The position numbers were made by a program, and so were the translations under genes. From an uncultured Candidatus Saccharibacteria bacterium (GTDB lineage Bacteria > Patescibacteriota > Minisyncoccia > Phycocordibacterales > UBA9973): DNA of 47,327 bases. The notes below the pieces were generated by a model. That model was not told the origin of the DNA and searched no databases. It worked only from the letters and a program-made list of their open reading frames with translations. Below are positions 1-47,327 of this stretch, in pieces (positions within the stretch are counted from its first letter, which is position 1; each line of letters begins with the position of its first letter). Location of the stretch: NCBI GenBank assembly GCA_964404925.1, contig CAYOLW010000001.1, positions 222,665-269,991 on the forward strand. The letters are read 5' to 3'.

Positions 1-455
1 CTACTTACACCAGTAACCCAACCTACACAAGTAATCCGACTTATACTTCTAACCCTACATATACTTCTAACCCTACCTATACAACCAATCCTAGTTACGA
101 AACTAATCCTAGTTACGAAACAAATCCGACATATTCTACAAATCCAGACTACACAACAAATCCAAGTTATACCACTAACCCTGACTATACAACCAACCCA
201 AGTTACGCAACCAATCCTGGTTACATGACTAATCCTTCTTATACAACCAACCCTTCATACACCACTAACGCTGCATACAATACGAATGCTGGATATATGA
301 CAAATGCTGCTTATCAAACTTCAGGTGCATACTCTGCTTCTGGTGCATACGGTACATCTGGTGGCTACGCAGCCCCAGCAGGGTACATAACACCAGGTGC
401 AATAGTAGTACCAGCGGCTTATGAAACAAGTGGTAGCTACACTGTAGCTGGCTAA
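1..455 (+). CDS. 3' part of a Tyr/Thr/Asn/Pro-rich hexapeptide-repeat protein (5' end outside the window)
   Basis: Frame 3 is open from base 3 to TAA at 453-455. The translation is a tandem 18-nt/6-aa repeat (TYTSNP, TYTTNP, SYETNP, DYTTNP ...) that degenerates to AAY/GAY units near the C-terminus. The ORF track shows only the part after the first Met (225..455). Confidence 0.6.
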   Translation, partial: TYTSNPTYTSNPTYTSNPTYTSNPTYTTNPSYETNPSYETNPTYSTNPDYTTNPSYTTNPDYTTNPSYATNPGYMTNPSYTTNPSYTTNAAYNTNAGYMTNAAYQTSGAYSASGAYGTSGGYAAPAGYITPGAIVVPAAYETSGSYTVAG

Positions 456-469
456 ATGATGATTTGCCT

Positions 470-503
470 TTCCGCCTCATCGGCGGATCGCCGGCGAGGC
501 GAT
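470..503. repeat. Two adjacent GC-rich hairpins; the first belongs to the UCCGCC-loop-GGCGGA hairpin family
   Basis: TCCGCC-TCATC-GGCGGA at 471-487 and ATCGCC-GGCGA-GGCGAT at 487-503. The 20-mer at 470-489 is the exact reverse complement of 33537-33556. Confidence 0.7.
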
Positions 504-537
504 TTAGGTTGCGGTGGTTGCCTTTTTTAGGAAAGCA

Positions 538-546
538 TGGTAAATT
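538..546 (+). promoter_or_regulatory. Extended -10 (TGgTAAATT) placed 6 nt upstream of the rpsP ATG (leaderless-type arrangement)
   Basis: TG at 538-539, TAAATT at 541-546, ctatcc, then ATG at 553. The same geometry recurs at about 12 genes in the window. Confidence 0.5.
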
Positions 547-552
547 CTATCC

Positions 553-861
553 ATGTTAAAAATCAGATTACAAAGAATCGGTCGGAAGAATGATCCAGCC
601 TTTCGAGTGGTATTAACTGATTCCAAGAATGCTGCAAAGAGTGGTAAGTTCCTGGAAGTCGTTGGTACATACAACCCAAAGTCAGGTGAGACTTCCTTTC
701 AGGAAGATCGCATTAATTACTGGGTAGGGCAGGGCGCACAGCTATCTGGAACTGTTCATAATTTCTTGGTAGACAAGAAAGTTGTTAAAGGTTCAAAGAA
801 GAATGTTTTGCCTCTTAGGAACAAGACCGAGAAAAGAAAAGTTCTAAAGTCCAAGAAATAA
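553..861 (+). CDS. rpsP: 30S ribosomal protein S16
   Basis: MLKIRLQRIGRKNDPAFRVVLTD... is the canonical S16 N-terminus. It is followed by the KH-protein and trmD genes, as in the conserved rpsP operon. Confidence 0.95.
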   Translation: MLKIRLQRIGRKNDPAFRVVLTDSKNAAKSGKFLEVVGTYNPKSGETSFQEDRINYWVGQGAQLSGTVHNFLVDKKVVKGSKKNVLPLRNKTEKRKVLKSKK

Positions 862-957
862 GAGTTCAACTCTTGCCGAGCGGGTAGTCCGCAAGTTATA
901 ATTACAGTATGGCAGTATGTCGTCACACTGCTCTCTTAAAAGGAATTAATATAAAAT

Positions 958-1281
958 ATGCAAGAAAACGATAAGGAATTTCTAGAGTATGTCGTCAAAG
1001 CTTTGGTTGATAATCCTAACGATGTAAAAATCGACAGGACAGTAGATGAAATGGGTGTACTTATTACACTTTCAGTCAACCCTTCTGATATGGGCAAGAT
1101 TATTGGTCGCATGGGTAACACAGCTAAGGCTATCCGAACCCTGCTTCGAATTATCGGTATGAAAAATAATGCTCGAGTTAATCTAAAGATTAATGAACCA
1201 GAAGGTAGCGCTAAGCCAGCACATTCTTCTCCAACTCTTAAAACAGTTGATGAAGCAATGGAAGACCTAAAGGGAATATAA
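958..1281 (+). CDS. KH-domain RNA-binding protein (YlqC/KhpA family)
   Basis: It contains the GKIIGRMGNTAKAIRTLL motif (GxxG KH signature) and sits in the conserved position after rpsP. Confidence 0.85.
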   Translation: MQENDKEFLEYVVKALVDNPNDVKIDRTVDEMGVLITLSVNPSDMGKIIGRMGNTAKAIRTLLRIIGMKNNARVNLKINEPEGSAKPAHSSPTLKTVDEAMEDLKGI

Positions 1282-1308
1282 ACATAAGTGTTTTCACTTA
1301 GTAGAAAA

Positions 1309-1330
1309 ACTCAGGAAACTGGGTTTTTTT
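1309..1330 (+). terminator. Rho-independent terminator
   Basis: ACTCAG-GAAA-CTGGGT hairpin followed by a T7 run. Confidence 0.6.
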
Positions 1331-1335
1331 ATTTG

Positions 1336-1369
1336 CCCTGTCGTTCGCGAACGACGGGGCTTTTGTTTT
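1336..1369 (+). terminator. Second, GC-rich terminator hairpin
   Basis: CCCTGTCGTTCG/CGAACGACGGGG, a 12-bp stem with one G-U pair and no loop spacer, followed by CTTTTGTTTT. Confidence 0.6.
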
Positions 1370-1385
1370 GTGCTATATTGTTGAT

Positions 1386-2099
1386 ATGCGTTTCCATATA
1401 ATAAGTATTTTCCCGAATATTTTCGATTCATATATAAATGAGTCTATTTTAGGGCGGGCAATAGAGAACAAGCTAGTCAAAGTGAGTTTCTATAACCCAC
1501 GTGATTTTCTACCCAAAACAGCTAATAATTATCGTCCGGTAGATGCTCGTCCATATGGTGGTGGACCTGGTATGGTGATGCAAGCAGAACCTATATTAAA
1601 AGCTGTTGAGAAGGCCATCGCCACGGCCACTCGTTTTTCTTCAGGTCCTCGGATCTCCTCGACTAAAGCCTCGGCCAGACCGTTCAGAAAAACGAGTGGC
1701 CGTCTGCTTATAATTAATTTTATTCCTTCTGCAGAAAAATTTACTACAGTAGAAGCCAAGAAGATTTCAAAAAAATACACTGATGTGATTTTGATTTGTG
1801 GACGGTATGAAGGTATAGATGCACGTGTAGATAAAATTCTAAAAACAAAAAAGTTCTCAATCGGAGACTATGTGCTGACCGGAGGAGAAATCCCAGCCAT
1901 GGTGTTGATCGATTGTATTTCTCGCCAAATTCCAGGAGTGCTTGGCAAACTTGAATCCCTTGAAGAAGAAAGGGTTTCATCGAGCGAGGTGTATACCAGA
2001 CCCGAAATACTAAAATATAAGAACAAAAACTACAAAGTCCCTACAGTATTGCTTTCTGGGAATCATGCTAAAATAAATGAGTGGAAATCTAATCGCTAG
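1386..2099 (+). CDS. trmD: tRNA (guanine37-N1)-methyltransferase, carrying an in-frame 27-codon insertion
   Basis: MRFHIISIFPNIF..., RPYGGGPGMVM, ICGRYEGID and GDYVLTGGEIPAMVLID are TrmD motifs. The ATG at 1386 is preferred over the track's TTG at 1368 because TGcTATATT (1371-1379) lies 6 nt upstream of it. Confidence 0.92.
   Translation: MRFHIISIFPNIFDSYINESILGRAIENKLVKVSFYNPRDFLPKTANNYRPVDARPYGGGPGMVMQAEPILKAVEKAIATATRFSSGPRISSTKASARPFRKTSGRLLIINFIPSAEKFTTVEAKKISKKYTDVILICGRYEGIDARVDKILKTKKFSIGDYVLTGGEIPAMVLIDCISRQIPGVLGKLESLEEERVSSSEVYTRPEILKYKNKNYKVPTVLLSGNHAKINEWKSNR
1623..1703 (+). repeat. 81-nt GC-rich stem-loop element inserted in frame in trmD (copy 1)
   Basis: There is a perfect 18-bp inverted repeat, ACGGCCACTCGTTTTTCT (1623-1640) / AGAAAAACGAGTGGCCGT (1686-1703). 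Core segments at 1641-1659 and 1670-1685 are identical to 22002-22020 and 22031-22046 in tgt. It encodes a Ser/Arg/Pro/Ala-rich peptide at a position that is short in the E. coli TrmD sequence as I recall it. Confidence 0.8.
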
Positions 2100-2131
2100 A
2101 TTATGGTTAGTAAACAAGATATAATTTTCTT

Positions 2132-2779
2132 ATGAAGAAATTTGAAATACAAGGACAAGGAAACGATAAAAAGAAAAAGTTTGAAATACAACCTAAAAAG
2201 TTTGTACTGAGGAAAAAATTTGAAATACAAAGTACTGAACCATCAGAACAAGCTTGGTTTCATCAGGAAAATGATAACGACTGTGGTCCATGTATGATTT
2301 TAAATATTTTAAATCAATTAGGAGTAAATGGGCCTTCTTCAATTAGAGAGGTTCGTGAACAAGTTAACGAGATCCGTCGTAATTCACAGCCACCTATGCG
2401 ATCCTTAAGCGAAAACGATTGGTTTACCAGCGATGATGTTGGTAAGTATTTAAGTGTGTATGCAGGACTGAATGTTGAAGAATATGTCTGTTTTGCTGAT
2501 GCAGAGCAGGATACATTTGATTCTATCCAAAACAATATAAATACAACTCCTTATGAAGTTTTATATACAACTAGCGGTAGACATTTCAAGGCAATAGTAA
2601 AGTCTGGGGATAGTGTTCTACTTTTAGACTCGTTTCAAAATTCTCCCCAAACAGTAAATTTGGATCGAATTAATTCTCTGATAAGAGAAAATGTATTCTC
2701 AAAGAGATCAGACTCACCGGACAGAGTAGGTATTGTGAGAACCAACCGAGAGTCAGAATATAAGACTTTTTCTTTTTAA
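2132..2779 (+). CDS. Papain-like cysteine peptidase, C39-like domain, with an N-terminal KKFEIQ triple repeat
   Basis: HQENDNDCGPCMILNILNQLG resembles the catalytic-Cys region of C39/C39_2 peptidases, and a later GRHFKAIV could supply the His. TATAAT at 2120-2125 lies 6 nt upstream of the ATG. Confidence 0.45.
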   Translation: MKKFEIQGQGNDKKKKFEIQPKKFVLRKKFEIQSTEPSEQAWFHQENDNDCGPCMILNILNQLGVNGPSSIREVREQVNEIRRNSQPPMRSLSENDWFTSDDVGKYLSVYAGLNVEEYVCFADAEQDTFDSIQNNINTTPYEVLYTTSGRHFKAIVKSGDSVLLLDSFQNSPQTVNLDRINSLIRENVFSKRSDSPDRVGIVRTNRESEYKTFSF

Positions 2780-2780
2780 T

Positions 2781-2852
2781 AAAGTTCCAAAAGTATTGCT
2801 TTCCGGGAATCATAAATTGATAGAGGAGTGGAAGATGAAAAATAAAATTTAA
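2781..2852 (+). pseudogene. Orphan duplicate of the trmD 3' end (23 codons plus stop)
   Basis: It translates to KVPKVLLSGNHKLIEEWKMKNKI*, compared with KVPTVLLSGNHAKINEWKSNR* for the functional trmD end. The nucleotide match is 29/33 for 2781-2813 versus 2034-2066. It has no start codon and no upstream trmD body. Confidence 0.8.
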
Positions 2853-2860
2853 ATCTTACT

Positions 2861-3289
2861 ATTAAAATACATCATGTAGCAATTTCTGTAAAAGACCTTA
2901 AAACGAGTATTGATTGGTACTGTAAGTTTTTTGGTTTTATAGAAACTCATAGGGTTAAAAGGGAAGATAAAGAAATAGCTTTACTAAATCTAGGAGATTC
3001 TAATCTAGAAATCTTTCAGCTACAAAATAATTTGCCTGCACCAGAATATGAAGGCAATCCAAATGAAGACTTGCGTCATGTAGGGGTTAGGCATTTTGCT
3101 ATTAATGTTGATAATTTCGAAGAAACCATTGATATTTTACGTTCAAGCGGCGTGGGGGTCGTATGTGAACCTAAAGAGGCTTTTTACGGAGGAAAATATT
3201 GTTTTGTAAAAGATCCAGACGGGATATTGGTTGAGTTGGTGGAATTATCAAACATGTCAACGTGGCAGGTTGACATGTTGGCGGGTTAA
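2861..3289 (+). CDS. Glyoxalase/VOC-family protein; no canonical start codon for the N-terminal half
   Basis: The frame is open from 2846. KIHHVAISVKDLKTSIDWYCKFFGF... (from 2864) is a typical VOC beta-alpha-beta-beta-beta N-terminus, yet the first ATG/GTG/TTG in frame is the TTG at 3032. The proposed start is ATT at 2861 (or the start was lost). Confidence 0.55.
   Translation: MKIHHVAISVKDLKTSIDWYCKFFGFIETHRVKREDKEIALLNLGDSNLEIFQLQNNLPAPEYEGNPNEDLRHVGVRHFAINVDNFEETIDILRSSGVGVVCEPKEAFYGGKYCFVKDPDGILVELVELSNMSTWQVDMLAG
3251..3279. repeat. Perfect 11-bp inverted repeat AACATGTCAAC-N7-GTTGACATGTT
   Basis: It lies in the last codons of the VOC gene, about 27 nt upstream of the rpoB promoter -35. 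Confidence 0.7.
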
Positions 3290-3305
3290 ATATCCCCAAT
3301 TTTAC

Positions 3306-3333
3306 TTGACTTTTTTGCAAAAATGTATAGTAT
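3306..3333 (+). promoter_or_regulatory. Sigma-70-type promoter upstream of rpoB
   Basis: TTGACT (3306-3311), a 16-nt spacer, then TAGTAT (3328-3333). A hairpin plus T-run at about 3376-3406 lies in the leader before the ATG at 3425. Confidence 0.5.
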
Positions 3334-3424
3334 CGGGTATAACGATTGAGTATTGGCTAACTTATTTATAAGCCCAAAAGTAGAGAGGTGTTTTCTACTT
3401 TTTTATTAAGCATTCATTAAGCAT

Positions 3425-6400
3425 ATGCCCAAATCTAACGTGCGTCCGAAGAAGTATTTCGGAAGGTACAAGAAGCCTCTTGTACAGTTCCCGAATTTAA
3501 TTGATGCGCAGCTTGAATCATTCAAGTGGCTCATCGAGACAGGTATTGGAGAAGTTTTTAAAGAATTCTCACCAATAGCCGATTATTCAGGTAAAAAGTT
3601 TGAACTTGAGTTCACATCTTTCTCACTCAGTGAATCTAAAAATGATGAGAACGAATCCAAGGTCAATAAAATTTCTTATCAGGGTAACCTAAAGGCGCGA
3701 GTTAAGCTTAAGAATAAAATCTTAGGTACAGTCAAAGAACAAGAAATATTTATGTCGGAGGTGCCACTCATGACTCCACATGGTACTTTCATTATAAACG
3801 GTGTAGAACGTGTTATCGTGCCGCAGCTTGCACGATCTTTTGGCGTTTTCTTTACTGAAACAGAAAATAAAGGTAAGAGATATTTCGGAGCAAAAGTAAT
3901 ACCAGCTCGCGGAGTATGGATTGAACTTGAAGCTGAATCAGATGGAGCTATCTACGTGAGAATTGATAAGAAGCGAAAATTCCCAGCAATTTCATTGTTG
4001 CGAGTCTTGGGCTTGACCACTAACGAAGAAATTCTAGCTGCTTTTACCGATATAGAAAGTAAAAAGATGATTGAAGCAGGTATAGCTAAAGACTCTGCAA
4101 AAACAGTAGAAGAATCTTATATAGAAATCTACAAGCGTTTGCGTGATGGAGACATGGCTACAGCTGATAACGCTAAAGAATTCATTAACTCTCTTTTCAC
4201 TCCAGAGAGATATGACCTTTCTCCAGTTGGACGATATCGATTTAACAAGCGTTTCGACAAGAATATGGCTGATACAGAACTTGCTCGACGTACTATTTCT
4301 AAAGATGACATGGTTACAGTGCTTGATTATATTGTTAAACTTTCTAACGAACCAGGTGCAAAGGCTGATGATATTGACCACTTGGGTCAACGCCGAGTAC
4401 GTTTCGTGGGCGAAATGCTACAGCAAAAGATCCGTACAGGTATGATGCAAATCAAGAGAAACATTCAAGACAGAATGTCTATTGTAGATGCTGATACTGC
4501 ACTTCCTATACACATCATAAACCAGAGACCACTACAGGCTCGTATCAAAGAGTTCTTCACTACTAACCAATTATCTCAATTCATGAACCAGGAAAATATC
4601 CTGTGTGAAATGGAGCACATTCGTCAGTTATCAGCACTCGGTCCCGGAGGATTAACTCGAGAACGTGCTGGACTGGAAGTTCGTGACGTGCACCCTTCGC
4701 ACTATGGACGTATTTGTCCTATCCACACTCCAGAAGGTCCAAACATTGGTTTGGTTGTTCACTTGTCTACTTACTCTAAAATCAACAATTTCGGTATTAT
4801 TGAAACCCCATATATCAAAGTAAAAGACGGTAAAATAACAGGGGAAATTGTATACCTAAATGCTTTAGAAGAAGAAAAATGCAACATTGCACACGCTGGT
4901 GTTCCTTATGATGACAATGGAAAAATAACTAACGAATATGTAGCCGCTAGAGCTAAAGGCGAACCAGGAACTATTAAAAGTACTGAAATTGAATATATTG
5001 ATGTAGCAACCAACCAAGCTTTTTCTTTGGCTACTTCGATGATTCCGTTCCTAGAACACGACGACGCAAACCGAGCACTCATGGGTAGTAACATGCAGAA
5101 GCAAGCTGTACCATGTGTATTGCCAGAAGCTCCTCTTGTTGGAACAGGTGTTGAGGAAAGTGTTCCTCGTGACTCAGGCAGAATTGTATTGGCACTTGAA
5201 GATGGTGTCGTTAAATATGTTGATGCACGTAAAGTTGTTGTTGAAGGTAAGAGTGAAAAAACTTACAACCTTGTAAATTTCTTGCGTAATAACAACTTCT
5301 CATCTTTCCATCAGCGTCCAAACGTAAATGTAGGCGATAAAGTTAAAAAAGGCGACGTGTTAGCTGACACAACTTCAACTGTGGGAGGTCAGGCTTCTAT
5401 CGGACAAAATGCTTTCGTAGCTTTCTTGTCATGGTTCGGTTCCAACTACGAAGACGCTATAATTATTTCTGAAAGACTCGTAAAGAATAGTAAATTTACT
5501 TCTATTTATGTTGAAGAATTTATTTGTGTTGTACGCGATACTAAACTTGGACCCGAAATAACTACTCGTGATATACCGAATGTTGGTGAAACTAAATTAA
5601 AAGACCTCGATGAAGACGGTGTGGTTCGAGTTGGTGCAGAGGTTCGCGAGAATGATATATTGGTTGGTAAAATTACACCAAAAGGTGAAACAGAATTAAC
5701 TCCAGAAGAAAGATTACTTCGATCCATCTTTGCTGAAAAGGCTCGTGATGTGAAGGATACTTCGCTTCGCATGGAACACGGTAAGCGTGGACGTATTATC
5801 GGTGTGAAAATTTTCTCACGCGATATGGGTCATTCTCTTGAAGCTGGTATAATCAAGAAAATCGTAATTGAAGTTGCTCAAGTTCGAAATATTTCTGTTG
5901 GTGACAAACTATCTGGACGTCACGGTAACAAAGGTGTTATTTCAACAGTATTGCCTGAAGAAGATATGCCATATATGGCTGATGGTACTCCAGTAGACAT
6001 AATCCTAACACCGCTTGGTGTTCCTTCCCGTATGAACTTAGGACAGATTCTAGAAATGCACTTGGGTCTTGCTGCACACACACTTAACTACCAAGCTATT
6101 GTTCCTCCTTTCTTAGGTGCTACTCATGAAGAAATCAGTAAAGAATTAGTAGATGCTGGATTCCCAGAGAATGGACGAGTTAAATTGTTTGATGGACGAA
6201 CTGGTGAATCTTTTGAACAAGATGTAGCAGTGGGTTATATGTATATGTTGAAACTGCACCACATGGTGGAAGACAAGATTCACATGCGTTCGATTGGTCC
6301 GTACTCACTCATCACTCAGCAACCGTTAGGAGGTAAGGCTCAAGGTGGTGGACAGAGATTTGGAGAAATGGAGGTGTGGGCACTTGAAGGTTACGGCGCT

Positions 6401-6580
6401 GCATATTCTCTACGTGAAATGTTAACTATAAAATCTGACGATATCGCAGGTCGATCACAGACATTCGATTCTATTATTAAAGGAGAGGAGATTAGGCCAC
6501 CAAACTCACCAGCTTCATTCAACGTGATGCTAAATTACTTACGAGGTCTTGCTCTTGACGTTAACTTAAAGAAAAACTAG
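3425..6580 (+). CDS. rpoB: DNA-directed RNA polymerase subunit beta
   Basis: Long conserved blocks are present, for example NGVERVIVPQL, LSALGPGGLTRERAG, HPSHYGRICPIHTPEGPNIGL, GRHGNKGV and FGEMEVWALEGYGAAY. Confidence 0.98.
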   Translation: MPKSNVRPKKYFGRYKKPLVQFPNLIDAQLESFKWLIETGIGEVFKEFSPIADYSGKKFELEFTSFSLSESKNDENESKVNKISYQGNLKARVKLKNKILGTVKEQEIFMSEVPLMTPHGTFIINGVERVIVPQLARSFGVFFTETENKGKRYFGAKVIPARGVWIELEAESDGAIYVRIDKKRKFPAISLLRVLGLTTNEEILAAFTDIESKKMIEAGIAKDSAKTVEESYIEIYKRLRDGDMATADNAKEFINSLFTPERYDLSPVGRYRFNKRFDKNMADTELARRTISKDDMVTVLDYIVKLSNEPGAKADDIDHLGQRRVRFVGEMLQQKIRTGMMQIKRNIQDRMSIVDADTALPIHIINQRPLQARIKEFFTTNQLSQFMNQENILCEMEHIRQLSALGPGGLTRERAGLEVRDVHPSHYGRICPIHTPEGPNIGLVVHLSTYSKINNFGIIETPYIKVKDGKITGEIVYLNALEEEKCNIAHAGVPYDDNGKITNEYVAARAKGEPGTIKSTEIEYIDVATNQAFSLATSMIPFLEHDDANRALMGSNMQKQAVPCVLPEAPLVGTGVEESVPRDSGRIVLALEDGVVKYVDARKVVVEGKSEKTYNLVNFLRNNNFSSFHQRPNVNVGDKVKKGDVLADTTSTVGGQASIGQNAFVAFLSWFGSNYEDAIIISERLVKNSKFTSIYVEEFICVVRDTKLGPEITTRDIPNVGETKLKDLDEDGVVRVGAEVRENDILVGKITPKGETELTPEERLLRSIFAEKARDVKDTSLRMEHGKRGRIIGVKIFSRDMGHSLEAGIIKKIVIEVAQVRNISVGDKLSGRHGNKGVISTVLPEEDMPYMADGTPVDIILTPLGVPSRMNLGQILEMHLGLAAHTLNYQAIVPPFLGATHEEISKELVDAGFPENGRVKLFDGRTGESFEQDVAVGYMYMLKLHHMVEDKIHMRSIGPYSLITQQPLGGKAQGGGQRFGEMEVWALEGYGAAYSLREMLTIKSDDIAGRSQTFDSIIKGEEIRPPNSPASFNVMLNYLRGLALDVNLKKN

Positions 6581-6582
6581 TC

Positions 6583-9500
6583 ATGAAAACATTAAATACA
6601 ACTGAGTTCAATGAAATTTCACTTAGACTTGCTTCTCCAGAGCAGATTAAAGAGTGGTCTTACGGTGAGGTGACCAAACCAGAAACTATCAACTATCGTA
6701 CTGGACGTTCAGAAAGAGGTGGATTGTTTGATGAAAAAATATTCGGTCCAGAAAAGGACTATGAATGTTACTGTGGTAAATACCGACGTATCCGATATAA
6801 GGATATTATCTGTGAAAAATGTGGAGTTGAGGTTACTCGTTCAATAGTACGTCGCGAAAGAATGGGACACATTGAATTAGCGACCCCGGTTGCTCATATT
6901 TGGTTTTTGCGTGGTGTGCCATCTCGTATGAGTATTCTCCTAAATATCTCAGTATCTGACCTTGAGAAGGTTATTTACTTTGCTGGTTACATCATCACAA
7001 AAGTTCATGAAGGTGAGAAAGAAAACATAATCAGTGAACTTGAAAAAGAATACAAGAATAAACTGAAGAATTCAGCTGATGATGAAACTCGCGAAAAGCT
7101 CAAGAACCTATTGTCTGTAACCAAGAAAGAAATTGCTGAAATATATGAAGGTAAGGTTTTGAATGAAATTTCATTTCACCACTATTCTTTGAAATACGGT
7201 ACTGCTTTTGAAGCAAGTATCGGTGCAGAAGCTATATATTCAATTTTCAAAAACTTAGACCTTAACAAGTTGAAATCTCACACTGAGACCATGCTTGAGA
7301 AAGCTGGAAGTGCTGAAAAAGAAAAGCTACAAAAGAGACTATCTTTGATCCGTTCAATGATTTATGCAGATATCCGACCTGAGTGGATGTTCTTGACTGT
7401 AATTCCAGTTATTCCTCCAGTTTTACGACCGATGGTGGCATTAGATGGTGGACGTCACGCTACTTCTGACTTGAACGATTTGTATCGTCGAGTTATAAAT
7501 AGAAATAATCGTTTAAGGAAACTACAGGAAATAAATGCTCCAGATGTAATCTTGCGTAACGAGAAGCGTATTATCCAGGAAGCTGTTGATGCATTGATTG
7601 ATAACTCAATTGCTAAACAAGGTGATTCAGCTGCAATGAGTCAGTCACAAAAGCGACCACTTAAGTCTCTGTCAGACAACCTAAAGAGTAAGCAAGGTTT
7701 ATTCCGAGCAAACCTTCTAGGTAAGCGTGTGGACTATTCAGGCCGATCTGTAATCGTAGTTGGTCCTAAATTAAAACTAAATCAATGTGGTTTGCCAAAA
7801 CACATGGCGCTTGAATTGTTCCGACCTTTCGTTATTTCAAAAATTCTTGAAGCTGAATTGGCATTCAACATCCGCGGAGCTAATAAACTCATTGAAGAAA
7901 GGACACCTGAAGTTTGGGCAATGCTTGAATCTGTGATTGAAGGTAAGTATGTTCTTCTAAACCGTGCTCCTACTTTGCACCGATTGGGTATCCAAGCTTT
8001 CAATCCAGTCCTAATTGAAGGAAATGCTATTCAGGTCCATCCGCTTGTTTGTCAGGCTTTCAACGCTGACTTCGACGGTGACCAGATGGCTGTTTACTTA
8101 CCTTTGTCTGAAGAAGCACAATGGGAAGCTCGTGAGTTAATGGCTTCTAATAAAAACTTGCTGAAGCCACAGTCTGGTGAACCGATTGCTAACCCAAGTA
8201 AAGACATGGTGCTGGGTGCATTCTGGATGACTAAATCAATGGATGGAGAAAAGGGAGAGGGTAAATATTTCTCAAGTCCTAATGCTGCTATATTGGCTTA
8301 TGAATACGGAGTTGTGTCCCTAAGAGCAAAAGTAAAAGTTCTTGCTACTAACAAACCTAAATATCGTAAATTTGGTGAAGGAATGTTTGAAACAACAGTT
8401 GGACGCTTACTATTCAACAGTATTTTGCCAGAAGATTTCCCATACGTTGGAGATGAAATAACTCAAGGAAAAGTTTCTTCTTTAGTTGACGATATGATTA
8501 CCCACTATGGTATTGATCGTACTCCAGCAGTACTTGATAGCATTAAAGAATTCGGCTATAAATATGCGACTGCATCTGGTACTACTTGGGGTATAGACAA
8601 CGTAAAGGTTCCTGAAGAGAAGAAAACAATCATCGAAGAAAGTCGCAAACAGGAAAATGCAATTCGTGGACAATGGGAAGATGGATTATTGTCTGATAAA
8701 GAAAAATATCAAAAAATTATTGAAGTTTGGACCAAGGCTAAGAAAGACATAGAAAAAGTTTTACCAGCAACCCTAGACAAGAAAGGTTCTTTGTATGATA
8801 TCTTCATTTCAAAGGCTCGAGGATCTATGGGGCAGTTAGTACAGATGGCTGGTATGAAGGGTCTTATTCAGAACAACCAAGGTAAAATTCTTGAATTCCC
8901 AATCATCCCATCATACAAAGAAGGTCTATCACCGATTGAATACTTCGTTACTACTCACGGTGCTCGTAAGGGTGCATCAGATACTGCTCTTAACACCGCT
9001 AAGGCTGGTTACTTGACCCGAAGACTTGTGGACGTTTCTCAAGACGTTGTTGTAACCGAAGAAGATTGTGGAACCAAAGAAGGCAAAATAGCTACACGAG
9101 ATAACGTTTCTGGTATAGAAATCCCTCTTGCTAAGAATGTCTATGGACGTGTGTTAAGCGCTGACCTAAAAGACAAAGAAGGCAAGGTTCTCTACAAGAA
9201 AGGTTTCTTGGTGACCAAAGAAGATGCACGGGATATTGAAGGACACGGCTTCCAAGAAGTGCTTGTACGTTCTCCTCTAACCTGTAAGACTGCTCACGGA
9301 ATATGCCGAATGTGTTACGGTCTTGATTTGGGACGTAGTAAATTAGTAGAACTAGGTGAAGCTGTTGGTATTATCTCAGCTCAAGCTATCGGTGAACCTG
9401 GTACTCAGCTTACATTGCGTACTTTTCACGCTGGAGGTGTTGCAGGTACTGACATTACTACTGGTTTGCCACGTGTTGAAGAAATATTTGAAAAACGAAT

Positions 9501-10215
9501 TCCTAAAAATCCCGCTACTGTCTCCCACACTGATGGTGTTGTTGTAGAAGTAGGACAAAAAGAAAATCAGGAAAAACTTATTAAGGTTTTGGCTGAATCA
9601 AAAGAAGATGGTAAGAAAAACGAAATTGAATACCTTGTTCCTCATATGCGTATTCCAAATGTAAAGGTTGGAGATAATGTAAAGAAAGGCCAACTGATGA
9701 CTGATGGATCTGCTGATATTGCTGAGATCTTCAAATACGGAGGAAAAGACCTTGCTGAAGAGTACATAATAGATGAAATCAATAAAGTGTATGAATTACA
9801 AAGTGCTTCAATTTCTAGAAAACACATCGAAATTATTATCCGTCAGATGTTATCTAGGCGTAAAATAAAGGACGCAGGTGAGACTAATTTCTCTCAAGGA
9901 GATATCGTTGAAAACACTGCCCTTGTTGAAGAAAATGCTAGAATAGAAGGACTAGGTGGAGTTCCGGCTAAAGCAGACATTATTGCATTGGGAATCACCG
10001 AGGTTTCGTTGCGTACTAAGAGTTGGCTATCAGCTGCATCTTTCCAAAACACCAACCGAGTTTTGATTGAAAACGCAGTTCGTGGTGGCACAGACACTCT
10101 ACGTGGTCTAAAAGAAAACGTTATTATTGGACGACTTATTCCAGCCGGTACAGGATTTAAAAATAAGATGGAGGTAGCAGAAGAATCAATAGTTGATACT
10201 TCAGTTGAAGCATAA
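6583..10215 (+). CDS. rpoC: DNA-directed RNA polymerase subunit beta'
   Basis: It has the Zn-finger [23 protein letters not shown], the [11 protein letters not shown] catalytic motif, and sits immediately after rpoB. Confidence 0.98.
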
Positions 10216-10219
10216 ATAA

Positions 10220-11986
10220 ATGTTAAACTCTCCTGTCGCTAAAATAAAGGAGAGACTTGGGATAGAAGAAGTAGTCTCTTCTTATATAAAACTAGAGAGA
10301 GCTGGCACAAATTTAAAGGCCAGGTGTCCTTTTCATAACGAAAAGACACCATCCTTTTTCTTGTCGCCAGAACGTGGTACATATTATTGTTTTGGCTGTG
10401 GGGCTAAAGGAGATATATTTGCTTTCGTGGAAGAGTTTGAAGGATTGGACTTTAAAGGCGCGCTCCGCATGTTGGCGGAGCGCGCCGGAGTCTCCTTGCA
10501 TGAATTAACAGAAAAAGATTCTGAAAATATTTCTGAAAAAGATAGACTCTATTCAGTTATGGAATCCGCTACTGTATTCTTTGAGAAGAATTTAAATTTA
10601 AACAAGGAGGCTCAATCCTATCTGAAGCAAAGGGGACTAGAAGACGGAACCATGCGTGCTTTCCGTTTAGGGTATGCTGATTCAAATTGGCATGATTTAT
10701 CTAATTTTCTACTAAGTAAAGGATTTACAGAACATGAAATTGAAAAAGCTGGTCTTAATAAAAGAGCAGAGAAAAGAGGTGGTGGTGAGGTTGTTTACGA
10801 TCGTTTTCGAGGAAGGATTATGTTTCCTTTAATGGATTCAAGCGGCAGGGTGATAGCTTTTTCTGGAAGATTATTTCCTGATTTACCAGAAGCAGCTAAA
10901 TATCTAAATTCTCCAGAAACGCCAATTTTTAAAAAATCCTCAGTCTTGTATGGTTTAGATAAAGCAAAACTAGCAATCCGTAAACACAATTTTTCTATTA
11001 TGGTTGAAGGTCAAATGGATCTACTTTTATCTCATCAGGCAGGAATGACTAATACTGTTGCTACTTCCGGTACTGCTTTTTCTGAAGAACTAGAAAGAGA
11101 AGAAGCTGTGTCTAATTTGGGTTTATTGCGTAGAATTTCCAGTAATGTTGTTTTTGCTTTTGATGGTGATAACGCTGGTATAAAGGCAATATTACGTGCT
11201 TCAAAGATTGCTTTATCTATTGGCATGGATGTAAAAGTAGCAGAATTACCTGAAGGGCAAGACCCAGCAGATATAATTGGGAAAAATGTCAAAGATGCTT
11301 GGAAGGCAATAATTCGTGAATGTGTGCCGTCGGTGGAATTTGTTTTAAATAAAATATTGGCTACAACAGATATTAATGACCGTAAACTAGGTAAAGAAAT
11401 AAAAGAAAAAGTTTTGCCCTACGTAGCCATACTGAGTAGTCACATGGACCAAGAGTTCTTTTTGCAAAAGATTAGTGGACGAACAGGATTATCGGTTGCA
11501 ACTTTAAAAGAAGATTTACTGAGCGTAGCCAAGACAATCCAAAACGAAAAAGAAACTATTGCAAGTATTGAAAAAGAGCAATTAGAGATTGTAAAAAAAG
11601 ATTATATCTTGAGGAGATTAATAGGTACTGTTTTCTGGCAATCCGGTATAGAATCAAAACTAATTGATAGTAAAGAATTGTTGAGAGAGATAGCCCAAGT
11701 ATTAAATACAAAAGTAGAAGTTCTGGAAGAAAAATATTCGCCAATGAAAGAAGACTTGATTTATGAGGCGGAAGTATTTTATAACGAAGGTATTGATTTA
11801 AATAAAGATATTAGAGAATTAGTTAGTAATTTAAAAGAGGAAAATTTAAAAGAAGAGCTTGCGCGTAAAATGCGCGAATTATATGAGGCCGAGGAGGCTG
11901 GGGACAATGAAAAGACCCAAGCAATTTTAAAAGAATGTCAGATTATTAATAATAAGATTCAAGATTTAAAAAATAGTCGAGCCTAA
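10220..11986 (+). CDS. dnaG: DNA primase
   Basis: It has the Zn-ribbon [30 protein letters not shown] and the TOPRIM block MVEGQMDLL...FDGDNAG. Confidence 0.93.
10457..10486. repeat. Perfect 12-bp GC-rich palindrome inside dnaG
   Basis: GGCGCGCTCCGC-ATGTTG-GCGGAGCGCGCC encodes ...[10 protein letters not shown]... using GC-rich codons that are atypical for this gene. Confidence 0.75.
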
Positions 11987-11990
11987 CAAT

Positions 11991-13274
11991 ATGAAAAAAA
12001 CAAAAAAGAATTTTAAAAAAGCAGTCAAGGTAGTTAAGAAGGTTGTTAAAAAAGTAAAACCGGTTAAGAAAGTTAAAACAAAACCAAAATCCAAGCCTGT
12101 AAAAAAGGTGATACCTGTTGCAAAGCCAATCAAGAAAGCTGTCCTGAAAAAAGAAAAACCAGCTAAGGTAAAAGCTGAAAAAGCAAAAAAGTTAACATCC
12201 GCTGAACGCAAAGGAGAAGATTTACGTATTAAGTCAGACGATTTAATAGAAAAGGGTAGGAAAAGAGGTTTCATTACTTATGATGAAATTTTAAAAACTT
12301 TCCCAGATATTGAGAATAATATTCTATTCTTAGATGAATTATATGAAAAGTTTGCTACTGCCGGTATTGATGTCCTTGAAGGAGGAAACTTATTAAATCT
12401 AGACAATGAGCTAAACAGTAAGGATTTATTGAAAGGTGCAGCCCATGACTCAATCCAAATGTATTTAAAGGAGATTGGTCAATATCCATTGATATATGCA
12501 GCAGAAGAGCGTGATTTAGCAAAGAGAATTGAGAAGGGTGATGAAGAGGCAAAAAATTTGCTAGCCCGAGCAAACTTACGTTTGGTTGTTTCAATCGCTA
12601 AAAAGTACGTAGGTAGGAGTGCTAATCTGTCATTACTTGATTTAATTCAAGAAGGAAACCTTGGTCTATTTAAAGCTGTAGAAAAATTTGATTGGACAAA
12701 AGGTTATAAATTCTCTACCTATGCGACTTGGTGGATTAGGCAATCCATTACCCGAGCATTAGCTGACCAGTCACGTACTATCCGTATTCCTGTGCATATG
12801 GTTGAGACTATTTCTAAATATAAACAAATTCACCGTAAATTATCCCAAGACCTTGGACGCGAGCCTCTAGCTGAAGAAATCGCTACAGAAATGGGTATAC
12901 CGGTTGAGAAAATTCATGTCATTGAAAACATTTCCCAGGAAACAATATCATTGGAACAACCAGTGGGAGACGATGATGATAAATCAACTCTGGAGAACTT
13001 TATATCCGATGACAAAATTTTACGTCCTGACCAAGAATCTTCACGCCGAATACTTTCTGATCAGATAAAAGAAGTATTAGATGAGTTAAACCCAAAAGAA
13101 AGGAAAATATTAGAAATGCGTTATGGTTTAACCGATGGTATCCAGCACACATTAGAAAGAGTAGGGGAAGAGTTTGGTGTCACCCGGGAACGCATTCGTC
13201 AGATTGAGGCCAAGGTTCATGAGAAGCTTCGAAATCACGAAAAGATTTCAAGATTGAAGAACTATTTCGACTAA
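11991..13274 (+). CDS. rpoD: RNA polymerase sigma-70 family primary sigma factor with a Lys-rich N-terminal extension
   Basis: It has regions 1.2-4 ([61 protein letters not shown]). The first ~70 aa are K/V/P/A low-complexity. Confidence 0.93.
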
Positions 13275-13316
13275 TAAGGAGTATATATAAATTTATTTAT
13301 ATAATGTACCCAAAAT

Positions 13317-13341
13317 AAAAACCCCTTGAAAAGGGGTTTTT
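13317..13341. terminator. Bidirectional terminator between rpoD and the convergent DsbA-like gene
   Basis: AAAAA-CCCCTT-GAA-AAGGGG-TTTTT. Confidence 0.8.
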
Positions 13342-13361
13342 ATTTTGTAGCTGGAGTTGGT

Positions 13362-14108
13362 CTAATTTTGTAACAATCCGTCGACTAGAGTTGATAGCTG
13401 TTCAAATTGGAGTGCGCCGGGTACTAGTTGGACAAACTTACCATCCTTAAAGACAAAAGATGTCGGTGTGCCTTTGGCACCATTTTGACCTGCATCATTA
13501 ATACTTGCTTGAATAAGGTCAGAATACTTGTCGCTGTCTAAACAGTTTTTGAAATCATTAGTGTCTAAACCAATATCACTAGCAATCTTGTAAAGTTCGT
13601 TCGGGTCTAATAAATTGTTAGAATTTGTTCTGTTGTATAGTTCATTGGTATATCTCCAAAATGTATCATTACCACCTTGTTCTGCTGCACATTCAGTAGC
13701 TCGTGATTCACGAAAAGCTTTAGGATGTAGAGAAGCTATAGGGAAGTGCCTGTAAACCCATAGAACCTCGTCATTACTTGAGACTAATCGATGCATATCA
13801 GAATGGAATCTCTTGCAGAATGGGCATTCAGTATCTGAGTATTCTACAATTACAATTCTTCCTTTTGGATTGCCATATACATGGTCGGCAGCTGTTACTG
13901 GTGCGATGTTTGTTCCGCTACCAGCTGTGTCCATGGTTGTGCCTTGCCCCATGCTATTACTGACTACCCTTAATGTGTTTTCTGAATCATTAGTAGGTTC
14001 TGTGCCCTTAAGTAGAAATGTCCCTACTGCAGCGACTGCTACAATTATCACTGCACTTAATATGACACTATGGTTTGATTTTTTTATTATTTCCATGTTG
14101 TTTTCCAT
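13362..14108 (-). CDS. Membrane-anchored DsbA-family thiol:disulfide oxidoreductase
   Basis: It has an N-terminal TM helix and the CPFC active site in the context EYSDTECPFCKRFH (thioredoxin fold, DsbA-like). Confidence 0.8.
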   Translation of the reverse strand: MENNMEIIKKSNHSVILSAVIIVAVAAVGTFLLKGTEPTNDSENTLRVVSNSMGQGTTMDTAGSGTNIAPVTAADHVYGNPKGRIVIVEYSDTECPFCKRFHSDMHRLVSSNDEVLWVYRHFPIASLHPKAFRESRATECAAEQGGNDTFWRYTNELYNRTNSNNLLDPNELYKIASDIGLDTNDFKNCLDSDKYSDLIQASINDAGQNGAKGTPTSFVFKDGKFVQLVPGALQFEQLSTLVDGLLQN

Positions 14109-14226
14109 GATTATATCGTTAATTTTAATGTAATTATTATAACATTTATAGCCTAAGTCTTAGCTATTGACTGTTTTATAATTGGTTGTATTTTGGTGTA
14201 AAAAATGCTAATATGTAAAGCAGGTT

Positions 14227-15468
14227 ATGAATACCTTTTTCGATCTATTTTTCTATTTTTTATTGTTTCTGTCCCTGTACGTGCAGGTGTTTTTTTTAAT
14301 TACTTTTTTGGAAAACAGGCGAAAGATAGTTACTCGTACTGCTAAAATAGCCTTGGCTAATTATCCAAAAGTTACCATTACTGTTCCTTGCTGGAATGAG
14401 GAGTCTACTATTGAAAAAACAGTCCATTCGCTGCTCGGCCTTAATTATCCAAAAGATAAATTAGAAATATTCTTAGTTGATGATGGCTCACAGGATAATA
14501 CTTGGAACGTTTTACAAAAATTTACTTCATATTCAAATATAAAAGTTTTTCGAAAAGAAAATGGTGGCAAACACACCGCGCTTAATCTGGGTTTAGATAA
14601 CTCAACAGGAGAATACTTTGGCTGCCTGGACGCAGACTCGATAGCTGACCCAGAATCACTTATACGCATTATGTCTTATTTTGAGAAAGACCAAGCAACA
14701 ATGGCTGTGGCCCCTTCGATTATAGTTAATAATCCTAAAACTATAATCCAGAAAGCCCAGAAAGCTGAATACGATATGGCTGTTTATGTAAAAAAGATGC
14801 TAGCCTTTCTAGGCGCAATCCACGTGACGCCAGGGCCTCTGACCATTTTTAAAATACAGGTTTTTAAGGATTTAGGTCAGTATCGTAAAGCTCATAATAC
14901 AGAAGATATGGAGATTGCTTACCGGATGCAGACACATGGATACAAAATTGAGCAATGTAATGATGCTTATGTTTATACCAATACACCCCCTACTGTTAAA
15001 AAGCTGTACAAACAGCGTATCCGTTGGATTTACGGCTTTATTAATAATACGATAGATTATCGAAAGTTTTTATTTAAGAAAAAGTACGGGCACTTCTCAA
15101 CCTTTACTGTACCTTCTGGCATTATATCAATCATGGCAGCTACGTATGTATTGGTGCGGGTTGTGTCTAACTTGGTCTCAAGGGGATACGATCAATATTT
15201 AGTTTACCGTGCGGTTGGATTGCGTTGGCCAGAAGTTGGGTCTTTTGATCCATTTTTTATAAATACGAGTTCTTTACTTTTTATTAGTGTTGTATTGTAT
15301 AGCTTGATTTTCTTTGCTATTTGGAACGGCGGTGTAATTGCTCGTGACAATAAAGCTCTTTCTTGGAATGTGCTTTATTTCATGGTTATATACAGTGTTG
15401 TTGCCCCGTTCTGGTTGATGAAAGCAGTTTATAATACTATCGTATCCAAAAAGCCAGCTTGGCGTTAA
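14227..15468 (+). CDS. Processive family-2 glycosyltransferase (PgaC/cellulose-synthase-like), multi-TM
   Basis: Motifs VPCWNEE, DDGSQDNT, LDADS and QRIRW (QxxRW) are present, with hydrophobic N- and C-terminal segments. Confidence 0.8.
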   Translation: MNTFFDLFFYFLLFLSLYVQVFFLITFLENRRKIVTRTAKIALANYPKVTITVPCWNEESTIEKTVHSLLGLNYPKDKLEIFLVDDGSQDNTWNVLQKFTSYSNIKVFRKENGGKHTALNLGLDNSTGEYFGCLDADSIADPESLIRIMSYFEKDQATMAVAPSIIVNNPKTIIQKAQKAEYDMAVYVKKMLAFLGAIHVTPGPLTIFKIQVFKDLGQYRKAHNTEDMEIAYRMQTHGYKIEQCNDAYVYTNTPPTVKKLYKQRIRWIYGFINNTIDYRKFLFKKKYGHFSTFTVPSGIISIMAATYVLVRVVSNLVSRGYDQYLVYRAVGLRWPEVGSFDPFFINTSSLLFISVVLYSLIFFAIWNGGVIARDNKALSWNVLYFMVIYSVVAPFWLMKAVYNTIVSKKPAWR

Positions 15469-15471
15469 TTT

Positions 15472-16155
15472 ATGCAAAAACAAAATTTTAGTTTCAAAAA
15501 ATATATAGCAGTATTCTTTATAACTTTCTTACTATTTGTAACGGCAATTTATTTGAGTAATTTTTTCGGTGACAAGAAAGTAGCAGAATTACGGAATATC
15601 CAAGATAAAATATCTATGGACATACTTTCTTCTGAGACTCAGTATGCGTTACTTTCAGAGTTGTCTTGCAAGAATGTCACTAATTCAGTCCTATCTGATG
15701 AATTAAATAGCTTAGGTGCTAAACTTGAGTGGAGTGAAAACAACTTGGGCAATACTCAAGAAGTTGCTTATCTTAAAAAATACTACTCTTTACTTGAGAT
15801 TAAAGATTATTTATTAATGAAGAAAATTGCTGACAGGTGTAAACAGCATTATGCATTTATATTATATTTTTACACAAACGCTGAGAACTGCACTGAATGC
15901 AAAAGGGAAGGTGCTGTTTTATCAAGACTAAAAGAAGAGTACCCAGAACTACGAGTTTATTCTTTTGATTTCAGTACTGAGCTTTCAGCAGTTGAGACCA
16001 TGCTTAAAATATTCAAAATTGAGGACACTAAATTACCAGCTCTAGTATTGGATGATGAAGTGTTAACTGGTTTTCATTCCTTAGAAGAACTGCAAAATAA
16101 AATTGAGACTGAATTCAAACTAGAAAGTAAAGAAACATCTACCCAAGGGGAGTAG
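15472..16155 (+). CDS. Membrane-anchored thioredoxin-like (CxxC) protein, function unknown
   Basis: It has an N-terminal TM helix and a CTEC motif in a thioredoxin-like context (FYTNAENCTECKREG...). It starts 4 nt after the GT2 stop. Confidence 0.4.
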   Translation: MQKQNFSFKKYIAVFFITFLLFVTAIYLSNFFGDKKVAELRNIQDKISMDILSSETQYALLSELSCKNVTNSVLSDELNSLGAKLEWSENNLGNTQEVAYLKKYYSLLEIKDYLLMKKIADRCKQHYAFILYFYTNAENCTECKREGAVLSRLKEEYPELRVYSFDFSTELSAVETMLKIFKIEDTKLPALVLDDEVLTGFHSLEELQNKIETEFKLESKETSTQGE

Positions 16156-16168
16156 ATGTTTCTGAATG

Positions 16169-16241
16169 AGCCACCTCTCAGATTTGAACTGAGGACCTTC
16201 GCTTTACAAAAGCGTTGCTCTACCAACTGAGCTAAGGTGGC
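16169..16241 (-). tRNA. tRNA-Thr (UGU), no encoded CCA
   Basis: The reverse complement GCCACCUUAGCUCAGUUGGUAGAGCAACGCUUUUGUAAAGCGAAGGUCCUCAGUUCAAAUCUGAGAGGUGGCU folds as a cloverleaf. The anticodon loop is UUUGUAA. Confidence 0.9.
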
Positions 16242-16269
16242 GTATGTGTACTTTAACCTAAAAACGTTA

Positions 16270-16686
16270 TTAATTCAAGCCCTCTTCTTCCTTTATTTTA
16301 TCCTTTATTTTACGTATTCTGTCTTTATATTCCCCAACCTTTAGCAAGAATTTATTGGCTTCTCTGGATGCTTTGACCACCTTGCCTTGGGTCTTGAAGC
16401 CCAAAACCTTCTGCTTAATCCAAAACCAAAGTTTGCGAGAATACTTTTTAATAGCATGTACAGATACAACATAGATTCGGATTAGAATAATCAACGTGAC
16501 GTACCCATACCTTCTGCTTTTCTGCCTAATTAATTTTAGTACATGATCGAAATCCGGTACATCAATTACAAATTCAAAATTCTTTGGAATGTCGTAACTA
16601 CCTCCTCGCAAAGCAAAAATCTTTCGCCCGATTAAAAGCATTATTCCAAATAAAGAAGTAAGAAATAGTATTAAAAAAAAAGACAT
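16270..16686 (-). CDS. Hypothetical membrane protein
   Basis: It is an ORF with N-terminal and central hydrophobic helices, immediately downstream of tsf on the same strand. I recognise no motif. Confidence 0.4.
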   Translation of the reverse strand: MSFFLILFLTSLFGIMLLIGRKIFALRGGSYDIPKNFEFVIDVPDFDHVLKLIRQKSRRYGYVTLIILIRIYVVSVHAIKKYSRKLWFWIKQKVLGFKTQGKVVKASREANKFLLKVGEYKDRIRKIKDKIKEEEGLN

Positions 16687-16689
16687 TTA

Positions 16690-17463
16690 TTAAATAAAGT
16701 AAGTTTTCACTTCCTTGATTGATGCACTGTTTTTTGCAAGTAAGGCACCTACTGTCATGTCACCATCTTTAATGAAAAGTTGTTCAACGAGTGTCTTTTC
16801 TTTAAAGTAAGTGTTTATCTTGCCTTCAAGCATTTTCTGCTTTATCTCTGCTGGCTTGTCTATAGCAGCAACCTCCTTCTCAAAGATTTCTTGCATTACG
16901 GCTCTTGCTTTCTCGTCTATTTCTTCAGCTTTGATATACTCTGGTCGCATAGCAGCAACGTGCATAGCTATGTCTCTAGCTAGTTCTGTGCTTCCTCCAG
17001 CCAAAGAAACAATAACAGCTTTTTTACCGCTGTGTACATATGATCCTAATACTTCATTTTGTATTTCAAAACATTCACCCAACTCTATCTTTTCGCCAGT
17101 TTTCTGAATTATCGGATCAATCATATCTTTAGCTTCAGTTCTCATTGATTCAATTCCATTTTGGAATGCTTTTTCAACTAATGAATTTAACAGGTTGATG
17201 AAATCCTCGTTCTTGGATACGAAGTCAGTCTCGCAGTGTAAGGCAACCAAAATAGCCTTTGAACCCTCTATTTTAACAGCTACTGCACCATCTTTAGCAT
17301 CTCGGTCCATTTTCTTCTCAGCTAGAGCAGAGCTGTTTTTCTTTAGTATTGCTACAGCTTTTTCCATATCACCCATAGATTCTTCTAGGGCTTTACGACA
17401 TTGCATGACAGAAATACCAGTTTTATCACGCAATTCCTTCACTAACTCTGTTGTAATTTGCAT
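16690..17463 (-). CDS. tsf: Elongation factor Ts (short form)
   Basis: It has the UBA-like N-terminus ITTELVKELRDKTGISVMQCRKALEES and sits in the conserved rpsB-tsf order. Confidence 0.9.
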   Translation of the reverse strand: MQITTELVKELRDKTGISVMQCRKALEESMGDMEKAVAILKKNSSALAEKKMDRDAKDGAVAVKIEGSKAILVALHCETDFVSKNEDFINLLNSLVEKAFQNGIESMRTEAKDMIDPIIQKTGEKIELGECFEIQNEVLGSYVHSGKKAVIVSLAGGSTELARDIAMHVAAMRPEYIKAEEIDEKARAVMQEIFEKEVAAIDKPAEIKQKMLEGKINTYFKEKTLVEQLFIKDGDMTVGALLAKNSASIKEVKTYFI

Positions 17464-17474
17464 TTTGTTTAAAA

Positions 17475-18191
17475 TTATTTTTTAGACTCACTTTGACCAT
17501 TTTCATAGGCCTTGGTAAGTGTGGTTGTAAAGAATTTAATAGAAGGTATAGCGGCGTCATTACCCACGATAGGGTACTTAACTTCTTTGATGTTTGTGTC
17601 GGTGTTTACCAAAGATATAACTGCAACACCAGCGTTTCTGGCTTCAGTTACAGCGATGTGTTCAGCTTTAGCATCGATTACAAAAACAGCGTCAGGTGCC
17701 TTCTTAAGAGACAAGAGTCCTGAATAATATCGAGACATTTTCTCCATTTTCTTGGCTAGAACAACTCTTTCCTTTTTTGTATATTTAGACAGGTCACCTG
17801 AAGCACTATCTTTCTGATAGTTTTCAAGTTCGATAATTCTCTTTTTTATTTCAGTGAAATTGCTTAGAGTACCTCCAATCCATCGTTCAACTACGTAGGG
17901 CATATCAAGAGCTTCGGCCATTTTAACGATAGAGTCACGAGCCTCTGGTTTAGTACCAACCAAAAGAACAGTAGCTTTCTTAGAACCTAGGGTTTCAAAG
18001 AATTTTTCAGCCTTAAGCAGCATAGCTTCTGTCTTTTCAAGGTCTATGATGTCTGTTCTGTTTTTGGTTGTATAAATAAATGGTGCTACTGAAGGATGAC
18101 GTCTCGACTTGGTGAAGCCGTATTGAACTCCGGCCTCAAACATCTTCTCAATTAAATCACCACCTTCTTTCGTTTTTTCAGTTTTTTGCAT
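17475..18191 (-). CDS. rpsB: 30S ribosomal protein S2
   Basis: EAGVQYGFTKSRRHPS... is an S2 signature. The start is moved to the 4th codon of the track ORF (ATG at 18191-18189) because TGcTAGAAT lies 7 nt upstream of it. Confidence 0.9.
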   Translation of the reverse strand: MQKTEKTKEGGDLIEKMFEAGVQYGFTKSRRHPSVAPFIYTTKNRTDIIDLEKTEAMLLKAEKFFETLGSKKATVLLVGTKPEARDSIVKMAEALDMPYVVERWIGGTLSNFTEIKKRIIELENYQKDSASGDLSKYTKKERVVLAKKMEKMSRYYSGLLSLKKAPDAVFVIDAKAEHIAVTEARNAGVAVISLVNTDTNIKEVKYPIVGNDAAIPSIKFFTTTLTKAYENGQSESKK

Positions 18192-18198
18192 ACGGTGC

Positions 18199-18227
18199 AT
18201 TCTAGCAGAAAATTAGCCCCTTGGCAA
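18199..18227 (-). promoter_or_regulatory. rpsB-tsf promoter
   Basis: On the minus strand: TTGCCA (18227-18222), a 17-nt spacer, then TGcTAGAAT with the -10 at 18204-18199. Confidence 0.65.
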
Positions 18228-18256
18228 CCCTTAAATAATGAGAGAAGCCTTATTTT

Positions 18257-18285
18257 TTGACCTGTTGCCGGATTTAGGGTAATAT
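18257..18285 (+). promoter_or_regulatory. proS promoter (leaderless-type)
   Basis: TTGACC (18257-18262), a 17-nt spacer, TAATAT (18280-18285), 6 nt, then ATG at 18292. Confidence 0.7.
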
Positions 18286-18291
18286 GAGGCA

Positions 18292-19545
18292 ATGCGACAA
18301 TCACAACTTTTTACTCGTACCAAAAAAGAGGCACCAGCCGATGAAGTAGCCAAAAATGCTGAATTATTGATAAGGGGCGGTTATATCTATAAAGAGATGG
18401 CAGGGGTATACGACTTCTTGCCTTTAGGCCTACGGGTTATCAAGAAAATCGAAAATATCATTCGTGAAGAAATGGATGCCATTGGTGGTATTGAAATGCG
18501 AACAGCTGCTTTGCAAAACAAAGATGTCTGGGAGACAACCAATAGGTGGAATGATGAAATAGTCGATGTTTGGTTTAAGACTAAGTTAAAAAATGGGGGA
18601 GAGGTTGGTTTATCGTTTACCAACGAGGAAGCTTTTTCGGGTATATTAAAACAATATGTTAGTTCGTATAAAGATTTACCAATATTCCCTTATGATTTTA
18701 AAAATATTTTCCGAAATGAGACCAGAAGCAAATCTGGCATGATGCGTGGTAGAGAATTCTATTGGAAGGCTTTATATTCTTTTGCTAAAGATGAGAACGA
18801 GCACAATGAATTTTACGAAAAAATAAAGCAATCCTATATCAACATATTTAAGCGAGCTGGCATTGGGCATTTGACCTACCTAACTTTTGCTTCTGGTGGT
18901 ACTTTCTCTAAATTTTCACATGAATTTCAGACACTAACCTCAGCCGGTGAAGATACCATTTACGTTGATGAAAACAAAGGTATAGCTATTAATAGCGAGG
19001 TGTATACCGATGAAGTTATGGCTGACTTGGGTGTAGAAAAAGAAAAACTAGTAGAAAAAACAGCTGTGGAGGTAGGTAACATATTTTCATTAGGTACTAA
19101 ATTCTCAAAGCCTTTTGACCTAACATACACAGACGAAAAAGGTGAAGAAAAGACTGTAATAATGGGTAGTTATGGAATTGGTCTTGGGCGCCTCATGGGT
19201 ACTATCGTTGAAGTTTTGTCTGACGACCGTGGAATTATTTGGCCAGAATCAGTTGCTCCTTTCAAGGTTCATTTGTTGGCATTAGGAGAAGACGAAACTG
19301 TCCGCGCCGAAGCAGAGAATGTTTATAAAAATCTTTTAGACAACAAAATTGAAGTATTGTTTGACGATCGATCAGAAATGTCTGCTGGAGAAAAGTTTGC
19401 TGACGCAGATCTTTTAGGTATGCCTATTCGTGTTGTTGTTTCAGCTCGAAGTTTAAAAGAACAGGGAATAGAAGTTAAAAAAAGAACCGAAGAGAAGGGT
19501 AATGTAATGTCGATTCAGGAATTTCTGAAGAATATAAATGTTTAA
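18292..19545 (+). CDS. proS: Prolyl-tRNA synthetase (compact form without the large editing insertion)
   Basis: It has class II aaRS motifs and the ProRS-like N-terminus MRQSQLFTRTKKEAPADEV..AELLIRGGYI, plus an anticodon-binding C-terminus. Confidence 0.85.
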   Translation: MRQSQLFTRTKKEAPADEVAKNAELLIRGGYIYKEMAGVYDFLPLGLRVIKKIENIIREEMDAIGGIEMRTAALQNKDVWETTNRWNDEIVDVWFKTKLKNGGEVGLSFTNEEAFSGILKQYVSSYKDLPIFPYDFKNIFRNETRSKSGMMRGREFYWKALYSFAKDENEHNEFYEKIKQSYINIFKRAGIGHLTYLTFASGGTFSKFSHEFQTLTSAGEDTIYVDENKGIAINSEVYTDEVMADLGVEKEKLVEKTAVEVGNIFSLGTKFSKPFDLTYTDEKGEEKTVIMGSYGIGLGRLMGTIVEVLSDDRGIIWPESVAPFKVHLLALGEDETVRAEAENVYKNLLDNKIEVLFDDRSEMSAGEKFADADLLGMPIRVVVSARSLKEQGIEVKKRTEEKGNVMSIQEFLKNINV

Positions 19546-20584
19546 TAAACTCTACAAATTATTTTCAAATGATATTGGGATAGATCTAGGTACAGCGAAT
19601 ACTTTAGTTTATTTAAAAGGTCACGGTATTGTGATTAATGAACCTTCCGTGGTGGCAGTAAACCAAAAAACTAACCAGATATTAGCTGTAGGTACTAAGG
19701 CCAAAGAAATGCTTGGCAGGACCCCTGGACACATTCGAGCTGTTCGCCCACTTGTGGATGGAGTCATATCAGATTTTGAAGTAACAGAAGAAATGCTTTC
19801 ATATTTAATTAACAAAGCTGATAAAATTTCCCCAAAATTCTTTCGCCCTCGAGTGGTGGTTGGTGTACCTTCCGGAACTACAAATGTTGAGACACGAGCT
19901 GTATATGATGCAGCCCGTAACGCAGGTGCTCGTGAAGTGTATTTAATTGAAGAGCCAATGGCTGCGGCTATAGGCATACGTATGCCTATTAAAGATCCAA
20001 CTGGAACAATGATTATTGATATCGGTGGTGGAACTACCGATATTGCTGTTATTTCTTTGGGTGGTATCGTTAAATCTAAAAATCTTAAGATTGCTGGAGA
20101 CAAATTGAATCACGATATATCTACCTATATGCGTGATGAATTCAAAATTCTAATCGGCGAAAAGACTGCTGAGGAGGTTAAAATAGCCATTGGTGGAGTT
20201 GTCCAGGGTGAGTACATGGAGACCGCTGTACGAGGTAGAGACTTGCTAACAGGGCTTCCAAGAGAGGTTGTGGTGACAGATGCTGATATCCGCGAAGCAA
20301 CCCAATCATCTGTTCGGGAGTTAGTTGAAGGTGTAAAAGACGTACTAGAGAGTACTCCACCAGAAATTTTGGCTGACATTATGCACCGAGGTATTACGCT
20401 CACCGGTGGTGGCGCTTTAATATTAGGGTTAGATATTCTTTTGCAGAATGCTTTAAAACTACCAGTCTATGTTGTTGATGATCCTTTGTCAGCAGTTGCT
20501 CGAGGGACTGGTATCGTACTAGACGATATAAAATATTACGAAGAAGTTCTGATTGGTAACCAAGATGAGCTACCTCCAAGATAA
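19538..20584 (+). CDS. mreB: Rod-shape protein MreB
   Basis: Actin-fold motifs are present: IGIDLGTANTLV, VVGVPSGTTNVE, IDIGGGTTDIAV, LTGGGALI. Confidence 0.95.
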   Translation: MFNKLYKLFSNDIGIDLGTANTLVYLKGHGIVINEPSVVAVNQKTNQILAVGTKAKEMLGRTPGHIRAVRPLVDGVISDFEVTEEMLSYLINKADKISPKFFRPRVVVGVPSGTTNVETRAVYDAARNAGAREVYLIEEPMAAAIGIRMPIKDPTGTMIIDIGGGTTDIAVISLGGIVKSKNLKIAGDKLNHDISTYMRDEFKILIGEKTAEEVKIAIGGVVQGEYMETAVRGRDLLTGLPREVVVTDADIREATQSSVRELVEGVKDVLESTPPEILADIMHRGITLTGGGALILGLDILLQNALKLPVYVVDDPLSAVARGTGIVLDDIKYYEEVLIGNQDELPPR

Positions 20585-21365
20585 AAAAAACAAGAACAAG
20601 AAAAAAATACGCTTCACGTTAATAATTATTATAGCGGGAGCCTTTTTATATTTTAGTGGATCTATCTTTAATCTTCTTTCTCCTGGGACAGGTAGAGTGT
20701 TTTCTTCGGTTATGGGGCTCAGTACAAGAATAAAAAACAATATACATAATATATCTGCTTATTTTGTTAGTAAAAATTCGCTATTAAGCGAAAATGATTC
20801 TTTGAAAAATACTATTAGAGATAATGAAGCACGCATGGCTAACTACGAGGCGCTTTTTAATGAAAATGAAAAATTAAAAGAAATTTTATTACGTAAACAT
20901 GGTGAGCAGGCAATGCTTTTAGCAGGGATAATCAGTAGTCCTAACCAATCCCCATATGATACTTTAGTTATTGATGCTGGAGAATCTAACGGCATAAAAG
21001 TGGGGGATAAAGTTTTCGCTTATGGTGATATACCAATTGGTGTTGTGTCAGAAGTTATAAAGAATTCTGCAAAGGTCAGACTTTTCTCAACTTCAGGAGA
21101 ACATTTAACTGCCGTTTTAGCTGGTAGTGATACTTTTGTAGAATTGATTGGACGGGGTCGTGGGAATTTTGAAGCTATTCTACCTAGAGATTTTGAACTA
21201 GCAGAAGGAACCTTAGCACTTCTGCCGGGAGTAAATCCATATACAGTAGCTGAAGTTTCTTCTGTTATTTCTGATCCTCGTGATTCGTATAAAAAAGCAT
21301 TACTAAAAAGCCCTATTAATATTTTTGAATTAAAGTTCGTAGAAATATCTTTAGATGGAATTTAA
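20553..21365 (+). CDS. mreC: Rod-shape protein MreC
   Basis: It has an N-terminal TM, a coiled-coil and a beta-rich C-terminus, and lies directly after mreB. The start is uncertain (20553 or the ATG at 20565). Confidence 0.7.
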   Translation: MVTKMSYLQDKKNKNKKKIRFTLIIIIAGAFLYFSGSIFNLLSPGTGRVFSSVMGLSTRIKNNIHNISAYFVSKNSLLSENDSLKNTIRDNEARMANYEALFNENEKLKEILLRKHGEQAMLLAGIISSPNQSPYDTLVIDAGESNGIKVGDKVFAYGDIPIGVVSEVIKNSAKVRLFSTSGEHLTAVLAGSDTFVELIGRGRGNFEAILPRDFELAEGTLALLPGVNPYTVAEVSSVISDPRDSYKKALLKSPINIFELKFVEISLDGI

Positions 21366-22650
21366 AATTACAAAAAAATTAGATGGTCATTTGGGTAGAG
21401 CAGGAGTTGTCAGTACTCCACACGGAGAAATATTAACTCCGGCTTTTGTGGCGGTTGGGACAAAGGCGACAGTTAAATCTTTAAATCCAGATCAGGTTAA
21501 GGACGCCGGAACACAGGTGGTGCTTGGTAATACCTACCATTTATATTTGCAACCAGGGGACGAGATAGTGCGTGCTGCCGGTGGTATTGGTAAATTTATG
21601 AACTGGAGTGGTCCCACGATGACTGACTCGGGAGGTTTTCAAGTTTTTTCATTAGGTGCTGCATATGGTAAAGATATTTCCAAAATAGTTAAGATCACAG
21701 ATCCGTCACTTTTAATACCAGAGAGATTTGATGATTCTGATGCCCCCCGACTCGCAAAGATTGGACAGGATGGAGTTTCTTTTAAATCACACCTAGATGG
21801 AAGTATTCACTATATAACACCAGAGAAATCAATTGAGATTCAGCACAATCTGGGCGCGGATATGATATTTGCTTTTGACGAGTGCACTTCTCCGACAGAA
21901 GATTTGAAATATCAAAATGAGGCATTAGACCGCACCCATGCTTGGGCTAAGCGTAGTTTAAAAAGACACTTGGAACTCGAAGCACAGAAACAAGCTAGTC
22001 CTCAGGTCCTCGGATCTCCTTCGCCTACGGCTCGGCCAGACCGTTCGCCCCAGCTTGCTTCTGCGCTTCCTCAAGCGCTTTTCGGGATCGTGCAAGGCGG
22101 GCGGGAAGAAGAATTAAGGAAAAAATCTGCCCAGATTATTTCTGAAATGAATGTTGATGGAGTAGGATTTGATGGTTTTGGTATTGGAGGCTCATTTGCC
22201 AAGGAAGACATGTCTACTGCCGTTAAGTGGGTAAATGAAATTTTACCAGAAGAGAAGCCTCGACACCTTTTGGGTATTGGTGAACCAGAAGACTTATTTA
22301 TGGGGGTAGAAAACGGTGTTGATTTGTTTGATTGTGTGACACCTACCCGACTAGGCCGCAACGGCACACTTTATACCAAAGATGGTAAATTAATCATATT
22401 AAATGCCGAATTCAAAACTGATCATAGGCCTATTGAAAACGATTGTCCTTGCTATACCTGTACTAACTATACTAGGGCATATATAGCACATCTTTTCCGA
22501 GGTAAGGAAATGTTGGCTGGAACTTTGGCTTCTATTCATAATCTTCACTTCTTGGTTCATTTAGTGGCCGATATGAGGGAGTCTATCCTTAACGGTGGCT
22601 TTGAGAGTTTCAAGAACGGGTTCTTGGCCAGATATAATAAGAATATTTAA
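21355..22650 (+). CDS. tgt: Queuine tRNA-ribosyltransferase, carrying an in-frame ~30-codon insertion
   Basis: Motifs include VLGNTYHLYLQPG, TDSGGFQVFSL, MIFAFDECT, ALFGIVQGG and the Zn site CPCYTCTNYTRAYIAHL. Confidence 0.93.
   Translation: MEFKITKKLDGHLGRAGVVSTPHGEILTPAFVAVGTKATVKSLNPDQVKDAGTQVVLGNTYHLYLQPGDEIVRAAGGIGKFMNWSGPTMTDSGGFQVFSLGAAYGKDISKIVKITDPSLLIPERFDDSDAPRLAKIGQDGVSFKSHLDGSIHYITPEKSIEIQHNLGADMIFAFDECTSPTEDLKYQNEALDRTHAWAKRSLKRHLELEAQKQASPQVLGSPSPTARPDRSPQLASALPQALFGIVQGGREEELRKKSAQIISEMNVDGVGFDGFGIGGSFAKEDMSTAVKWVNEILPEEKPRHLLGIGEPEDLFMGVENGVDLFDCVTPTRLGRNGTLYTKDGKLIILNAEFKTDHRPIENDCPCYTCTNYTRAYIAHLFRGKEMLAGTLASIHNLHFLVHLVADMRESILNGGFESFKNGFLARYNKNI
21979..22069 (+). repeat. 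91-nt GC-rich stem-loop element inserted in tgt (copy 2)
   Basis: The 18-bp arms GAAGCACAGAAACAAGCT (21979-21996) and AGCTTGCTTCTGCGCTTC (22052-22069) pair at 16/18 positions, with two A-C mismatches. The core at 22002-22020 and 22031-22046 is identical to the trmD copy. It lies in the segment between WAKRS... and ALFGIVQGG that is short in E. coli Tgt. Confidence 0.8.
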
Positions 22651-22697
22651 CAGGTATTGCATATTTTTGTCAAATCTGTATAATTTCAATTATTGAA

Positions 22698-24092
22698 ATG
22701 AGCAAGTCCGGAAAGAAAAAGCCAAAGAAGAATTTCCGAAAATTTTGGAAGCTTGGCGTCGATGAATGGAACACCGGAATTTTTGACGTCTCTAAACAAG
22801 GCAATCTTGTGATTAATGAAGGTCATCATGTCTATGACGTTGATGATTTAGTGCGTAAATTTGGTTCTCCACTCCAAATTATATTACCCTTTGTTATTGA
22901 GGACAGAGTTAAAGACTTAATTGGATATTTCCAAGCTTATATGAAGATATACGGATACAAGGGTAAATTCCATTACCATTATCCGATGAAGGCTAACCAA
23001 AACAAAGAATTTGTATTACCCATACTATCAGAAGGTGCTAACCTTGAGACCTCTTCAGCTAATGAATTGTGGATTGTAAAAAAGATTTGGGAAAACGGAA
23101 AGTTCAATGAAAGAATCCGAGTTTTTTGTAATGGTGCAAAAACAGAAGCATATCTAGATTTGATTGAAGAATTGCGGGGTAAAGGAATGAACGTTGTACC
23201 GATAATCGAGAGCATGGAAGAAGTGGATCGTTTATCTAAATACAAAGGTGATGTTGGAGTGCGAGTAGATATAGCTTATCGGGCAGATACTCATTGGGAC
23301 AAGAAATTTGATCGTTTTGGACTCTCTGAGCGTGAGGTGCTTGAGCTGCCAAAAATGAAGAACCTCAAGATTATGCATTATCATATGGGATCTCAGATAA
23401 AAACCCAAAAGAGTATTTTGGGTGGGGTTAAATACGCTTTTGGTATTTATACAAGACTACAGAAAAAGCAGCCAACTGTTGACACTTTGAATATCGGTAG
23501 TGGTTTTGGATTACCTTATGAGAAAAAGCAGTACTACACCGCGAAGGTTGTTTCAAGTAAAATCATTAAACTTTTAAAGAACCTTGCTGATAAAGCTGAA
23601 ATCAAACACCCAAACCTAGCAATCGAGTGGGGTCAATACATCGTTGCCCCGTCCCAAGTTACTGTCTATAAAATAATCTCTGAGAAGAAAATAGAGAAGG
23701 CAAACGCTAAAGCCTGGTATATTATTGATGGTAGCTTTATGAATGATCTGAAAGATACTTGGGCTATTCATCAGAAGTGGCACATTATACCGGCTAATAA
23801 CATGACTGGTTCATGCCAGAGTGTGTGGCTGGCTGGTACTACCTGTGACTCAGATGATAAATACACCGCTGGTGGGGAATATGTACTTTTACCTAAAATG
23901 GTAGAAGGTAAAGACCAATACATCGCTGTGCTTGATACCGGTGCTTACCAGGACCCAATGTCTTCTCATCATTGTCTACTTGCTCTGCCTATGAAGGTAT
24001 CTGTTGCTGATGGAATAGTAAAAATAGTTCGTAAGCGTGAGACCCCAGAAATCATTGCCAAGAAATTTGGCTGGAATGGGGATACTAAATAA
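22698..24092 (+). CDS. PLP-dependent decarboxylase, biosynthetic arginine decarboxylase (SpeA)-like, short form
   Basis: YPMKANQNKEFV (PLP-Lys context) and HYHMGSQI match the SpeA/Orn-DAP-Arg decarboxylase family. The promoter is TTGCAT-N16-TGTATAAT at 22657-22684. Confidence 0.7.
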   Translation: MSKSGKKKPKKNFRKFWKLGVDEWNTGIFDVSKQGNLVINEGHHVYDVDDLVRKFGSPLQIILPFVIEDRVKDLIGYFQAYMKIYGYKGKFHYHYPMKANQNKEFVLPILSEGANLETSSANELWIVKKIWENGKFNERIRVFCNGAKTEAYLDLIEELRGKGMNVVPIIESMEEVDRLSKYKGDVGVRVDIAYRADTHWDKKFDRFGLSEREVLELPKMKNLKIMHYHMGSQIKTQKSILGGVKYAFGIYTRLQKKQPTVDTLNIGSGFGLPYEKKQYYTAKVVSSKIIKLLKNLADKAEIKHPNLAIEWGQYIVAPSQVTVYKIISEKKIEKANAKAWYIIDGSFMNDLKDTWAIHQKWHIIPANNMTGSCQSVWLAGTTCDSDDKYTAGGEYVLLPKMVEGKDQYIAVLDTGAYQDPMSSHHCLLALPMKVSVADGIVKIVRKRETPEIIAKKFGWNGDTK

Positions 24093-24106
24093 GCTACAAT
24101 TATAAA

Positions 24107-24568
24107 ATGAAATATTTCGATTGGTTTTTAGTCCTTGTTTTTATAGGACTTTTAATTTTTCTAGCCTTAGGTCGGCGGGGAAACATAGCAGCCAATATTG
24201 GTAGTACTAAATACCTGGCTTTAGGTGATACTAAAATAAGTGTTGAACTTGCTATAAACAATGAAGCAAAAGCAAAAGGCCTCTCGGGAAGAGAGACCTT
24301 GAGAGAGGAAACCGGTATGCTTTTTATTTTTGATTATCCTTCTATTCATCCATTTTGGATGAAAGACATGAATTTCCCAATTGATATGATTTGGATCGAT
24401 GAGAACGGGATAATCGTCTACATTGAACCGAGTGCCAAACCAGAATCATTCCCAGGACTTTTTGGCAGTAATATTGAATCTAAATACGTGCTAGAAGTCG
24501 TTGCTGGATTCTCAGAAAAACATCAATTGAAAATTGGGGACAGAGTGACCTTCTTAGACTCTAACTAG
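24107..24568 (+). CDS. DUF192-family protein
   Basis: It has an N-terminal TM and GMLFIFD...FWMKDMNFPIDMIWID, typical of DUF192. TACAAT lies 6 nt upstream of the ATG. Confidence 0.7.
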   Translation: MKYFDWFLVLVFIGLLIFLALGRRGNIAANIGSTKYLALGDTKISVELAINNEAKAKGLSGRETLREETGMLFIFDYPSIHPFWMKDMNFPIDMIWIDENGIIVYIEPSAKPESFPGLFGSNIESKYVLEVVAGFSEKHQLKIGDRVTFLDSN

Positions 24569-25282
24569 TCTGCGAGCTAGAACCAATATCGCAAGCACAA
24601 GGATCAAAAGTAGTAACCAGCCAAAGAAAGTATTTGGCAAGAAGCTACCAGTGCCGAGCACAGAGGCTGCTGCCAATGTGCTTTTTTGTGTTTGAGTAGA
24701 AGTCACTATTCCTGTTTTTACAGGCACTGTGTTTACTGGTTGGTAAGCCACAGTATTATTTATTGGTTGGTAAGCTACAGCTCCAGTTACAGGCTGGTAT
24801 GTTGTAACAGGCTTATATGTTGTTACAGGCTGGTAGGTGGTTACAGCTTGGTAGGTTGTTATTGGCTGGTATGAAACCTGATTTGTGTTTACATAACTTG
24901 TAGTATTAACTGTATTATAGTTTGTGTATACAGTGTCTGTACCACTAGTAAATGAAAGTATCTGTGCTCGGTATGTGTTGTAGCCGTTGTTTGTGACAAC
25001 TCGGAAGTAATACACAGTGTTTGGCATCACATCATTTATAACTTGGGAAAAAGATCTTGAACTATTGTATGAACCAATAGATTCATGCTTAGTTTCCATA
25101 TAGTTACTCAAGTTTGAATCAGTTCCGTATTCAAACCATGCTGTAGCCGGTGCTCCACCTGGATTTACTGTTGCGTTTAATACTGCTGTTGTTGGGCTAG
25201 TTTGTGCGAATGCATTTACTCCAAAGAATAATGCCACTGCAACCACTGACCCGGTTATTATTTTTTTCATGATTGTTTTCAT
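24554..25282 (-). CDS. Secreted Fn3-like surface protein with a YQPVTT hexapeptide stalk and an LPNT-type C-terminal anchor
   Basis: From N- to C-terminus it has a signal peptide, a WFEYGTDSNL...YYFRVV Fn3-like domain, 18-nt tandem repeats (about 24733-24873), then FLPNTFFGW plus a hydrophobic helix plus RRLVRV. Confidence 0.75.
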   Translation of the reverse strand: MKTIMKKIITGSVVAVALFFGVNAFAQTSPTTAVLNATVNPGGAPATAWFEYGTDSNLSNYMETKHESIGSYNSSRSFSQVINDVMPNTVYYFRVVTNNGYNTYRAQILSFTSGTDTVYTNYNTVNTTSYVNTNQVSYQPITTYQAVTTYQPVTTYKPVTTYQPVTGAVAYQPINNTVAYQPVNTVPVKTGIVTSTQTQKSTLAAASVLGTGSFLPNTFFGWLLLLILVLAILVLARRLVRV

Positions 25283-25306
25283 TTTGCTTTTAATTAATTT
25301 AATAAC

Positions 25307-28300
25307 TTAGTGTGCTCCGTGGTCTCCGTGGGCATCATGTCCATGGCCGTGTCTTGGTGCATACATTGTTCTGATAAGTAATGCGACCGCTAGTATTATC
25401 AATATGATGATAATCCAGCCGATTAAAGTGTTTGGTAGGAAACCACTACCGAATATTGCTGCACCTGTAAGTCCGATACCGGCTACTGCACCAGCAATAG
25501 TGTTTCGAGAGTAAGCGAATACTTCTTCTTGGCTTCCATTTGATACTACTGTATATGCAAGGTTACCTGTGATAGCAATAACTGTACCAGTTTCTTTACT
25601 GTTTACTAATACGCGTACTGTAACTGCACCTTCTTCACCTGGGTATAGGCTAGGGATGTTAGCTACTAATGTTTTTGTTTCTGCGTTGTAGTCACCTAAT
25701 GTTGCACCAACATATTCGAATTCGCCAGGCAACATGACTTGTAGAACTATGTCTCGGAGGTTCTCAGCGGATACGTTCTTGTAGAAGAATGTGTATTCTA
25801 CTTCACTGCCGGCTGATACTGCTTCGTTATTGTGATCAACGGTTAGGTATACAAGAGAAGCTTTAGATGTACCAACACCTTCTACTTGGCCAACGTTAGT
25901 AACTGAAACTACATTTCTGTCTACTTGACTACCTTGAGTAACAGCTGTTGTTCGTGGATTATTGTTCACGATTACAGTATTACCCCTTGTAGTGAAATTT
26001 CTTATTTCACCTCGTGCTGTTCCGTACTGGTTGGTAACAACTGCTCGGAAGTAGTAGGTGGTGTTTGGTTGTAGTGTGAACAAGCTTGCATAGAAAGGAT
26101 TGGAAACTGCACTACCGATGAATGCATTGTTGGTAATGTTACCAAGTGCTGTAGTTGTACCCCATTCAAAGTATCCATTGGTTGCAACATTGCCACCAGA
26201 AAGTAGTCCAAGTCCGTTTAGACGAGCGCTGTTTTGGTCTACGTTAGTTGCAAGTGTTGTAACAGCTGTTGGTGCACAATTGATACCGAATCCGCAAGTG
26301 TTTGGATTTATTAAGTTACCAGTGGTTGTAAAGCTTGAGATGTTACCGTAGATGTTTCCAGAATTTCCATTGGCTACTGCTCGGAAGTAGTAGGTGGTGT
26401 TAGGCTGTAGACCTGAAACAAATTCAGAGAAGTTTCCAGAGTAACTTTGGTATTGATGATTGGTGGAATTGTAGAGTGCGCCGGAAGAAGTGCCCCATTC
26501 GAACCATCGCTGTGTGCTATTACCATTTGTGTTTACATATCCATTTAGGGTTGCACTGTTTTGGGTTACATTGGTTGCAAAGTAAGTAGTAACACTTGGG
26601 TTGTTTTGCTGTACGTTTTCTACATAGATCGTTACAGAATCAGAATTTGAATTTGAACCATTGTAGCAGGTGATAGTGTAAGTAGTGTTGTTGTATAGGT
26701 TGCCAGTAGATACATTGCCAGTTAGGTTCTTGGTTCCAGCCCATCCGTTAGCCCCACCGTTTGCAGTACATGAGGTTGCGTTAGTTGAACTCCAGAATAC
26801 ATATGTAGAATCACCGTAGTTAAGTGTAGTGTCGTTTGCATTGATGTCTACTGTTGGTGTTGGAGTATTGCCAACTTTTACAGTTACAGAAGCTGCAGCT
26901 GATGTACCGTATTGGTTAGAACAGGTGATTGTGTAAGTCGTGTCTGCATATAGGTGTCCGGTCCAGAATGAATCACTGTAGTGATATTTGCTACCAGCCC
27001 AGCCGTTAGTGCCACCTGTGCCTAAGCAAGAAGTTGCATTAACTGGGTACCAGTATATTTCTGTGCCTTCACCATAAGGAATACTTGCAGGTATTGCCTT
27101 GATAGTAACAGTCGGAGGGTCGCCTGCTGGAGGCTGTGAGCCCACAGCTACAGATATGGTTTTAGAATCAAATCCACCTGGGCCTGTGCAGTAGAGGTTA
27201 AAGTAAGTTGGGTTAGAAGTTAAGTTGTTGACCACTTGTGAGCCACCGGTAGCTGATACAGATCCAGTCCATGATGTAGATGGAGTTGAGTTAGCAGTAC
27301 ATAATGTTGCACCGGTTACAGACCAAGTGACAGTTGTCGATCCGTTATAAGAAACAGATACAGGGTTAGCTGAAAGGTTGGTGATAAGCACATTTGCGGG
27401 CGGAGCCTGGGTTACAGTTACAGTGGCTGTGTCTGAAGCAGATCCACCAGGACCAGTACAGGTAAGTGTATATGTAGTATTTGATGTAGGGGATACAACT
27501 TGTGATCCACCGTTTGCATTTTTATTACCACTCCATCCATTAGAAGCCACACATGATGTTGCGTTTGATACAGACCAAGTAAGAGTTGAACTCTGACCTG
27601 TTTGGATAGAACTTGGGTTAGCTGTTAGGTTAACTGTTGGGGCGTTTTGCTGAGGCCAGGTACAGTTTGGTGGTACACCGATCATGCCCGGTGGGCAAGT
27701 CTGAGGTGGAGGGGTAGTGACAGAAACAGTAGTAGAGTCAGAAACTCCGTTACAGGTTAAAGTATAGGTTGTTGTTTGAGTAGGGAATACAGTTACTGGT
27801 CCACCGTTCCAAGCCTTAGATCCAGACCACTGTGATGTGGCAGGGAAAGCAGTTGCAGTACACATACCATTCCATCCGGTTACAGTCCAGGAGAGAGTTG
27901 AACCTTGTCCAGATTGAATGCTTTGAGGGTTAGCCCAAAGAGCCACAGTTGTTTGCTGTTGTTGCTGTTCTGTAGTAAAAGAAGTCCAAGGAAAACTTGA
28001 GGTTGTTCCATCAGAATTCTGAGCAACAGCCCGGAAAGTGTGGTTACTTCCAGGTGCTAGATTATTCAATGTGTATGAGTATGGAACATCACCATTACCA
28101 CCACCGAGGCTAGTTGTGCCATAGTGGGTACTTCCATTATCAACTTCAAACCAAGCAGTTGTTGCCAACCCATTTGGATTGAAGGTACCATTCAGTGTAG
28201 CTGATGTTTGAGTAATATTTGTTGCAACAGCACTACCTAATTCAAAAGAAGGAGTGAAGGCAAAAGCATAATTAGCTCCGAGCAAGAATGCCCCGAGAAC

Positions 28301-28339
28301 CAATACAAACGAAAACACTTTTTTATACATATTTTTCAT
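25307..28339 (-). CDS. Giant surface protein: Fn3-like and ~7 Ig-like Cys-containing repeats, LPNT-type anchor, His-rich tail
   Basis: It has a signal peptide MKNMYKKVFSFVLVLGAFLLGANYAFA and repeats of the form ANPxSIxxGxSSTLTWSVxNATSC...TYTLTC. The C-terminus is FLPNTLIGW plus a TM helix plus RHGHGHDAHGDHGAH. Confidence 0.8.
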   Translation of the reverse strand: MKNMYKKVFSFVLVLGAFLLGANYAFAFTPSFELGSAVATNITQTSATLNGTFNPNGLATTAWFEVDNGSTHYGTTSLGGGNGDVPYSYTLNNLAPGSNHTFRAVAQNSDGTTSSFPWTSFTTEQQQQQTTVALWANPQSIQSGQGSTLSWTVTGWNGMCTATAFPATSQWSGSKAWNGGPVTVFPTQTTTYTLTCNGVSDSTTVSVTTPPPQTCPPGMIGVPPNCTWPQQNAPTVNLTANPSSIQTGQSSTLTWSVSNATSCVASNGWSGNKNANGGSQVVSPTSNTTYTLTCTGPGGSASDTATVTVTQAPPANVLITNLSANPVSVSYNGSTTVTWSVTGATLCTANSTPSTSWTGSVSATGGSQVVNNLTSNPTYFNLYCTGPGGFDSKTISVAVGSQPPAGDPPTVTIKAIPASIPYGEGTEIYWYPVNATSCLGTGGTNGWAGSKYHYSDSFWTGHLYADTTYTITCSNQYGTSAAASVTVKVGNTPTPTVDINANDTTLNYGDSTYVFWSSTNATSCTANGGANGWAGTKNLTGNVSTGNLYNNTTYTITCYNGSNSNSDSVTIYVENVQQNNPSVTTYFATNVTQNSATLNGYVNTNGNSTQRWFEWGTSSGALYNSTNHQYQSYSGNFSEFVSGLQPNTTYYFRAVANGNSGNIYGNISSFTTTGNLINPNTCGFGINCAPTAVTTLATNVDQNSARLNGLGLLSGGNVATNGYFEWGTTTALGNITNNAFIGSAVSNPFYASLFTLQPNTTYYFRAVVTNQYGTARGEIRNFTTRGNTVIVNNNPRTTAVTQGSQVDRNVVSVTNVGQVEGVGTSKASLVYLTVDHNNEAVSAGSEVEYTFFYKNVSAENLRDIVLQVMLPGEFEYVGATLGDYNAETKTLVANIPSLYPGEEGAVTVRVLVNSKETGTVIAITGNLAYTVVSNGSQEEVFAYSRNTIAGAVAGIGLTGAAIFGSGFLPNTLIGWIIIILIILAVALLIRTMYAPRHGHGHDAHGDHGAH

Positions 28340-28461
28340 AAATTTCTCTCCCGTTTTAAAGCATTCTTCGTCCGTCCGTAGCCTTGGCGTAGGAGGATTC
28401 GCTTGTTTTGGGAATAATAATCCGCTTTTGGCGGTTCTACTAATAATTGATTAATAACGGG

Positions 28462-28490
28462 ATACTAGCACATTTTCCAAATAAAGTCAA
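28462..28490 (-). promoter_or_regulatory. Promoter of the surface-protein operon
   Basis: On the minus strand: TTGACT (28490-28485), a 17-nt spacer, then TGcTAGTAT with the -10 at 28467-28462. GGGAGAG lies before the ATG at 28339. Confidence 0.6.
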
Positions 28491-28560
28491 GTACAGTTTG
28501 TAATCTTCTATTATTCTAGCCGGCTACTTGGATAGGTAATTACAGAGCATATTATTAGTA

Positions 28561-28589
28561 TTGACTTTTTGTTAAATGTATGTTAATGT
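28561..28589 (+). promoter_or_regulatory. Sigma-70-type promoter facing the T9SS-type gene
   Basis: TTGACT (28561-28566), a 17-nt spacer, then TAATGT (28584-28589). Confidence 0.55.
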
Positions 28590-28628
28590 GCATAGGTTCT
28601 ATGTTCTTTCTCAATTAAATAGCGTGAG

Positions 28629-28662
28629 TCCTGCATAGCTTTACGCGAAGCAGGATGTTTTT
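28629..28662 (+). terminator. Terminator-like hairpin in the leader (attenuator or short sRNA end)
   Basis: TCCTGC-N15-GCAGGA followed by TGTTTTT. It lies about 35 nt downstream of the predicted transcription start and about 120 nt upstream of the ATG at 28781. Confidence 0.4.
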
Positions 28663-28780
28663 AAAACGATAGATTTTTCATGATTTGATCTGTAGAGGGT
28701 GGGAAGTTTTTGGACATTTATATTAAGTGTCTTAAGATTTTCCACTCTCAACGTAAATTTTTTAAAACAAATCAATAGTC

Positions 28781-30670
28781 ATGAAAAAATTCAAAGCCCT
28801 CGCGGCAATTCTCGTCTCAATTCTTTTTATTACCGGCAATATTTTTGCCCAAAATGCTTGTGGTATTCAGGCAACACCCACTACTCCCGTAGGTTGCTTT
28901 GGTAGTGCGACAGGGTCAATTGACCTTCAGTTGGCTAACCCCGGAGTATCTGGCGGTTACACCTATCAATGGTCTAACGGCGCCACCACCCAGGATCTGA
29001 CAAATATCCCGGCTGGTACCTATACCGTCCTGATTACATATTTGTGGAACGGGCAAGGATGTCAAAGCCAAAGTAATCCGATCACAGTTAATCAACCACA
29101 ATTCGGCCTCAGCCTGAACACATCTGCATTTCCGGTGTCGTGCTTCGGATTATCAGATGGTTGGACCGAACTCGTAATCTTGGGCGGAACCGCACCTTAT
29201 GAAACTCACTGGAGCAATGGTGCTAACACTGAGGACTTGGACAATGTTCCGGCCGGCACTTATTTTGTCACCGTAACAGATGCCAACGGATGCGTAAATA
29301 CCGGTGCTGTCACAGTTGGACAACCTGCCCCTTTGCAGGTTTCAACAAGTGTTCAGCAAGGTAGTTGCGGTCAGTTCGGCTCAATTGACGTGAGCGTATC
29401 TGGCGGAACAGCCGGCTATACCTATGACTGGAGCAATGACGGACCGGAAAGCCCGGACAACGACCCGCAGGATCTAAGTGGACTGACAACCGGAACTTAT
29501 ACTGTAACCATCACTGATGCACATGGATGCCCAGTAACCACTTCTGCCACAATTACTGGCGGCGGACAGGGTATCAACCCGAATGTAACCAGCACCTGTG
29601 ACGGTGCAATTATCAGCGGTTTGACGGCCGGTACTTATACGGTAACGATTACCAATGCTGACGGCTGTACTTCTGTGAAAACATTTACGGTTGCTTGCAA
29701 TCTTGCCGTTGGTGCTTCGGTATCCAATGTAAGTTGCAACGGCGGCAATAATGGTGCGATCAACCTGAACGTTACCGGTGGCACAATACCTTATACTTTC
29801 CACTGGAATACGGGCTCGTCAAACCAAAATTTGGCAAATCTACCAGCCGGAACTTATACGGTGACTGTCACTGATGCAACGAACAACACCAAAACTGTGA
29901 GCGCTACAGTGAGCCAACCTTCGGCAATTTTTACATCTGCAAGTGTCAATGACGTATCAAACAATGGTGGCTCAAACGGATCAATTAATTTGTCGGTAAG
30001 TGGTGGTACTCCGGGTTATACATTCCACTGGAACAACAATGCTTTGACGGAAGATGTTTTCAATCTTGCAGCCGGTATCTATACCGTAACTGTCACAGAT
30101 GTGAACTGGTGTACCGTAACGCTTTCGGCAACTGTAAACCAGCCGCCGCCATGTGTTGCACCCAATGCATCTTTCGCTGCAAGTAGCCCAACCGGGTTTA
30201 TTGCATACTGCGCAAATCTGAGCACTGGTACGAACCTCAGTTATCACTGGTGGTTTGGCGATGGTCAGGAATCAACAGAGGAGAATCCGACACATACATA
30301 CCAGAATACCGGTATGTACCTGATCACCTTGAAGGCCACGAATGAGTGTGGTCAGGATAGTGAAACTAAGAACATTCTTATCTCTGGCGGTGGCCCAACT
30401 CCGGTTGTGGAACCTGGCAATGATGAAAATGGACTGACTGTTTTCCCAAATCCGGCAGTTGATTTTGTGTCTGCTAAGTTTGAGAATTTTGAAAAAGCCG
30501 ACAATGTGTATTTGTTCAATTCTGTGGGTCAACAACTCGCAAGTTTTGGTTCTATTCGAACCAACGAACAAATCAACGTAGAAGGATTTGAAGCCGGCAC
30601 ATACTACCTTTGTTTCAAATTTGGCGACAAAATTACAACCCGGAAGCTCGTTAAATCGAGCAGTTTCTGA
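28781..30670 (+). CDS. Secreted protein with ~6 SprB-type repeats, a PKD domain and a T9SS type-A C-terminal sorting domain
   Basis: The signal peptide ends ...GNIFAQ. Repeated units have the form C.G...GSIDL...GG..GYTY.WSNGATT.DL.N.PAGTYTVT.TD. The PKD block is WWFGDGQESTEENPTHTYQNTGMYLITLKATNECG. The C-terminus is LTVFPNPAVDFVSAKF...LFNSVGQQL...GTYYLCFKFGDKITTRKLVK. Third codon positions are visibly richer in C/G than in the flanking genes. Confidence 0.85.
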   Translation: MKKFKALAAILVSILFITGNIFAQNACGIQATPTTPVGCFGSATGSIDLQLANPGVSGGYTYQWSNGATTQDLTNIPAGTYTVLITYLWNGQGCQSQSNPITVNQPQFGLSLNTSAFPVSCFGLSDGWTELVILGGTAPYETHWSNGANTEDLDNVPAGTYFVTVTDANGCVNTGAVTVGQPAPLQVSTSVQQGSCGQFGSIDVSVSGGTAGYTYDWSNDGPESPDNDPQDLSGLTTGTYTVTITDAHGCPVTTSATITGGGQGINPNVTSTCDGAIISGLTAGTYTVTITNADGCTSVKTFTVACNLAVGASVSNVSCNGGNNGAINLNVTGGTIPYTFHWNTGSSNQNLANLPAGTYTVTVTDATNNTKTVSATVSQPSAIFTSASVNDVSNNGGSNGSINLSVSGGTPGYTFHWNNNALTEDVFNLAAGIYTVTVTDVNWCTVTLSATVNQPPPCVAPNASFAASSPTGFIAYCANLSTGTNLSYHWWFGDGQESTEENPTHTYQNTGMYLITLKATNECGQDSETKNILISGGGPTPVVEPGNDENGLTVFPNPAVDFVSAKFENFEKADNVYLFNSVGQQLASFGSIRTNEQINVEGFEAGTYYLCFKFGDKITTRKLVKSSSF

Positions 30671-30733
30671 AGAAGTGAATCACGCTATTTAATTAATCTA
30701 AAATAAGCGGCGTTACTGCGTCGCAACAATCCG

Positions 30734-30773
30734 CAGCCCGCTTCTTTCAAATGAGAAAGAACGGGCTGTTTTT
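30734..30773 (+). terminator. Rho-independent terminator
   Basis: CAGCCCG(C)TTCTTTC-AAATGA-GAAAGAACGGGCTG followed by T5. Confidence 0.75.
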
Positions 30774-30829
30774 AATTTTTATAAAAAAAACAGAAAACCC
30801 CCAACCGGTAAGGCAGAGGGTTTTCATAT

Positions 30830-31177
30830 GGGTTGAGATGTCTATAAGCCGAATTCTGTTTTCGCCTCATCGGCGAATGGCAGTTATTTATCTAGGATTA
30901 TTGTTACCAATAACCTCAAGCGATTCTTTCGCCTTATCGGCAAACACGATCTTGCATTCACGTAAGGATTTAGCCGTTTCACTTTCCGCATTACTACGGA
31001 ACTCGCCCCTTGATTTCTCTCAGGGCGATTTTTCTCTTTCAAGAAAAATCGTCTCTGTTCGCACCTCGCACCTCGCGGTGGACGGGGGTTACCCGCTACG
31101 CTTTCCACCTCATCGGCGGATAAATGTTCGGACTTTCCTCTACGCCGTGGAGGCGTAGCAACTACCCAACATCTCGC
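30830..31177 (-). ncRNA. rnpB: RNase P RNA (bacterial type)
   Basis: The minus strand has GAGGAAAGUCCGAAC (CR-I, reverse complement of 31129-31140), ACAGAAUUCGGCUUAU (CR-V, reverse complement of 30844-30859), and P1 pairing GAGAUGU (31175-31169) with ACAUCUC (30841-30835). A promoter lies directly upstream. Confidence 0.9.
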
Positions 31178-31181
31178 CAAA

Positions 31182-31210
31182 ACTTTAGCATAATGGTTAA
31201 GGACTTGCAA
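31182..31210 (-). promoter_or_regulatory. rnpB promoter
   Basis: On the minus strand: TTGCAA (31210-31205), a 17-nt spacer, then TAAAGT (31187-31182). The predicted start coincides with the 5' strand of P1. Confidence 0.6.
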
Positions 31211-31285
31211 TTTTTTTCGATGTATGCTATAGTAGTCGTGTGAGTGTGAGGATTTCCTCACTTATTCAAAAAACGTATGTGCCGC

Positions 31286-31309
31286 AAAAACCGCCCTCGG
31301 GCGGTTTTT
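31286..31309. terminator. Bidirectional terminator-like hairpin
   Basis: AAAAA-CCGCCC-TC-GGGCGG-TTTTT. Confidence 0.5.
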
Positions 31310-31322
31310 GTTTTGTGCCTTC

Positions 31323-31390
31323 GTTAAAATATGCTTTTCTCACCCCGAACTACCTTCGGATCGTCGGCTGCTCGAAAAGCACATTTTAAC
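31323..31390. promoter_or_regulatory. 17-bp inverted repeat with a 34-nt spacer abutting the clp-like promoter
   Basis: GTTAAAATATGCTTTTC (31323-31339) and GAAAAGCACATTTTAAC (31374-31390) match at 16/17 positions. The right arm ends 7 nt before the TATAAT at 31398-31403. Confidence 0.5.
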
Positions 31391-31394
31391 TTTG

Positions 31395-31403
31395 TGATAT
31401 AAT
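31395..31403 (+). promoter_or_regulatory. Extended -10 (TGaTATAAT) 6 nt upstream of the clp-like ATG
   Basis: TGATATAAT at 31395-31403, atccac, then ATG at 31410. The same GTGATATAAT-N6-ATG occurs at 39817-39833. Confidence 0.6.
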
Positions 31404-31409
31404 ATCCAC

Positions 31410-33302
31410 ATGCAAAAAAGCATAGAATCTTGGAAGAACCTCGTTACTTGGGCATACAATTTTTTCTCGGTGCCGTTACTTTTTAAAACTCTTTTTTCTC
31501 CTTGGGAAATGGACAGGGGAGACGGATCAGAATTTTCTTGGTTTGAAAAAATAATATTTTATATTTTCTCTCGAGTCCTGGGCTTTGTGGCGCGAGTGTT
31601 TTTGATTGTGCTTGGGCTGACACTTACCATAATTATCATTGCATTGTATCCAGTGTTCATGCTCATACCTATTAATATTGATAAAAATAAATTGGTAAAA
31701 ATAGGTAGTATTGGATCTAGCCTCTCGTATGGTAATACTTATGATTTGAATCGTATTGGTAAAGATAAAACCTTAAGTAGTGAAGTAGAAATTTTTGGTA
31801 AAGAGCGTGCATTGCGCATGGTGCTGCGCGCACTGGCCAAAGATGCGAATCACAATGTTCTACTCGTAGGTGATGTAGGCGTAGGTAAAGATACATTGAT
31901 TGATTACTTGGGTAAGCTTGGCGAATCCGGTCTTGCAGAGGCGGGCATTGTACACCACCGCGTTGTAGAATTGCCTCTTGAGAACATCAGCGCAGAAGAC
32001 ATGATAAACGCGCTCGATGAGGCACGCGATGCCGGGAATGTAATTTTGGTTGTCAAAAGCCTTGATCGGTATGAATCAATTTATGAAAAACTCCTGCCGT
32101 ATTTAGACAGCAAGAATTTAGCCATCATTGCTACAACTGAATTAGGTGGGTACGATCGTGTGCTCAAAGTACATCCGGAATTCTTGGCGAAATTCGAGAA
32201 GGTGGATATATTGCCTCCGTCTCATGAGGAGACTATGCAGATAGTTTTGAACTATGCTTTATATCACAACATCAATATCAGCAAAGAAGTTGTTGATGAA
32301 TTGGTTACTCTAGCTGGGCGGTACATCATGAATGAATCTGAACCACAAAAATCGATTTTGATTTTTGATGAATTACGTGCGCTCGCTAAAAAAGAAATCA
32401 CCATAGCAGATGTGAGGCAGATTATTTCTGACAAGACGAATGTACCCCTTGGTGCACTGGAAGCTAATGAAAAAGAAGTTTTACAAAATTTAGAGTCCAC
32501 CATGCTCGGCAAAATTATTGGACAAGAACAAGCTGTGAAAGAAGTTGCTCAAGCATTAAAGAGATTGCGGGCCGGCATTGCCAACCCGACCAAACCCGCA
32601 GGATCATTCTTGTTCTTGGGTCCGACCGGAGTAGGTAAAACATACACGGCGAAAGTTTTAGCTGAGAGTTATTTCGGCCGGCGTGATGCCATGCTGCGTT
32701 TTGATATGAGTGAATTTGCTTTGCAGGGTTCGTTGCCGATTTTTGCTGACAGGTTAGCCTCTGCTATTGAGGAGTCTCCGATGTCTTTGGTGTTCTTTGA
32801 CGAGCTTGAGAAATCGCACCGCGACATTCATCAGCTGTTACTCCAAGTACTAGATGAAGGAATGTTTACTCGCGAGAATGGCCGCGTGGCTAATTTCCGT
32901 AATGCAATAATTATCGCCACATCAAATGCAGGCAGTCGGGAAATAATTGCTGATTCAACAGTGACTCGAGATTATTTATTACAAGTTCTAATTCGTGATC
33001 AGGTGTTCAGTCCTGAATTCTTGAATCGCTTTTCAAGTATTGTGCTGTTCTTGCCGATGAGCCAGAAGGATGTACGAAAGGTGAGCAGACTGCTTCTGAT
33101 TGAATTATCAGAACGACTATTGAACGAGAAGAACATTAACCTGGTGGTAACCGATGAATTAGTGGAGAAAGTAGCGGAGGTTGGATTCGACCCTAACTTT
33201 GGCGCACGGCCCATTCACCGAGCGATAGAGGAGATAGTAGAGAACAAAATAGCTGAATTAATCATAGAAGGCAAGACAGAAGGGGAAATCAAGATCTTGT
33301 GA
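31410..33302 (+). CDS. Clp/Hsp100-family AAA+ ATPase with an N-terminal membrane segment and a degenerate first Walker A
   Basis: The second module has GPTGVGKT, FFDELEKSH and GARPIHRAIEE. The first module has GDVGVGKDT in place of the canonical GxxGxGKT. The N-terminal ~90 aa contain two hydrophobic helices. Confidence 0.8.
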   Translation: MQKSIESWKNLVTWAYNFFSVPLLFKTLFSPWEMDRGDGSEFSWFEKIIFYIFSRVLGFVARVFLIVLGLTLTIIIIALYPVFMLIPINIDKNKLVKIGSIGSSLSYGNTYDLNRIGKDKTLSSEVEIFGKERALRMVLRALAKDANHNVLLVGDVGVGKDTLIDYLGKLGESGLAEAGIVHHRVVELPLENISAEDMINALDEARDAGNVILVVKSLDRYESIYEKLLPYLDSKNLAIIATTELGGYDRVLKVHPEFLAKFEKVDILPPSHEETMQIVLNYALYHNINISKEVVDELVTLAGRYIMNESEPQKSILIFDELRALAKKEITIADVRQIISDKTNVPLGALEANEKEVLQNLESTMLGKIIGQEQAVKEVAQALKRLRAGIANPTKPAGSFLFLGPTGVGKTYTAKVLAESYFGRRDAMLRFDMSEFALQGSLPIFADRLASAIEESPMSLVFFDELEKSHRDIHQLLLQVLDEGMFTRENGRVANFRNAIIIATSNAGSREIIADSTVTRDYLLQVLIRDQVFSPEFLNRFSSIVLFLPMSQKDVRKVSRLLLIELSERLLNEKNINLVVTDELVEKVAEVGFDPNFGARPIHRAIEEIVENKIAELIIEGKTEGEIKIL

Positions 33303-33398
33303 TATAATAGGGTCAAACCTAATAAAGTCTATATTTTATAGCATTTTTCTGGCCGCACCCTAGGCGCGACAGATACCTTTGTGTGTCAAGCATGGGGG

Positions 33399-33427
33399 TT
33401 GACTTTTTATGATAAATATGCTATATT
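33399..33427 (+). promoter_or_regulatory. Sigma-70-type promoter
   Basis: TTGACT (33399-33404), a 17-nt spacer, then TATATT (33422-33427). Confidence 0.6.
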
Positions 33428-33433
33428 ATATGG

Positions 33434-33712
33434 GTAAAGTGTACCTTGAAAAAGGTGCCTCAAAATTCTATCCGTAAAGCTCTGCAAATGCAGGGCAGGA
33501 AAGAAATTGCGAAGCATTCATTCAGCCTCTACGGCTGATCCGCCGATGAGGCGGAAGAGAAGTTAGAATCCGCTTGAAAAATAGTGGATAAAAGATACTC
33601 CGACATACGTCGGAGTAAAAAAGTTTGAATCATAGATGTTGTTGATTAGATGAAGTGTACAAAGGATGTGGGCAGGAGAAAAAATTTAAAGTATTAAATT
33701 TTTTCTCCTGCC
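33434..33712 (+). ncRNA. Candidate structured non-coding transcript or long leader (family unknown)
   Basis: It follows the promoter at 33399. It has consecutive hairpins: CTGCA-AA-TGCAG, CAGCC-TCTAC-GGCTG, TCCGCC-GATGA-GGCGGA (33539-33555), ATCCGC...GTGGAT and ACTCCGAC-ATAC-GTCGGAGT. It ends in a perfect 19-bp hairpin (33671-33712). There is no ORF of 60 aa or more. Confidence 0.35.
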
Positions 33713-33984
33713 TCGGTTAACGAAAACTTTAAAAACGGCACGCAAGTGTCCGCCAAGTTTTTGTGACCAACACAATCTTTTGTAATTCGTGATTTATCAC
33801 GATTAAGAATATAGCTCGACAAGTCGAGCAGAGCCCATTGATTTTACTTTGATGATATTCTCGCGTTTTTCCAATGTTGGAAAAATGAAGAGTTTGAACA
33901 AAGGAAATTCAGGGAATAAAGTCGGAGTAACGTCTCTGGGCTTTCAAAAAATTATCTCTTCATTTTTTTCAACAACAAAGTTTT

Positions 33985-36900
33985 ATGAAATTCAAATTGT
34001 TTTTTCTGACCCTTGTTGCGTTCATGGTTACTTTCAGTAACCCTCTCAACGCACAAGACTGCGTTGGTATCCACATTACCCAGCAATGGAATTGTGCTGA
34101 TGCCACCGCAACCGCCACGGCTCACCCCGAAGGTGGTACAGCGCCATACACCTACAATTGGTCAAATGGCGATACTGGCCCGACTGCGACAGATCTGGCC
34201 CCTGGCCAGCATTACGTTACGGTTACCGACGCCGTTGGCTGCCTCCATGTTGAGGCTTGCATTGTTGTTGTGCCCGAGTGCTGTATTTGGTTTAGTGTGA
34301 CGAGTACACCTGATGACTGTAAACCGGCTAACAACGGTCAAATCGCAATCTGGGAAATTGGTGGCGGAGTTCCTCCGTACACTATATCAATCTCAAACGG
34401 TATGACGAAAGTTAGTAACGGCAATGCACCCATCTTCATTAACAATCTGCCATCCGGTACGTATTACATCACTGTTGCAGATGCTACTTGTTCAAATGAA
34501 CAAATGATTGAAGTTGAACAGGAAAAAAGCCCTACCGTGAAGTTATTTTCAAATGGGTTAACCTGTACTGCAGCAACCACGGATATTACGACGCAGGTAA
34601 CCAATGGCCCGGTTACATTCCTTTGGAACACTGGTGCCACAACAAACAAACTTACGAATGTAGGCCCTGGTACTTATGGTGTTATAGTAACGAACCCTAA
34701 TGGCTGTAGCGATAGTGACACAATTACGATCAGCGCTCCGGCACAAGTTGTATTGAGTGCGACTGCTACTCCAACAGCATGTGGTGAGAATAACGGTATG
34801 ATTAACGTTTCAACGACTGCGAGTACTGTTATGGTAGTAGCACCCAATGGCGCTATATACAACCTTAACGGTTCCGCAACGATTACAAATTTACAACCTG
34901 GCGTGTATGAAATCACTGCCACGAACAGCAACGGCTGTTCAATGGTTGAAACTGCAATCGTGGGTGATAGTCAGCCGGCGAAAGATTCAGTTTCTTGCGT
35001 AACGATTTGTCAACCTAGTTTTGTAAATGGTGTATGGGTTTCCTCAAGCACTACGCTTACGGACACCTTGATCAATGCAAATGGTTGCGATTTTTTATTC
35101 AAGTTGATGGTGAATTTACAAACGATCGACACAACACATCAAACTGCTTTCACTTGCTTCGGTGGTGTTATTACAGTTAACGGTGTCGAATACAAAAAGG
35201 ACACTACTGTTTATGCTCAAACAAATGGAAATTGCCCCGGACTCACAATTTGGGATCTGCAGTTTTCCGATGAACCTGATACATTGCTTATGCCTGCGGT
35301 GAAAGTATGCGGTGGTGACAGTGCTTCCGTTTATACATTTGAAAACACAATCGGCATAAACACCGACTGTGCTGAACTTGTTGTAATACGGACATTTGAA
35401 CACCAGCCTTACACCCTACAGTATTCCTTAAGCAGTGCTGACACAATATGTGGATTCACAAACAGAACCGATTCATTGTTCCAAAAAATTAGTGTTGATA
35501 ATCAGAATTGCGTTATTAACCAGCCCTATGGCTTGTTGGTAACCAATACTCCGAAAGTTGACACTATTCCTGGTCCAACCCACTACATATGCGGCACTCC
35601 CGCAAGTACGATTTGGGTTGAAACAAAGGATATAATGAATCTTGAAAACTGTAGCCGTAAAATTGAAGGATACTGGCAAATCACGGGTCCAAAGCCTCCG
35701 ATGGTAATCCTATATCAGGACACTTGCTATAACGGACCGTTTCCTATTGCACCGGTGCAAATTTTGCACTCGGATTGTAATCCGGACACCTTGATTATCC
35801 CAATTCCTTATAATTCGGTAATTACTCCAATCAGTAAAAATCTTTGCTATGGTGATACTCTTCACTTTGGCAATATAAACATTACTGAAGCAGGTAGTTA
35901 TGAAGTATTTGCAGGACAGACGACTCATGGTTGCGACAGTGTAAATTTGGTAAATGTTACCATGGTTTTCGGTTCTAAATTTCAAACCACCCAGGACACC
36001 TGCGGCCTTACAGTTGCCGGTGAAAAATTCTGGACAGTTACCACAAGCCCAAACGGCTGTGTTGATTCTACTGAGGTAACCCTGAAATGGGTGCCTGGTT
36101 TTGAACTTGATTCTGTTTTTACGACGTGCCGCAAACAAGATGCTGTTTGCCATTCTGACACTATTCAAAAAAATGGTTGCTGGGGGATTGTGCACTACGG
36201 TGCAGATTACCTCCCAAACACTTTTTCTGAAGTTGCCTACACCTGTGATTCGTTGCAGGCTGGTTTTACTGTGAAGGCTTGGCTTCCCGCTAACCCGAAC
36301 GATCCGACCGATTGCGATTCGATAGTTTGGCTGCACAAAATTTTGCGTACAATTCAACCGACTCAATTGAATCCAGTGGTACTTTGCCCTGGTGAAAATG
36401 TTTTGTTTGAAGGGCAAAATTATCCTGCACCACCTGCTGGTGAGTCTGTGACTTTAACAAAAACTTACATGACACTTGAAGGATGTGATTCAGTTGTTAC
36501 TCAGGTAGTAACCGGATTGCCTCAATCGAATCGTGAAGTTTTGTTGAATGTATGTCCTGACGGCGAAGTTTACTTTGCTGAAGCAGATACTATTCTGACA
36601 GTTGGAACGTATGTTTTTGAATTTCCGGTTTTCGGTGGTTGTAATGAGATAGTTACTGTATCTGTAACTGAGTACACTGCAAATCTTTTTGCTTTTGTTC
36701 CCCAGGACACGACTATCGTTATGCCTATCGGGGTTACTCCTGCTCAGGTTGACGGTATTGTACAGGCACTTGTTACAACAAGTTGGTTTGGTTCTTTGGA
36801 AGACACAACGTGGACAATTGTTCGGCACGAACTTTTTGGACCGACGATTGTAAATGACTCGATTAATCAATACTTGGAAGTATGGGGTTTTCAAGGCCCA

Positions 36901-37287
36901 TGCGGACAATTAGATACGAGTCGTATCATTAACGTAGTTTTCCCAAAACCTGCTAAACCGCCAGTGATTATTTGCGATGTGATTGTACAACTTGTTGGTA
37001 ATGATAAGATTTCGATTAATATTTTGAATAATATTGTGGAAGGAGACACTTTGTCTCAATTTACTTACAGTATTTATTCAAATGCAGGGGTTGCTACTAT
37101 GGGTACGCTCAAGTATAACCCCCTTACCAATGATGGGCTTAATTTGATTCCATTACCACAGGCTTTGCTTGGCTTAAACATGTACATTGTGCACGTTGAA
37201 GCCATTGGTGATCCAAGTGGCGACGTGTACATTCTGGTACCCCCAGGTTCAAGTCCTAATGCGACTTCAATGGGGATTTGTCGTTAA
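33985..37287 (+). CDS. 1100-aa Cys-rich secreted protein with 4 N-terminal SprB-type repeats and a beta-sandwich-like C-terminal domain
   Basis: The signal peptide ends ...SNPLNAQ. The repeats include GGTAPYTYNWSNGDTGPTATDLAPGQHYVTVTDAVGC and similar units. A ~700-aa region rich in Cys, Thr and Asn follows. The C-terminal ~90 aa loosely resemble a T9SS sorting domain. Codon usage matches 28781..30670 and not the backbone. Confidence 0.75.
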   Translation: MKFKLFFLTLVAFMVTFSNPLNAQDCVGIHITQQWNCADATATATAHPEGGTAPYTYNWSNGDTGPTATDLAPGQHYVTVTDAVGCLHVEACIVVVPECCIWFSVTSTPDDCKPANNGQIAIWEIGGGVPPYTISISNGMTKVSNGNAPIFINNLPSGTYYITVADATCSNEQMIEVEQEKSPTVKLFSNGLTCTAATTDITTQVTNGPVTFLWNTGATTNKLTNVGPGTYGVIVTNPNGCSDSDTITISAPAQVVLSATATPTACGENNGMINVSTTASTVMVVAPNGAIYNLNGSATITNLQPGVYEITATNSNGCSMVETAIVGDSQPAKDSVSCVTICQPSFVNGVWVSSSTTLTDTLINANGCDFLFKLMVNLQTIDTTHQTAFTCFGGVITVNGVEYKKDTTVYAQTNGNCPGLTIWDLQFSDEPDTLLMPAVKVCGGDSASVYTFENTIGINTDCAELVVIRTFEHQPYTLQYSLSSADTICGFTNRTDSLFQKISVDNQNCVINQPYGLLVTNTPKVDTIPGPTHYICGTPASTIWVETKDIMNLENCSRKIEGYWQITGPKPPMVILYQDTCYNGPFPIAPVQILHSDCNPDTLIIPIPYNSVITPISKNLCYGDTLHFGNINITEAGSYEVFAGQTTHGCDSVNLVNVTMVFGSKFQTTQDTCGLTVAGEKFWTVTTSPNGCVDSTEVTLKWVPGFELDSVFTTCRKQDAVCHSDTIQKNGCWGIVHYGADYLPNTFSEVAYTCDSLQAGFTVKAWLPANPNDPTDCDSIVWLHKILRTIQPTQLNPVVLCPGENVLFEGQNYPAPPAGESVTLTKTYMTLEGCDSVVTQVVTGLPQSNREVLLNVCPDGEVYFAEADTILTVGTYVFEFPVFGGCNEIVTVSVTEYTANLFAFVPQDTTIVMPIGVTPAQVDGIVQALVTTSWFGSLEDTTWTIVRHELFGPTIVNDSINQYLEVWGFQGPCGQLDTSRIINVVFPKPAKPPVIICDVIVQLVGNDKISINILNNIVEGDTLSQFTYSIYSNAGVATMGTLKYNPLTNDGLNLIPLPQALLGLNMYIVHVEAIGDPSGDVYILVPPGSSPNATSMGICR

Positions 37288-37307
37288 ACAATGCATTCAT
37301 CACAAAA

Positions 37308-37353
37308 GTGCGGCGACACATACCTCGCTATGGCACACAGAATGTCGCCGCAC
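37308..37353 (+). terminator. Hairpin after the 1100-aa gene
   Basis: GTGCGGCGACA-N24-TGTCGCCGCAC is a perfect 11-bp stem, followed only by TTT. Confidence 0.45.
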
Positions 37354-37371
37354 TTTCAACTAACTTAAAAA

Positions 37372-38760
37372 TTGAAACAGATATTTTTTTCCGCCATTCT
37401 CTTAATGCTCGCACATGTTGCGGGTTTGGCACAGAACTTTAAAAAACCCGCAAATCTTCCGGACTGCAATATATCCGCAATTCCTTTTAGGAATGAAGCA
37501 ACGGGTGTTAATCAACCTCATGCTGCACGGCTTTATGCCCTGCTTATGAACACTGGAGGTGCGGCTGTTGCCACAACAGATTCTGCTGCCCTTCATAGCG
37601 TAGAAGAGGCTTTGAATAGTGGAAACGAAATGCAAGTTACCGGCTACGTTGCTGGTGTGTCTATATCTAACGGACAACCTTGTATTAGTTTTAGTGAAAA
37701 ACAAAGCACTATCACTGCTGTCCCTTGGTTTCGCTGGGACGGCACCTGGATGGTTTATATAAGAACTGGATGTCAAAACCCGGTACTTGTATTTGCACCG
37801 TCTGAAGGTAAAGGTGTGGACGAAACTCCAATACTGGGCAGGGGAGATATTAACATAACTCTTACCAGTACTACGATTAACAACATTTCTCTTAGTATAA
37901 CTAATCCAACACAAGCAGCAGTATGTTGCCCTAAGTTTGGACAGACTGAATTTTCTGCCTACGTAACCAGCCGTTCCCTGAAGGGTAGCATCTTGCTTCC
38001 TCAAGACTGGGAACCTGCTGCTGGTATAAGTATGATAAACAGAAAATTGGTATTAGGCCCAAATGATGAGGTTTACGGAAAACCCGTTGGATGGAAAACT
38101 ATTGGTGAACTTTACATGCGTGTAGCGGAAAAATCTGGAGAAGCACCATGTGATACATGTGGTATATGGAGAAAGAAAGGAAAAAATCGTAACTTTGGTG
38201 TTGCGATTGCGACAGGACCGGTGCTTTTGGGATGGAAGCCATTTGAATCAATTCCTTGGTTGAGTGTTCGTGCAAGTCTTATGGCTCGCTACGAAACACC
38301 AATTCGTAAAAATGAAAATGCTGGTTGGAAAGGCTTTTCTATAGCAAGTAAGATTGATTTATTGATTGGTCGCGCTTATAAACCACATCTTGAATTGGGT
38401 ATCGGTGAAAAGTGGCATCCATTTCCTGTAGAACCTAAACCTGGCCCTGGTGCATTTAATACAGAGTTCACGGCTACTTTCGTTGTTCCTTTTGGACAAA
38501 GTGAAGAGCCTCCTCGTTTTGTAAAAAATGCAAAGAACAGATCTTCAAAGGTTGCTAAAAATGCACCTAAAAAAATCTGGAAAGGTACGAAAAAAGCAGG
38601 AAAAACAACTTGGAAAGCAACTAAAAAGGGAGCAAAAGCAACCTGGAAAGGTGCTCGCAAGTTGAGCAAATGGACTGCGAAAAAGTTTAAAAAGACTTTT
38701 AGCAAGAAAAATAAGAAGGAAGAAACTTCACCCGTTGAAAAACAGGGTGAGAACAAGTAA
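37372..38760 (+). CDS. Secreted protein of unknown function with a polycationic Trp/Lys-periodic C-terminal tail
   Basis: It has a TTG start and the signal peptide MKQIFFSAILLMLAHVAGLAQ. The last ~80 aa read KIWKGTKKAGKTTWKATKKGAKATWKGARKLSKWTAKKFKKTFSKKNKK. Confidence 0.6.
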   Translation: MKQIFFSAILLMLAHVAGLAQNFKKPANLPDCNISAIPFRNEATGVNQPHAARLYALLMNTGGAAVATTDSAALHSVEEALNSGNEMQVTGYVAGVSISNGQPCISFSEKQSTITAVPWFRWDGTWMVYIRTGCQNPVLVFAPSEGKGVDETPILGRGDINITLTSTTINNISLSITNPTQAAVCCPKFGQTEFSAYVTSRSLKGSILLPQDWEPAAGISMINRKLVLGPNDEVYGKPVGWKTIGELYMRVAEKSGEAPCDTCGIWRKKGKNRNFGVAIATGPVLLGWKPFESIPWLSVRASLMARYETPIRKNENAGWKGFSIASKIDLLIGRAYKPHLELGIGEKWHPFPVEPKPGPGAFNTEFTATFVVPFGQSEEPPRFVKNAKNRSSKVAKNAPKKIWKGTKKAGKTTWKATKKGAKATWKGARKLSKWTAKKFKKTFSKKNKKEETSPVEKQGENK

Positions 38761-38916
38761 CGGCTTGGTTTTGACCAAGCAAACCCTAAACCCCGAGGGT
38801 GATTAAGTGAGAGAGGAAACAAATTATAGTTCTTTATATAGGCTGATGTCAGCCAAACTTGTACTCCCAAGTATTTTATTGGAGTTAATCAAATCCCGAT
38901 TCTTCGGGAAAACTTT

Positions 38917-38951
38917 AGGCCCTTGTTGTAAATACAACTTGGGCCTTTTTT
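38917..38951 (+). terminator. Rho-independent terminator
   Basis: AGGCCC..GTTG-TAAATA-CAAC..GGGCCT followed by T6, preceded by a smaller TCCCGA-TTCT-TCGGGA hairpin at 38894-38909. Confidence 0.65.
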
Positions 38952-38988
38952 ATTTCCCGAAATAGCGTTTTTGGGATAAATATGTAAT

Positions 38989-39780
38989 ATGGGTGCAAAC
39001 GTTCCTTTATTTTTTAACTTAAAACAAAAAATTACGATGGAAGAGAAATCCAAACCTTGGCAATTTGTCGTAATTTTTCTTGTTTGTCTTTTAGTCTACT
39101 TTCTGCTGCCTGATCGTACGATCAATGGTGTTGTGAAGAGTGATTACGAGAAGATAGTGGAAAATTATGACAGTTTAAAAGTACGCTACAATGCCTACAA
39201 GGCAAGCGGGCGCAAAGCTGGTATTATGACCGGTGAGCAAATAGACGACTTGCGAGAAATATTTATATTTCTTTATGCAAGTGAAGCACAAGAGGTTCGG
39301 ACCAAATATCGTATACCGGCTTCGGTGTGTATGGCCCAAGCCATAATTGAAAGTGATGCTGGGACATCTTTCCTAGCAGATAGCGTATCCAATTTCTTCG
39401 GAATGAAGGACATCGAACATTCACATTCTAATTACCTCAATGAATGCTTTGAGTGTTGTATCCAGCATCCGGATGACGATGCTTGGGATCATTTCAAAAG
39501 GTACAATGATCCTCAAGAATCTTTTACTGATTATGCAGAAAAGATTTCTGGAAGTAGGCGGTATAATCGTTGCTTTAAATGCGGTGATGATTATAAATGT
39601 TGGGCGCGCAGGCTGGAGAAAGCAGGCTATGCTACGAACGATCAATATGCAGAAATGCTGATTGATTTAATTGAAAGGTATAAACTGCAGAAACTTGATA
39701 ACGGCAAAAAGTACACATTAACTCCCCAGCAAATCAAAAGATTAACAGGGGAGAAGGAGAAAAAGAAGAAAAACAAATAA
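38989..39780 (+). CDS. Membrane-anchored GH73 N-acetylglucosaminidase (mannosyl-glycoprotein endo-beta-N-acetylglucosaminidase family)
   Basis: It has a TM helix and RIPASVCMAQAIIESDAGTS...NFFGMK...YATNDQYAEMLIDLI, typical of the GH73/FlgJ-type glucosaminidase domain. TAAATA lies 6 nt upstream of the ATG at 38989. An alternative start is at 39037. Confidence 0.75.
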   Translation: MGANVPLFFNLKQKITMEEKSKPWQFVVIFLVCLLVYFLLPDRTINGVVKSDYEKIVENYDSLKVRYNAYKASGRKAGIMTGEQIDDLREIFIFLYASEAQEVRTKYRIPASVCMAQAIIESDAGTSFLADSVSNFFGMKDIEHSHSNYLNECFECCIQHPDDDAWDHFKRYNDPQESFTDYAEKISGSRRYNRCFKCGDDYKCWARRLEKAGYATNDQYAEMLIDLIERYKLQKLDNGKKYTLTPQQIKRLTGEKEKKKKNK

Positions 39781-39808
39781 ACCCCGGGCACTAGCTGCTC
39801 GGGGTTTT
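39781..39808 (+). terminator. Rho-independent terminator
   Basis: ACCCCG-N13-CGGGGT followed by TTT. Confidence 0.6.
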
Positions 39809-39832
39809 AAAATTTGGTGATATAATCTAAAC

Positions 39833-40336
39833 ATGGAAAACAATAAGAAAAATACAAGCCTTATAATTAGCATTATTGCTGTGGTGGGCGTTATTGCTGG
39901 TGGTGTGTATTATTATAAATATGTACCCAAGGATGAGACCTCAAAGGAAAACACGTTTGTCGTTGATTCAAAAATATTTGCTACCACTCCTAAAGAAATA
40001 TTTCTAGAACGCAATACTGGACTCTATGACGCAGAATCCTTTGACGAGATGATGGCTGTCTCAAAAAAGTATGACAGTGTTGAGAGAGTGAAAGAAAATG
40101 AATCACTTTTTAAAGAAGCGAACAATAGTAAAAAGGAAGCATTCTTTGGGTTTGCGCAGGCGCTCATGGTGCCCACATCCAGCTTTACCAGCGTAGAAGA
40201 GACCGTGTCTGGGGATACAGCACAGGTGATAGCGATAGACAGCAAGGGTAATCAATCTACAGCGAATTTTGTCAAAGAAGGTGGCGACTGGAAAATAAGC
40301 GAAATCAAGGTTCTGCAGATGCCGGGTCAAAGATAA
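39833..40336 (+). CDS. Membrane-anchored hypothetical protein
   Basis: It has an N-terminal TM helix and a small globular C-terminus ending ...FVKEGGDWKISEIKV. TGaTATAAT lies 6 nt upstream of the ATG. Confidence 0.45.
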   Translation: MENNKKNTSLIISIIAVVGVIAGGVYYYKYVPKDETSKENTFVVDSKIFATTPKEIFLERNTGLYDAESFDEMMAVSKKYDSVERVKENESLFKEANNSKKEAFFGFAQALMVPTSSFTSVEETVSGDTAQVIAIDSKGNQSTANFVKEGGDWKISEIKVLQMPGQR

Positions 40337-40338
40337 AA

Positions 40339-41133
40339 ATGAAGTTACGTAATTTACTTTTAATTTTAATTATTTTATTTGGGGAACTCGTAGGAGTGGC
40401 CTGGTATTTAGGCTTTGATAAAAGTAAATTAAGTGACTTGTCTTTTTACCTCGATTTAGCTAATCCTTCAGTTAAAGTTGTACGGGTAGTGGAAGGTATG
40501 CGTAAAGAAGAGATTGCCGAACAAGTAGCCAAGAAGCTCGGCTGGGGTGAAGAAGATAAAGAAAATTTCTTGAATGCACATATCGCTTTTAATACCCCGG
40601 ACTTAGAAGGCCGATATTTCCCCAAGACATATTTGATTGATATTAAGGATAATCCAAGTGATGTGTCGAACGCAATGGTGTCTGAATTTGAGAAGCAAAC
40701 AGAAAAGATTAAAAAGCCCACCAAATCGCTCGTCATGAATGAAGATACTATGATAAAAATTGCTTCAATTATTCAGCGTGAAGCTGCAGGTAAAAACGAC
40801 ATGCGTTTAATATCTGGGGTTATTTGGAATAGAATTTGGATCGGAATGAAACTCCAGATGGATGCGACACTTCAGTATGCCAAAGGTAGCGAAGAGGAAG
40901 GATGGTGGCCGAGAGTAGAATCAGGAGATAAAAATATTGAATCTTATTACAATACGTATATGTATAAGGGTCTGCCTCCGGGACCTATTGGTAACCCAGG
41001 GTTTGATGCATTAGAAGCGGCATACAACCCGCAGCCAACCACATGCCTGTTCTATATACACGACAAAAAACGCAAAATTCACTGCGCTGAAACATATGAA
41101 CAGCATAAAAAGAATATAGATAAGTATTTGTAG
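40339..41133 (+). CDS. mltG: Endolytic murein transglycosylase MltG (YceG-like)
   Basis: It has an N-terminal TM and ASIIQREA...DATLQYA...YNTYMYKGLPPGPIGNPG, typical of the YceG/MltG family. Confidence 0.85.
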   Translation: MKLRNLLLILIILFGELVGVAWYLGFDKSKLSDLSFYLDLANPSVKVVRVVEGMRKEEIAEQVAKKLGWGEEDKENFLNAHIAFNTPDLEGRYFPKTYLIDIKDNPSDVSNAMVSEFEKQTEKIKKPTKSLVMNEDTMIKIASIIQREAAGKNDMRLISGVIWNRIWIGMKLQMDATLQYAKGSEEEGWWPRVESGDKNIESYYNTYMYKGLPPGPIGNPGFDALEAAYNPQPTTCLFYIHDKKRKIHCAETYEQHKKNIDKYL

Positions 41134-41206
41134 TGGACCCTAGCGGATTCGAACCGCTGACCTCCTCATTGCAAATGAGGCGCTCTACCAACTAAGCTAA
41201 GGGCCC
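41134..41206 (-). tRNA. tRNA-Ala (UGC), no encoded CCA
   Basis: The reverse complement is GGGCCCUUAGCUUAGUUGGUAGAGCGCCUCAUUUGCAAUGAGGAGGUCAGCGGUUCGAAUCCGCUAGGGUCCA. The G3:U70 identity pair is present. Confidence 0.92.
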
Positions 41207-41284
41207 AATAGATGCCATTTTATATTATTTAAGAAATTTTGCAAACTTGAAAAATGCTATTTTTAGTATAAGCTATAAAACACT

Positions 41285-41355
41285 GGGCCCATAGTTAAGT
41301 GGTATAACGCGTCCATGGCATGGATGAGGCCGGAGTTCAATTCTCCGTGGGTCCA
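41285..41355 (+). tRNA. tRNA-Ala (GGC), no encoded CCA
   Basis: The sequence is GGGCCCAUAGUUAAGUGGUAUAACGCGUCCAUGGCAUGGAUGAGGCCGGAGUUCAAUUCUCCGUGGGUCCA. The anticodon loop is AUGGCAU and G3:U70 is present. Confidence 0.88.
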
Positions 41356-41361
41356 CATTTA

Positions 41362-42411
41362 ATGAATAAATACACAAACCGTAAACATAAATTCTATAAT
41401 ACCTCTGTCAAAGCTTGGCAGGGTATGTATGAGGCAATCCAGTCAGCTCGTATCTCTGTTTATATGGAAATGTATATTTTCCTTGATGATATCAAGGAAT
41501 TCGATTTCGTTTCTTTGCTGATCCAAAAAGCAAAAAGCGGTGTACAGGTAAAAATAATTCTAGACGCCTATGGTTCTATGGAATTAAACAGGAAATCTAT
41601 TGCCCAATTAAAAGAGGCTGGTATTGAGGTGTTTTTCATAAGTTATTTCTGGCATCGACTGCACAGGAAGATATTAATTATAGATGAGCAAACGGCATTT
41701 TTTGGAGGAGTGAATATTCATCATTCTGCAAAAGAGTGGCTGGATTTGATGATGGAAATTCGTGGCAAAATAGTAGAGAGGTTTGTTCGTATTTTTGCAC
41801 GAGATTACGTTTTGGCTGGGGGGAGTCGATCCTGTTTTGGTGGCACATAATAAAAAGGTTTTTTTACATAAAACTCGGACTTTTATCGTAGACCATTTGC
41901 CTATGATCAAAAAGTTCCGAATGAAAGATTTATATAAAGATCATATTGCCCTAGCAAAAAAAGAGATAACCCTAGTGACTCCGTATTTTGTGCCTAAAAG
42001 GTGGTTCGTTGCATTACTACACCAGGCTGTGTTGCGTGGGGTGGAGGTCAGCGTTATTATTCCCGAGAATACAGAACATGTACTCTTAACTAAGACTAAT
42101 TATTTTTATATGAATCGTGCTCAAAAGCTAGGAATAAAGTTTTACTTAGGTAACAGTATGAACCATGCAAAGATTATGCTAATAGATAGCGATGAAGCTT
42201 TAATTGGTTCACAAAATTTAGACTTTTGTCTTTTGAATTAAACTCAGAGATAGGTGTTTTCTTTAAGCAGAGGGGTGTTGTGACTAATTTATATAATATA
42301 ACCTCAAAATGGAAAAGCCAGTCAAAACCATTGATTGAATCCAAATACAGACTCAATTTTTTTGAAAGGATATTTGCCCATATTCTTAACGTCTTTGTGC
42401 AGATTTTGTAA
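41362..42411 (+). pseudogene. Cardiolipin synthase / phospholipase D family gene disrupted by two frameshifts
   Basis: HKD motif 1 (HRKILIIDEQTAFFGGVNI) is in frame 1 and HKD motif 2 (HAKIMLIDSDEALIGSQNLD) is in frame 2. The tail SFELNSEIGVFF is back in frame 1. The shifts are near the G6 run at 41818-41823 and at about 42224-42232. The start is set at ATG 41362 because the track start (41320) lies inside tRNA-Ala. Confidence 0.8.
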
Positions 42412-42471
42412 TTTGTCTTTTTATTATTTTCTGATAATATGTAAATGTTCTGTAAGGTTAGTTAAATACAT

Positions 42472-42512
42472 TCGGGAGTAGCTCTCCGCCGGCTGGCGGA
42501 GGTAGAGTGGTC
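42472..42512 (+). pseudogene. Duplicated 5' half of tRNA-Asn with a 16-nt hairpin replacing part of the D-loop
   Basis: TCGGGAGTAGCTC[TCCGCCGGCTGGCGGA]GGTAGAGTGGTC compares with TCGGGAGTAGCTCAGCGGTAGAGCGGTC at 42772-42799 in the intact gene. Confidence 0.75.
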
Positions 42513-42529
42513 TAATATATAATTCTTTT

Positions 42530-42781
42530 ATGAATTACTATGTTTATGCCATTTACAATCGTCAGCATGGTAAGATTTATATAGGCCAGACAGTCGATTT
42601 AGAAAAAAGACTATCTGAGCATAATAATAAAGTTTACAAAGGTTTTACGAGTCGTTTTAATGGTGAATGGATTATTATTCACCAAGAGATATACGAATCT
42701 AGAGAAAAAGCTTTGATTCGTGAAAAACAACTTAAATCTTTTAGAGGCAGGGAATACGTTCGAAAACAAATTCGGGAGTAG
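42530..42781 (+). CDS. Small GIY-YIG nuclease-family protein (UPF0213/YhbQ-like)
   Basis: It has YYVYAIYNRQHGKIYIGQTVDLEKRLSEHN (GIY-N10-YIG) and a conserved Arg/Glu region. TATAAT lies 6 nt upstream of the ATG. The stop codon TAG (42779-42781) lies inside tRNA-Asn. Confidence 0.8.
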   Translation: MNYYVYAIYNRQHGKIYIGQTVDLEKRLSEHNNKVYKGFTSRFNGEWIIIHQEIYESREKALIREKQLKSFRGREYVRKQIRE

Positions 42782-42843
42782 CTCAGCGGTAGAGCGGTCG
42801 CCTGTTAAGCGATTGGTCGTAGGTTCGATCCCTACCTCCCGAG
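42772..42843 (+). tRNA. tRNA-Asn (GUU), no encoded CCA
   Basis: The sequence is UCGGGAGUAGCUCAGCGGUAGAGCGGUCGCCUGUUAAGCGAUUGGUCGUAGGUUCGAUCCCUACCUCCCGAG. The anticodon loop is CUGUUAA. Confidence 0.9.
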
Positions 42844-42930
42844 CCCTTAAAATCACTTTGTAAATCAAGGTGATTTTTTGATACCCCTGTAGGGATTAGA
42901 ACTTTTTTGTAAAAATGTTAAGATAAAATT
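42841..42930 (+). repeat. Direct repeat copy 1: tRNA-Asn 3' tip, terminator hairpin and leaderless promoter
   Basis: 42841-42894 is identical to 45370-45423 (54/54), and similarity continues to the ATG. It contains the hairpin AATCAC-N15-GTGATT followed by T6, and TGtTAAGAT 6 nt before the ATG at 42931. Confidence 0.85.
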
Positions 42931-43380
42931 ATGGAAGATTTTCTCAAACAAGCAATAGAATTATCTAAAAAATCTGTGGAGCAAGGTGGTTTTCCTGTTG
43001 GTGCAATTATTGTTAAAGATGGGGTTGTCATTGCAGAAGGATTAAGTAATGGGAAAAATAATAAAGATGCCACTAGTCACGCTGAGATTGAAGCAATTAG
43101 AAATGCTTCTCAAAAATTAAATACTCGTGATTTATTTGATTGTGAAATATACTCTTCAATGGAACCTTGCCTGATGTGTTTTTCAGCATCATATTGGGCA
43201 AAAATAAAGAAGATTGTCTATGCTGTAGGGAAAGATAAACTTTCAAAACAGCACTACGAGGGGCTTCATTCTTTAGAAGAAATAAACTTAAAAAATAACA
43301 GAAAGATTGAAATTGTTCATATTAAAGAATTAGAGAATATTGCACTTTCGATTATAAAAGATTGGGAAAGTAAGATTTAG
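42931..43380 (+). CDS. CMP/dCMP-type zinc deaminase (TadA/guanine-deaminase-like)
   Basis: It has HAEIEAIRNA and SMEPCLMCFSA (the H-A-E ... P-C-x-x-C zinc motif). Confidence 0.8.
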   Translation: MEDFLKQAIELSKKSVEQGGFPVGAIIVKDGVVIAEGLSNGKNNKDATSHAEIEAIRNASQKLNTRDLFDCEIYSSMEPCLMCFSASYWAKIKKIVYAVGKDKLSKQHYEGLHSLEEINLKNNRKIEIVHIKELENIALSIIKDWESKI

Positions 43381-43531
43381 ACACAAATTGAAGTTTTAAA
43401 GAGGCTGGGATAGGTATGTGAGAAGGCATCATACTTTTGCATATAGGTTTTCCATTCGTAAGAAATTAGGTTTTCTATGGTGGATTTGAATAATTTGTTA
43501 GTTCTATAATCGGTCTGCTTTGGGAGCCAGC

Positions 43532-43603
43532 AAAAAACACTTTATAAATAAGGTGTTTTTTCTTACCTAGATAGATAGTTCGAACCTATGATATACTTTT
43601 TCT
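43532..43603 (+). repeat. Diverged third copy of the terminator-plus-promoter module
   Basis: AAAAACACTTTATAAATAAGGTGTTTTTT compares with AAAATCACTTTGTAAATCAAGGTGATTTTTT. It is preceded by GGGAGCC (compare CCGAGCC and CGGAGCC) and followed by TGaTATACT 6 nt before the ATG at 43604. Confidence 0.5.
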
Positions 43604-43927
43604 ATGCCAATGATAAACATAAAATATGACAGTGATAAGGTGAAAGATGAAGAAATTGTTCTTTTGTCAAAAGCTGTTCAAAAAATAGTTCAAGAAGCAA
43701 CAAAGATACCTGAAGTATTTGTATATGCAGACAGTCCTAAAATAAGAATTGATGTTGCTCCTATAGAGATTTTTGTTGAAATGAGTGCTAGTAAGGTAAC
43801 TGACAAGGAGAAACTTTTTCAAGAAATAAAGACACAATTATCAGAATGGAAAAAGGTAAGCAGTTTTAATAATCCTATAACTATTACTCTCACTCCAATA
43901 GACTGGATTTTCGAGGTTAATATATAA
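43604..43927 (+). CDS. Small hypothetical protein, possibly tautomerase-superfamily (N-terminal Met-Pro)
   Basis: It starts MPMINIKY..., and its size and beta-alpha-beta-like pattern fit that family. The assignment is weak. Confidence 0.3.
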   Translation: MPMINIKYDSDKVKDEEIVLLSKAVQKIVQEATKIPEVFVYADSPKIRIDVAPIEIFVEMSASKVTDKEKLFQEIKTQLSEWKKVSSFNNPITITLTPIDWIFEVNI

Positions 43928-43930
43928 ATT

Positions 43931-44542
43931 ATGAAGAAACAGATATTTTTAATTCACGGAGGAATGACTTTCAAGAACGAAAAGGATTATTTATATTTCT
44001 TAAAGAATAGAAATGTTTCAATAAAGAAAAGGGAGAGATGGCAGGATGCGTATTTAGAAAAAGAATTAGGTAAAACTTTTGAAATAATACGACCTCGTAT
44101 GCCATTACAAGATAATGCGAAGTATAGAGATTGGAAAATATGGTTTGAAAGATACATACCTTATCTAAGAGATAATGTAATTTTAATTGGTAGTTCATTG
44201 GGAGGTATATTCCTAGCTCAATACTTGTCTGAAAACAAGTTTCCAAAGAAGATACTATCTACATATTTGGTTTGTCCTCCGTATGATAATACTTGTATTG
44301 GGGAAGATTTAGTGGGTGGTTTTAAACTAAAACCAGATATTTCTTTGTTAGAGAAAAGTTCTAAAAACCTATACCTATTGTTCTCAAAAGACGATGACTG
44401 TGTCCCCGTTGACCACGCAGAAAAATATAGAAAGAAATTAAAAAGTCCGAACATTACTATCTATAAAAGTAAAAATGGACATTTTAATATATCCAAGTTT
44501 CCAGAGATAGTTAAGATGATTAAAAAAGACATTAAGAAATAA
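43931..44542 (+). CDS. Alpha/beta serine hydrolase, YdeN/RBBP9-like
   Basis: It has IFLIHGG..., the nucleophile elbow GSSLGG, and late D and H residues (KDDDCVP, NGHF). Confidence 0.6.
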   Translation: MKKQIFLIHGGMTFKNEKDYLYFLKNRNVSIKKRERWQDAYLEKELGKTFEIIRPRMPLQDNAKYRDWKIWFERYIPYLRDNVILIGSSLGGIFLAQYLSENKFPKKILSTYLVCPPYDNTCIGEDLVGGFKLKPDISLLEKSSKNLYLLFSKDDDCVPVDHAEKYRKKLKSPNITIYKSKNGHFNISKFPEIVKMIKKDIKK

Positions 44543-44550
44543 TATAAATT

Positions 44551-45339
44551 ATGGAAAAACTAGAATTAAAAAATAGAAAAGGTCAAAAGATAGTAGGTGT
44601 TTTAGAAAAACCTGATGGGGTTGTCAAAGGAACTTGTGTTATTGTTCACGGATATAGTGGATACAAAGAACAGGTTCATATGCAATATATTAAGAATGCT
44701 TTCTTGGATAACGGTTTCGTTACTTTTAATTTTGACACTACGAACACTTTTGGTGAAAGTGATGGAAAGTTTGAAGACGCTAGATTAGGTCTTCATTATG
44801 AAGATTTAGAAGATGTTACTAAATGGGTTCAACAACAAGATTGGTTTCAAAAACCACTAGCTTTGGTTGGTCATTCAATGGGAGGATATGCAGTTGCTAG
44901 GTATGCTGAAGATTATCCAAAAGAAGTTGATTTGTGTGCACCTATTGCCCCAGTAGTATCTGGAAAATTGTCGTTTGAAGGAAAGGATCAAGAAAAACTA
45001 AAGAAATGGAAAGAAACAGGATGGAGTATCAGAGAAAGTGTTGATGACAGAACAGGAGAAATTATAGTAAAAAGAAGCCCTTGGGGTGTTATGGAGGAAA
45101 GATTGGATCACGATTTATTACCTAATGCTAATAAACTAACAATGCCAATGTTTCTGTATATTGGAACCGAAGATACTTCTATTCTACCTGAGCATTTAGA
45201 AATACTTTATAAAGCTATTCCTGAAGGGAACAAAAAGATGGTATTGGCTGAAGGTGCACCTCATACATATAAAACAAAGGAAGATAACGAACATCTTTAT
45301 AATCATCTTTCTGAATGGATAAAATCAGTTTTGGCTTAA
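44551..45339 (+). CDS. Alpha/beta hydrolase
   Basis: It has VIVHGYSG, the nucleophile elbow GHSMGG, and late GTEDTS and APHTY. Confidence 0.7.
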   Translation: MEKLELKNRKGQKIVGVLEKPDGVVKGTCVIVHGYSGYKEQVHMQYIKNAFLDNGFVTFNFDTTNTFGESDGKFEDARLGLHYEDLEDVTKWVQQQDWFQKPLALVGHSMGGYAVARYAEDYPKEVDLCAPIAPVVSGKLSFEGKDQEKLKKWKETGWSIRESVDDRTGEIIVKRSPWGVMEERLDHDLLPNANKLTMPMFLYIGTEDTSILPEHLEILYKAIPEGNKKMVLAEGAPHTYKTKEDNEHLYNHLSEWIKSVLA

Positions 45340-45369
45340 GACAGTTCGTCGAACATCGTCCCAAGTTCG

Positions 45370-45458
45370 GAGCCCTTAAAATCACTTTGTAAATCAAGGT
45401 GATTTTTTGATACCCCTGTAGGGTTCAGAACTTTTTTAAAAAATGTTAATATTAGTTT
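45370..45458 (+). repeat. Direct repeat copy 2 (terminator plus leaderless promoter)
   Basis: See 42841..42930. It is preceded by a weak tRNA-3'-end-like stretch, AGTTCGTCGAACATCGTCCCAAGTTCGGAGCCC. TGtTAATAT lies 6 nt before the ATG at 45459. Confidence 0.85.
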
Positions 45459-45722
45459 ATGGATGGCTTAGAACAGATTAAAAAAGATATTCAAGAAATA
45501 AAGGAGAGAAACATAAGAGTTGAGAAAGATAAAGCTTGGGAAACAAGTTTTTTTAGAAAAACACTTATAGCTATTTTAACCTATATTGTTGTTGTATTGT
45601 TTTTTACTTTTGCTCGTTTATCAAATCCTTTTATAAATGCTATTGTGCCGACCTTAGGTTTTTTGCTTTCAACTTTTTCAATTTCTTTTATCAAAAATAT
45701 TTGGATTAAGAATAAAAAATAA
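45459..45722 (+). CDS. Small two-TM membrane protein
   Basis: It has a charged N-terminus followed by two hydrophobic helices. I recognise no motif. Confidence 0.45.
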   Translation: MDGLEQIKKDIQEIKERNIRVEKDKAWETSFFRKTLIAILTYIVVVLFFTFARLSNPFINAIVPTLGFLLSTFSISFIKNIWIKNKK

Positions 45723-45724
45723 TT

Positions 45725-46357
45725 ATGAAACTAATCCTAGCATCTGATTACACTTTTCTTATTAAATATGGTTATAACCTAACTGGTATTCCAAAAGACC
45801 AAATGAAAATTGGGTATATTAATACTGCAATACAAGTAGAGAGTGATAAAGATAAAGATTTTATGAATAGAGCAAAAAATACTATTAAAGAAAATGGATA
45901 TTATTTTGATGAAATAAATATTGATGGCAAAAGTGAAAAGGAATTAAAAGACTTTTTTAAAGATAAAAATATAATTCATATTGATGGTGGTAATACTTTC
46001 TATTTATTAAAAGCCATAAGAGAAACTGGCTTCGCTGATATTCTTAAAGAATTACTAGATGAGGGTAGAGTTTATATTGGCACAAGTGCTGGGGCTTATG
46101 TTGTGTGTCCAACAATTGAAGTCTCTGCTTGGAACCCAGATAATAAAAGATTTGGGTTAGATGATTTTACTGCTCTAAACTATGTTCCTTTTGTCTTAAG
46201 AGTGCATTACAAAGAAAAATATGAAGAATTAGTAAAAGAAAATCTTAAAACATTAAAATATCCATTACATATTTTACGAGATGGACAAGGTATGTTTTGT
46301 GAAAATGGAACTTGTAGATTTATTGGAGATGAAGAAGAAGTAAAAATAGAGTTTTAG
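45725..46357 (+). CDS. Peptidase S51 (dipeptidase E-like)
   Basis: It has IHIDGGNTFYLLKAIRETGF and IGTSAGAYVVCP, the S51 Ser-nucleophile context. Confidence 0.7.
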   Translation: MKLILASDYTFLIKYGYNLTGIPKDQMKIGYINTAIQVESDKDKDFMNRAKNTIKENGYYFDEINIDGKSEKELKDFFKDKNIIHIDGGNTFYLLKAIRETGFADILKELLDEGRVYIGTSAGAYVVCPTIEVSAWNPDNKRFGLDDFTALNYVPFVLRVHYKEKYEELVKENLKTLKYPLHILRDGQGMFCENGTCRFIGDEEEVKIEF

Positions 46358-46654
46358 TTCTGAAGTGCCATCGCTGGAATTAGTTCAAAAATCTTAGAAA
46401 ACTCAATATCTCTTTTAATCTGAACCCAATTGAGAGTTCTGAACGCGTCTACTAGAGGGAGCCATTGTAAAGAAAAGTAAAGTATTATTTTTTGCCGTTC
46501 CATTCGTCTAAGAATTGGTGAACATATTTCTTCATAAAGATATTTCTTTCATTTGCAATCTTTTTAGCTGTTTTTTCGTTTAAGCTTGGTTGTCTTTTTT
46601 TTTATTCAATATATACTTAACATAGGAATTATTTATAATATCAAGAAAAAATAA

Positions 46655-47327
46655 ATGTTTAATAATAAATTAAAGAAATGTATTAGTTTATGCTTTGCGG
46701 TTTTTGTATTTTCCTTTTATGTTTTTCCTGTTTTAGCTTTGGCTGCTATATCAGATGGTATGAACGCAACAGCTGTTCTTGGGCAAACTGATTATGTTAC
46801 CTCAACATCTGGTTCAAGCGCAACAAAATTTAATACACCTCATGCAGTAGAAATTGACACTGTGAACCATCGCATGTTTATCAGTGACACCGCTAATCAT
46901 CGAGTTTTGATGTTTAATTTGAATAGTAGTAATGTGCTTGCTGATACTACAGCAGACAAAGTTTTGGGTCAAGCAGATTTTACATCAAATAGTTTTGCCA
47001 CAACTGCAACAGGTATGAAATCACCCAATGGTTTGGCATACGACTCTGTTAATAATATGTTGTATGTCGCTGAAGGAGGTAATCACCGTATTTTAGTCTA
47101 CGATGTGGCAAGCATCACTGATGGTGAAGCCGCTGTCCATGTATTAGGACAGGCTGATTTTGTTTCTGGTAGTTATGCTACCACTGCCACCGGGTTACGA
47201 TCTCCTTCAGGTTTAGGTATTGATTTGGCTAATCAAAGATTATTCGTTGCTGATTACAATAATCTTCGTGTTTTAGTCTACGATGTGGCAAGCATCACTG
47301 ATGGTGAAGCCGCTGTCCATGTATTAG
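46655..47327 (+). CDS. NHL-repeat secreted protein (3' end outside the window)
   Basis: It is not in the ORF track because it has no stop. ATG at 46655 opens MFNNKLKKCISLCFAVFVFSFYVFPVLALA (signal peptide), followed by repeated ...P.G...D..N.R.F..D..NHRVL.Y units. The frame is open to the last base. Confidence 0.75.
   Translation, partial: MFNNKLKKCISLCFAVFVFSFYVFPVLALAAISDGMNATAVLGQTDYVTSTSGSSATKFNTPHAVEIDTVNHRMFISDTANHRVLMFNLNSSNVLADTTADKVLGQADFTSNSFATTATGMKSPNGLAYDSVNNMLYVAEGGNHRILVYDVASITDGEAAVHVLGQADFVSGSYATTATGLRSPSGLGIDLANQRLFVADYNNLRVLVYDVASITDGEAAVHVL
47091..47147 (+). repeat. 57-nt perfect direct repeat, copy 1 (copy 2 is 47271-47327, ending at the window end)
   Basis: TTTTAGTCTACGATGTGGCAAGCATCACTGATGGTGAAGCCGCTGTCCATGTATTAG occurs twice, 180 nt apart, inside the NHL-repeat gene. 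Confidence 0.9.

Follow-up and report, generated by a model that had tools for sequence, protein, structure and literature searches.

The trmD insert and its second copy in tgt

The window (the whole stretch of DNA analysed, 47,327 nucleotides) carries roughly 40 genes. Two of them, trmD and tgt, contain copies of one hairpin element, with the following parts.

1386–2099, + strand: host gene trmD (tRNA m1G37 methyltransferase), from the ORF list and PF01746 orthologues
1619–1707, + strand: whole element, copy 1; limits from the family covariance model (cmsearch 87.4 bits, E = 5e-19, filters off)
1623–1640, + strand: outer arm 1, ACGGCCACTCGTTTTTCT, of the perfect inverted repeat; encodes TATRFS
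1641–1659, + strand: conserved 5' core box, TCAGGTCCTCGGATCTCCT; its GGTC, GG and CC pair with the 3' box; identical in the tgt copy
1660–1669, + strand: variable apex, CGACTAAAGC; small hairpin with neighbouring bases; subtype-specific across the family
1670–1685, + strand: conserved 3' core box, CTCGGCCAGACCGTTC; identical in the tgt copy, with GGCCAGACC invariant in the alignment
1686–1703, + strand: outer arm 2, AGAAAAACGAGTGGCCGT; perfect complement of arm 1; encodes RKTSGR
21355–22650, + strand: host gene tgt (queuine tRNA-ribosyltransferase), from the ORF list and PF01702 orthologues
21979–22069, + strand: copy 2 in tgt; arm 1 21979–22001, core and apex 22002–22046, arm 2 22047–22069

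The likely start of trmD is the ATG at 1386 (PF01746 orthologues begin with MRFH); the mechanical ORF start is the TTG at 1368. The product matched PDB TrmD structures at E about 4e-44. As originally predicted, a perfect 18-bp inverted repeat (1623–1640/1686–1703, arms 100% complementary) encloses 45 nt in frame within trmD. The first base of the 81-nt insert is also the first base of a trmD codon, and the insert translates as TATRFSSGPRISSTKASARPFRKTSGR. Two strings of its loop had been noted to recur verbatim in tgt, and both do: TCAGGTCCTCGGATCTCCT occurs exactly twice in the window (1641 and 22002; chance expectation about 0), and so does CTCGGCCAGACCGTTC (1670 and 22031; about 0.1). The tgt copy has imperfect 23-nt arms at the same 45-nt spacing and was recovered by cmsearch at 21980–22068 with 72.8 bits. 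It is read in a different frame from the trmD copy (…SPQVLGSPSPTARPDRSPQ…, peptide QVLGSPSP…). Its apex, TCGCCTACGG, differs from that in trmD, yet both pair. Exhaustive search of the window with the covariance model returned these two copies (87.4 and 72.8 bits), the next best match scoring 19.5 bits. Element GC content is 0.55–0.58 against 0.29–0.43 in the flanks, in agreement with the description of a GC-rich insert in an AT-rich gene, and the folding z-score against dinucleotide shuffles is -5.7.

An artefact of assembly or chimerism, or a palindrome arising by chance, was given next to no probability. Its sole support is the metagenome-type assembly from which the window comes. It is refuted by copies at orthologous sites in > 30 independent assemblies from different projects, and both the chance expectation of the core strings and the fold z-score oppose it.

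At gathering score, an Rfam scan of the window returned only RNase P and 4 tRNAs. A sensitive scan of 1560–1770 gave only generic miRNA-hairpin matches of at most 21 bits, against thresholds of 74–100. A known RNA family, ribozyme, intron or riboswitch was rejected, since the element has no Rfam match on either strand. Neither window copy has the anatomy of an intrinsic terminator (GC-rich stem, short loop, T-run), and no terminator-like or promoter-like site was predicted at either copy on either strand. Among the roughly 40 genes of the window, no transposase, recombinase or HUH protein was found. A candidate second family at 31318–31395 had no further copies among 173 loci.

The insert in the predicted TrmD protein

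Solved TrmD structures are ~23 residues shorter at the insert position. Where the window protein has query residues 83–131, H. influenzae TrmD (4mcb) has only 26 residues, so that ~23 are extra in the window protein, in line with the short linker noted originally for E. coli TrmD. In the AF2 model, the arm 1 residues TATRFS prolong the native helix (helix 67–83 includes them). Residues 85–103, encoded by the core and by the first part of arm 2, are modelled with pLDDT < 50 between this helix and the native strand.

The insert might be a functional peptide loop of Paceibacteria TrmD with an incidental palindrome, and …KFSSGPRxSS…SARPFRK… is indeed common to many TrmD orthologues at this position. 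This reading was judged extremely unlikely. The tgt copy uses the same nucleotides in another frame (QVLGSPSP…), and the idea is refuted by the use of all six frames elsewhere and by intergenic copies. The core stays fixed even at synonymous positions, in contrast to the variable codons around it; the peptide is disordered by prediction, and close relatives do without it. Relatives with a similar peptide but neither core nor palindrome, which would have spoken for the protein level, were not seen: peptide carriers also have the nucleotide core and the palindrome.

A family of dispersed copies

Searches with the exact core pattern yielded 86 loci. Complementary flanking arms were present in all ~38 low-GC Patescibacteria loci versus 0 of ~48 GC-rich loci. 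A relaxed pattern and the covariance model added copies in trmD, smc and elsewhere, and the family comprises about 50 copies from > 30 Patescibacteria assemblies of different projects. The core search proposed with the original prediction thus turned up numerous additional copies, both intergenic and in other genes. The distribution among Patescibacteria is patchy, and viral contigs gave no family match. Copy number is low, with 1–2 exact-core copies per species-representative genome and 12 hits in 0.82 Mb of related DNA, and is unlike that of a proliferating MITE.

Eleven housekeeping proteins are hosts: TrmD, Tgt, SMC, PolA, LeuRS (two sites), PheT, UvrB, UvrD, MnmA, Dus and YchF. The intragenic copies occupy poorly conserved linkers in either orientation. 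At least 6 sites are intergenic, with intact neighbouring genes. Copies are read in three sense and three antisense frames and also lie outside ORFs; the six frames of the core give six different peptides. The defining features of the element lie at the nucleotide level and not in a conserved peptide. The same sites have been occupied over long times in many species (polA, at least 8 loci; trmD, 31 protein clusters; tgt, at least 8). Orientation relative to the local coding strand, a weak proxy for replication, showed no clear link (13 co-oriented, 8 opposite, 4 mixed).

Every intragenic copy has a length that is a multiple of three and is stop-free in the host frame, and zero reading frames are broken. 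These data bear on whether the insert is removed or skipped before it reaches the protein, by intron-like excision from the mRNA or by translational bypassing. Bypassing is exemplified by T4 gene 60 and by the GC-rich 'byp' inserts of Magnusiomyces mitochondria; Lang et al. 2014 reportedly described byps as GC-rich inserts in AT-rich genes, which the present inserts resemble, and the stable hairpin would draw both flanks together. Frame preservation this strict, seen over six combinations of frame and orientation, would, however, be expected of translated inserts alone. Out-of-frame copies that interrupt a gene do not occur, copies located outside ORFs have intact genes on both sides, and intron motifs and an Rfam match are absent. 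Removal or bypassing is therefore very unlikely. Bulge-helix-bulge introns, inteins and group I/II introns were rejected on anatomy: the internal loop lies on both strands and lacks staggered 3-nt bulges, and the 81-nt insert keeps the frame.

Literature searches for a description of the element in CPR/Patescibacteria returned nothing relevant, as the original prediction had supposed for CPR-like genomes, and Rfam likewise has no entry. The palindromic element family of Paceibacteria (CPR) is apparently undescribed.

Modular architecture

The hairpin is about 76–100 nt long and has three modules. The outer stem is AT-rich and 16–27 bp long; a TTT/AAA tract adjoining the core is shared, but otherwise the stems of different loci are generally unrelated. 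The stem encloses an invariant GC-rich internal-loop module, 5'-TCAGGTCCTCGG-WTYTCC … GGCCAGACCGTTC-3', in which the helices GGTC/GACC, GG/CC and CC/GG are spaced by fixed bulges; this conserved central module spans about 31 nt. The third module is a variable GC-rich apex hairpin. In 32 aligned copies the core boxes are invariant or nearly so and the inner helices are 100% paired. The apex stem forms in all seven apex subtypes with the inner fold unchanged. Of the 'conserved loop' described earlier, the conservation therefore stands and the open loop does not, since the 45 nt are structured, with conserved short helices, bulges and a small apex hairpin.

Stems had also been called copy-specific. 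This holds in general, arms of non-orthologous copies having 13.6/36 matches versus 13.4 in shuffled sequence. It is not absolute: the copies L014 and L018 have 29/36 arm positions in common, with different apexes. Pairing of the arms is nevertheless maintained, the proportion of paired cells being 84% versus 33–51% for slid controls. The count of arm pairs changed on both sides was 21/22, and the observed values were reached by 0/500 shuffles. The stem covariation that was to be looked for in additional copies is overwhelming.

Constraint, compensation and strand bias

In unbiased orthologue groups, identity was 0.88–0.89 in the core, 0.73–0.75 in the coding flanks and 0.61–0.67 in the arms; the values for loci retrieved by the exact core pattern are inflated by that mode of retrieval. 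Between the window trmD and its orthologous copy L169, 4/4 arm substitutions are compensated and 1 change falls in 45 core nt, and many flanking codons differ synonymously. Orthologous pairs, which are non-independent events, showed 129 compensated versus 65 pair-breaking single changes, and 52 versus 1 for trmD alone.

Arm mismatches on the strand that reads TCAGG were A·C rather than G·T in a ratio of 31:6 (p = 4e-5), whatever the orientation of the host gene. By class, the A·C:G·T ratio was 8:0 in intergenic, 4:0 in antisense and 19:6 in sense copies; the intergenic and antisense counts rule out avoidance of stop codons as the source of the bias. In the tgt copy, three A·C mismatches on the + strand are G·U on the - strand, and the fold energies are -34.3 and -48.6 kcal/mol, respectively. 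The strand complementary to TCAGG was always the more stable, with RNA and DNA parameters alike. The A·C excess on the TCAGG strand indicates that the complementary strand is the folded form maintained. As this strand is complementary to the trmD mRNA, the bias argues against a role in the host mRNA.

Site polymorphism, module combinations and possible mobility

Among 107 TrmD orthologues, 31 were filled, 45 empty and 31 carried another insert, and these states require at least 18 changes on the tree; linkers were classified by regexes, which left 13/120 TrmD and 69/120 Tgt sequences unclassified. The insert is missing from close TrmD orthologues, the outcome anticipated for an inserted element. 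Empty Tgt alleles have 14–18 aa at the insert site versus 40 in filled ones. Linker hotspots (the TrmD helix-strand linker, Tgt and the PolA interdomain linker) have received several unrelated insert families in different lineages. In trmD, the presence/absence polymorphism has the look of exchanged alleles, not of fresh insertion.

Target-site duplications were not detected above chance: the best flanking direct repeat averaged 3.0 nt versus 2.7 nt at control positions. Terminal inverted repeats common to the copies are absent, the termini being locus-specific apart from the TTT/AAA next to the core. Modules were found in several combinations. In the pairs L040/L051 and L002/L042, core and apex are identical and the arms unrelated. 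At an orthologous site downstream of map, two genomes carry different apex subtypes.

In a rival reading, the core alone is mobile and the arms are made locally at each insertion, by inverted target duplication or by fold-back template switching of native flanks. We regard this as unlikely. It accounts for arms that are unrelated between loci while core and apex are identical within a genome. In smc, the outer arm halves fall on conserved native codons (KRFS/ENL), for a net gain of only some 30 nt, and in L167 arm 1 is similar to native ISVASK codons present in the empty alleles L103 and L168. Those 'empty' alleles may, however, be deletion derivatives, and in L014/L018 the arms travel with the element. 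In the best-matched pair, L174/L175 (94% identical), a 36-nt block of one sequence is replaced by a 96-nt hairpin in the other; its arms are unrelated to the replaced native block and equal the allele of other filled lineages. Mobility is evidenced only indirectly, by the dispersed copies, one shared-arm pair and the presence/absence polymorphism.

Purifying selection at the host level explains the conservation of the core at old orthologous sites, which exceeds that of coding DNA, no less well than selfish spread does. The element could be a structured signal that benefits the host, a hairpin of ssDNA or RNA that is strand-specific and bound by a putative host protein, with possible uses in replication priming, chromosome organisation or RNA processing; in-frame sites would simply be where the signal fits. 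In its favour, orthologous sites show slower change in the core than in the coding DNA around it, arm changes are compensated, the wobble asymmetry follows the strand whatever the host gene, copies are few and kept long at the same sites in many species, and neither target-site duplications nor terminal inverted repeats accompany them. Many close relatives, on the other hand, lack the element at each site, so that no given site needs it, and unrelated inserts fill the same linkers. Orientation is independent of gene direction and local coding-strand bias, the distribution is patchy in Patescibacteria, and the positions suggest no nameable function. One same-genome pair reflects duplication of the whole hairpin to a second intergenic site, which is the behaviour of a repeat element. 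A host signal is the most serious of the alternatives, though clearly the less probable reading.

Proposed nature of the element

The trmD feature probably belongs to a low-copy family of palindromic DNA elements, dispersed in Paceibacteria/Patescibacteria genomes, that behaves as follows. Frame preservation and the predicted disordered TrmD loop suggest that translation of intragenic copies simply adds an unstructured surface loop to the protein, as with RPEs. From the pattern of conservation, the maintained form would be a single-stranded hairpin, of DNA or RNA, on the strand complementary to TCAGG… (GAACGGTCTGGCC…CCGAGGACCTGA). The conserved bulged core would be the recognition site of a putative trans-acting, structure-specific protein, and pairing would be the sole requirement on the outer stem. 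Comparisons between copies suggest that core and apex are homogenised within a genome, that whole hairpins are now and then copied to new sites, and that filled and empty alleles may be swapped between lineages by homologous recombination. Three roles had been proposed originally (a selfish DNA hairpin, an RNA-level structure and a recognition site for a structure-specific enzyme); a structure-specific recognition site on a single strand is favoured.

The build is unusual for a repeat: a core more conserved than coding DNA, stems that change fast yet stay paired, a strand-specific wobble bias and reassortment of modules. This build points to a putative structure-specific protein partner. A bolder and rather doubtful proposal is a new kind of repeat, in which the unit of selection is the strand-specific folded core; a putative dedicated, structure-specific enzyme would recognise this core and copy or convert only the core-apex cassette from hairpin to hairpin, each locus thereby keeping its own stem; or, alternatively, chromosomal signals of the host placed in essential genes. 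Such cassette exchange or homing would differ in mechanism from both TIR-based and HUH-based transposition.

In CPR bacteria, essential enzymes carry palindromic repeat DNA, apparently translated, in surface linkers. This matters for annotating CPR proteomes, in which 'low-complexity' regions may be spurious and protein-family diversity inflated, as well as for structure prediction and for the tolerance of tiny genomes for selfish DNA. The element also offers a naturally occurring case in which nucleic-acid structure is under selection within coding sequence, whatever the reading frame.

Comparison with known repeats

The original likening to Rickettsia RPEs, as a nucleotide-level palindromic family in frame in housekeeping genes, is supported, and the element is RPE-like with a new architecture. 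RPEs are short palindromic repeats that are found between genes and in frame in unrelated housekeeping genes, where they are tolerated in fold-compatible surface regions (PMC10969869). Within a family, RPE copies of about 100–150 bp resemble one another from end to end, and each family has its conserved peptide (PMC10969869). The present element is likewise both intergenic and in frame, stop-free in 11 housekeeping genes, with a disordered loop in the TrmD model. Unlike RPEs, it is conserved only in its central ~31 nt, has stems unrelated between loci and encodes six different peptides. It also belongs to a different phylum (Patescibacteria) and has a much lower copy number, the comparison being with the published RPE description.

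MITEs have TIRs common to all copies, target-site duplications and a cognate transposase, and some form in-frame fusions with host ORFs (PMC10969869). The element shares with them (Correia/NEMIS, ERIC, Nezha) that it is a small, non-coding, hairpin-forming dispersed repeat. Here, in contrast, the termini are the variable part, target-site duplication is not above chance, the window holds no transposase and each genome has 1–2 exact copies.

In REP/REPIN systems with RAYT and in IS200/IS605, imperfect hairpins are strand-specific single-stranded substrates of a structure-specific HUH enzyme, and populations persist vertically over long times. The strand-specific wobble asymmetry and fixed bulges of the present element fit that logic. 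REPs are extragenic with conserved stems, whereas here the internal-loop module is conserved, many copies are intragenic and stems vary; no RAYT or TnpA gene was found among the roughly 40 genes of the window.

Integron attC sites are recognised as a folded single strand, with strand choice by extrahelical bases; short boxes are conserved and the rest merely pairs. Their conserved boxes lie at the hairpin base and the centre varies, the reverse of the present element, at which no integrase or cassette context was seen.

Yeast mitochondrial mobile GC clusters, 'byp' inserts and the double-hairpin elements of Allomyces mtDNA are GC-rich hairpins that have invaded AT-rich genomes, coding regions included. 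They are organellar, and byps are bypassed by the ribosome and need no frame, whereas the strict frame preservation of the present copies indicates translation.

Two copies of the element in the window

The perfect 18-bp inverted repeat with a 45-nt spacer that had been described in frame in trmD was borne out. Search of the window with R1, a covariance model of the family, returned only two copies:

1623-1640 / 1686-1703 (+): arms of the trmD inverted repeat (copy 1), perfect 18 bp, 45 nt in between
21979-22001 / 22047-22069: arms of the tgt copy (copy 2), 23 nt, imperfect, same 45-nt spacing as the trmD copy

Copy 1 begins on a codon boundary within the trmD ORF and lengthens it by 27 codons (TATRFSSGPRISSTKASARPFRKTSGR). 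The tgt core is read in another frame than the trmD core (…QVLGSPSPTARPDRS…), and the shared feature is therefore the nucleotide sequence, not the peptide. As noted before, the two core strings recur in tgt: each occurs exactly twice in the window (trmD and tgt; chance expectation about 0). GC content is 0.55–0.58 in the trmD element region vs 0.29–0.43 in the gene, and the element folds far better than shuffled sequences (z = -5.7). Solved TrmD structures have about 23 residues fewer at the insert position, in agreement with the short linker noted for E. coli TrmD.

Anatomy

Three modules were distinguished in an alignment of 32 copies (A2): outer arms, an invariant core module and an apex hairpin. 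The outer arms are 16–27 bp long and as AT-rich as the host genome. Only a TTT/AAA tract adjoining the core is common to them; beyond it, non-orthologous arms are no more similar than shuffled sequence. Arm cells in A2 were paired in 84%, vs 33–51% with the partner slid. The proposed covariation check of the stems was positive: 21 of 22 arm positions vary on both sides, and the observed values were reached in 0 of 500 shuffles.

The core module reads TCAGGTCCTCGG-WTYTCC … GGCCAGACCGTTC. Its helices GGTC/GACC, GG/CC and CC/GG are 98–100% paired, with fixed unpaired bases between them. The apex hairpin is GC-rich and varies in sequence and length by subtype; its stem is formed in every subtype. 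With these conserved core helices and the apex stem, the supposed open loop is itself folded and extends the hairpin.

Family and distribution

For the family search, the pattern TCAGGTCCTCGG-N(4-34)-GGCCAGACCG was scanned over one genome per GTDB species. The 86 matching loci split cleanly into low-GC and GC-rich ones. Every low-GC locus has complementary arms, one immediately ahead of TCAGG and the other 3 nt beyond GACCG. Arms were present in none of the GC-rich matches (Actinomycetota and others), which were rejected as chance matches. By record titles, the low-GC loci belong to Paceibacterota, Nomurabacteria, Parcubacteria, "Patescibacteria group" and some "uncultured Candidatus Saccharibacteria" assemblies. 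The family is real and, going by these titles, restricted to low-GC Patescibacteria. A relaxed pattern and R1 brought in extra copies from metagenome and assembly sequence surrounding TrmD genes. The suggested core search thus yielded further copies in many low-GC Patescibacteria loci, in housekeeping genes and intergenic DNA. Copy number is low, with 1 or 2 exact-core copies per representative genome and 12 R1 matches in 0.82 Mb of related sequence. No matching family was found in Rfam on either strand, no viral contig carried the element, and full-text literature searches gave no description of it in CPR bacteria.

Host genes and translation

Copies in long ORFs occur in all six frames, three sense and three antisense; others lie outside ORFs. 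The hosts are housekeeping enzymes (PolA, LeuRS at two sites, PheRS beta, UvrB, UvrD, MnmA, Dus and YchF), and further hosts are SMC, TrmD and Tgt. The PolA copy lies in the linker joining the 5'-3' exonuclease and polymerase domains. Non-ORF copies lie between intact genes, e.g. in the gap separating an ABC ATPase gene from that of its permease, immediately past map, or upstream of recA. Among the copies examined, no gene was split by an out-of-frame or stop-containing copy. Such strict frame preservation would be expected if intragenic copies are translated, and argues against splicing or ribosomal bypass of the insert. In the AlphaFold model of the window TrmD, the native helix continues through the arm-1-encoded residues, residues 85–103 (core and start of arm 2) are unstructured (pLDDT <50), and the next native strand starts at 107.

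Linkers as insertion sites

The suggested comparison with orthologues showed alleles lacking the insert: among 107 classifiable TrmD orthologues, 45 are empty at the site, 31 carry the focal family and 31 another insert. In the TrmD orthologue alignment (A1) and loci L091, L092/L115, L093/L096, L100, L107/L119 and L120, other lineages have at least six unrelated short inserts in this linker, including STPSRKRATPQEG, ASTDIARRDSAES, TPSTPFPKGRGQGDGS, NYELRIKN and a perfect 13-bp GC palindrome. Most of these are compact, GC-rich hairpins that lack long AT-rich arms, which makes the arm architecture a specific trait of the focal family. Two other TrmD sites also have inserts (PFDSAPSTTLRINQGKKQ, and RQAQDKFQ in P0076).

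Empty Tgt alleles have 14–18 residues from HAWAKRS to LFGIVQG, and focal-family alleles 36–46. Judged from its peptide, Tgt protein P0213 apparently carries the family in opposite (antisense) orientation. Among the Tgt orthologues P0122–P0240, other lineages have at least four unrelated insert families here: SHSVLEGQD…, LSHDSHSNLN…AYVEENT, FxGSLSPSADGALTLGSTACERP and PLRQGEDRGGV…PLAKGE. On these alleles, the TrmD and Tgt linkers are hotspots for inserts.

Constraint and strand

Between the window and its closest relative, L169, four arm positions differ, all four compensated, and both stems are perfect. One base differs in the 45-nt core, vs many synonymous differences in neighbouring codons. 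Identities were determined for orthologous copies found via the host protein and hence unbiased by the core pattern.

Mean identity of orthologous copies
trmD: core 0.88; flanking coding DNA 0.72–0.74; arms 0.61
smc: core 0.89; flanking coding DNA 0.73–0.76; arms 0.67

Orthologous pairs, which are not independent events, showed 129 compensated double vs 65 pair-breaking single changes (trmD pairs, likewise not independent: 52 vs 1). Arm mismatches on the TCAGG strand were A·C in 31 and G·T in 6 cases (p = 4e-5). This bias was seen in intergenic (8:0), antisense (4:0) and sense copies (19:6); it is therefore no by-product of coding constraint, nor is it tied to the host mRNA. The complementary strand (GAACGGTCTGGCC…CCGAGGACCTGA) folds more stably in every subtype, with RNA and DNA parameters alike. 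Element orientation had no clear relation to the local coding strand. We infer that the constrained entity is the single-stranded hairpin of the complementary strand. Its bulged core would be read by a putative protein partner, and pairing would be the sole requirement on its outer stem.

Mobility and origin of the arms

No target-site duplications or shared termini were found among the copies, and no transposase genes in the window. Same-genome loci L040/L051 and L002/L042 have identical core and apex and unrelated arms; in the same-genome pair L014/L018 the arms are alike at 29 of 36 positions and the apexes differ. One orthologous intergenic site holds different apex subtypes in two genomes. 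From these mixed combinations it follows that modules reassort, putatively via ectopic conversion through the conserved core boxes, with occasional whole-hairpin duplication as a possible second source.

A local origin of the arm sequences was tested. In its favour, the outer halves of the smc arms coincide with conserved native codons (net gain only about 30 nt), and one trmD arm is similar to native codons of some empty alleles. However, in the best-matched pair, L174 (filled) and L175 (empty), the arms are unrelated to the replaced native block and are instead the allele of other filled lineages. These loci are 94% identical (100% over about 80 nt upstream), and a 36-nt native block is replaced by a whole 96-nt hairpin. 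Presence and absence in trmD are scattered, with at least 18 changes on the tree; the L174/L175 pattern indicates allele exchange between lineages rather than fresh insertion.

Comparison with known systems

Rickettsia palindromic elements (RPEs) are palindromic DNA inserted in frame where unrelated housekeeping proteins have surface regions (PMC10969869), and the focal family behaves similarly. RPE copies, however, are alike along their length with a conserved peptide; neither is true here, and by these defining features the family is not a member of RPEs. Unlike MITEs, it lacks shared TIRs and TSDs, and unlike REP/REPIN it is neither confined to extragenic DNA nor conserved in its stems. In its logic the family is closest to the DNA on which structure-specific enzymes of single strands act (HUH transposases, integron integrases); its layout, a conserved centre with free stems, inverts that of attC and REP. 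The original observation is confirmed, and its interpretation as an RPE-like family is supported with refinements: there is good support for a dispersed palindromic element whose intragenic copies are translated. The mechanism, in which the core of one strand would fold and meet a protein partner and copies would convert one another, is putative, and the element could be either selfish or of use to the host.

Other features in the window and relatives

31318-31395 (+): second hairpin, between RNase P RNA (30829-31177, -) and a clpB-like gene (31410)
37305-37356: perfect 14-bp GC-rich inverted repeat, AAAGTGCGGCGACA / TGTCGCCGCACTTT, 24-nt loop
28781-30670 (+) and 33985-37287 (+): large SprB-repeat and PKD-domain proteins
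41320-42241 (+): overlapping ORFs 41320-41850 and 41783-42241, both matching PLDc_2
40335-40446: imperfect inverted repeat, AT-rich, 82% complementarity between its 28-nt arms, 56-nt spacing
225-455 (+): low-complexity ORF upstream of rpsP

The 31318-31395 hairpin shares the focal layout but not the GC-rich core: its arms are GTTAAAATATGCTTTTC and GAAAAGCACATTTTAAC, with TCACCCCGAACTACCTTCGGATCGTCGGCTGCTC as the core in between. It has a TTTTC/GAAAA junction and one A·C arm mismatch. It scored 19 bits with R1, had no other copy in 173 fetched loci, and may represent a sister family. The 37305-37356 repeat (9.5 bits) was rejected as a family member; it lies 18 nt past the stop of a 1100-aa ORF and is followed by no T-run.

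A Por_Secre_tail domain (type IX secretion C-terminal sorting) was found in the 28781-30670 protein too, which is unexpected in a Paceibacteria-like genome. The two PLDc_2 ORFs could represent a phospholipase-D-like gene that is frameshifted or split; the first ORF overlaps tRNA-Ala(GGC) (41285-41356). The 40335-40446 repeat spans the start of a YceG/MltG-like gene at 40339. In relative L168 (12620-15794), the rpoB call consists of two overlapping genes of 454 and 613 aa, vs a single 1051-aa gene in the window, L170 and L172; a frameshift, an assembly error or an interrupting insert may account for the split. The ORF upstream of rpsP contains repeated TNPSYTTN/AAY motifs.

Follow-up and report, generated by a model that had tools for sequence, protein, structure and literature searches.

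A palindromic repeat element with a conserved core and site-specific stems, probably translated as selfish DNA, in tgt and trmD of a Saccharibacteria genome and in other Patescibacteria

The tgt gene of an uncultured Candidatus Saccharibacteria bacterium carries an in-frame insert that is probably a copy of a palindromic repeat element of ~75-125 bp specific to Patescibacteria. A sister copy lies in trmD within the same window, i.e., the whole stretch of 47,327 nucleotides that was analyzed. The explanation that we favor, which includes this identification and which we likewise hold as probable, is that of a translated selfish element similar to the Rickettsia palindromic elements (RPEs), the core of which would be copied between sites via a single-stranded intermediate, a mechanism that we infer. 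RPEs are small palindromic repeats of host-dependent bacteria with reduced genomes, where they occur in-frame in unrelated essential genes as well as between genes and are translated as tolerated surface additions (PMC10969869). On our reading, selfish DNA translated inside essential genes, until now a Rickettsia speciality, would extend to the Candidate Phyla Radiation (CPR), which accounts for a huge share of bacterial diversity and is poorly understood. The element family is not in Rfam and is undescribed as far as the searchable literature shows: across the whole window no Rfam family matched the element at the gathering threshold, a permissive threshold over the site gave only spurious miRNA and lncRNA matches with E above 1, and no prior description of such elements in the CPR was found in that literature.

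The copies in tgt and trmD

The tgt and trmD copies have a 38-nt core in common and are flanked by self-complementary arms that are unrelated to each other in sequence. Counted with the inner stem, the hairpins consist of 26 + 38 + 27 nt in tgt and of 21 + 38 + 22 nt in trmD (Table 1). An earlier note, made by reading the window without database searches, had described two identical core segments, and both proved exact: positions 22002-22020 equal 1641-1659 over 19 nt, with two such matches occurring in 0 of 100 shuffles of the window, and positions 22031-22046 equal 1670-1685. As the note had also stated, the two copies are translated in different frames, yielding ..PQVLGSPSPTARPDRS.. in tgt and ..SGPRISSTKASARPF.. 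in trmD. Its account of the arms was equally accurate, in that the tgt arms (21979-21996 / 22052-22069) are complementary at 16 of 18 positions, with both mismatches being A.C on the plus strand and G.U on the minus strand. Each arm, in tgt as in trmD, is without a second occurrence in the window. The trmD arms (1623-1640/1686-1703) are complementary at 18 of 18 positions. With a covariance model of the element, the tgt copy scored 57.2 bits (E 7e-15; 21991-22056, minus strand) and the trmD copy 72.8 bits (E 1e-19). Neither a fuzzy search nor a scan with this model, filters off, retrieved a third copy from the window, the next-best match scoring 16 bits. The minus-strand fold of the tgt copy reaches -49.1 kcal/mol (z -3.1, 0 of 200 shuffles), compared with -34.3 kcal/mol (z -1.15) for the plus strand.

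Table 1. Positions in the window of the element copies, their parts and their host genes
Feature	Position	Strand	Remarks
Whole element copy in tgt	21979..22069	-	91-nt hairpin, in-frame in tgt; structured strand is the minus strand of the window, antisense to tgt
Left arm, tgt copy	21979..22004		outer site-specific part 21979-21996; inner stem 21997-22004; peptide ..EAQKQASPQ
Conserved core, tgt copy	22005..22042	-	GGTCCTCGGATCTCC-TTCGCCTACGGC-TCGGCCAGACC
Core P1	22038-22042 with 22005-22009	-	
Core GA bulge	22010-22011	-	
Core P2	22036-22037 with 22012-22013	-	
Core AGAU bulge	22014-22017	-	
Core P3	start 22034-22035 with 22018-22019	-	continues via tandem G.A
Core variable cap hairpin	22023-22031	-	
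Right arm, tgt copy	22043..22069		pairs with left arm; first base 22043 is the unpaired R; peptide ..RSPQLASAL
Small secondary hairpin	22063..22078		GCGCTT-CCTC-AAGCGC; overlaps the end of the right arm and the native QALF codons
Sister copy in trmD	1623..1703	-	81 nt; arms 1623-1643 and 1682-1703; core 1644-1681
Host gene tgt	21355..22650	+	queuine tRNA-ribosyltransferase; ORF open through the element
Host gene trmD	1368..2099	+	ORF open through the sister copy

The products of both host genes match their Pfam families, with TrmD matching tRNA_m1G_MT (9e-40) and the window Tgt matching TGT in a single stretch over residues 14-428 (1e-131). The insert in Tgt lies after ..KRH and before ALFGIVQGG, exactly where it had first been placed, and uninterrupted orthologues have 9 residues at this position (404 aa versus 431 aa). 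When the window Tgt was modelled with AlphaFold2 (pTM 0.83), a helix was placed at residues 184-214 and a strand at residues 241-246; secondary structure is absent across residues 215-240, and pLDDT falls below 50 at residues 218-232, which belong to the insert. In this predicted structure the ~27 extra residues are a disordered loop between the helix and the strand.

Covarying stems and strand polarity across the family

One genome per species was scanned with the exact pattern GGTCCTCGGATC-N10-20-TCGGCCAGACC, which returned 45 genome loci. The named hosts all belong to the Patescibacteria (Saccharibacteria, Paceibacterota, Nomurabacteria or Minisyncoccia), five of the 45 loci being in MAGs labelled merely 'bacterium' or 'uncultured bacterium'. 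A looser scan of metagenomes gave at least 123 pattern matches; among the matches listed, complementary arms can be made out by eye in ~95, and ~25 high-GC matches are without arms, ~20 of them in ABC-ATPase genes. A scan of viral contigs gave no support for a viral origin, since its yield was two chance 17-mer matches in which the second half of the core is absent. After removal of duplicates and application of a stem filter, the analyzed set comprised at least 99 distinct copies from genomes and metagenomes, and the covariance model took 81 copies as input. About 36 distinct insertion sites are represented among the matches listed, and only a few copies were seen in any one genome.

The core is GC-rich, 34-50 nt long and has invariant ends, namely GGTCCTCGG preceded by A on the 5' side and GGCCAGACC followed by R-T on the 3' side, the identity of these ends across distant CPR lineages being in part a consequence of the exact-match search patterns. 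Around it lie an inner stem, which is a short T-run/A-run common within subfamilies, and an outer stem of 10-25 bp, which is different at each insertion site. On the strand complementary to GGTCCTCGG, the ends of the core fold into an irregular helix in which GGUCU/GGACC is followed by a GA bulge, then by GG/CC, a bulge of 4 nt (AGAU, AGAA or the like) and a covarying helix with a variable hairpin cap. In every copy, the 5' half on this strand consists of the site-specific, AT-rich outer stem, the T-run inner stem, A, an unpaired Y, GGUCU and GG; the centre of CC-(GA or a Watson-Crick dinucleotide), the variable cap hairpin and (GA or its complement)-GG; and the 3' half of the 4-nt bulge, CC, the GA bulge, GGACC, U, the A-run inner stem and the outer stem. 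At P3, the tandem GA.GA of the window subtype (G.A/A.G) gives way to GG/CC, UC/GA, AA/UU or CC/GG in other subtypes. On inspection of the core sequences, all six frames proved free of stop codons.

Covariation is strong in the stems and in an inner helix. In the alignment, 86% of cells are paired versus 68% in shuffles, double changes occupy 364 cells versus 114, and the covariation score of 0.397 (0.104 in shuffles) was reached by 0 of 500 shuffles, with slid-partner controls at 0.08-0.15. The earlier note had taken two unrelated stems around one core as a sign of selection on structure, and had named arms that neither pair nor covary in a larger sample as the outcome that would speak against this; the larger sample bears out the covariation. 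Such conservation of structure does not establish a function for the host, and a selfish element fits the data at least as well. Two familiar hairpin classes were considered for the element and rejected. It is not an intrinsic terminator, because a T-run precedes and an A-run follows the core on both strands, and inspection found no 3-nt bulge adjoining the tandem G.A as in a canonical K-turn or box C/D motif.

The mismatches that remain in the stems beyond the inner 8 bp are distributed unequally between the strands. On the GGTCC strand, A.C mismatches number 66 versus 18 G.T (p = 1e-7), and C.T mismatches 50 versus 8 A.G (p = 2e-8); the A.C and C.T mismatches of this strand are the tolerated G.U and G.A on the complementary strand. 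Wobble pairs in the aligned inner part stand at 62 versus 9. The mismatch bias has the same sign in copies of the same sense as their host ORF (85:18), in opposite-sense copies (15:4) and in intergenic copies (23:5). As the excess of A.C and C.T is present whatever the direction of the host gene, the fold that is preserved is that of the strand complementary to GGTCCTCGG, and the constancy of its sign makes the polarity a property of the element and not of host transcription or replication. The hint that the bottom strand could be the structured one is thus upheld by the asymmetry, as it is by the better minus-strand fold, and in the window the favored strand is antisense to both tgt and trmD. 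A link between orientation and replication was considered and rejected: copies of opposite sense run against local gene direction and against GC skew alike, which makes the two inseparable. In single-stranded DNA, too, no mismatches are more stable than G.T and G.A, and for this reason the bias cannot tell RNA from single-stranded DNA.

Placement in host genes, gain, loss and core exchange

Among the matches listed, 64 of the 99 copies have the same sense as the long ORF in which they lie, 15 have the opposite sense, and 20 are intergenic or at gene ends, leaving 79 (~80%) inside long open ORFs. Among the ~100 copies, each of the three frames is in use in either orientation, in keeping with the earlier claim that conservation operates at the nucleotide level and not the protein level, and a reading of the insert as a functional peptide is contradicted by the orientation, frame or distribution data. 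The ORF continues through every intragenic copy, and no split genes were found around the 20 intergenic ones. The suggestion that copies might always sit in frame-preserving surface loops of proteins holds with one correction: the ORFs are open and the Tgt insert is predicted to be a loop, but with ~20% of copies being intergenic, the element is not always in genes.

Pfam searches of 65 host ORFs, for the commonest 25 of 74 families, assigned 9 to PolA, 7 to LigA, 6 to UvrD and 5 to Tgt, followed by class I aminoacyl-tRNA synthetases (4), the CCA-adding enzyme (4), PheT (3) and UvrC (3). By sequence inspection, UvrA, UvrB, RecG, RecJ, DnaE, MnmA, TrmH, KsgA, PrmC, RF1 and ComF are further hosts, and TrmD is also one. 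Nearly all hosts of the element are nucleic-acid enzymes, a bias for which survivorship in conserved essential genes, or else a functional cause, could be responsible.

Filled and empty sites can be compared directly. Close Tgt orthologues (~88% identical, 404 aa) are without the insert and represent pristine empty alleles, and TrmD orthologues of 215-220 aa are likewise empty. Perfect short hairpins without a core, found in UvrC (L045, GCAGGAAAA-GCA-TTTTCCTGC) and in Tgt (P0118 and P0039), look like deletions of the centre. At the other extreme, the PheT site is filled in both Saccharibacteria and Paceibacteria, the proteins of which are ~50% identical, and orthologous sites are also filled in PolA, LigA, UvrB, UvrC, RecG and TrmD. 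The arms at orthologous filled sites are recognizably orthologous and change by compensation; for the left arm of the window tgt copy, the arms of L050/L052 are orthologues in which compensatory changes are seen, and the orthologue of the window trmD copy in L012 has different, compensated arms.

Cores and arms are uncoupled from each other. Copies whose cores are 100% identical make up 19 pairs, and within these pairs the arms resemble each other over only 0-17 nt, mostly <=10, of stems that are 19-36 bp long. Conversely, orthologous sites in PolA, LigA and Tgt have homologous arms around different core subtypes (A, B, D, E). This uncoupling indicates an exchange of cores between sites, either through transposition or through conversion that has the common inner stems as its bounds. 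What is conserved and common to different sites is not the hairpin as a whole but the core with up to ~10-17 nt of inner stem. Comparison between species shows the whole element inverted at orthologous LigA and MnmA sites in some lineages. In other lineages the same tgt and trmD sites are occupied by elements with unrelated cores and the same build (L173-L177), namely AT-rich, site-specific arms around a GC-rich, structured centre, and one of these unrelated-core families (..STPSRKRATPQEGN..) is present at both sites.

At the tgt site, 78 nt have been inserted net, whereas the hairpin measures 91-93 nt. The 81-nt hairpin in trmD corresponds to a net gain of 63 nt, which is ambiguous on the origin of the arms, and other element families at the tgt site show a net gain near the whole hairpin. 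No enrichment of direct repeats, as expected from target-site duplication, was detected at the element boundaries. Several candidate boundary features were considered and rejected. A CTWCG flank motif lies at the stem bases of only about 15-24 of the 99 copies among the matches listed and does not amount to a conserved terminus. Arms that are direct repeats of adjacent flanks, seen at the tgt site (AAGCATTATTT twice in L176, GCGCTT twice in the window), are not general. The idea that the left arm is native host sequence, taken from tgt and UvrC alignments, survives only as a length argument, being undermined by the finding that the supposedly 'empty' UvrC allele is a hairpin remnant and by the alignment of A-rich codons through composition. 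Where copies are clustered, they simply lie in adjacent host genes with no transposase between them, and no transposase, reverse transcriptase or other partner gene or enzyme was identified near these clusters.

Interpretation, known systems and alternatives

The favored explanation accounts for these observations as follows. Inside genes the element would simply be translated, with the ORF resuming in phase, and it would be tolerated selfish or neutral DNA that persists in essential genes because it is translated harmlessly. Being translated in phase, as a predicted disordered loop in the case of Tgt, it behaves like RPEs. What is copied or converted from site to site would be the core with up to 10-17 nt of inner stem, and the core would be recognized or propagated as a single strand of fixed polarity, either RNA or single-stranded DNA. 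Fold-back (snap-back) copying of the target flank may generate or preserve the outer arms at each site, and templated correction or compensatory change may keep them matched. Flips would arise from occasional recombination between the arms, and deletion of the centre would leave a core-less mini-hairpin. The 78-nt net gain at tgt fits a core, inner stems and one arm, as fold-back copying predicts, and it is from one or two such length comparisons (78 nt versus 91-93 nt at tgt) that we infer this origin of the arms.

The likeness to RPEs is that of a palindromic repeat lying in-frame in ORFs, as do 79 of the 99 copies among the matches listed, and, in Tgt, forming a predicted disordered loop. 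RPE families, however, each have a whole-length consensus and a conserved peptide, whereas here the central core alone is conserved, the element is read in all frames and both orientations, the stems are site-specific, and there is a strand polarity and an exchange of cores between sites. Its taxon, the Patescibacteria, also sets it apart from RPEs as they have been described. The RPE analogy thus leaves unexplained the conserved centre with site-specific stems, the strand polarity and the arm-independent exchange of cores.

As short, non-coding, hairpin-forming dispersed repeats without a transposase of their own, MITEs and REPs are also similar, and the HUH (RAYT) enzymes recognize REP elements in the form of single-stranded hairpins. 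Conserved terminal inverted repeats and target-site duplications are the defining features of MITEs; in contrast, the CPR element has variable termini and shows no target-site duplication, and its architecture, with conservation at the centre and stems that differ from site to site, is the opposite of that of classical MITEs. REPs bear a GTAG or CGTC tag and are extragenic according to PMC3733652, whereas the CPR element differs from REPs and REPINs in being without such a tag, in being ~80% intragenic and in having few copies per genome. The mitochondrial genes of Nematomorpha contain long, near-perfect coding inverted repeats, for which template switching has been proposed as the means of maintaining the arms (PMC6649704). 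These too are intragenic palindromes with arms actively kept complementary, but they have no common conserved core and are not a dispersed repeat family. Integron attC sites have conserved R/L boxes at the base of the stem and a variable centre, the reverse of the arrangement found here.

The identity of the core ends is deep, and the part of it that exceeds the contribution of the search patterns argues for a trans-acting factor or a function, which a pure junk model does not supply. We tentatively entertain, as a possible reading, that the core is the cis-site of a Patescibacteria-wide machinery acting on one strand, i.e., a new copy-and-paste mechanism or a structured RNA family that lies antisense inside essential genes. 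In the copy-and-paste variant, a core of ~40-60 nt would be installed and the target flank folded back into site-specific arms. If either variant were true, the several unrelated core families of the same architecture would form a class competing for the same permissive loops.

A related proposal, that the element is a structured non-coding RNA family or a set of sites for RNA-binding proteins, is in our view unlikely. The RNA would come from the strand complementary to GGTCCTCGG, mostly antisense in housekeeping genes, with the irregular helix as the functional part and the long stem serving for stability or as a processing site. The strong covariation, the deep conservation of the core ends across CPR lineages, and the tandem G.A motifs and fixed bulges typical of protein-binding RNA would suit such a family, as would the strand-specific G.U/G.A bias that is independent of host orientation, although the stability of G.T and G.A in single-stranded DNA means that this bias is no proof of RNA. 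Promoter-like conservation, however, is impossible, as the sequence upstream of the core differs at each site. In addition, no match in Rfam was obtained, orthologous sites have the element in flipped orientation, and close relatives have empty alleles and remnants, with few copies per genome.

The flips themselves raise the matter of intragenic invertons, which are reportedly documented in other bacteria and which likewise have inverted repeats around a short intragenic segment that keeps the ORF in either orientation. Were the element a portable intragenic inverton, the arms would be the inverted repeats and flipping of the core would switch the encoded loop between two peptides, a form of phase-variable recoding. 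A segment without stop codons in any frame between inverted repeats, and LigA and MnmA sites that differ in orientation between species, are what this would predict. Nevertheless, we regard it as improbable, as spontaneous flipping between inverted repeats is expected anyway, orientation is biased (64:15 among the matches listed) and not balanced, no invertase was found nearby, the loop peptides are unconserved and predicted to be disordered, and the strand asymmetry and conserved structure of the core are left unexplained. In addition, invertons need a site-specific invertase and switch within populations, whereas the CPR flips are known between species, and invertons do not form dispersed families built around a conserved, structured core.

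The preponderance of nucleic-acid enzymes among the hosts, and insertion sites conserved across distant lineages, might instead be taken to indicate a cis-acting mRNA structure of benefit to the host, for instance a pause in translation where two domains meet, an RNase site, or a common regulator of DNA-repair and tRNA-modification genes. This is even more doubtful: the better-folding strand is antisense to the mRNA in ~80% of intragenic copies, 20% of copies are intergenic, elements are flipped at orthologous sites and missing from close relatives, and different, unrelated core families occupy the same site.

Removal at the RNA level was considered as well, with the hairpin being recognized, cut and religated in the manner of a bulge-helix-bulge intron or of SOS splicing. 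Archaeal bulge-helix-bulge introns are the comparison case for such excision, and the long paired stem would draw the two flanks together. Yet the host frame runs through all intragenic copies without meeting a stop codon, whichever of the six frames is used, and such openness would be unnecessary if the insert were excised. As such, an intron or other intervening sequence was rejected, its removal not being needed to restore the ORF, and together with the presence of intergenic copies and the absence of split genes in the set this makes excision very improbable. Animals have an analogous system in the SOS splicing of inverted-repeat transposons, as described in PMC12779559. Finally, a chance low-complexity match or a conserved peptide motif as the source of the core can practically be dismissed, given 0 matches in shuffles, the covariance-model E-values of both copies, translation in three frames and on both strands, and arm-less matches that are merely the two from viral contigs and the ~25 high-GC ones among the metagenome matches listed.

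Returning to the translated selfish element, the strand-specific mismatches and the uncoupling of core and arms point to an undescribed, testable mechanism of propagation. The inserts inflate and diversify CPR housekeeping proteins and can mislead alignments, phylogenies and gene calling; as naturally occurring markers, they also show where Tgt, TrmD, PolA, LigA and other proteins have permissive loops.

A minor feature adjoins the tgt copy. The small hairpin GCGCTT-CCTC-AAGCGC, which had been noticed earlier and assigned to 22064-22079, does exist but begins and ends one base before those positions (Table 1), and its junction, CCTCARGC, is seen again in other filled tgt alleles.

Further insert families at the tgt and trmD sites

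The exact tgt and trmD insertion sites of the element are taken in other Paceibacterota by at least 4-5 further insert families, found in tgt orthologues (loci L173-L177 of our scans) and in TrmD homologues (P0139, P0154, P0194 and others), with the peptides ..GSLSPSADGALTLGSTACERP.., ..LLSHDSHSNLN..AYVEENT.., ..RRSHSVLEGQD..GRSEDS.., ..STPSRKRATPQEGN.. and ..ITNYELRIKNKKSK.. as examples. In the five tgt alleles analysed at the DNA level (L173-L177), every insert is a near-perfect long hairpin whose arms are AT-rich and site-specific and whose centre is GC-rich. The element therefore belongs to a wider class.

In the AlphaFold2 model of the window Tgt, residues 94-133 form a second low-confidence segment (pLDDT below 50), and this segment coincides with the place where the Tgt of a Saccharibacteria locus (L041) has a copy of the element, at residues 126-138. 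Tgt thus has a second permissive loop.

Variation in the core and at the stem bases

Core subtype D (GGTCCTCGG-ACGAGGGAGGACGAGGG-GCCAGACC; loci L053, L061, L067, L100, L102, L115, L149 and L153) retains the invariant core ends and has a purine-rich direct repeat in place of the part holding GGAGAUCC and the covarying inner helix P3. This repeat does not match the common fold, and the subtype may have a different fold or a chimeric core.

Of the 99 copies that passed the stem filter in the genome and metagenome sets together, a minority of 15-24, including those at L028, L044, L096, L101 and L146, have a CT(T/A/C)CG-like motif in direct orientation immediately outside both stem bases. At L044, for instance, GGGCTTCA precedes the stem and CTTCGCT follows it. 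The motif could be the target site of a subfamily or a nested element.

The loose search pattern also matches a conserved stretch (DEPTGNLD...VLGFLR...GQTVVMVTHD) in high-GC ABC-transporter ATPase genes, as at metagenome loci L056, L064, L066, L079, L086 and others. These matches lack hairpin arms and were rejected as coincidental; they call for caution in censuses based on patterns.

Other repeats in the window

Positions of features in the window
Feature	Position (nt)	Strand
Second low-confidence segment of Tgt	~21634-21753	
TTCCGCCTCATCGGCGGAA hairpin motif	468-489; 30858-30878; 31101-31121; 33519-33556	
RNase P RNA gene	30829-31177	minus
tRNA-Asn	42771-42846	
74-nt direct repeat	42841-42914; 45370-45443	
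18-nt tandem array	15-338	

A hairpin motif of about 20 nt with a CCGCC/GGCGG stem occurs five times, two of these copies lying within the RNase P RNA gene. The stretch at 470-489 is the exact reverse complement of the one at 33537-33556, and the two intergenic regions with the motif gave no match in permissive Rfam scans.

The two copies of the 74-nt repeat are 95% identical and include a hairpin and T-runs; one begins at the 3' end of tRNA-Asn and the other lies 2.5 kb downstream. The repeat may be a duplicated terminator/promoter module. At the start of the window, at least 11 tandem 18-nt units with about 60-70% identity presumably encode a 6-residue protein repeat that extends beyond the window edge.

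Follow-up and report, generated by a model that had tools for sequence, protein, structure and literature searches.

The gene at positions 28781-30670 (plus strand) of the window, that is, of the whole 47,327-nucleotide stretch of DNA analysed here, is an intact ORF for a 629-aa secreted protein composed of SprB repeats, a PKD domain and a type-A T9SS-like C-terminal domain (CTD). It appears to be genuine and resident in a subclade of Nomurabacteria (Parcubacteria, CPR), where it belongs to a conserved surface-protein island. The explanation that we regard as probable is that this is an old resident gene, the domain set of which was derived from Bacteroidota before the subclade diverged, and that its CTD is used without a T9SS. 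Sorting domains of the T9SS are taken to be diagnostic of FCB bacteria and to indicate an outer-membrane machine (PMC11205867; PMC11611037). Searching the literature on CPR, Patescibacteria or Parcubacteria for T9SS or Por secretion gave unrelated mentions only, and no report of sorting domains in CPR was found. The Nomurabacteria subclade keeps T9SS-CTD proteins in a fixed slot over a divergence that saturates synonymous sites; evidently this fold can serve some purpose apart from the T9SS, and a TIGR04183 match or an atypical GC3 in CPR bins is not readable as contamination or fresh transfer. The SprB/PKD/CTD proteins, together with two other products of the island (SprB2 and orf462), are testable candidates for partner adhesion in uncultured host-dependent cells and possibly a clue to the partner.

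The architecture of the protein was first described, from the letters of the DNA, in an earlier note that listed a signal-peptide end of the type ...FAQ, about six SprB-type repeats, a PKD domain and a C-terminal type-A sorting domain, and all four are borne out. The signal peptide (28781-28849, plus strand; aa 1-23, MKKFKALAAILVSILFITGNIFA|Q) has n-, h- and c-regions, and a heuristic cleavage-site scan predicts processing after NIFA (...NIFA|QNACG), which is a junction of the A|Q or "Q-rule" type. A lipoprotein signal (...AQNAC|G) was considered and rejected, as judged from the sequence, since Q and N at positions -3 and -2 are unlike a lipobox. The SprB-repeat region (28850-30136, plus strand) comprises five full units of about 75-90 aa, matched by Pfam PF13573 in five stretches (131.2 bits against a cut-off of 28), and a sixth, partial unit visible in the translation at aa ~272-297; the repeat motif reads C.G..(D/N)G.I...V.GGT.PY.F/Y.W. 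The PKD domain (30143-30373, plus strand; aa 455-531) is recognized by PF18911 (PKD_4; 57.2 bits, above the cut-off) and PF00801 (47 bits), and its sequence matches PKD surface proteins such as the archaeal S-layer protein 1l0q and the collagenase ColH, the PKD domains of which are its PDB matches (E 6e-18). In contrast to ColH-type proteins, PKD is just one module here and no catalytic domain accompanies it. The CTD (30440-30655, plus strand; aa 554-625 of 629), with the elements VFPNP ... GTYYL ... RKLVK, stands at the very C-terminus and scores 88.1 bits with NCBIfam TIGR04183 (cut-off 23) and 77.6 bits with Pfam PF18962 (Por_Secre_tail; aa 554-624, cut-off 27). It also matches by sequence the solved T9SS CTD 8glj_D (E 1e-4). 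The T9SS CTD is known as a compact Ig-like 3+4 beta-sandwich of seven strands (PMC11285876), and a single-sequence AF2 model gives seven strands for aa 552-625 (pLDDT 73-79), the sole confident part of the protein, as the model of the whole chain made without an alignment has a mean pLDDT of 38.

The backbone of the window belongs to CPR (Nomurabacteria/Paceibacteria, in the Patescibacteria group) and not to the Fibrobacteres-Chlorobi-Bacteroidetes group, so the CPR-like look that the earlier note ascribed to the contig is genuine. Its gene content includes rpoB, rpoC, dnaG, rpoD, proS, mreB and tgt, and the clpB-like gene, which served as backbone marker for synteny and taxonomy, is 53-64% identical to Candidatus Nomurabacteria/Paceibacterota MAGs. 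Around the target the island would have a conserved order, namely LPNT-anchored proteins, SprB/PKD/CTD slot protein, rnpB, clpB-like gene, SprB2, orf462 and glucosaminidase, and further on mltG. The left border is a 1010-aa surface protein with an LPNT motif and a TM anchor (25307-28339, minus strand; fn3-like repeats, Pfam DUF11), which has orthologues of 42-55% identity at the same relative position in the relatives L018, L003 and L134. A second protein of this kind, of 242 aa in translation (24554-25282, minus strand), has homologues adjoining rnpB in L001 and L002. Both end in FLPNT(F/L)..W followed by a hydrophobic stretch and basic residues, in agreement with the LPNT-plus-TM anchoring previously proposed for the neighbours. 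Downstream of the slot gene lies the class A RNase P RNA (rnpB, 30829-31177, minus strand; RF00010, 132.4 bits), found in the same position in L001, L002, L003, L012, L018, L021 and L045, and after it the clpB-like AAA+ gene (31410-33302, plus strand; AAA_2 and ClpB_D2-small in Pfam), the product of which has an N-terminal membrane segment. The target resembles the sortase-anchored LPXTG-type proteins of monoderms in being a Sec-exported, repeat-rich surface or adhesion protein, and proteins of that type adjoin it (24554-28339), presumably on the same cell surface. It differs from them in its C-terminus, predicted to be a folded beta-sandwich, and its sequence shows neither an LPNT motif nor a C-terminal membrane segment or other membrane anchor.

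The evidence for long residence comes from the relatives, of which up to ~22 kb each were surveyed, against 47 kb of the 286.6-kb contig. The closest full-length homologue of the target is P0046 on L077 (53% identity), its positional orthologue in a CPR relative. The intergenic stretch that separates the target from the divergently oriented LPNT surface-protein gene (28340-28780) is orthologous to that of L077 from end to end (72% over 366 nt in blastn, and a full alignment over its whole extent), and the correspondence with L077 continues into the 5′ end of the gene. Among its conserved blocks is TTGACT (28561-28566), 17 nt and TAATGT (28584-28589); a promoter and terminator scan of 28.3-31.45 kb found nothing beyond shuffled expectation. 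PKD+CTD or SprB proteins occupy the same slot, between the LPNT-anchored surface protein and rnpB with the clpB-like gene, in at least five further relatives. For instance, L003 has a PKD+CTD protein (Por_Secre_tail, 44.7 bits) and L045 a SprB/PKD/CTD protein (39.2 bits), while in L012, L018 and L021 the proteins are of PKD or SprB-like type and their CTD is shortened, and L134 has two proteins, one of PKD+CTD type (280 aa) and one of SprB/PKD type (940 aa). Por_Secre_tail passes its Pfam threshold in proteins from a CPR context in L003, L045 and L012, and the 280-aa protein of L134 is also on record as having it. The PKD domain is kept in the CPR slot proteins and the CTD of the target can be aligned with the CPR CTDs in multiple alignments. 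The sorting domain and the best matches are thus common in close relatives of the backbone organism (L077, L003, L045, L012, L134), the very outcome that the earlier note had named as contrary to its proposal of horizontal acquisition. The CTD is modular and remodelled within the clade: it is found on unrelated passengers (L012:12613-14211, 45.1 bits, and the 280-aa protein of L134), and a "mini-CTD" of 42-48 aa lacking the middle strands occurs in L012, L018, L021 and L134. Over 15 pairs, the identity of slot proteins correlates with that of the clpB-like proteins (Pearson 0.83, Spearman 0.52), and slot-protein divergence tracks that of the backbone. The exact target sequence has no record on other contigs.

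The likeness to Bacteroidota is nonetheless considerable. Type-A T9SS cargo proteins with SprB repeats of Chryseobacterium, Flavobacterium and Saprospiraceae have the same build, with an A|Q signal peptide, SprB repeats, PKD and a TIGR04183 tail, and the named homologues of the target, among the best 120 of 7293, are all Bacteroidota or mis-binned. Identity to the Bacteroidota proteins is 35-48% over the repeat region, the best reaching ~40-48%. The closest CTD outside the clade lies in a diderm, Bacteroidota-like context with OmpA. Furthermore, A|Q junctions, described as Bacteroidetes-specific (PMC5837995), occur throughout the secreted protein set of the island. Given this type of architecture, the homologues, the context of the closest outside CTD and the A|Q signal peptides, an ultimate transfer from Bacteroidota, of old date, is plausible. 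The domain set of the target and of its neighbours would most probably have been imported before the divergence of the subclade, and afterwards the target would have been inherited in place, evolving fast as surface proteins do. Unlike the Bacteroidota cargo proteins, the target is encoded by a CPR and not an FCB genome, at a syntenic position beside rnpB that is particular to CPR; the window shows no gene for a T9SS or an outer membrane, and in relatives a shortened variant of the CTD occurs. When metagenomes were scanned with the target, 53 loci were obtained, none with CPR backbone neighbours; these are Bacteroidota-type SprB proteins and, because such neighbours are absent, uninformative on the clade. 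The PKD+CTD alignment of the CPR proteins was also used as a profile for counting CPR members, but multi-PKD proteins swamped the search and no CPR names stood among the best 120.

It is possible, though not likely, that gene flow into the slot was layered or recurrent, the slot being a hot spot in which, in the common ancestor of the window and L077 organisms, either the whole gene or the SprB array was exchanged for a more recent allele derived from Bacteroidota; the transfer would then be real but lineage-specific, and not placed at the root of the clade. Among slot proteins, canonical SprB repeats (131 bits) are confined to the target and L077, with none in L003 and L012 and one sub-threshold repeat in L045, but other island genes of several relatives also have SprB repeats. 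The SprB region of the target is 40-48% identical to selected Bacteroidota proteins against ~28-38% to the other CPR slot proteins, a comparison biased by the Bacteroidota matches being the best of thousands; a later, second import could account for this higher similarity. However, the non-repeat PKD+CTD part is nearest to CPR proteins, with P0046 as best match, then L003, and L045 in fourth place, and the shared intergenic region and gene start join the target to its L077 orthologue. The same two genes have the strongest GC3 excess. The GC3s of the target, 0.428, is the highest in the window (backbone 0.286 +/- 0.066; 0.400 in the adjacent, native clpB-like gene), and that of P0046 is higher still (0.565, amid AT-rich flanks). 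Against a newer allele, GC3 is even across the SprB, PKD and CTD parts, and 0.299 of the 4-fold sites are identical between the two genes (0.244 expected), that is, they are saturated, so that a donor signal should have decayed. Since the orthologue shares the GC3 excess despite the saturation, the codon bias is probably not a donor relic. On the preferred explanation of an old resident gene, the elevated GC3 is probably a standing property of this gene lineage and not a donor trace.

Under that same explanation, the protein would be exported by Sec and signal peptidase I and, in a cell lacking an outer membrane, would already be outside, where the array of SprB and PKD beta-sandwiches may act as an adhesin. 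The T9SS-type C-terminal beta-sandwich would not be a T9SS export signal but a repurposed element kept as terminal module, which may hold or orient the protein on a surface, either of its own envelope or of a partner cell. Like CPR bacteria in general, these organisms are assumed to lack T9SS genes. The mini-CTD of the four relatives does not agree well with T9SS recognition, for which the complete 3+4 sandwich is required (PMC11285876).

Beyond the clpB-like gene the island contains a second secreted protein with a Bacteroidota flavour, SprB2 (33985-37287, plus strand; 1100 aa), which has an A|Q signal peptide, SprB repeats (PF13573, 43.8 bits in Pfam) and a Cys-rich body, with orthologues in L045, L131, L012 and L134. 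No type-A CTD was detected in it, and the idea that it ends in a degenerate one was dropped after hhalign of SprB2-type C-termini against the CPR CTDs gave a probability of 2.6%. It is followed by orf462 (37372-38760, plus strand), which encodes an A|Q signal peptide, a Cys-rich N-domain, a predicted 8-stranded barrel and a Lys-rich helical tail; the SprB2-orf462 pair is kept in L012, L045, L131 and L134. The orf462 family is rare. A word-index search returned nothing beyond the orf462 protein itself, and an exhaustive search among 1.84 billion representatives yielded 11, with which AF2 models the barrel part at a pLDDT of 70-90. The best Foldseek matches of this model are OmpA, NspA, OmpX, Ail and PagL. 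An OmpA/OmpX-like 8-stranded beta-barrel, as predicted here, is unexpected in a CPR bacterium. Strand amphipathicity is significant for strands 4-8 of the predicted barrel and is compatible with a membrane or a soluble barrel alike; the prediction hints that an outer membrane, own or host's, matters for the island.

The succession of SprB2 and a predicted barrel recalls the sprB-sprF gene order of Flavobacterium johnsoniae, with which the island also has SprB-type repeats in common. SprF is a PorP-family outer-membrane barrel and the partner of the SprB adhesin, in a type-B CTD system (PMC11205867). In contrast to this system, the CTD of the target is of type A and SprB2 has no PF13585 or TIGR04131 match. 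Likewise, orf462 differs from SprF in its eight predicted strands, which are as in OmpA/OmpX, and in that its family matches no PorP/SprF, PorV or OmpA model of NCBIfam at E values up to 10; no gliding machinery is visible.

Two related proposals turn on the CTD and the barrel. It seems rather unlikely that the island equips a Nomurabacteria episymbiont for attachment to diderm, probably Bacteroidota, hosts by means of Sec-secreted proteins with a genuine T9SS-type CTD and SprB adhesin repeats, and of the lineage-specific orf462 barrel, which would engage the host outer membrane or insert into it, the alternative being a CPR subclade with an outer layer of its own. If the attachment reading were true, it would be the first molecular clue to the hosts of this CPR class and to how its members adhere. 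More specifically, and improbably, the CTD could mimic a host component in an episymbiont of a Bacteroidota host, docking on the surface-exposed PorV/PorU while orf462 inserts in or binds the host outer membrane, so that the two together tether the CPR cell to the host. The idea of the earlier note, a hint at the host or mimicry of host adhesins, is neither favoured nor contradicted by these data. Such mimicry would agree with the retention of all type-A hallmarks in the CTD and its long-term conservation in a lineage expected to lack T9SS, with the Bacteroidetes-type A|Q junctions across the whole protein set, and with the OmpA/OmpX-like barrel predicted for the conserved neighbour. In Bacteroidota, however, the T9SS components meet the CTD during its passage from the periplasm and are not known to take up cargo offered from outside. 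The CTD without middle strands in four relatives also speaks against docking, and exchanging CTDs works poorly even from one Bacteroidota genus to another (PMC11285876).

A cryptic CTD-dependent sorting, in which the subclade would have an unrecognised outer layer or a secretion or attachment pathway that reads the CTD, is very improbable. Genomes such as those of L012 and L134 do encode several CTD proteins with different passengers, and an OMP-like barrel is predicted in the island, but no T9SS or outer-membrane biogenesis family was recognised among the 36 listed ORFs of at least 100 aa in the window. The adjoining sortase-type LPNT anchors point instead to a monoderm-type wall, and outer-membrane machinery is generally reported as lacking in CPR genomes.

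The proposal of the earlier note, horizontal acquisition from a Bacteroidota donor, is plausible only as to an old origin, whereas a recent and private transfer has very little probability. The deviation in codon usage is verified, with CCG at 0.45 against 0.16 in the backbone, GGC at 0.32 against 0.13, CTG at 0.22 against 0.07 and GCC at 0.31 against 0.12, and together with the top GC3s and the Bacteroidota names among the best 120 homologues it would suit a recent arrival. Composition does not clearly mark the target as foreign, however, because the "native" LPNT protein is the stronger outlier in tetranucleotide profile and the most deviant stretch of the window (r 0.49, against 0.73 for the target region). 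The target indeed lacks the leaderless promoter geometry of many backbone genes, in which a TATAAT-like box lies 6-12 nt upstream of the ATG, but so does the native LPNT protein at 25307-28339. A recent transfer is also at odds with the synteny seen in CPR relatives, where the orthologue and more distant homologues share the gene order on at least six independent contigs, with the saturated synonymous divergence from that orthologue, and with a best Bacteroidota identity of only ~40-48%. No integrase or IS ORF and no tRNA was found at the gene borders, the neighbours being the surface-protein gene and rnpB, both conserved in relatives. Finally, a Bacteroidota fragment joined into a CPR contig by faulty assembly or binning, to which the locally higher GC (0.49 at 29-30 kb, compared with ~0.39) might point, is extremely unlikely, because CPR backbone flanks the target on both sides in one 286.6-kb contig and its junctions are found again in assemblies made independently by different projects (L077 and L134 from ENA; the GenBank MAG contigs L003, L012 and L045).

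The open reading frame at 28781-30670 (+) is intact and encodes a protein of 629 aa, in which the signal peptide, SprB repeats, PKD domain and type-A sorting tail described in the earlier note were all found. A Sec signal peptide, with NIFA/Q at its end, forms the N-terminus. According to Pfam, the protein contains SprB repeats in five stretches (PF13573, 131.2 bits), a PKD domain at aa 455-531 (PF18911, 57.2 bits) and a C-terminal Por_Secre_tail at aa 554-624 (PF18962, 77.6 bits); an additional partial SprB unit, the sixth, is seen by eye at about aa 272-297. The NCBIfam model of the type-A T9SS sorting domain, TIGR04183, scores 88.1 bits with a cut-off of 23, so the three models named in the earlier note (TIGR04183, PF13573 and PF18911) all match. 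The tail also matches in sequence the solved T9SS C-terminal sorting domain (CTD) 8glj_D (E 1e-4). In a single-sequence AF2 model it is the sole confident part, with seven strands at pLDDT 73-79, which agrees with the 3+4 sandwich of the CTD fold (PMC11285876). The sequence models agree with the type-A CTD cargo family while the lineage disagrees, and for this reason the protein is called here T9SS-cargo-like and is not filed as a T9SS cargo. T9SS is restricted to the FCB group in reviews (PMC11205867), and no report of T9SS-type CTD proteins in CPR was found in the literature searched. What has been found is best described as T9SS-type CTD proteins forming a conserved, syntenic family in a lineage believed to lack T9SS.

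The genes of the window include rpsP, trmD, rpoB, rpoC, dnaG, rpoD, tsf, rpsB, proS, mreB, mreC, tgt and mltG, together with four tRNAs and a class A RNase P RNA (rnpB, 30829-31177, -). The relatives of the clpB-like protein (31410-33302) are 53-64% identical and belong to MAGs with the names Candidatus Nomurabacteria, Paceibacterota or Patescibacteria group, and the NCBI lineage runs from the Patescibacteria group to the Parcubacteria group. To the left of the slot gene, as the gene at 28781-30670 is called from its position between an LPNT protein gene and rnpB, the products of 24554-25282 (-) and 25307-28339 (-) end in FLPNT(F/L)..W, a hydrophobic segment and basic residues, endings that, from their sequence, look like sortase-type anchors. 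These LPNT-anchored proteins and the CPR backbone genes uphold the CPR-like, Gram-positive-type context described previously. Across the clade, such proteins keep a variant of the cell-wall sorting signal, with F(L/W)P(N/R/T)(T/S) ahead of ..W, then a hydrophobic helix and a basic tail; examples are the two window proteins and, among loci of relatives, L001:8512-9300, L002:8529-9284, L003:247-3069, L004:614-1579 and L018:4403-7483.

Regarding the history of the slot gene, the window was compared with 76 genomes over the 10 kb that flank the clpB-like gene on either side. In a subclade, the gene of an LPNT surface protein (-) is followed by that of a secreted slot protein (+), rnpB and clpB-like, and rnpB was found at that place in L001, L002, L003, L012, L018, L021 and L045. 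The slot protein carries a PKD domain and a Por_Secre_tail in L003 (44.7 bits), SprB and MopE repeats, a PKD domain and a Por_Secre_tail in L045 (39.2 bits), and a PKD domain with a shortened CTD in L012 (20.5 bits); L018 and L021 have the same shortened tail, under the Pfam threshold. An additional protein, L012:12613-14211, joins an unrelated passenger to a full CTD (45.1 bits). The best full-length homologue among 5.8 billion clusters, P0046 (53% identity, 99% of the length), is encoded on L077, a 2.6-kb ENA contig. Its upstream 330 nt show a 72% match to window 28273-28627, and its whole intergenic region, between the LPNT start codon and the slot gene start codon, can be aligned over the full length of window 28340-28780; P0046 is therefore the positional orthologue in a related organism. 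In a seventh relative, the 164-kb ENA contig L134 (identity to the window 63% for mltG and 55% for the LPNT protein), the LPNT protein lies beside two such proteins: one of 280 aa with PKD+CTD, and one of 940 aa with SprB/PKD that is 34% identical to the window protein over 610 aa and ends in the shortened tail. Different projects and assemblers produced the syntenic contigs, which makes a chimeric assembly very unlikely. The earlier note had interpreted the gene as an acquisition from a Bacteroidota donor. The observation itself is confirmed and this interpretation is supported in part: a Bacteroidota origin of the architecture is plausible, but the reading of the gene as an insert foreign to its contig is not supported, because slot and flanks are conserved in the contigs of relatives.

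Codon usage had also been taken as a sign of foreign origin. The deviation is real: CCG (0.45 in the slot gene versus 0.16 in the backbone), GGC (0.32 versus 0.13), CTG (0.22 versus 0.07), GCC (0.31 versus 0.12) and AGC (0.23 versus 0.05) are all enriched, and GC3s, at 0.428, is the highest of 36 genes (backbone 0.286 +/- 0.066). Its weight as evidence of foreignness is lost. The adjacent native clpB-like gene has a GC3s of 0.400, and the L077 orthologue reaches 0.565 with flanks of 33-38% GC. Where their residues are identical, the slot gene and this orthologue agree at 0.299 of 187 four-fold sites, close to the 0.244 expected by composition; synonymous sites are thus saturated and a donor signature should be gone, and the GC3 excess must have been maintained or have arisen twice. 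In the tetranucleotide profile along the window, the gene of the native 1010-aa LPNT protein deviates most (25-28 kb, r 0.49), with 0.59 for SprB2, a second SprB-repeat protein gene, and 0.73 for the slot gene region. What the deviation tracks is therefore the unusual amino-acid composition of surface proteins, and nucleotide composition fails as a marker of foreign origin. Elevated GC3 of the genes of this island (which holds, among others, the LPNT proteins, the slot gene, SprB2 and orf462, the gene after SprB2) is present in L001, L003, L018 and L021 and absent in L012, L045 and L134. The excess over an AT-rich backbone, seen at window 28781-30670, L077:474-2327, L001:12723-14681 and L003:3350-5356, might be caused by GC-biased conversion in repeat genes or by selection.

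The leaderless promoter geometry is indeed missing at the slot gene, as previously noticed; the LPNT protein gene lacks it too. A TATAAT-like box is found 6-12 nt before the ATG in many window genes, e.g., 31410, 39833, 22698, 13362(-) and 24107, and most genes have no Shine-Dalgarno match, which fits widespread leaderless transcripts. Genes with a leader include the LPNT protein gene (GGGAGAG) and the slot gene. Within the long conserved leader of the latter, at 28620-28665 (+), there is a hairpin (CCTGC...GCAGG) with a T-run behind it that L077 does not have; it could act as an attenuator or terminate a putative small transcript.

Two comparisons speak for vertical descent. The non-repeat part (PKD+CTD) was compared with a pool of 119 other top hits and CPR proteins. 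The best matches are P0046 (128 bits), CPR L003 (65.5), P0119 (50.8), a homologue from a diderm, Bacteroidota-like context with OmpA, and CPR L045 (47.8). The global identity of slot proteins rises with that of the clpB-like proteins (15 pairs; Pearson 0.83, Spearman 0.52), the respective values being 49% and 86% for L018-L021, 43% and 71% for L012-L021, and 28% and 53% for window-L021. Among the best 120 of 7293 matches, the named homologues are all Bacteroidota or obviously mis-binned, and a metagenome scan found only non-CPR contexts, with identities of 48% or less apart from short fragments. An A/Q signal-peptide junction occurs in all secreted proteins of the island, namely the slot proteins of the window and of all relatives, SprB2 and the orf462 family (window 28781-28855, 33985-34060 and 37372-37440; island N-termini in L001, L003, L012, L018, L021, L045 and L134), and is missing from the majority of the remaining predicted secreted proteins of these contigs; its Gln is the only invariant column in the orf462 family alignment A1. 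This 'Q-rule' of signal peptides is described as Bacteroidetes-specific (PMC5837995). Given the Bacteroidota homologues and the A/Q junctions, the architecture goes back most simply to an inferred, old transfer from Bacteroidota to the ancestor of this subclade.

The protein has no membrane anchor; it begins with a Sec signal, contains an array of beta-sandwich repeats and closes with a folded sandwich domain. Secretion through Sec, with cleavage by signal peptidase I, would put it outside a cell without an outer membrane, where the SprB/PKD array would then serve adhesion. Of the 36 listed ORFs of the window with at least 100 aa, none was assigned to a T9SS or outer-membrane biogenesis family. 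The CTD, we infer, cannot be used as a T9SS signal in cis. It has been kept over a long divergence and joined to different passengers (L012, L134), which argues that it has a function. In four relatives the full 75-aa domain is replaced by a mini-CTD of 42-48 aa (C-termini of L012:1067-2719, L018:7683-9218, L021:981-2447 and L134:2798-5620) with the motif VFPNPT.GP...G.Y.I.V.D..GR.V...V.K, in which the middle strands are missing and the PNP, G.Y and V.K motifs are kept. Canonical T9SS recognition reportedly requires the complete sandwich (PMC11285876), and this function would therefore be a different one. The CTD is best read as a repurposed terminal retention or orientation module, within an overall picture that is somewhat more probable than not.

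Downstream of clpB-like, SprB2 (33985-37287, +) encodes a second Bacteroidota-flavoured secreted protein of 1100 aa, with SprB repeats (43.8 bits, Pfam), an A/Q signal peptide and many Cys. Its C-terminal domain (...Y(I/V).VPP...MG(I/V)C..), common to L045 and L131, is, according to hhalign, unrelated to the type-A CTD. SprB2 is immediately followed by orf462 (37372-38760, +), encoding a secreted Cys-rich protein of a very rare family (11 representatives among 1.84 billion). All members with visible context are in the same island, always after an SprB2-type gene (L012:8068-9162, L045:7129-8568, L131:3792-5369, L134:10001-11533 and L135:1279-2964). AF2, with the 11-sequence alignment (mean pLDDT 68.7, 70-90 in strands), predicts a Cys-rich domain at the N-terminus, then eight long strands in antiparallel arrangement and a helical tail rich in Lys. 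In the PDB, the best Foldseek matches are without exception outer-membrane barrels of eight strands: OmpA, NspA (TM-score 0.59), OmpX, Ail, PagL and OmpW. Strand amphipathicity is significant for strands 4-8, a signal that does not separate a membrane from a soluble barrel. An OMP-like 8-stranded barrel, as the model predicts, is unexpected in a CPR genome; possibly the island is aimed at a diderm host, or the envelope of the clade is not as assumed. Such a predicted barrel beside an SprB-type protein recalls sprB-sprF. Upstream of clpB-like in one relative, L008:3061-5845 (-) encodes a putative lipoprotein of 565 aa and a 359-aa protein whose ending, ...GFQLRLGIRTQDRR, looks like that of a beta-barrel.

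The clpB-like protein (31410-33302, +) is short, 630 aa, with an N-terminal membrane segment replacing the usual N-domain; its gene stays next to rnpB in the syntenic subclade and has a different context in other Nomurabacteria-like MAGs. Between slot gene and clpB-like, rnpB keeps its position with variable orientation, (+) in L002, L012, L018 and L021 versus (-) in the window, L001, L003 and L045, which suggests local inversions. Finally, the overlapping ORFs 41320-41850 and 41783-42241 (+) correspond to the N- and C-terminal halves of cardiolipin synthase and could reflect a frameshift, a pseudogene or a sequencing error; the listed start of the first overlaps the tRNA-Ala gene (41285-41356).

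Follow-up and report, generated by a model that had tools for sequence, protein, structure and literature searches.

How can a tRNA-Asn gene remain intact when the reading frame of a small nuclease runs into its first bases, and what is the second copy of its 5′ half that lies upstream of that reading frame? These questions arise at one locus in the 47,327 nt of DNA analysed here (the whole stretch is referred to as the window), and we addressed them from the window itself, from related loci in genomes and metagenomes and from a model of the encoded protein. An earlier note on this DNA had pointed to the 15-mer ATTCGGGAGTAGCTC, present at 42470 and again 300 nt downstream at 42770, and these two copies proved to be the only ones in the whole 47-kb window (chance expectation 0.08), where no third copy was found with up to two mismatches. 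At 90% identity the direct repeat extends to 21 nt (42464–42484 and 42764–42784), and therefore includes about 8 nt of 5′ leader. From the downstream copy a canonical tRNA-Asn(GTT) was called by both ARAGORN (42771–42846) and Rfam (42772–42843, 70.6 bits), which places nucleotide 1 of the tRNA at 42772 and assigns the first two bases of the repeat (AT) to the leader. We refer to the displaced upstream pseudo-half as E1*, to the local tRNA's own 5′ half as E1, and to the 3′ half and a pseudo-3′ half as E2 and E2*, respectively. The upstream copy consists, in this order, of TCGGGAGTAGCTC (tRNA nt 1–13), TCCGCCGGCTGGCGGA at 42485–42500 in place of the D-loop AGC, and GGTAGAGtGGTC, which differs from tRNA nt 17–28 by one change, so that the proposed tRNA-Asn half with a hairpin for its D-loop AGC is indeed present as nt 1–13, palindrome and nt 17–29. 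Since the same sequence was recovered in an independent assembly (Logan contig L001), an assembly artefact is excluded for the window locus. The coordinates of all features are collected in Table 1.

Table 1. Features of the tRNA-Asn locus in the window, in 5′ to 3′ order of their first base.
Feature	Position	Strand	Basis
Native tRNA-Asn promoter and leader: T-rich block, TCTGATAATAT (−10-like, 42430–42440), leader end AAATACAT	42410–42471	+	Homology to empty loci
E1* part A, tRNA-Asn nt 1–13 (acceptor 5′ strand, U8, A9, D-stem 5′ strand)	42472–42484	+	13/13 identical to 42772–42784
GC palindrome/hairpin TCCGCC-GGCT-GGCGGA, replacing D-loop AGC	42485–42500	+	Window search; RNA fold
E1* part B, tRNA nt 17–29 (GGTAGAGtGGTCt), decaying toward the former anticodon loop	42501–42513	+	Comparison with local tRNA
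TATAAT −10 box, 6 nt before ATG	42518–42523	+	Read from sequence
Single-domain GIY-YIG nuclease ORF, 83 aa; TAG stop at 42779–42781 = tRNA U8-A9-G10	42530–42781	+	PF01541
Downstream repeat copy, leader-like AAACAAAT and tRNA nt 1–13; ORF 3′ end and regenerated tRNA 5′ end	42764–42784	+	Repeat search
Intact tRNA-Asn(GUU), CCA tail not encoded	42772–42843	+	ARAGORN; Rfam RF00005, 70.6 bits

The reading frame between the two copies matches PF01541 over residues 2–70 (E = 1.5e-15, 57.7 bits against a cutoff of 22.6), and no other ORF and no integrase was found inside the 300-nt unit. Its final codons, ATT CGG GAG TAG, overlap tRNA nt 1–10, confirming that the last codons are at the same time the first bases of the functional tRNA. 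Residues Y6, Y17, R27, H31 and E65 are invariant among 33 family members, the two tyrosines, the arginine and the histidine being aligned with Y6, Y17, R27 and H31 of I-TevI. The AlphaFold model (pLDDT 96.4) displays three strands plus helices, for which Foldseek returned UPF0213, Slx1, UvrC-N and I-TevI; UPF0213 and the nuclease domain of Slx1 come closest (TMq 0.71), with I-TevI at a TMq of 0.47. Structure 1ZG2 was matched with E = 3e-5 and 6SEH with an rmsd of 2.1 Å over 72 residues at 30% identity, and since UPF0213 sequence E-values reach just 1e-3, membership of UPF0213 proper is not established. The protein comprises the catalytic domain alone, lacking a DNA-binding module for a long target of the I-TevI, Seg or I-BmoI type, and family members mostly measure 81–90 aa. 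Between the window ORF and its counterpart in the related locus L002 we obtained a dN/dS of 0.13; the protein is under purifying selection. In the same comparison dS amounts to 1.68 in codons 1–55 vs 0.18 in codons 56–83, rendering the gene a mosaic. Nucleotide-level constraint on the last third of the ORF was considered for this drop and rejected, as most pairs show ordinary synonymous divergence in this part, and for the low 3′ value between the window and L002 a recombination tract is the better explanation.

Searching genomes for the protein family yielded 454 loci, the best 80 of these 454 all belonging to Patescibacteria, and at E ≤ 1e-10 the family profile retrieved about 780 clusters (50% identity). 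It should be noted that many taxon labels of the records are plainly unreliable, e.g. 'uncultured Gammaproteobacteria'. The family counts given here refer to 76 loci, i.e. 75 related ones and the window's own. The earlier note had suggested examining other copies of the family for duplicated tRNA 5′ halves, and almost all of them are attached to a tRNA-Asn with the duplicated half upstream. The ORF ends inside the 5′ end of the tRNA-Asn, in the form ..AT/T-acceptor-TAG, at 55 of the 76 loci, with the ARAGORN start of the tRNA 9 nt before the end of the ORF in most relatives; for most of the remaining ORFs, the end falls within a further pseudo-half or within a tRNA-Asn that contains an intron. 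Units arranged in tandem were observed at three loci (L007, L030 and L075).

The displaced half follows the tRNA next to which it resides. Across 13 acceptor variants, E1* shows 0.13 mismatches against its own tRNA vs 2.16 against non-cognate tRNAs, and none of 10,000 permutations performed as well. Part A is identical to the local tRNA in 35 of 38 class-1 loci including the window (13 acceptor sequences), and divergence between E1* and E1 is found in L077, L072, L043 and L044. For L072 and L077, the sequences suggest a possible foreign origin. In the relatives E1* continues to the anticodon loop (nt 28–40), tracking the local tRNA, with the −10 box or the ATG following there. The earlier description of a half that breaks off behind the D arm is too simple, and a TATAAT-like −10 box 5–10 nt upstream of the ATG is present at only 20 of 74 loci. 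For the window, the TATAAT-N6-ATG arrangement suggests that the mRNA may be leaderless, and the palindrome occupies the −35 position relative to TATAAT (17-nt spacing). Many cassette loci depend on the tRNA gene's native promoter, which precedes E1*. In the window the native leader now precedes E1*; the homologous leader directly abuts the tRNA in the empty loci L151, L090/L115 and L100. A consensus promoter and terminator scan called neither the native promoter nor TATAAT-N6-ATG because a −35 match is lacking in both, and it thus supports neither side.

The 16-nt palindrome had been regarded in the earlier note as disrupting the tRNA half. The hairpin is present as described, yet a mere disruption it is not, since it constitutes the most conserved part of the cassette. 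It is located 30–50 nt upstream of the ATG at 74 of 76 loci, with the identical stem TCCGCC/GGCGGA in 71 of these 74 and loop variants AGCT, AGCC, GGCT, AACT, AGTT and GGTT among the related loci, and the stem remains invariant although the proteins share only 55–65% identity. A variant palindrome, TCCGCT-GTAC-AGCGGA, accompanies the 'KSGNGR' nuclease subfamily, and quite different GC palindromes accompany a second GIY-YIG family (31–33% identical). As the sequence of the palindrome shifts with nuclease subfamily and family, the palindrome is linked to the nuclease. Its site within E1* varies (after nt 3, 8, 9, 10, 13/14 or 21), and further copies were found within the loops of introns and within pseudo-3′ halves as well as, in frame, in one coding sequence. 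In the window there is one exact copy and a single near-copy with one mismatch at 10464; in general, copies cluster around the nuclease gene, within about 1.5 kb. Substitutions in the stem that are G·U-compatible are about as numerous as disruptive ones, and are therefore uninformative as to whether the palindrome acts as an RNA hairpin or as a DNA site. Searching viral contigs for the hairpin together with GGTAGAGC gave 0 matches and thus no evidence for a phage origin.

Whether the unit comes and goes at a given site could be followed in 66 metagenome loci that share the identical tRNA-Asn core and have 350 nt or more of sequence upstream of it. Filled and empty loci alike were obtained from the Hainich H41/H43 groundwater sets. 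Two of them carry the cassette family, three a distant GIY-YIG family and about six ORF-less hairpin remnants, with about 38 loci being empty; an intact cassette is thereby found in only about 8% of identical-core loci. The empty site in a relative that the earlier note had called for is represented by L151, which is the empty allele of L002, itself the closest relative of the window, and lacks exactly a clean 302-nt block of L002. The 70-nt leader and 75-nt tRNA matches flanking this block are 100% identical, the L151 leader being the same as the one upstream of E1* in L002, and the syntenic downstream genes are 81–87% identical. This indel supports the claim that a unit of 300 nt was inserted into, or recombined at, the 5′ half and regenerated the gene. 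Halves without a nuclease gene, which could have pointed to an unrelated duplication, exist as ORF-less units (L004, L095/L154, L138 and L159) and as decayed ones (L086 and L093). However, L095/L154, L138, L159, L093 and L086 still have the final bases of the ORF or a hairpin in decay, so that these gene-less halves are remnants of cassette deletion.

The architecture thus recurs at more than 70 independent loci, accompanied by presence and absence at an orthologous site, remnants, tandem arrays, mosaics and purifying selection. From the conservation across loci, the empty L151, the mosaics, the invariant residues, the co-variation of E1* and the linkage of the palindrome we infer a homing-endonuclease-like cassette, and we assign a probability of roughly 0.65 to the region being a selfish, free-standing GIY-YIG cassette within the 5′ half of the Patescibacteria tRNA-Asn(GUU) gene. 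We propose a model in which the original 5′ portion, still on its native promoter and leader, would have been stranded upstream as E1* with the palindrome in its D arm, while the cassette would bring a −10 box, the nuclease ORF and a replacement leader end with tRNA nt 1 to about 30. Joining of this replacement copy to the rest of the gene would regenerate an intact tRNA, transcribed behind the ORF, and the ORF would be read into the tRNA until U8-A9-G10 (UAG). The nuclease would cut empty tRNA-Asn genes, and repair from the filled allele would copy the cassette (homing), its own spare 5′ half probably making the insertion harmless to the host tRNA-Asn gene. The palindrome is a putative binding site of the nuclease itself. 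It could act as an operator over the −35 position or in the 5′ UTR (autorepression), by analogy with I-TevI, or as a breaker of the direct repeat that slows deletion; the varied sites of the hairpin and its copies elsewhere are not predicted by a pure operator model. E1* would be kept identical to the local tRNA by gene conversion, or only compatible insertions would survive.

Several observations count against homing. The protein is a bare catalytic domain with a fold nearer to UPF0213 and Slx1 than to I-TevI, and the filled allele retains an intact tRNA 5′ half, which is a candidate target for self-cleavage. Identity of E1* and E1 in deeply diverged lineages counts against simple homing and needs ongoing conversion or selection. 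The patchy presence could alternatively reflect a single ancient insertion that was later removed precisely, many times over, through the direct repeat.

A literature search retrieved no published description of the tRNA-Asn/GIY-YIG cassette arrangement. The closest parallel is given by the mORFs of fungal mitochondria, free-standing LAGLIDADG or GIY-YIG genes in atp6, atp9, cox2 and nad3 that carry a replacement gene terminus, e.g. in Allomyces atp6 and in Glomus (PMC3630166). As in the cassette, an intron-less endonuclease ORF sits in a host gene, the displaced part is duplicated and a complete hybrid gene is regenerated, with the native pseudo-fragment adjacent, presence and absence varying among relatives and signs of a foreign origin in some cases. 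In contrast to mORFs, the cassette resides in a bacterium (Patescibacteria) rather than in an organelle, in a tRNA rather than in a protein gene, and duplicates the 5′ part including the leader end rather than the 3′ part; it encodes a bare 83-aa domain, has a conserved GC palindrome in the displaced fragment and a stop codon inside the tRNA, and its displaced and replacement copies are usually identical.

The Seg proteins of phage T4, with SegB encoded in a tRNA gene cluster, and I-TevI comprise 200–250 aa including a linker and a DNA-binding domain, and I-TevI binds an operator at its own promoter (autorepression). They share with the cassette the GIY-YIG core of Tyr, Tyr, Arg, His and Glu (compared for PDB 1MK0/1LN0), the placement of a selfish gene, putative in the case of the cassette, next to or inside a conserved gene for RNA or protein, and co-conversion or mosaicism of the flanks. 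Unlike the cassette, the T4 genes come without a duplicated part of the target, and the cassette protein is devoid of linker and DNA-binding domain. In size, single-domain organisation and fold the protein resembles UPF0213 (YhbQ, BH0048, EF2693) and the URI domain of Slx1. Slx1 acts as a nuclease on branched and stem-loop DNA, in keeping with a link between nuclease and palindrome; to our knowledge, neither linkage to tRNA genes nor a duplicated tRNA half nor a conserved palindrome has been reported for UPF0213 or Slx1. Phages, ICEs and islands that target tRNA genes also carry part of the gene, regenerate it and leave a partial duplicate. However, they use a tyrosine or serine integrase, span kilobases and typically duplicate the 3′ end, whereas the cassette has no integrase, measures 300 nt and duplicates the 5′ half. 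Yeast mitochondrial GC clusters and Rickettsia palindromic elements are mobile GC-rich palindromes in AT-rich genomes and, similar to the palindrome described here, recur at several positions including loops of structured RNAs and in-frame coding sequence; the cassette palindrome differs in comprising only 16 nt and in staying near the nuclease gene instead of being dispersed genome-wide.

Among the alternatives, a vertically inherited, domesticated operon fares best, although we consider it unlikely. Here, a host repair nuclease of the UPF0213/Slx1 type would be co-transcribed with tRNA-Asn, and E1* would serve as a regulatory RNA in cis: its acceptor and anticodon-stem strands would pair with the 3′ half of the tRNA in competition with the genuine 5′ half, thereby balancing tRNA maturation against translation of the ORF, with RNase P cleavage removing the stop codon. 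The purifying selection, the proximity of the fold to UPF0213/Slx1 and the tracking of the local tRNA by E1* over its full length are in line with such an operon, and when the entire transcript is folded, E1* is paired in the MFE structure with the 3′ acceptor strand of the tRNA, a pairing that is not decisive because any duplicate should show it. Single-base differences between E1* and E1 in the acceptor stem of L043, L044 and L036 are wobble-compatible with the 3′ strand; as evidence for selected E1*/E2 pairing these are weak, since a test with four informative loci was not significant (p ~ 0.125). Folding of the leader together with E1* (z = −0.5) likewise left the hairpin as the only robust element, so that a larger structured RNA is unsupported. 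The share of about 8% intact cassettes next to many empty or decayed loci is unexpected for a housekeeping function, and the tandem arrays, the ORF-less units and the misfit of E1* with the adjacent tRNA in L077 and L072 argue against this operon as well.

Somewhat less probable still is a relic of an intron-borne endonuclease, in which a group I ribozyme would have been lost from the anticodon loop and a duplication of the 5′ exon would have rescued the tRNA, leaving a frozen scar. E1* reaches U35-A37 in L012, L013, L027, L048, L069 and L150, the site at which group I introns (RF00028) reside in tRNA-Asn of the related loci L008, L022, L036, L043, L047 and L067, and among NCBIfam models the protein matched 'group I intron endonuclease' best, though it fell short of that model's cutoff. 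However, bona fide introns and the cassette are found together in one and the same gene, and the window offers neither ribozyme-like sequence nor room for it, with about 16 nt between E1* and the ATG and an ORF that overlaps the tRNA. Rfam searches (E up to 1) over 41000–43400 returned tRNAs only, and on the related loci tRNAs and group I introns only, E1*, hairpin and non-coding inserts being without a known family. Purifying selection, empty alleles, tandem arrays and mosaics further indicate continuing dynamics rather than a frozen scar. Since this explanation concerns origin, it is compatible with the selfish cassette and does not exclude it.

A far more speculative explanation, to which we give very little weight, would be an RNA- or structure-guided nuclease: the transcript of leader and E1* would act as a guide RNA, with the hairpin as protein handle and tRNA-derived arms that pair with the empty tRNA-Asn gene. 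The segment matching the local target does adjoin an invariant hairpin whose sequence differs between nuclease subfamilies, a protein of this size could not recognise a long DNA target by itself, and leader and uninterrupted 5′ half are contiguous only in empty alleles, which would allow discrimination of self from non-self. The variable position of the hairpin in E1* nevertheless does not readily fit a fixed guide geometry, the co-variation finds a simpler explanation in linkage and gene conversion, the modelled fold contains no extra RNA-binding module, and we know of no RNA-guided GIY-YIG enzyme. If true, this would be the first of its kind and would resemble TnpB/IscB-ωRNA homing in minimal form, providing a domain-only nuclease with long-target specificity and automatic discrimination of self from non-self. 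Finally, one may consider a local duplication by chance, a faulty assembly or an island inserted by an integrase, given that tRNA genes are common integration sites, that repeats confuse assemblers and that several related contigs end or carry N-gaps at the cassette locus. Such explanations are refuted by the repeat statistics (chance expectation 0.08), the same architecture in more than 70 independent assemblies, the L151/L002 indel, the missing integrase and the duplication of the 5′ half instead of the 3′ end.

If the reading as a selfish cassette is correct, it would add a widespread, undescribed class of selfish elements with at least two nuclease families in Patescibacteria, in which an essential tRNA gene is colonised through a spare 5′ half, with neither intron nor integrase, and would extend the mORF strategy from protein genes of fungal mitochondria to bacterial tRNA genes. 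It would also explain missed or fragmented tRNA-Asn, contig breaks at the locus and the abundant small 'GIY-YIG family proteins' in annotations. With an 83-aa nuclease, a 16-nt palindrome and a 72-nt target, it offers a compact system for the specificity of domain-only GIY-YIG enzymes. Since the stop codon of the ORF lies inside the tRNA, RNase P cleavage would yield a non-stop mRNA, and this stop codon, together with the strict co-variation of E1* and tRNA, raises questions on how tRNA processing, translation termination and nuclease dosage are coupled.

The 3′ part of the tRNA gene was considered separately. A pseudo-3′ half as a general partner of E1* was rejected, as it was found in just 7 of 58 scanned loci and additionally, by eye, in L072, where an old tRNA is split into E1* and E2* around the ORF and is accompanied by a different tRNA-Asn. 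Next to the tRNA of the window the scan gave no E2*, and 15-mers from the 3′ end of the tRNA (up to three mismatches) have no other copy in the window; a more diverged stub resembling a tRNA 3′ end is located at about 45.33 kb.

The 15-mer ATTCGGGAGTAGCTC occurs in the window at 42470 and 42770 only, and no further copy was found there at up to 2 mismatches, where 0.08 would be expected by chance. The direct repeat stretches to 21 nt (90% identity), thereby taking in about 8 nt of the tRNA leader. The downstream copy begins tRNA-Asn; the upstream copy represents tRNA nt 1–13, after which come the 16-nt palindrome TCCGCCGGCTGGCGGA where the D-loop AGC belongs, GGTAGAGtGGTC, corresponding to nt 17–28 of tRNA-Asn, and TATAAT-N6-ATG of a GIY-YIG ORF, whose final codons and stop are provided by tRNA nt 1–10. 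The duplication, the hairpin in the D loop of a tRNA 5' half and the ORF ending within the functional tRNA, all described in the earlier note, could thus be confirmed, and the identical cassette was found in an independent assembly (G+C of the window: 39%). Since the window leader is homologous to leaders of empty loci of the L151 type, the pseudo-half sits at the original 5'-end position of the gene, with the intact tRNA behind the ORF. L002, a locus of the closest relative, has its empty counterpart in L151: the 70-nt leader and 75-nt tRNA matches are each 100% identical, downstream genes share 81–87% identity, and the alignment contains a single clean 302-nt gap, which is the cassette. The cassette is therefore an insertion with presence/absence polymorphism. 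The interpretation of the earlier note, that the unit entered the tRNA 5' half and regenerated the gene, finds support in its essentials, notably from this empty allele and by the native leader preceding the pseudo-half.

When metagenomes were scanned with the exact tRNA-Asn core (nt 8–65), 80 loci were returned, 66 of them with enough upstream sequence. About 38 of the 66 are empty, with native promoter and leader directly adjoining the tRNA; two carry the nuclease family of the window, three a distant GIY-YIG family (31–33% identity), and about six ORF-less remnants of pseudo-half plus hairpin. Relatives with the half and without the gene, which in the earlier note would have implied an unrelated duplication, proved to be cassette remnants, in which the last ORF bases are kept (L095/L154) or the hairpin is decaying (L086, L093). 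Units also occur in tandem (L007, L030, L075) or as ORF-less repeats (L004). In L072, the ORF together with a different intact tRNA-Asn is surrounded by a 5' and a 3' piece of an older tRNA-Asn, both of which bear the palindrome, in the D or T loop; the pseudo-half of L077 has the acceptor of another lineage. About 20 of the 66 loci hold non-coding inserts behind a 10-nt stub of the tRNA 5' end. Hairpin-rich inserts of this sort (~120–180 nt), seen in roughly a quarter of the loci with the identical tRNA core, separate the intact tRNA from a 10–12-nt stub that adjoins the native promoter; they are of two kinds, the first of which terminates in CCGCTGAGCTACC, antisense to tRNA nt 6–18. They gave no match in Rfam and may be ORF-less cassette relatives or unknown structured RNAs.

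The homologues of the window all come from Patescibacteria (CPR). When genomes were scanned, one for each species, 454 loci resulted, the best 80 of which are from Patescibacteria only. About 780 clusters (50% identity) match the family profile at E≤1e-10. In the closest relative (protein P0002, 84% identity; L002/L003), pseudo-half, hairpin, ORF and tRNA-Asn are arranged alike and the neighbouring genes differ; in L004 and L005 (65% identity) the pseudo-half matches their own, different tRNA-Asn. The earlier note had proposed surveying other copies for tRNA 5'-half duplications, and among 76 loci (75 related ones and that of the window) 55 have an ORF that closes with AT|T, then six acceptor bases and TAG, so that the stop codon is U8-A9-G10 of tRNA-Asn or a tRNA-Asn-like copy. 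The variable C-termini of the family (IPR, IPG, IPE, IRE, others) arise because the ORF end reads tRNA acceptor bases. Among 38 class-1 loci, where the palindrome follows 13 nt of pseudo-half, these 13 nt differ from the cognate tRNA by a mean of 0.13 mismatches, compared to 2.16 for non-cognate tRNAs, across 13 acceptor sequences (0/10,000 permutations as good). On the 3' side of the palindrome, the pseudo-half tracks the local tRNA up to nt 28–32, in several loci up to nt 35–40, where the -10 box or the ATG itself is placed in the former anticodon loop.

The palindrome, 30–50 nt 5' of the ATG, is present in 74 of the 76 loci. Of these 74, 71 share the same stem, TCCGCC/GGCGGA, even among proteins of only 55–65% identity, with variation confined to the 4-nt centre. 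The invariant stem together with the free centre indicates sequence-specific recognition; its symmetry would suit a DNA-bound dimer, an RNA hairpin being the alternative. A second class of nine loci has the palindrome after nt 8; further positions and nested double palindromes were also seen. Two loci with nucleases of the 'KSGNGR' subfamily display the symmetric change TCCGCT-GTAC-AGCGGA, and a second, distant family keeps the overall layout with wholly different GC palindromes (CCCGCC…GGCGGG; CCTGCC…GGCAGG). Palindrome type thus goes with nuclease type, a pattern that physical linkage alone could also give. In the window, 17 nt separate the palindrome end from TATAAT, which is the -35 position, and in loci lacking an internal -10 box it falls in the 5' UTR. 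A domesticated operon with a regulatory pseudo-half is an improbable reading, set beside the empty and decayed loci. Additional palindrome copies lie in loops of group I introns, within pseudo-3' halves and, in frame, within an fmt coding sequence, all within about 1.5 kb of a nuclease gene. The exact fmt copy of L004 (…EIRQLADDE…) lies 1.4 kb from it, and a near-copy with 1 mismatch is the central part of a longer (28-nt) GC-rich palindrome in a primase-like ORF of the window; the codons of both are GC-rich and look atypical for these AT-rich genomes. The second family (C-terminal KSGAGR/KSCAGR motif) occupies the same site, between native leader plus pseudo-half and tRNA-Asn, and its pseudo-halves contain different, longer GC palindromes; L104 is an ORF-less remnant of it.

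The ORF displays a dN/dS of 0.13 against L002, with a synonymous divergence of 1.68 over codons 1–55 and 0.18 over codons 56–83, beside the identical tRNA. The same mosaic recurs in a second close pair and is reversed in a third, and in pairs further apart the 3' third of the ORF is free of synonymous constraint, so we assign the pattern to recombination tracts and not to RNA-level constraint. Judged from dN/dS, this mosaicism and the invariant residues Y6, Y17, R27, H31 and E65, the product is probably functional and the locus recombining, and the view of the unit as a frozen remnant of an endonuclease once carried by an intron appears quite unlikely. An RNA-guided system is more improbable still. 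Among solved structures, those of the I-TevI catalytic domain and of UPF0213 proteins come closest in sequence; the AlphaFold model (pLDDT 96) is nearest to UPF0213 BH0048 and to the nuclease domain of Slx1 (TMq 0.71, rmsd 2.1 Å), with I-TevI further away (TMq 0.47). Matches in NCBIfam and PHROGs were either sub-threshold or of a generic homing-endonuclease kind.

With structure, polymorphism, decay series, mosaicism and selection on the ORF established, we propose a model in which the putative nuclease would break tRNA-Asn genes that are empty and a filled allele would serve as the repair template, so that the cassette is copied into the broken gene; the spare 5' half would render the insertion harmless. 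The palindrome may serve as nuclease binding site (autoregulation), as interruption of the direct repeat, or both. A common logic is found in mORFs of fungal mitochondria, endonuclease ORFs inserting into atp6, atp9, cox2 or nad3, which bring a replacement C-terminus and leave the native one behind (PMC3630166). The cassette is mirrored to the 5' end and differs in its bacterial tRNA gene target, minimal nuclease and obligatory palindrome. Having no ribozyme, the unit is no group I intron; nor is it an integrase island, and in contrast to GIY-YIG homing enzymes of the T4 type its protein has no DNA-binding domain. Our literature search found no description of this tRNA-Asn/GIY-YIG arrangement, which bears on mobile-element, tRNA-gene and CPR-genomics research.

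Positions of features in the window and, where a handle is given, in related loci
Feature	Position	Basis or remark
tRNA-Asn(GUU), canonical	42771-42846	ARAGORN
Same tRNA-Asn(GUU)	42772-42843	Rfam, 70.6 bits
83-aa GIY-YIG domain ORF	42530-42781	E=1.5e-15
Window leader	42410-42471	
PLD-like gene	41320-42241	
PLD-like gene halves	41320-41850; 41783-42241	PLDc_2 domain in each
tRNA-Ala TGC (minus), GGC (plus)	41133-41356	divergent, 78 nt apart
Group I introns	L008 1761-2022; L022 1063-1334; L036 1761-2011; L043 1785-2077; L047 2132-2376; L067 2066-2342	RF00028
~85-nt repeat	42841-42925	
Repeat copies	45344-45447; L002 3209-3308	
Four small genes	42931-45339	
~160-190-nt element	L002 2365-2537; L101, L154, L086, L138, L159	
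Palindrome in fmt	L004 568-583	16 nt, exact
Palindrome near-copy	10464-10479	
Second GIY-YIG family	L089, L103, L150; L007 1190-1460	first three upstream of tRNA-Asn
First insert kind	L102, L108, L111, L118, L129, L135, L140, L149	about 135 nt upstream of tRNA-Asn
Second insert kind	L124, L131, L133, L153, L162, L122	

Group I introns (51–84 bits) split the anticodon loop of tRNA-Asn after U35 in cassette-bearing genes, some preceded by a further ORF (MPDNRKYADR…), and the split genes were missed by ARAGORN; that CPR tRNAs may contain such introns is noted in one paper. Relatives share a conserved non-coding element of ~160–190 nt downstream of tRNA-Asn, bounded by the 3' end of that gene and a second copy of the tRNA 3' end (E2*); it features a hairpin of terminator type, the acceptor 3' strand in antisense (GGCTCGGGAG) and a GGTATACTG…CCTGTAAGG motif, and Rfam gave no match for it. 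Directly 3' of the window tRNA-Asn lies a dispersed repeat, GAGCC-CTTAAAATCACTTTGTAAATCAAGGTGATTTTTTGATACCCCTGTAGGGaTtAGAACTTTT, in which a terminator-like hairpin is accompanied by another, small hairpin. Further copies, one 2.5 kb downstream at ~95% identity and one in L002, each follow a diverged stub resembling a tRNA 3' end (…GTTCGGAGCC), and the four small genes enclosed by the two window copies could form, with these repeats, a small island or mobile terminator module. Just upstream of the tRNA-Asn promoter, the PLD-like (cardiolipin-synthase-type) gene is split into two overlapping frames, a real frameshift or pseudogene and not a sequencing error, because the same split is present in L001, an independent Logan contig. 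Many relatives have tRNA-Ala(TGC) immediately before tRNA-Asn and on its strand, unlike the window, whose tRNA cluster has thus been rearranged.
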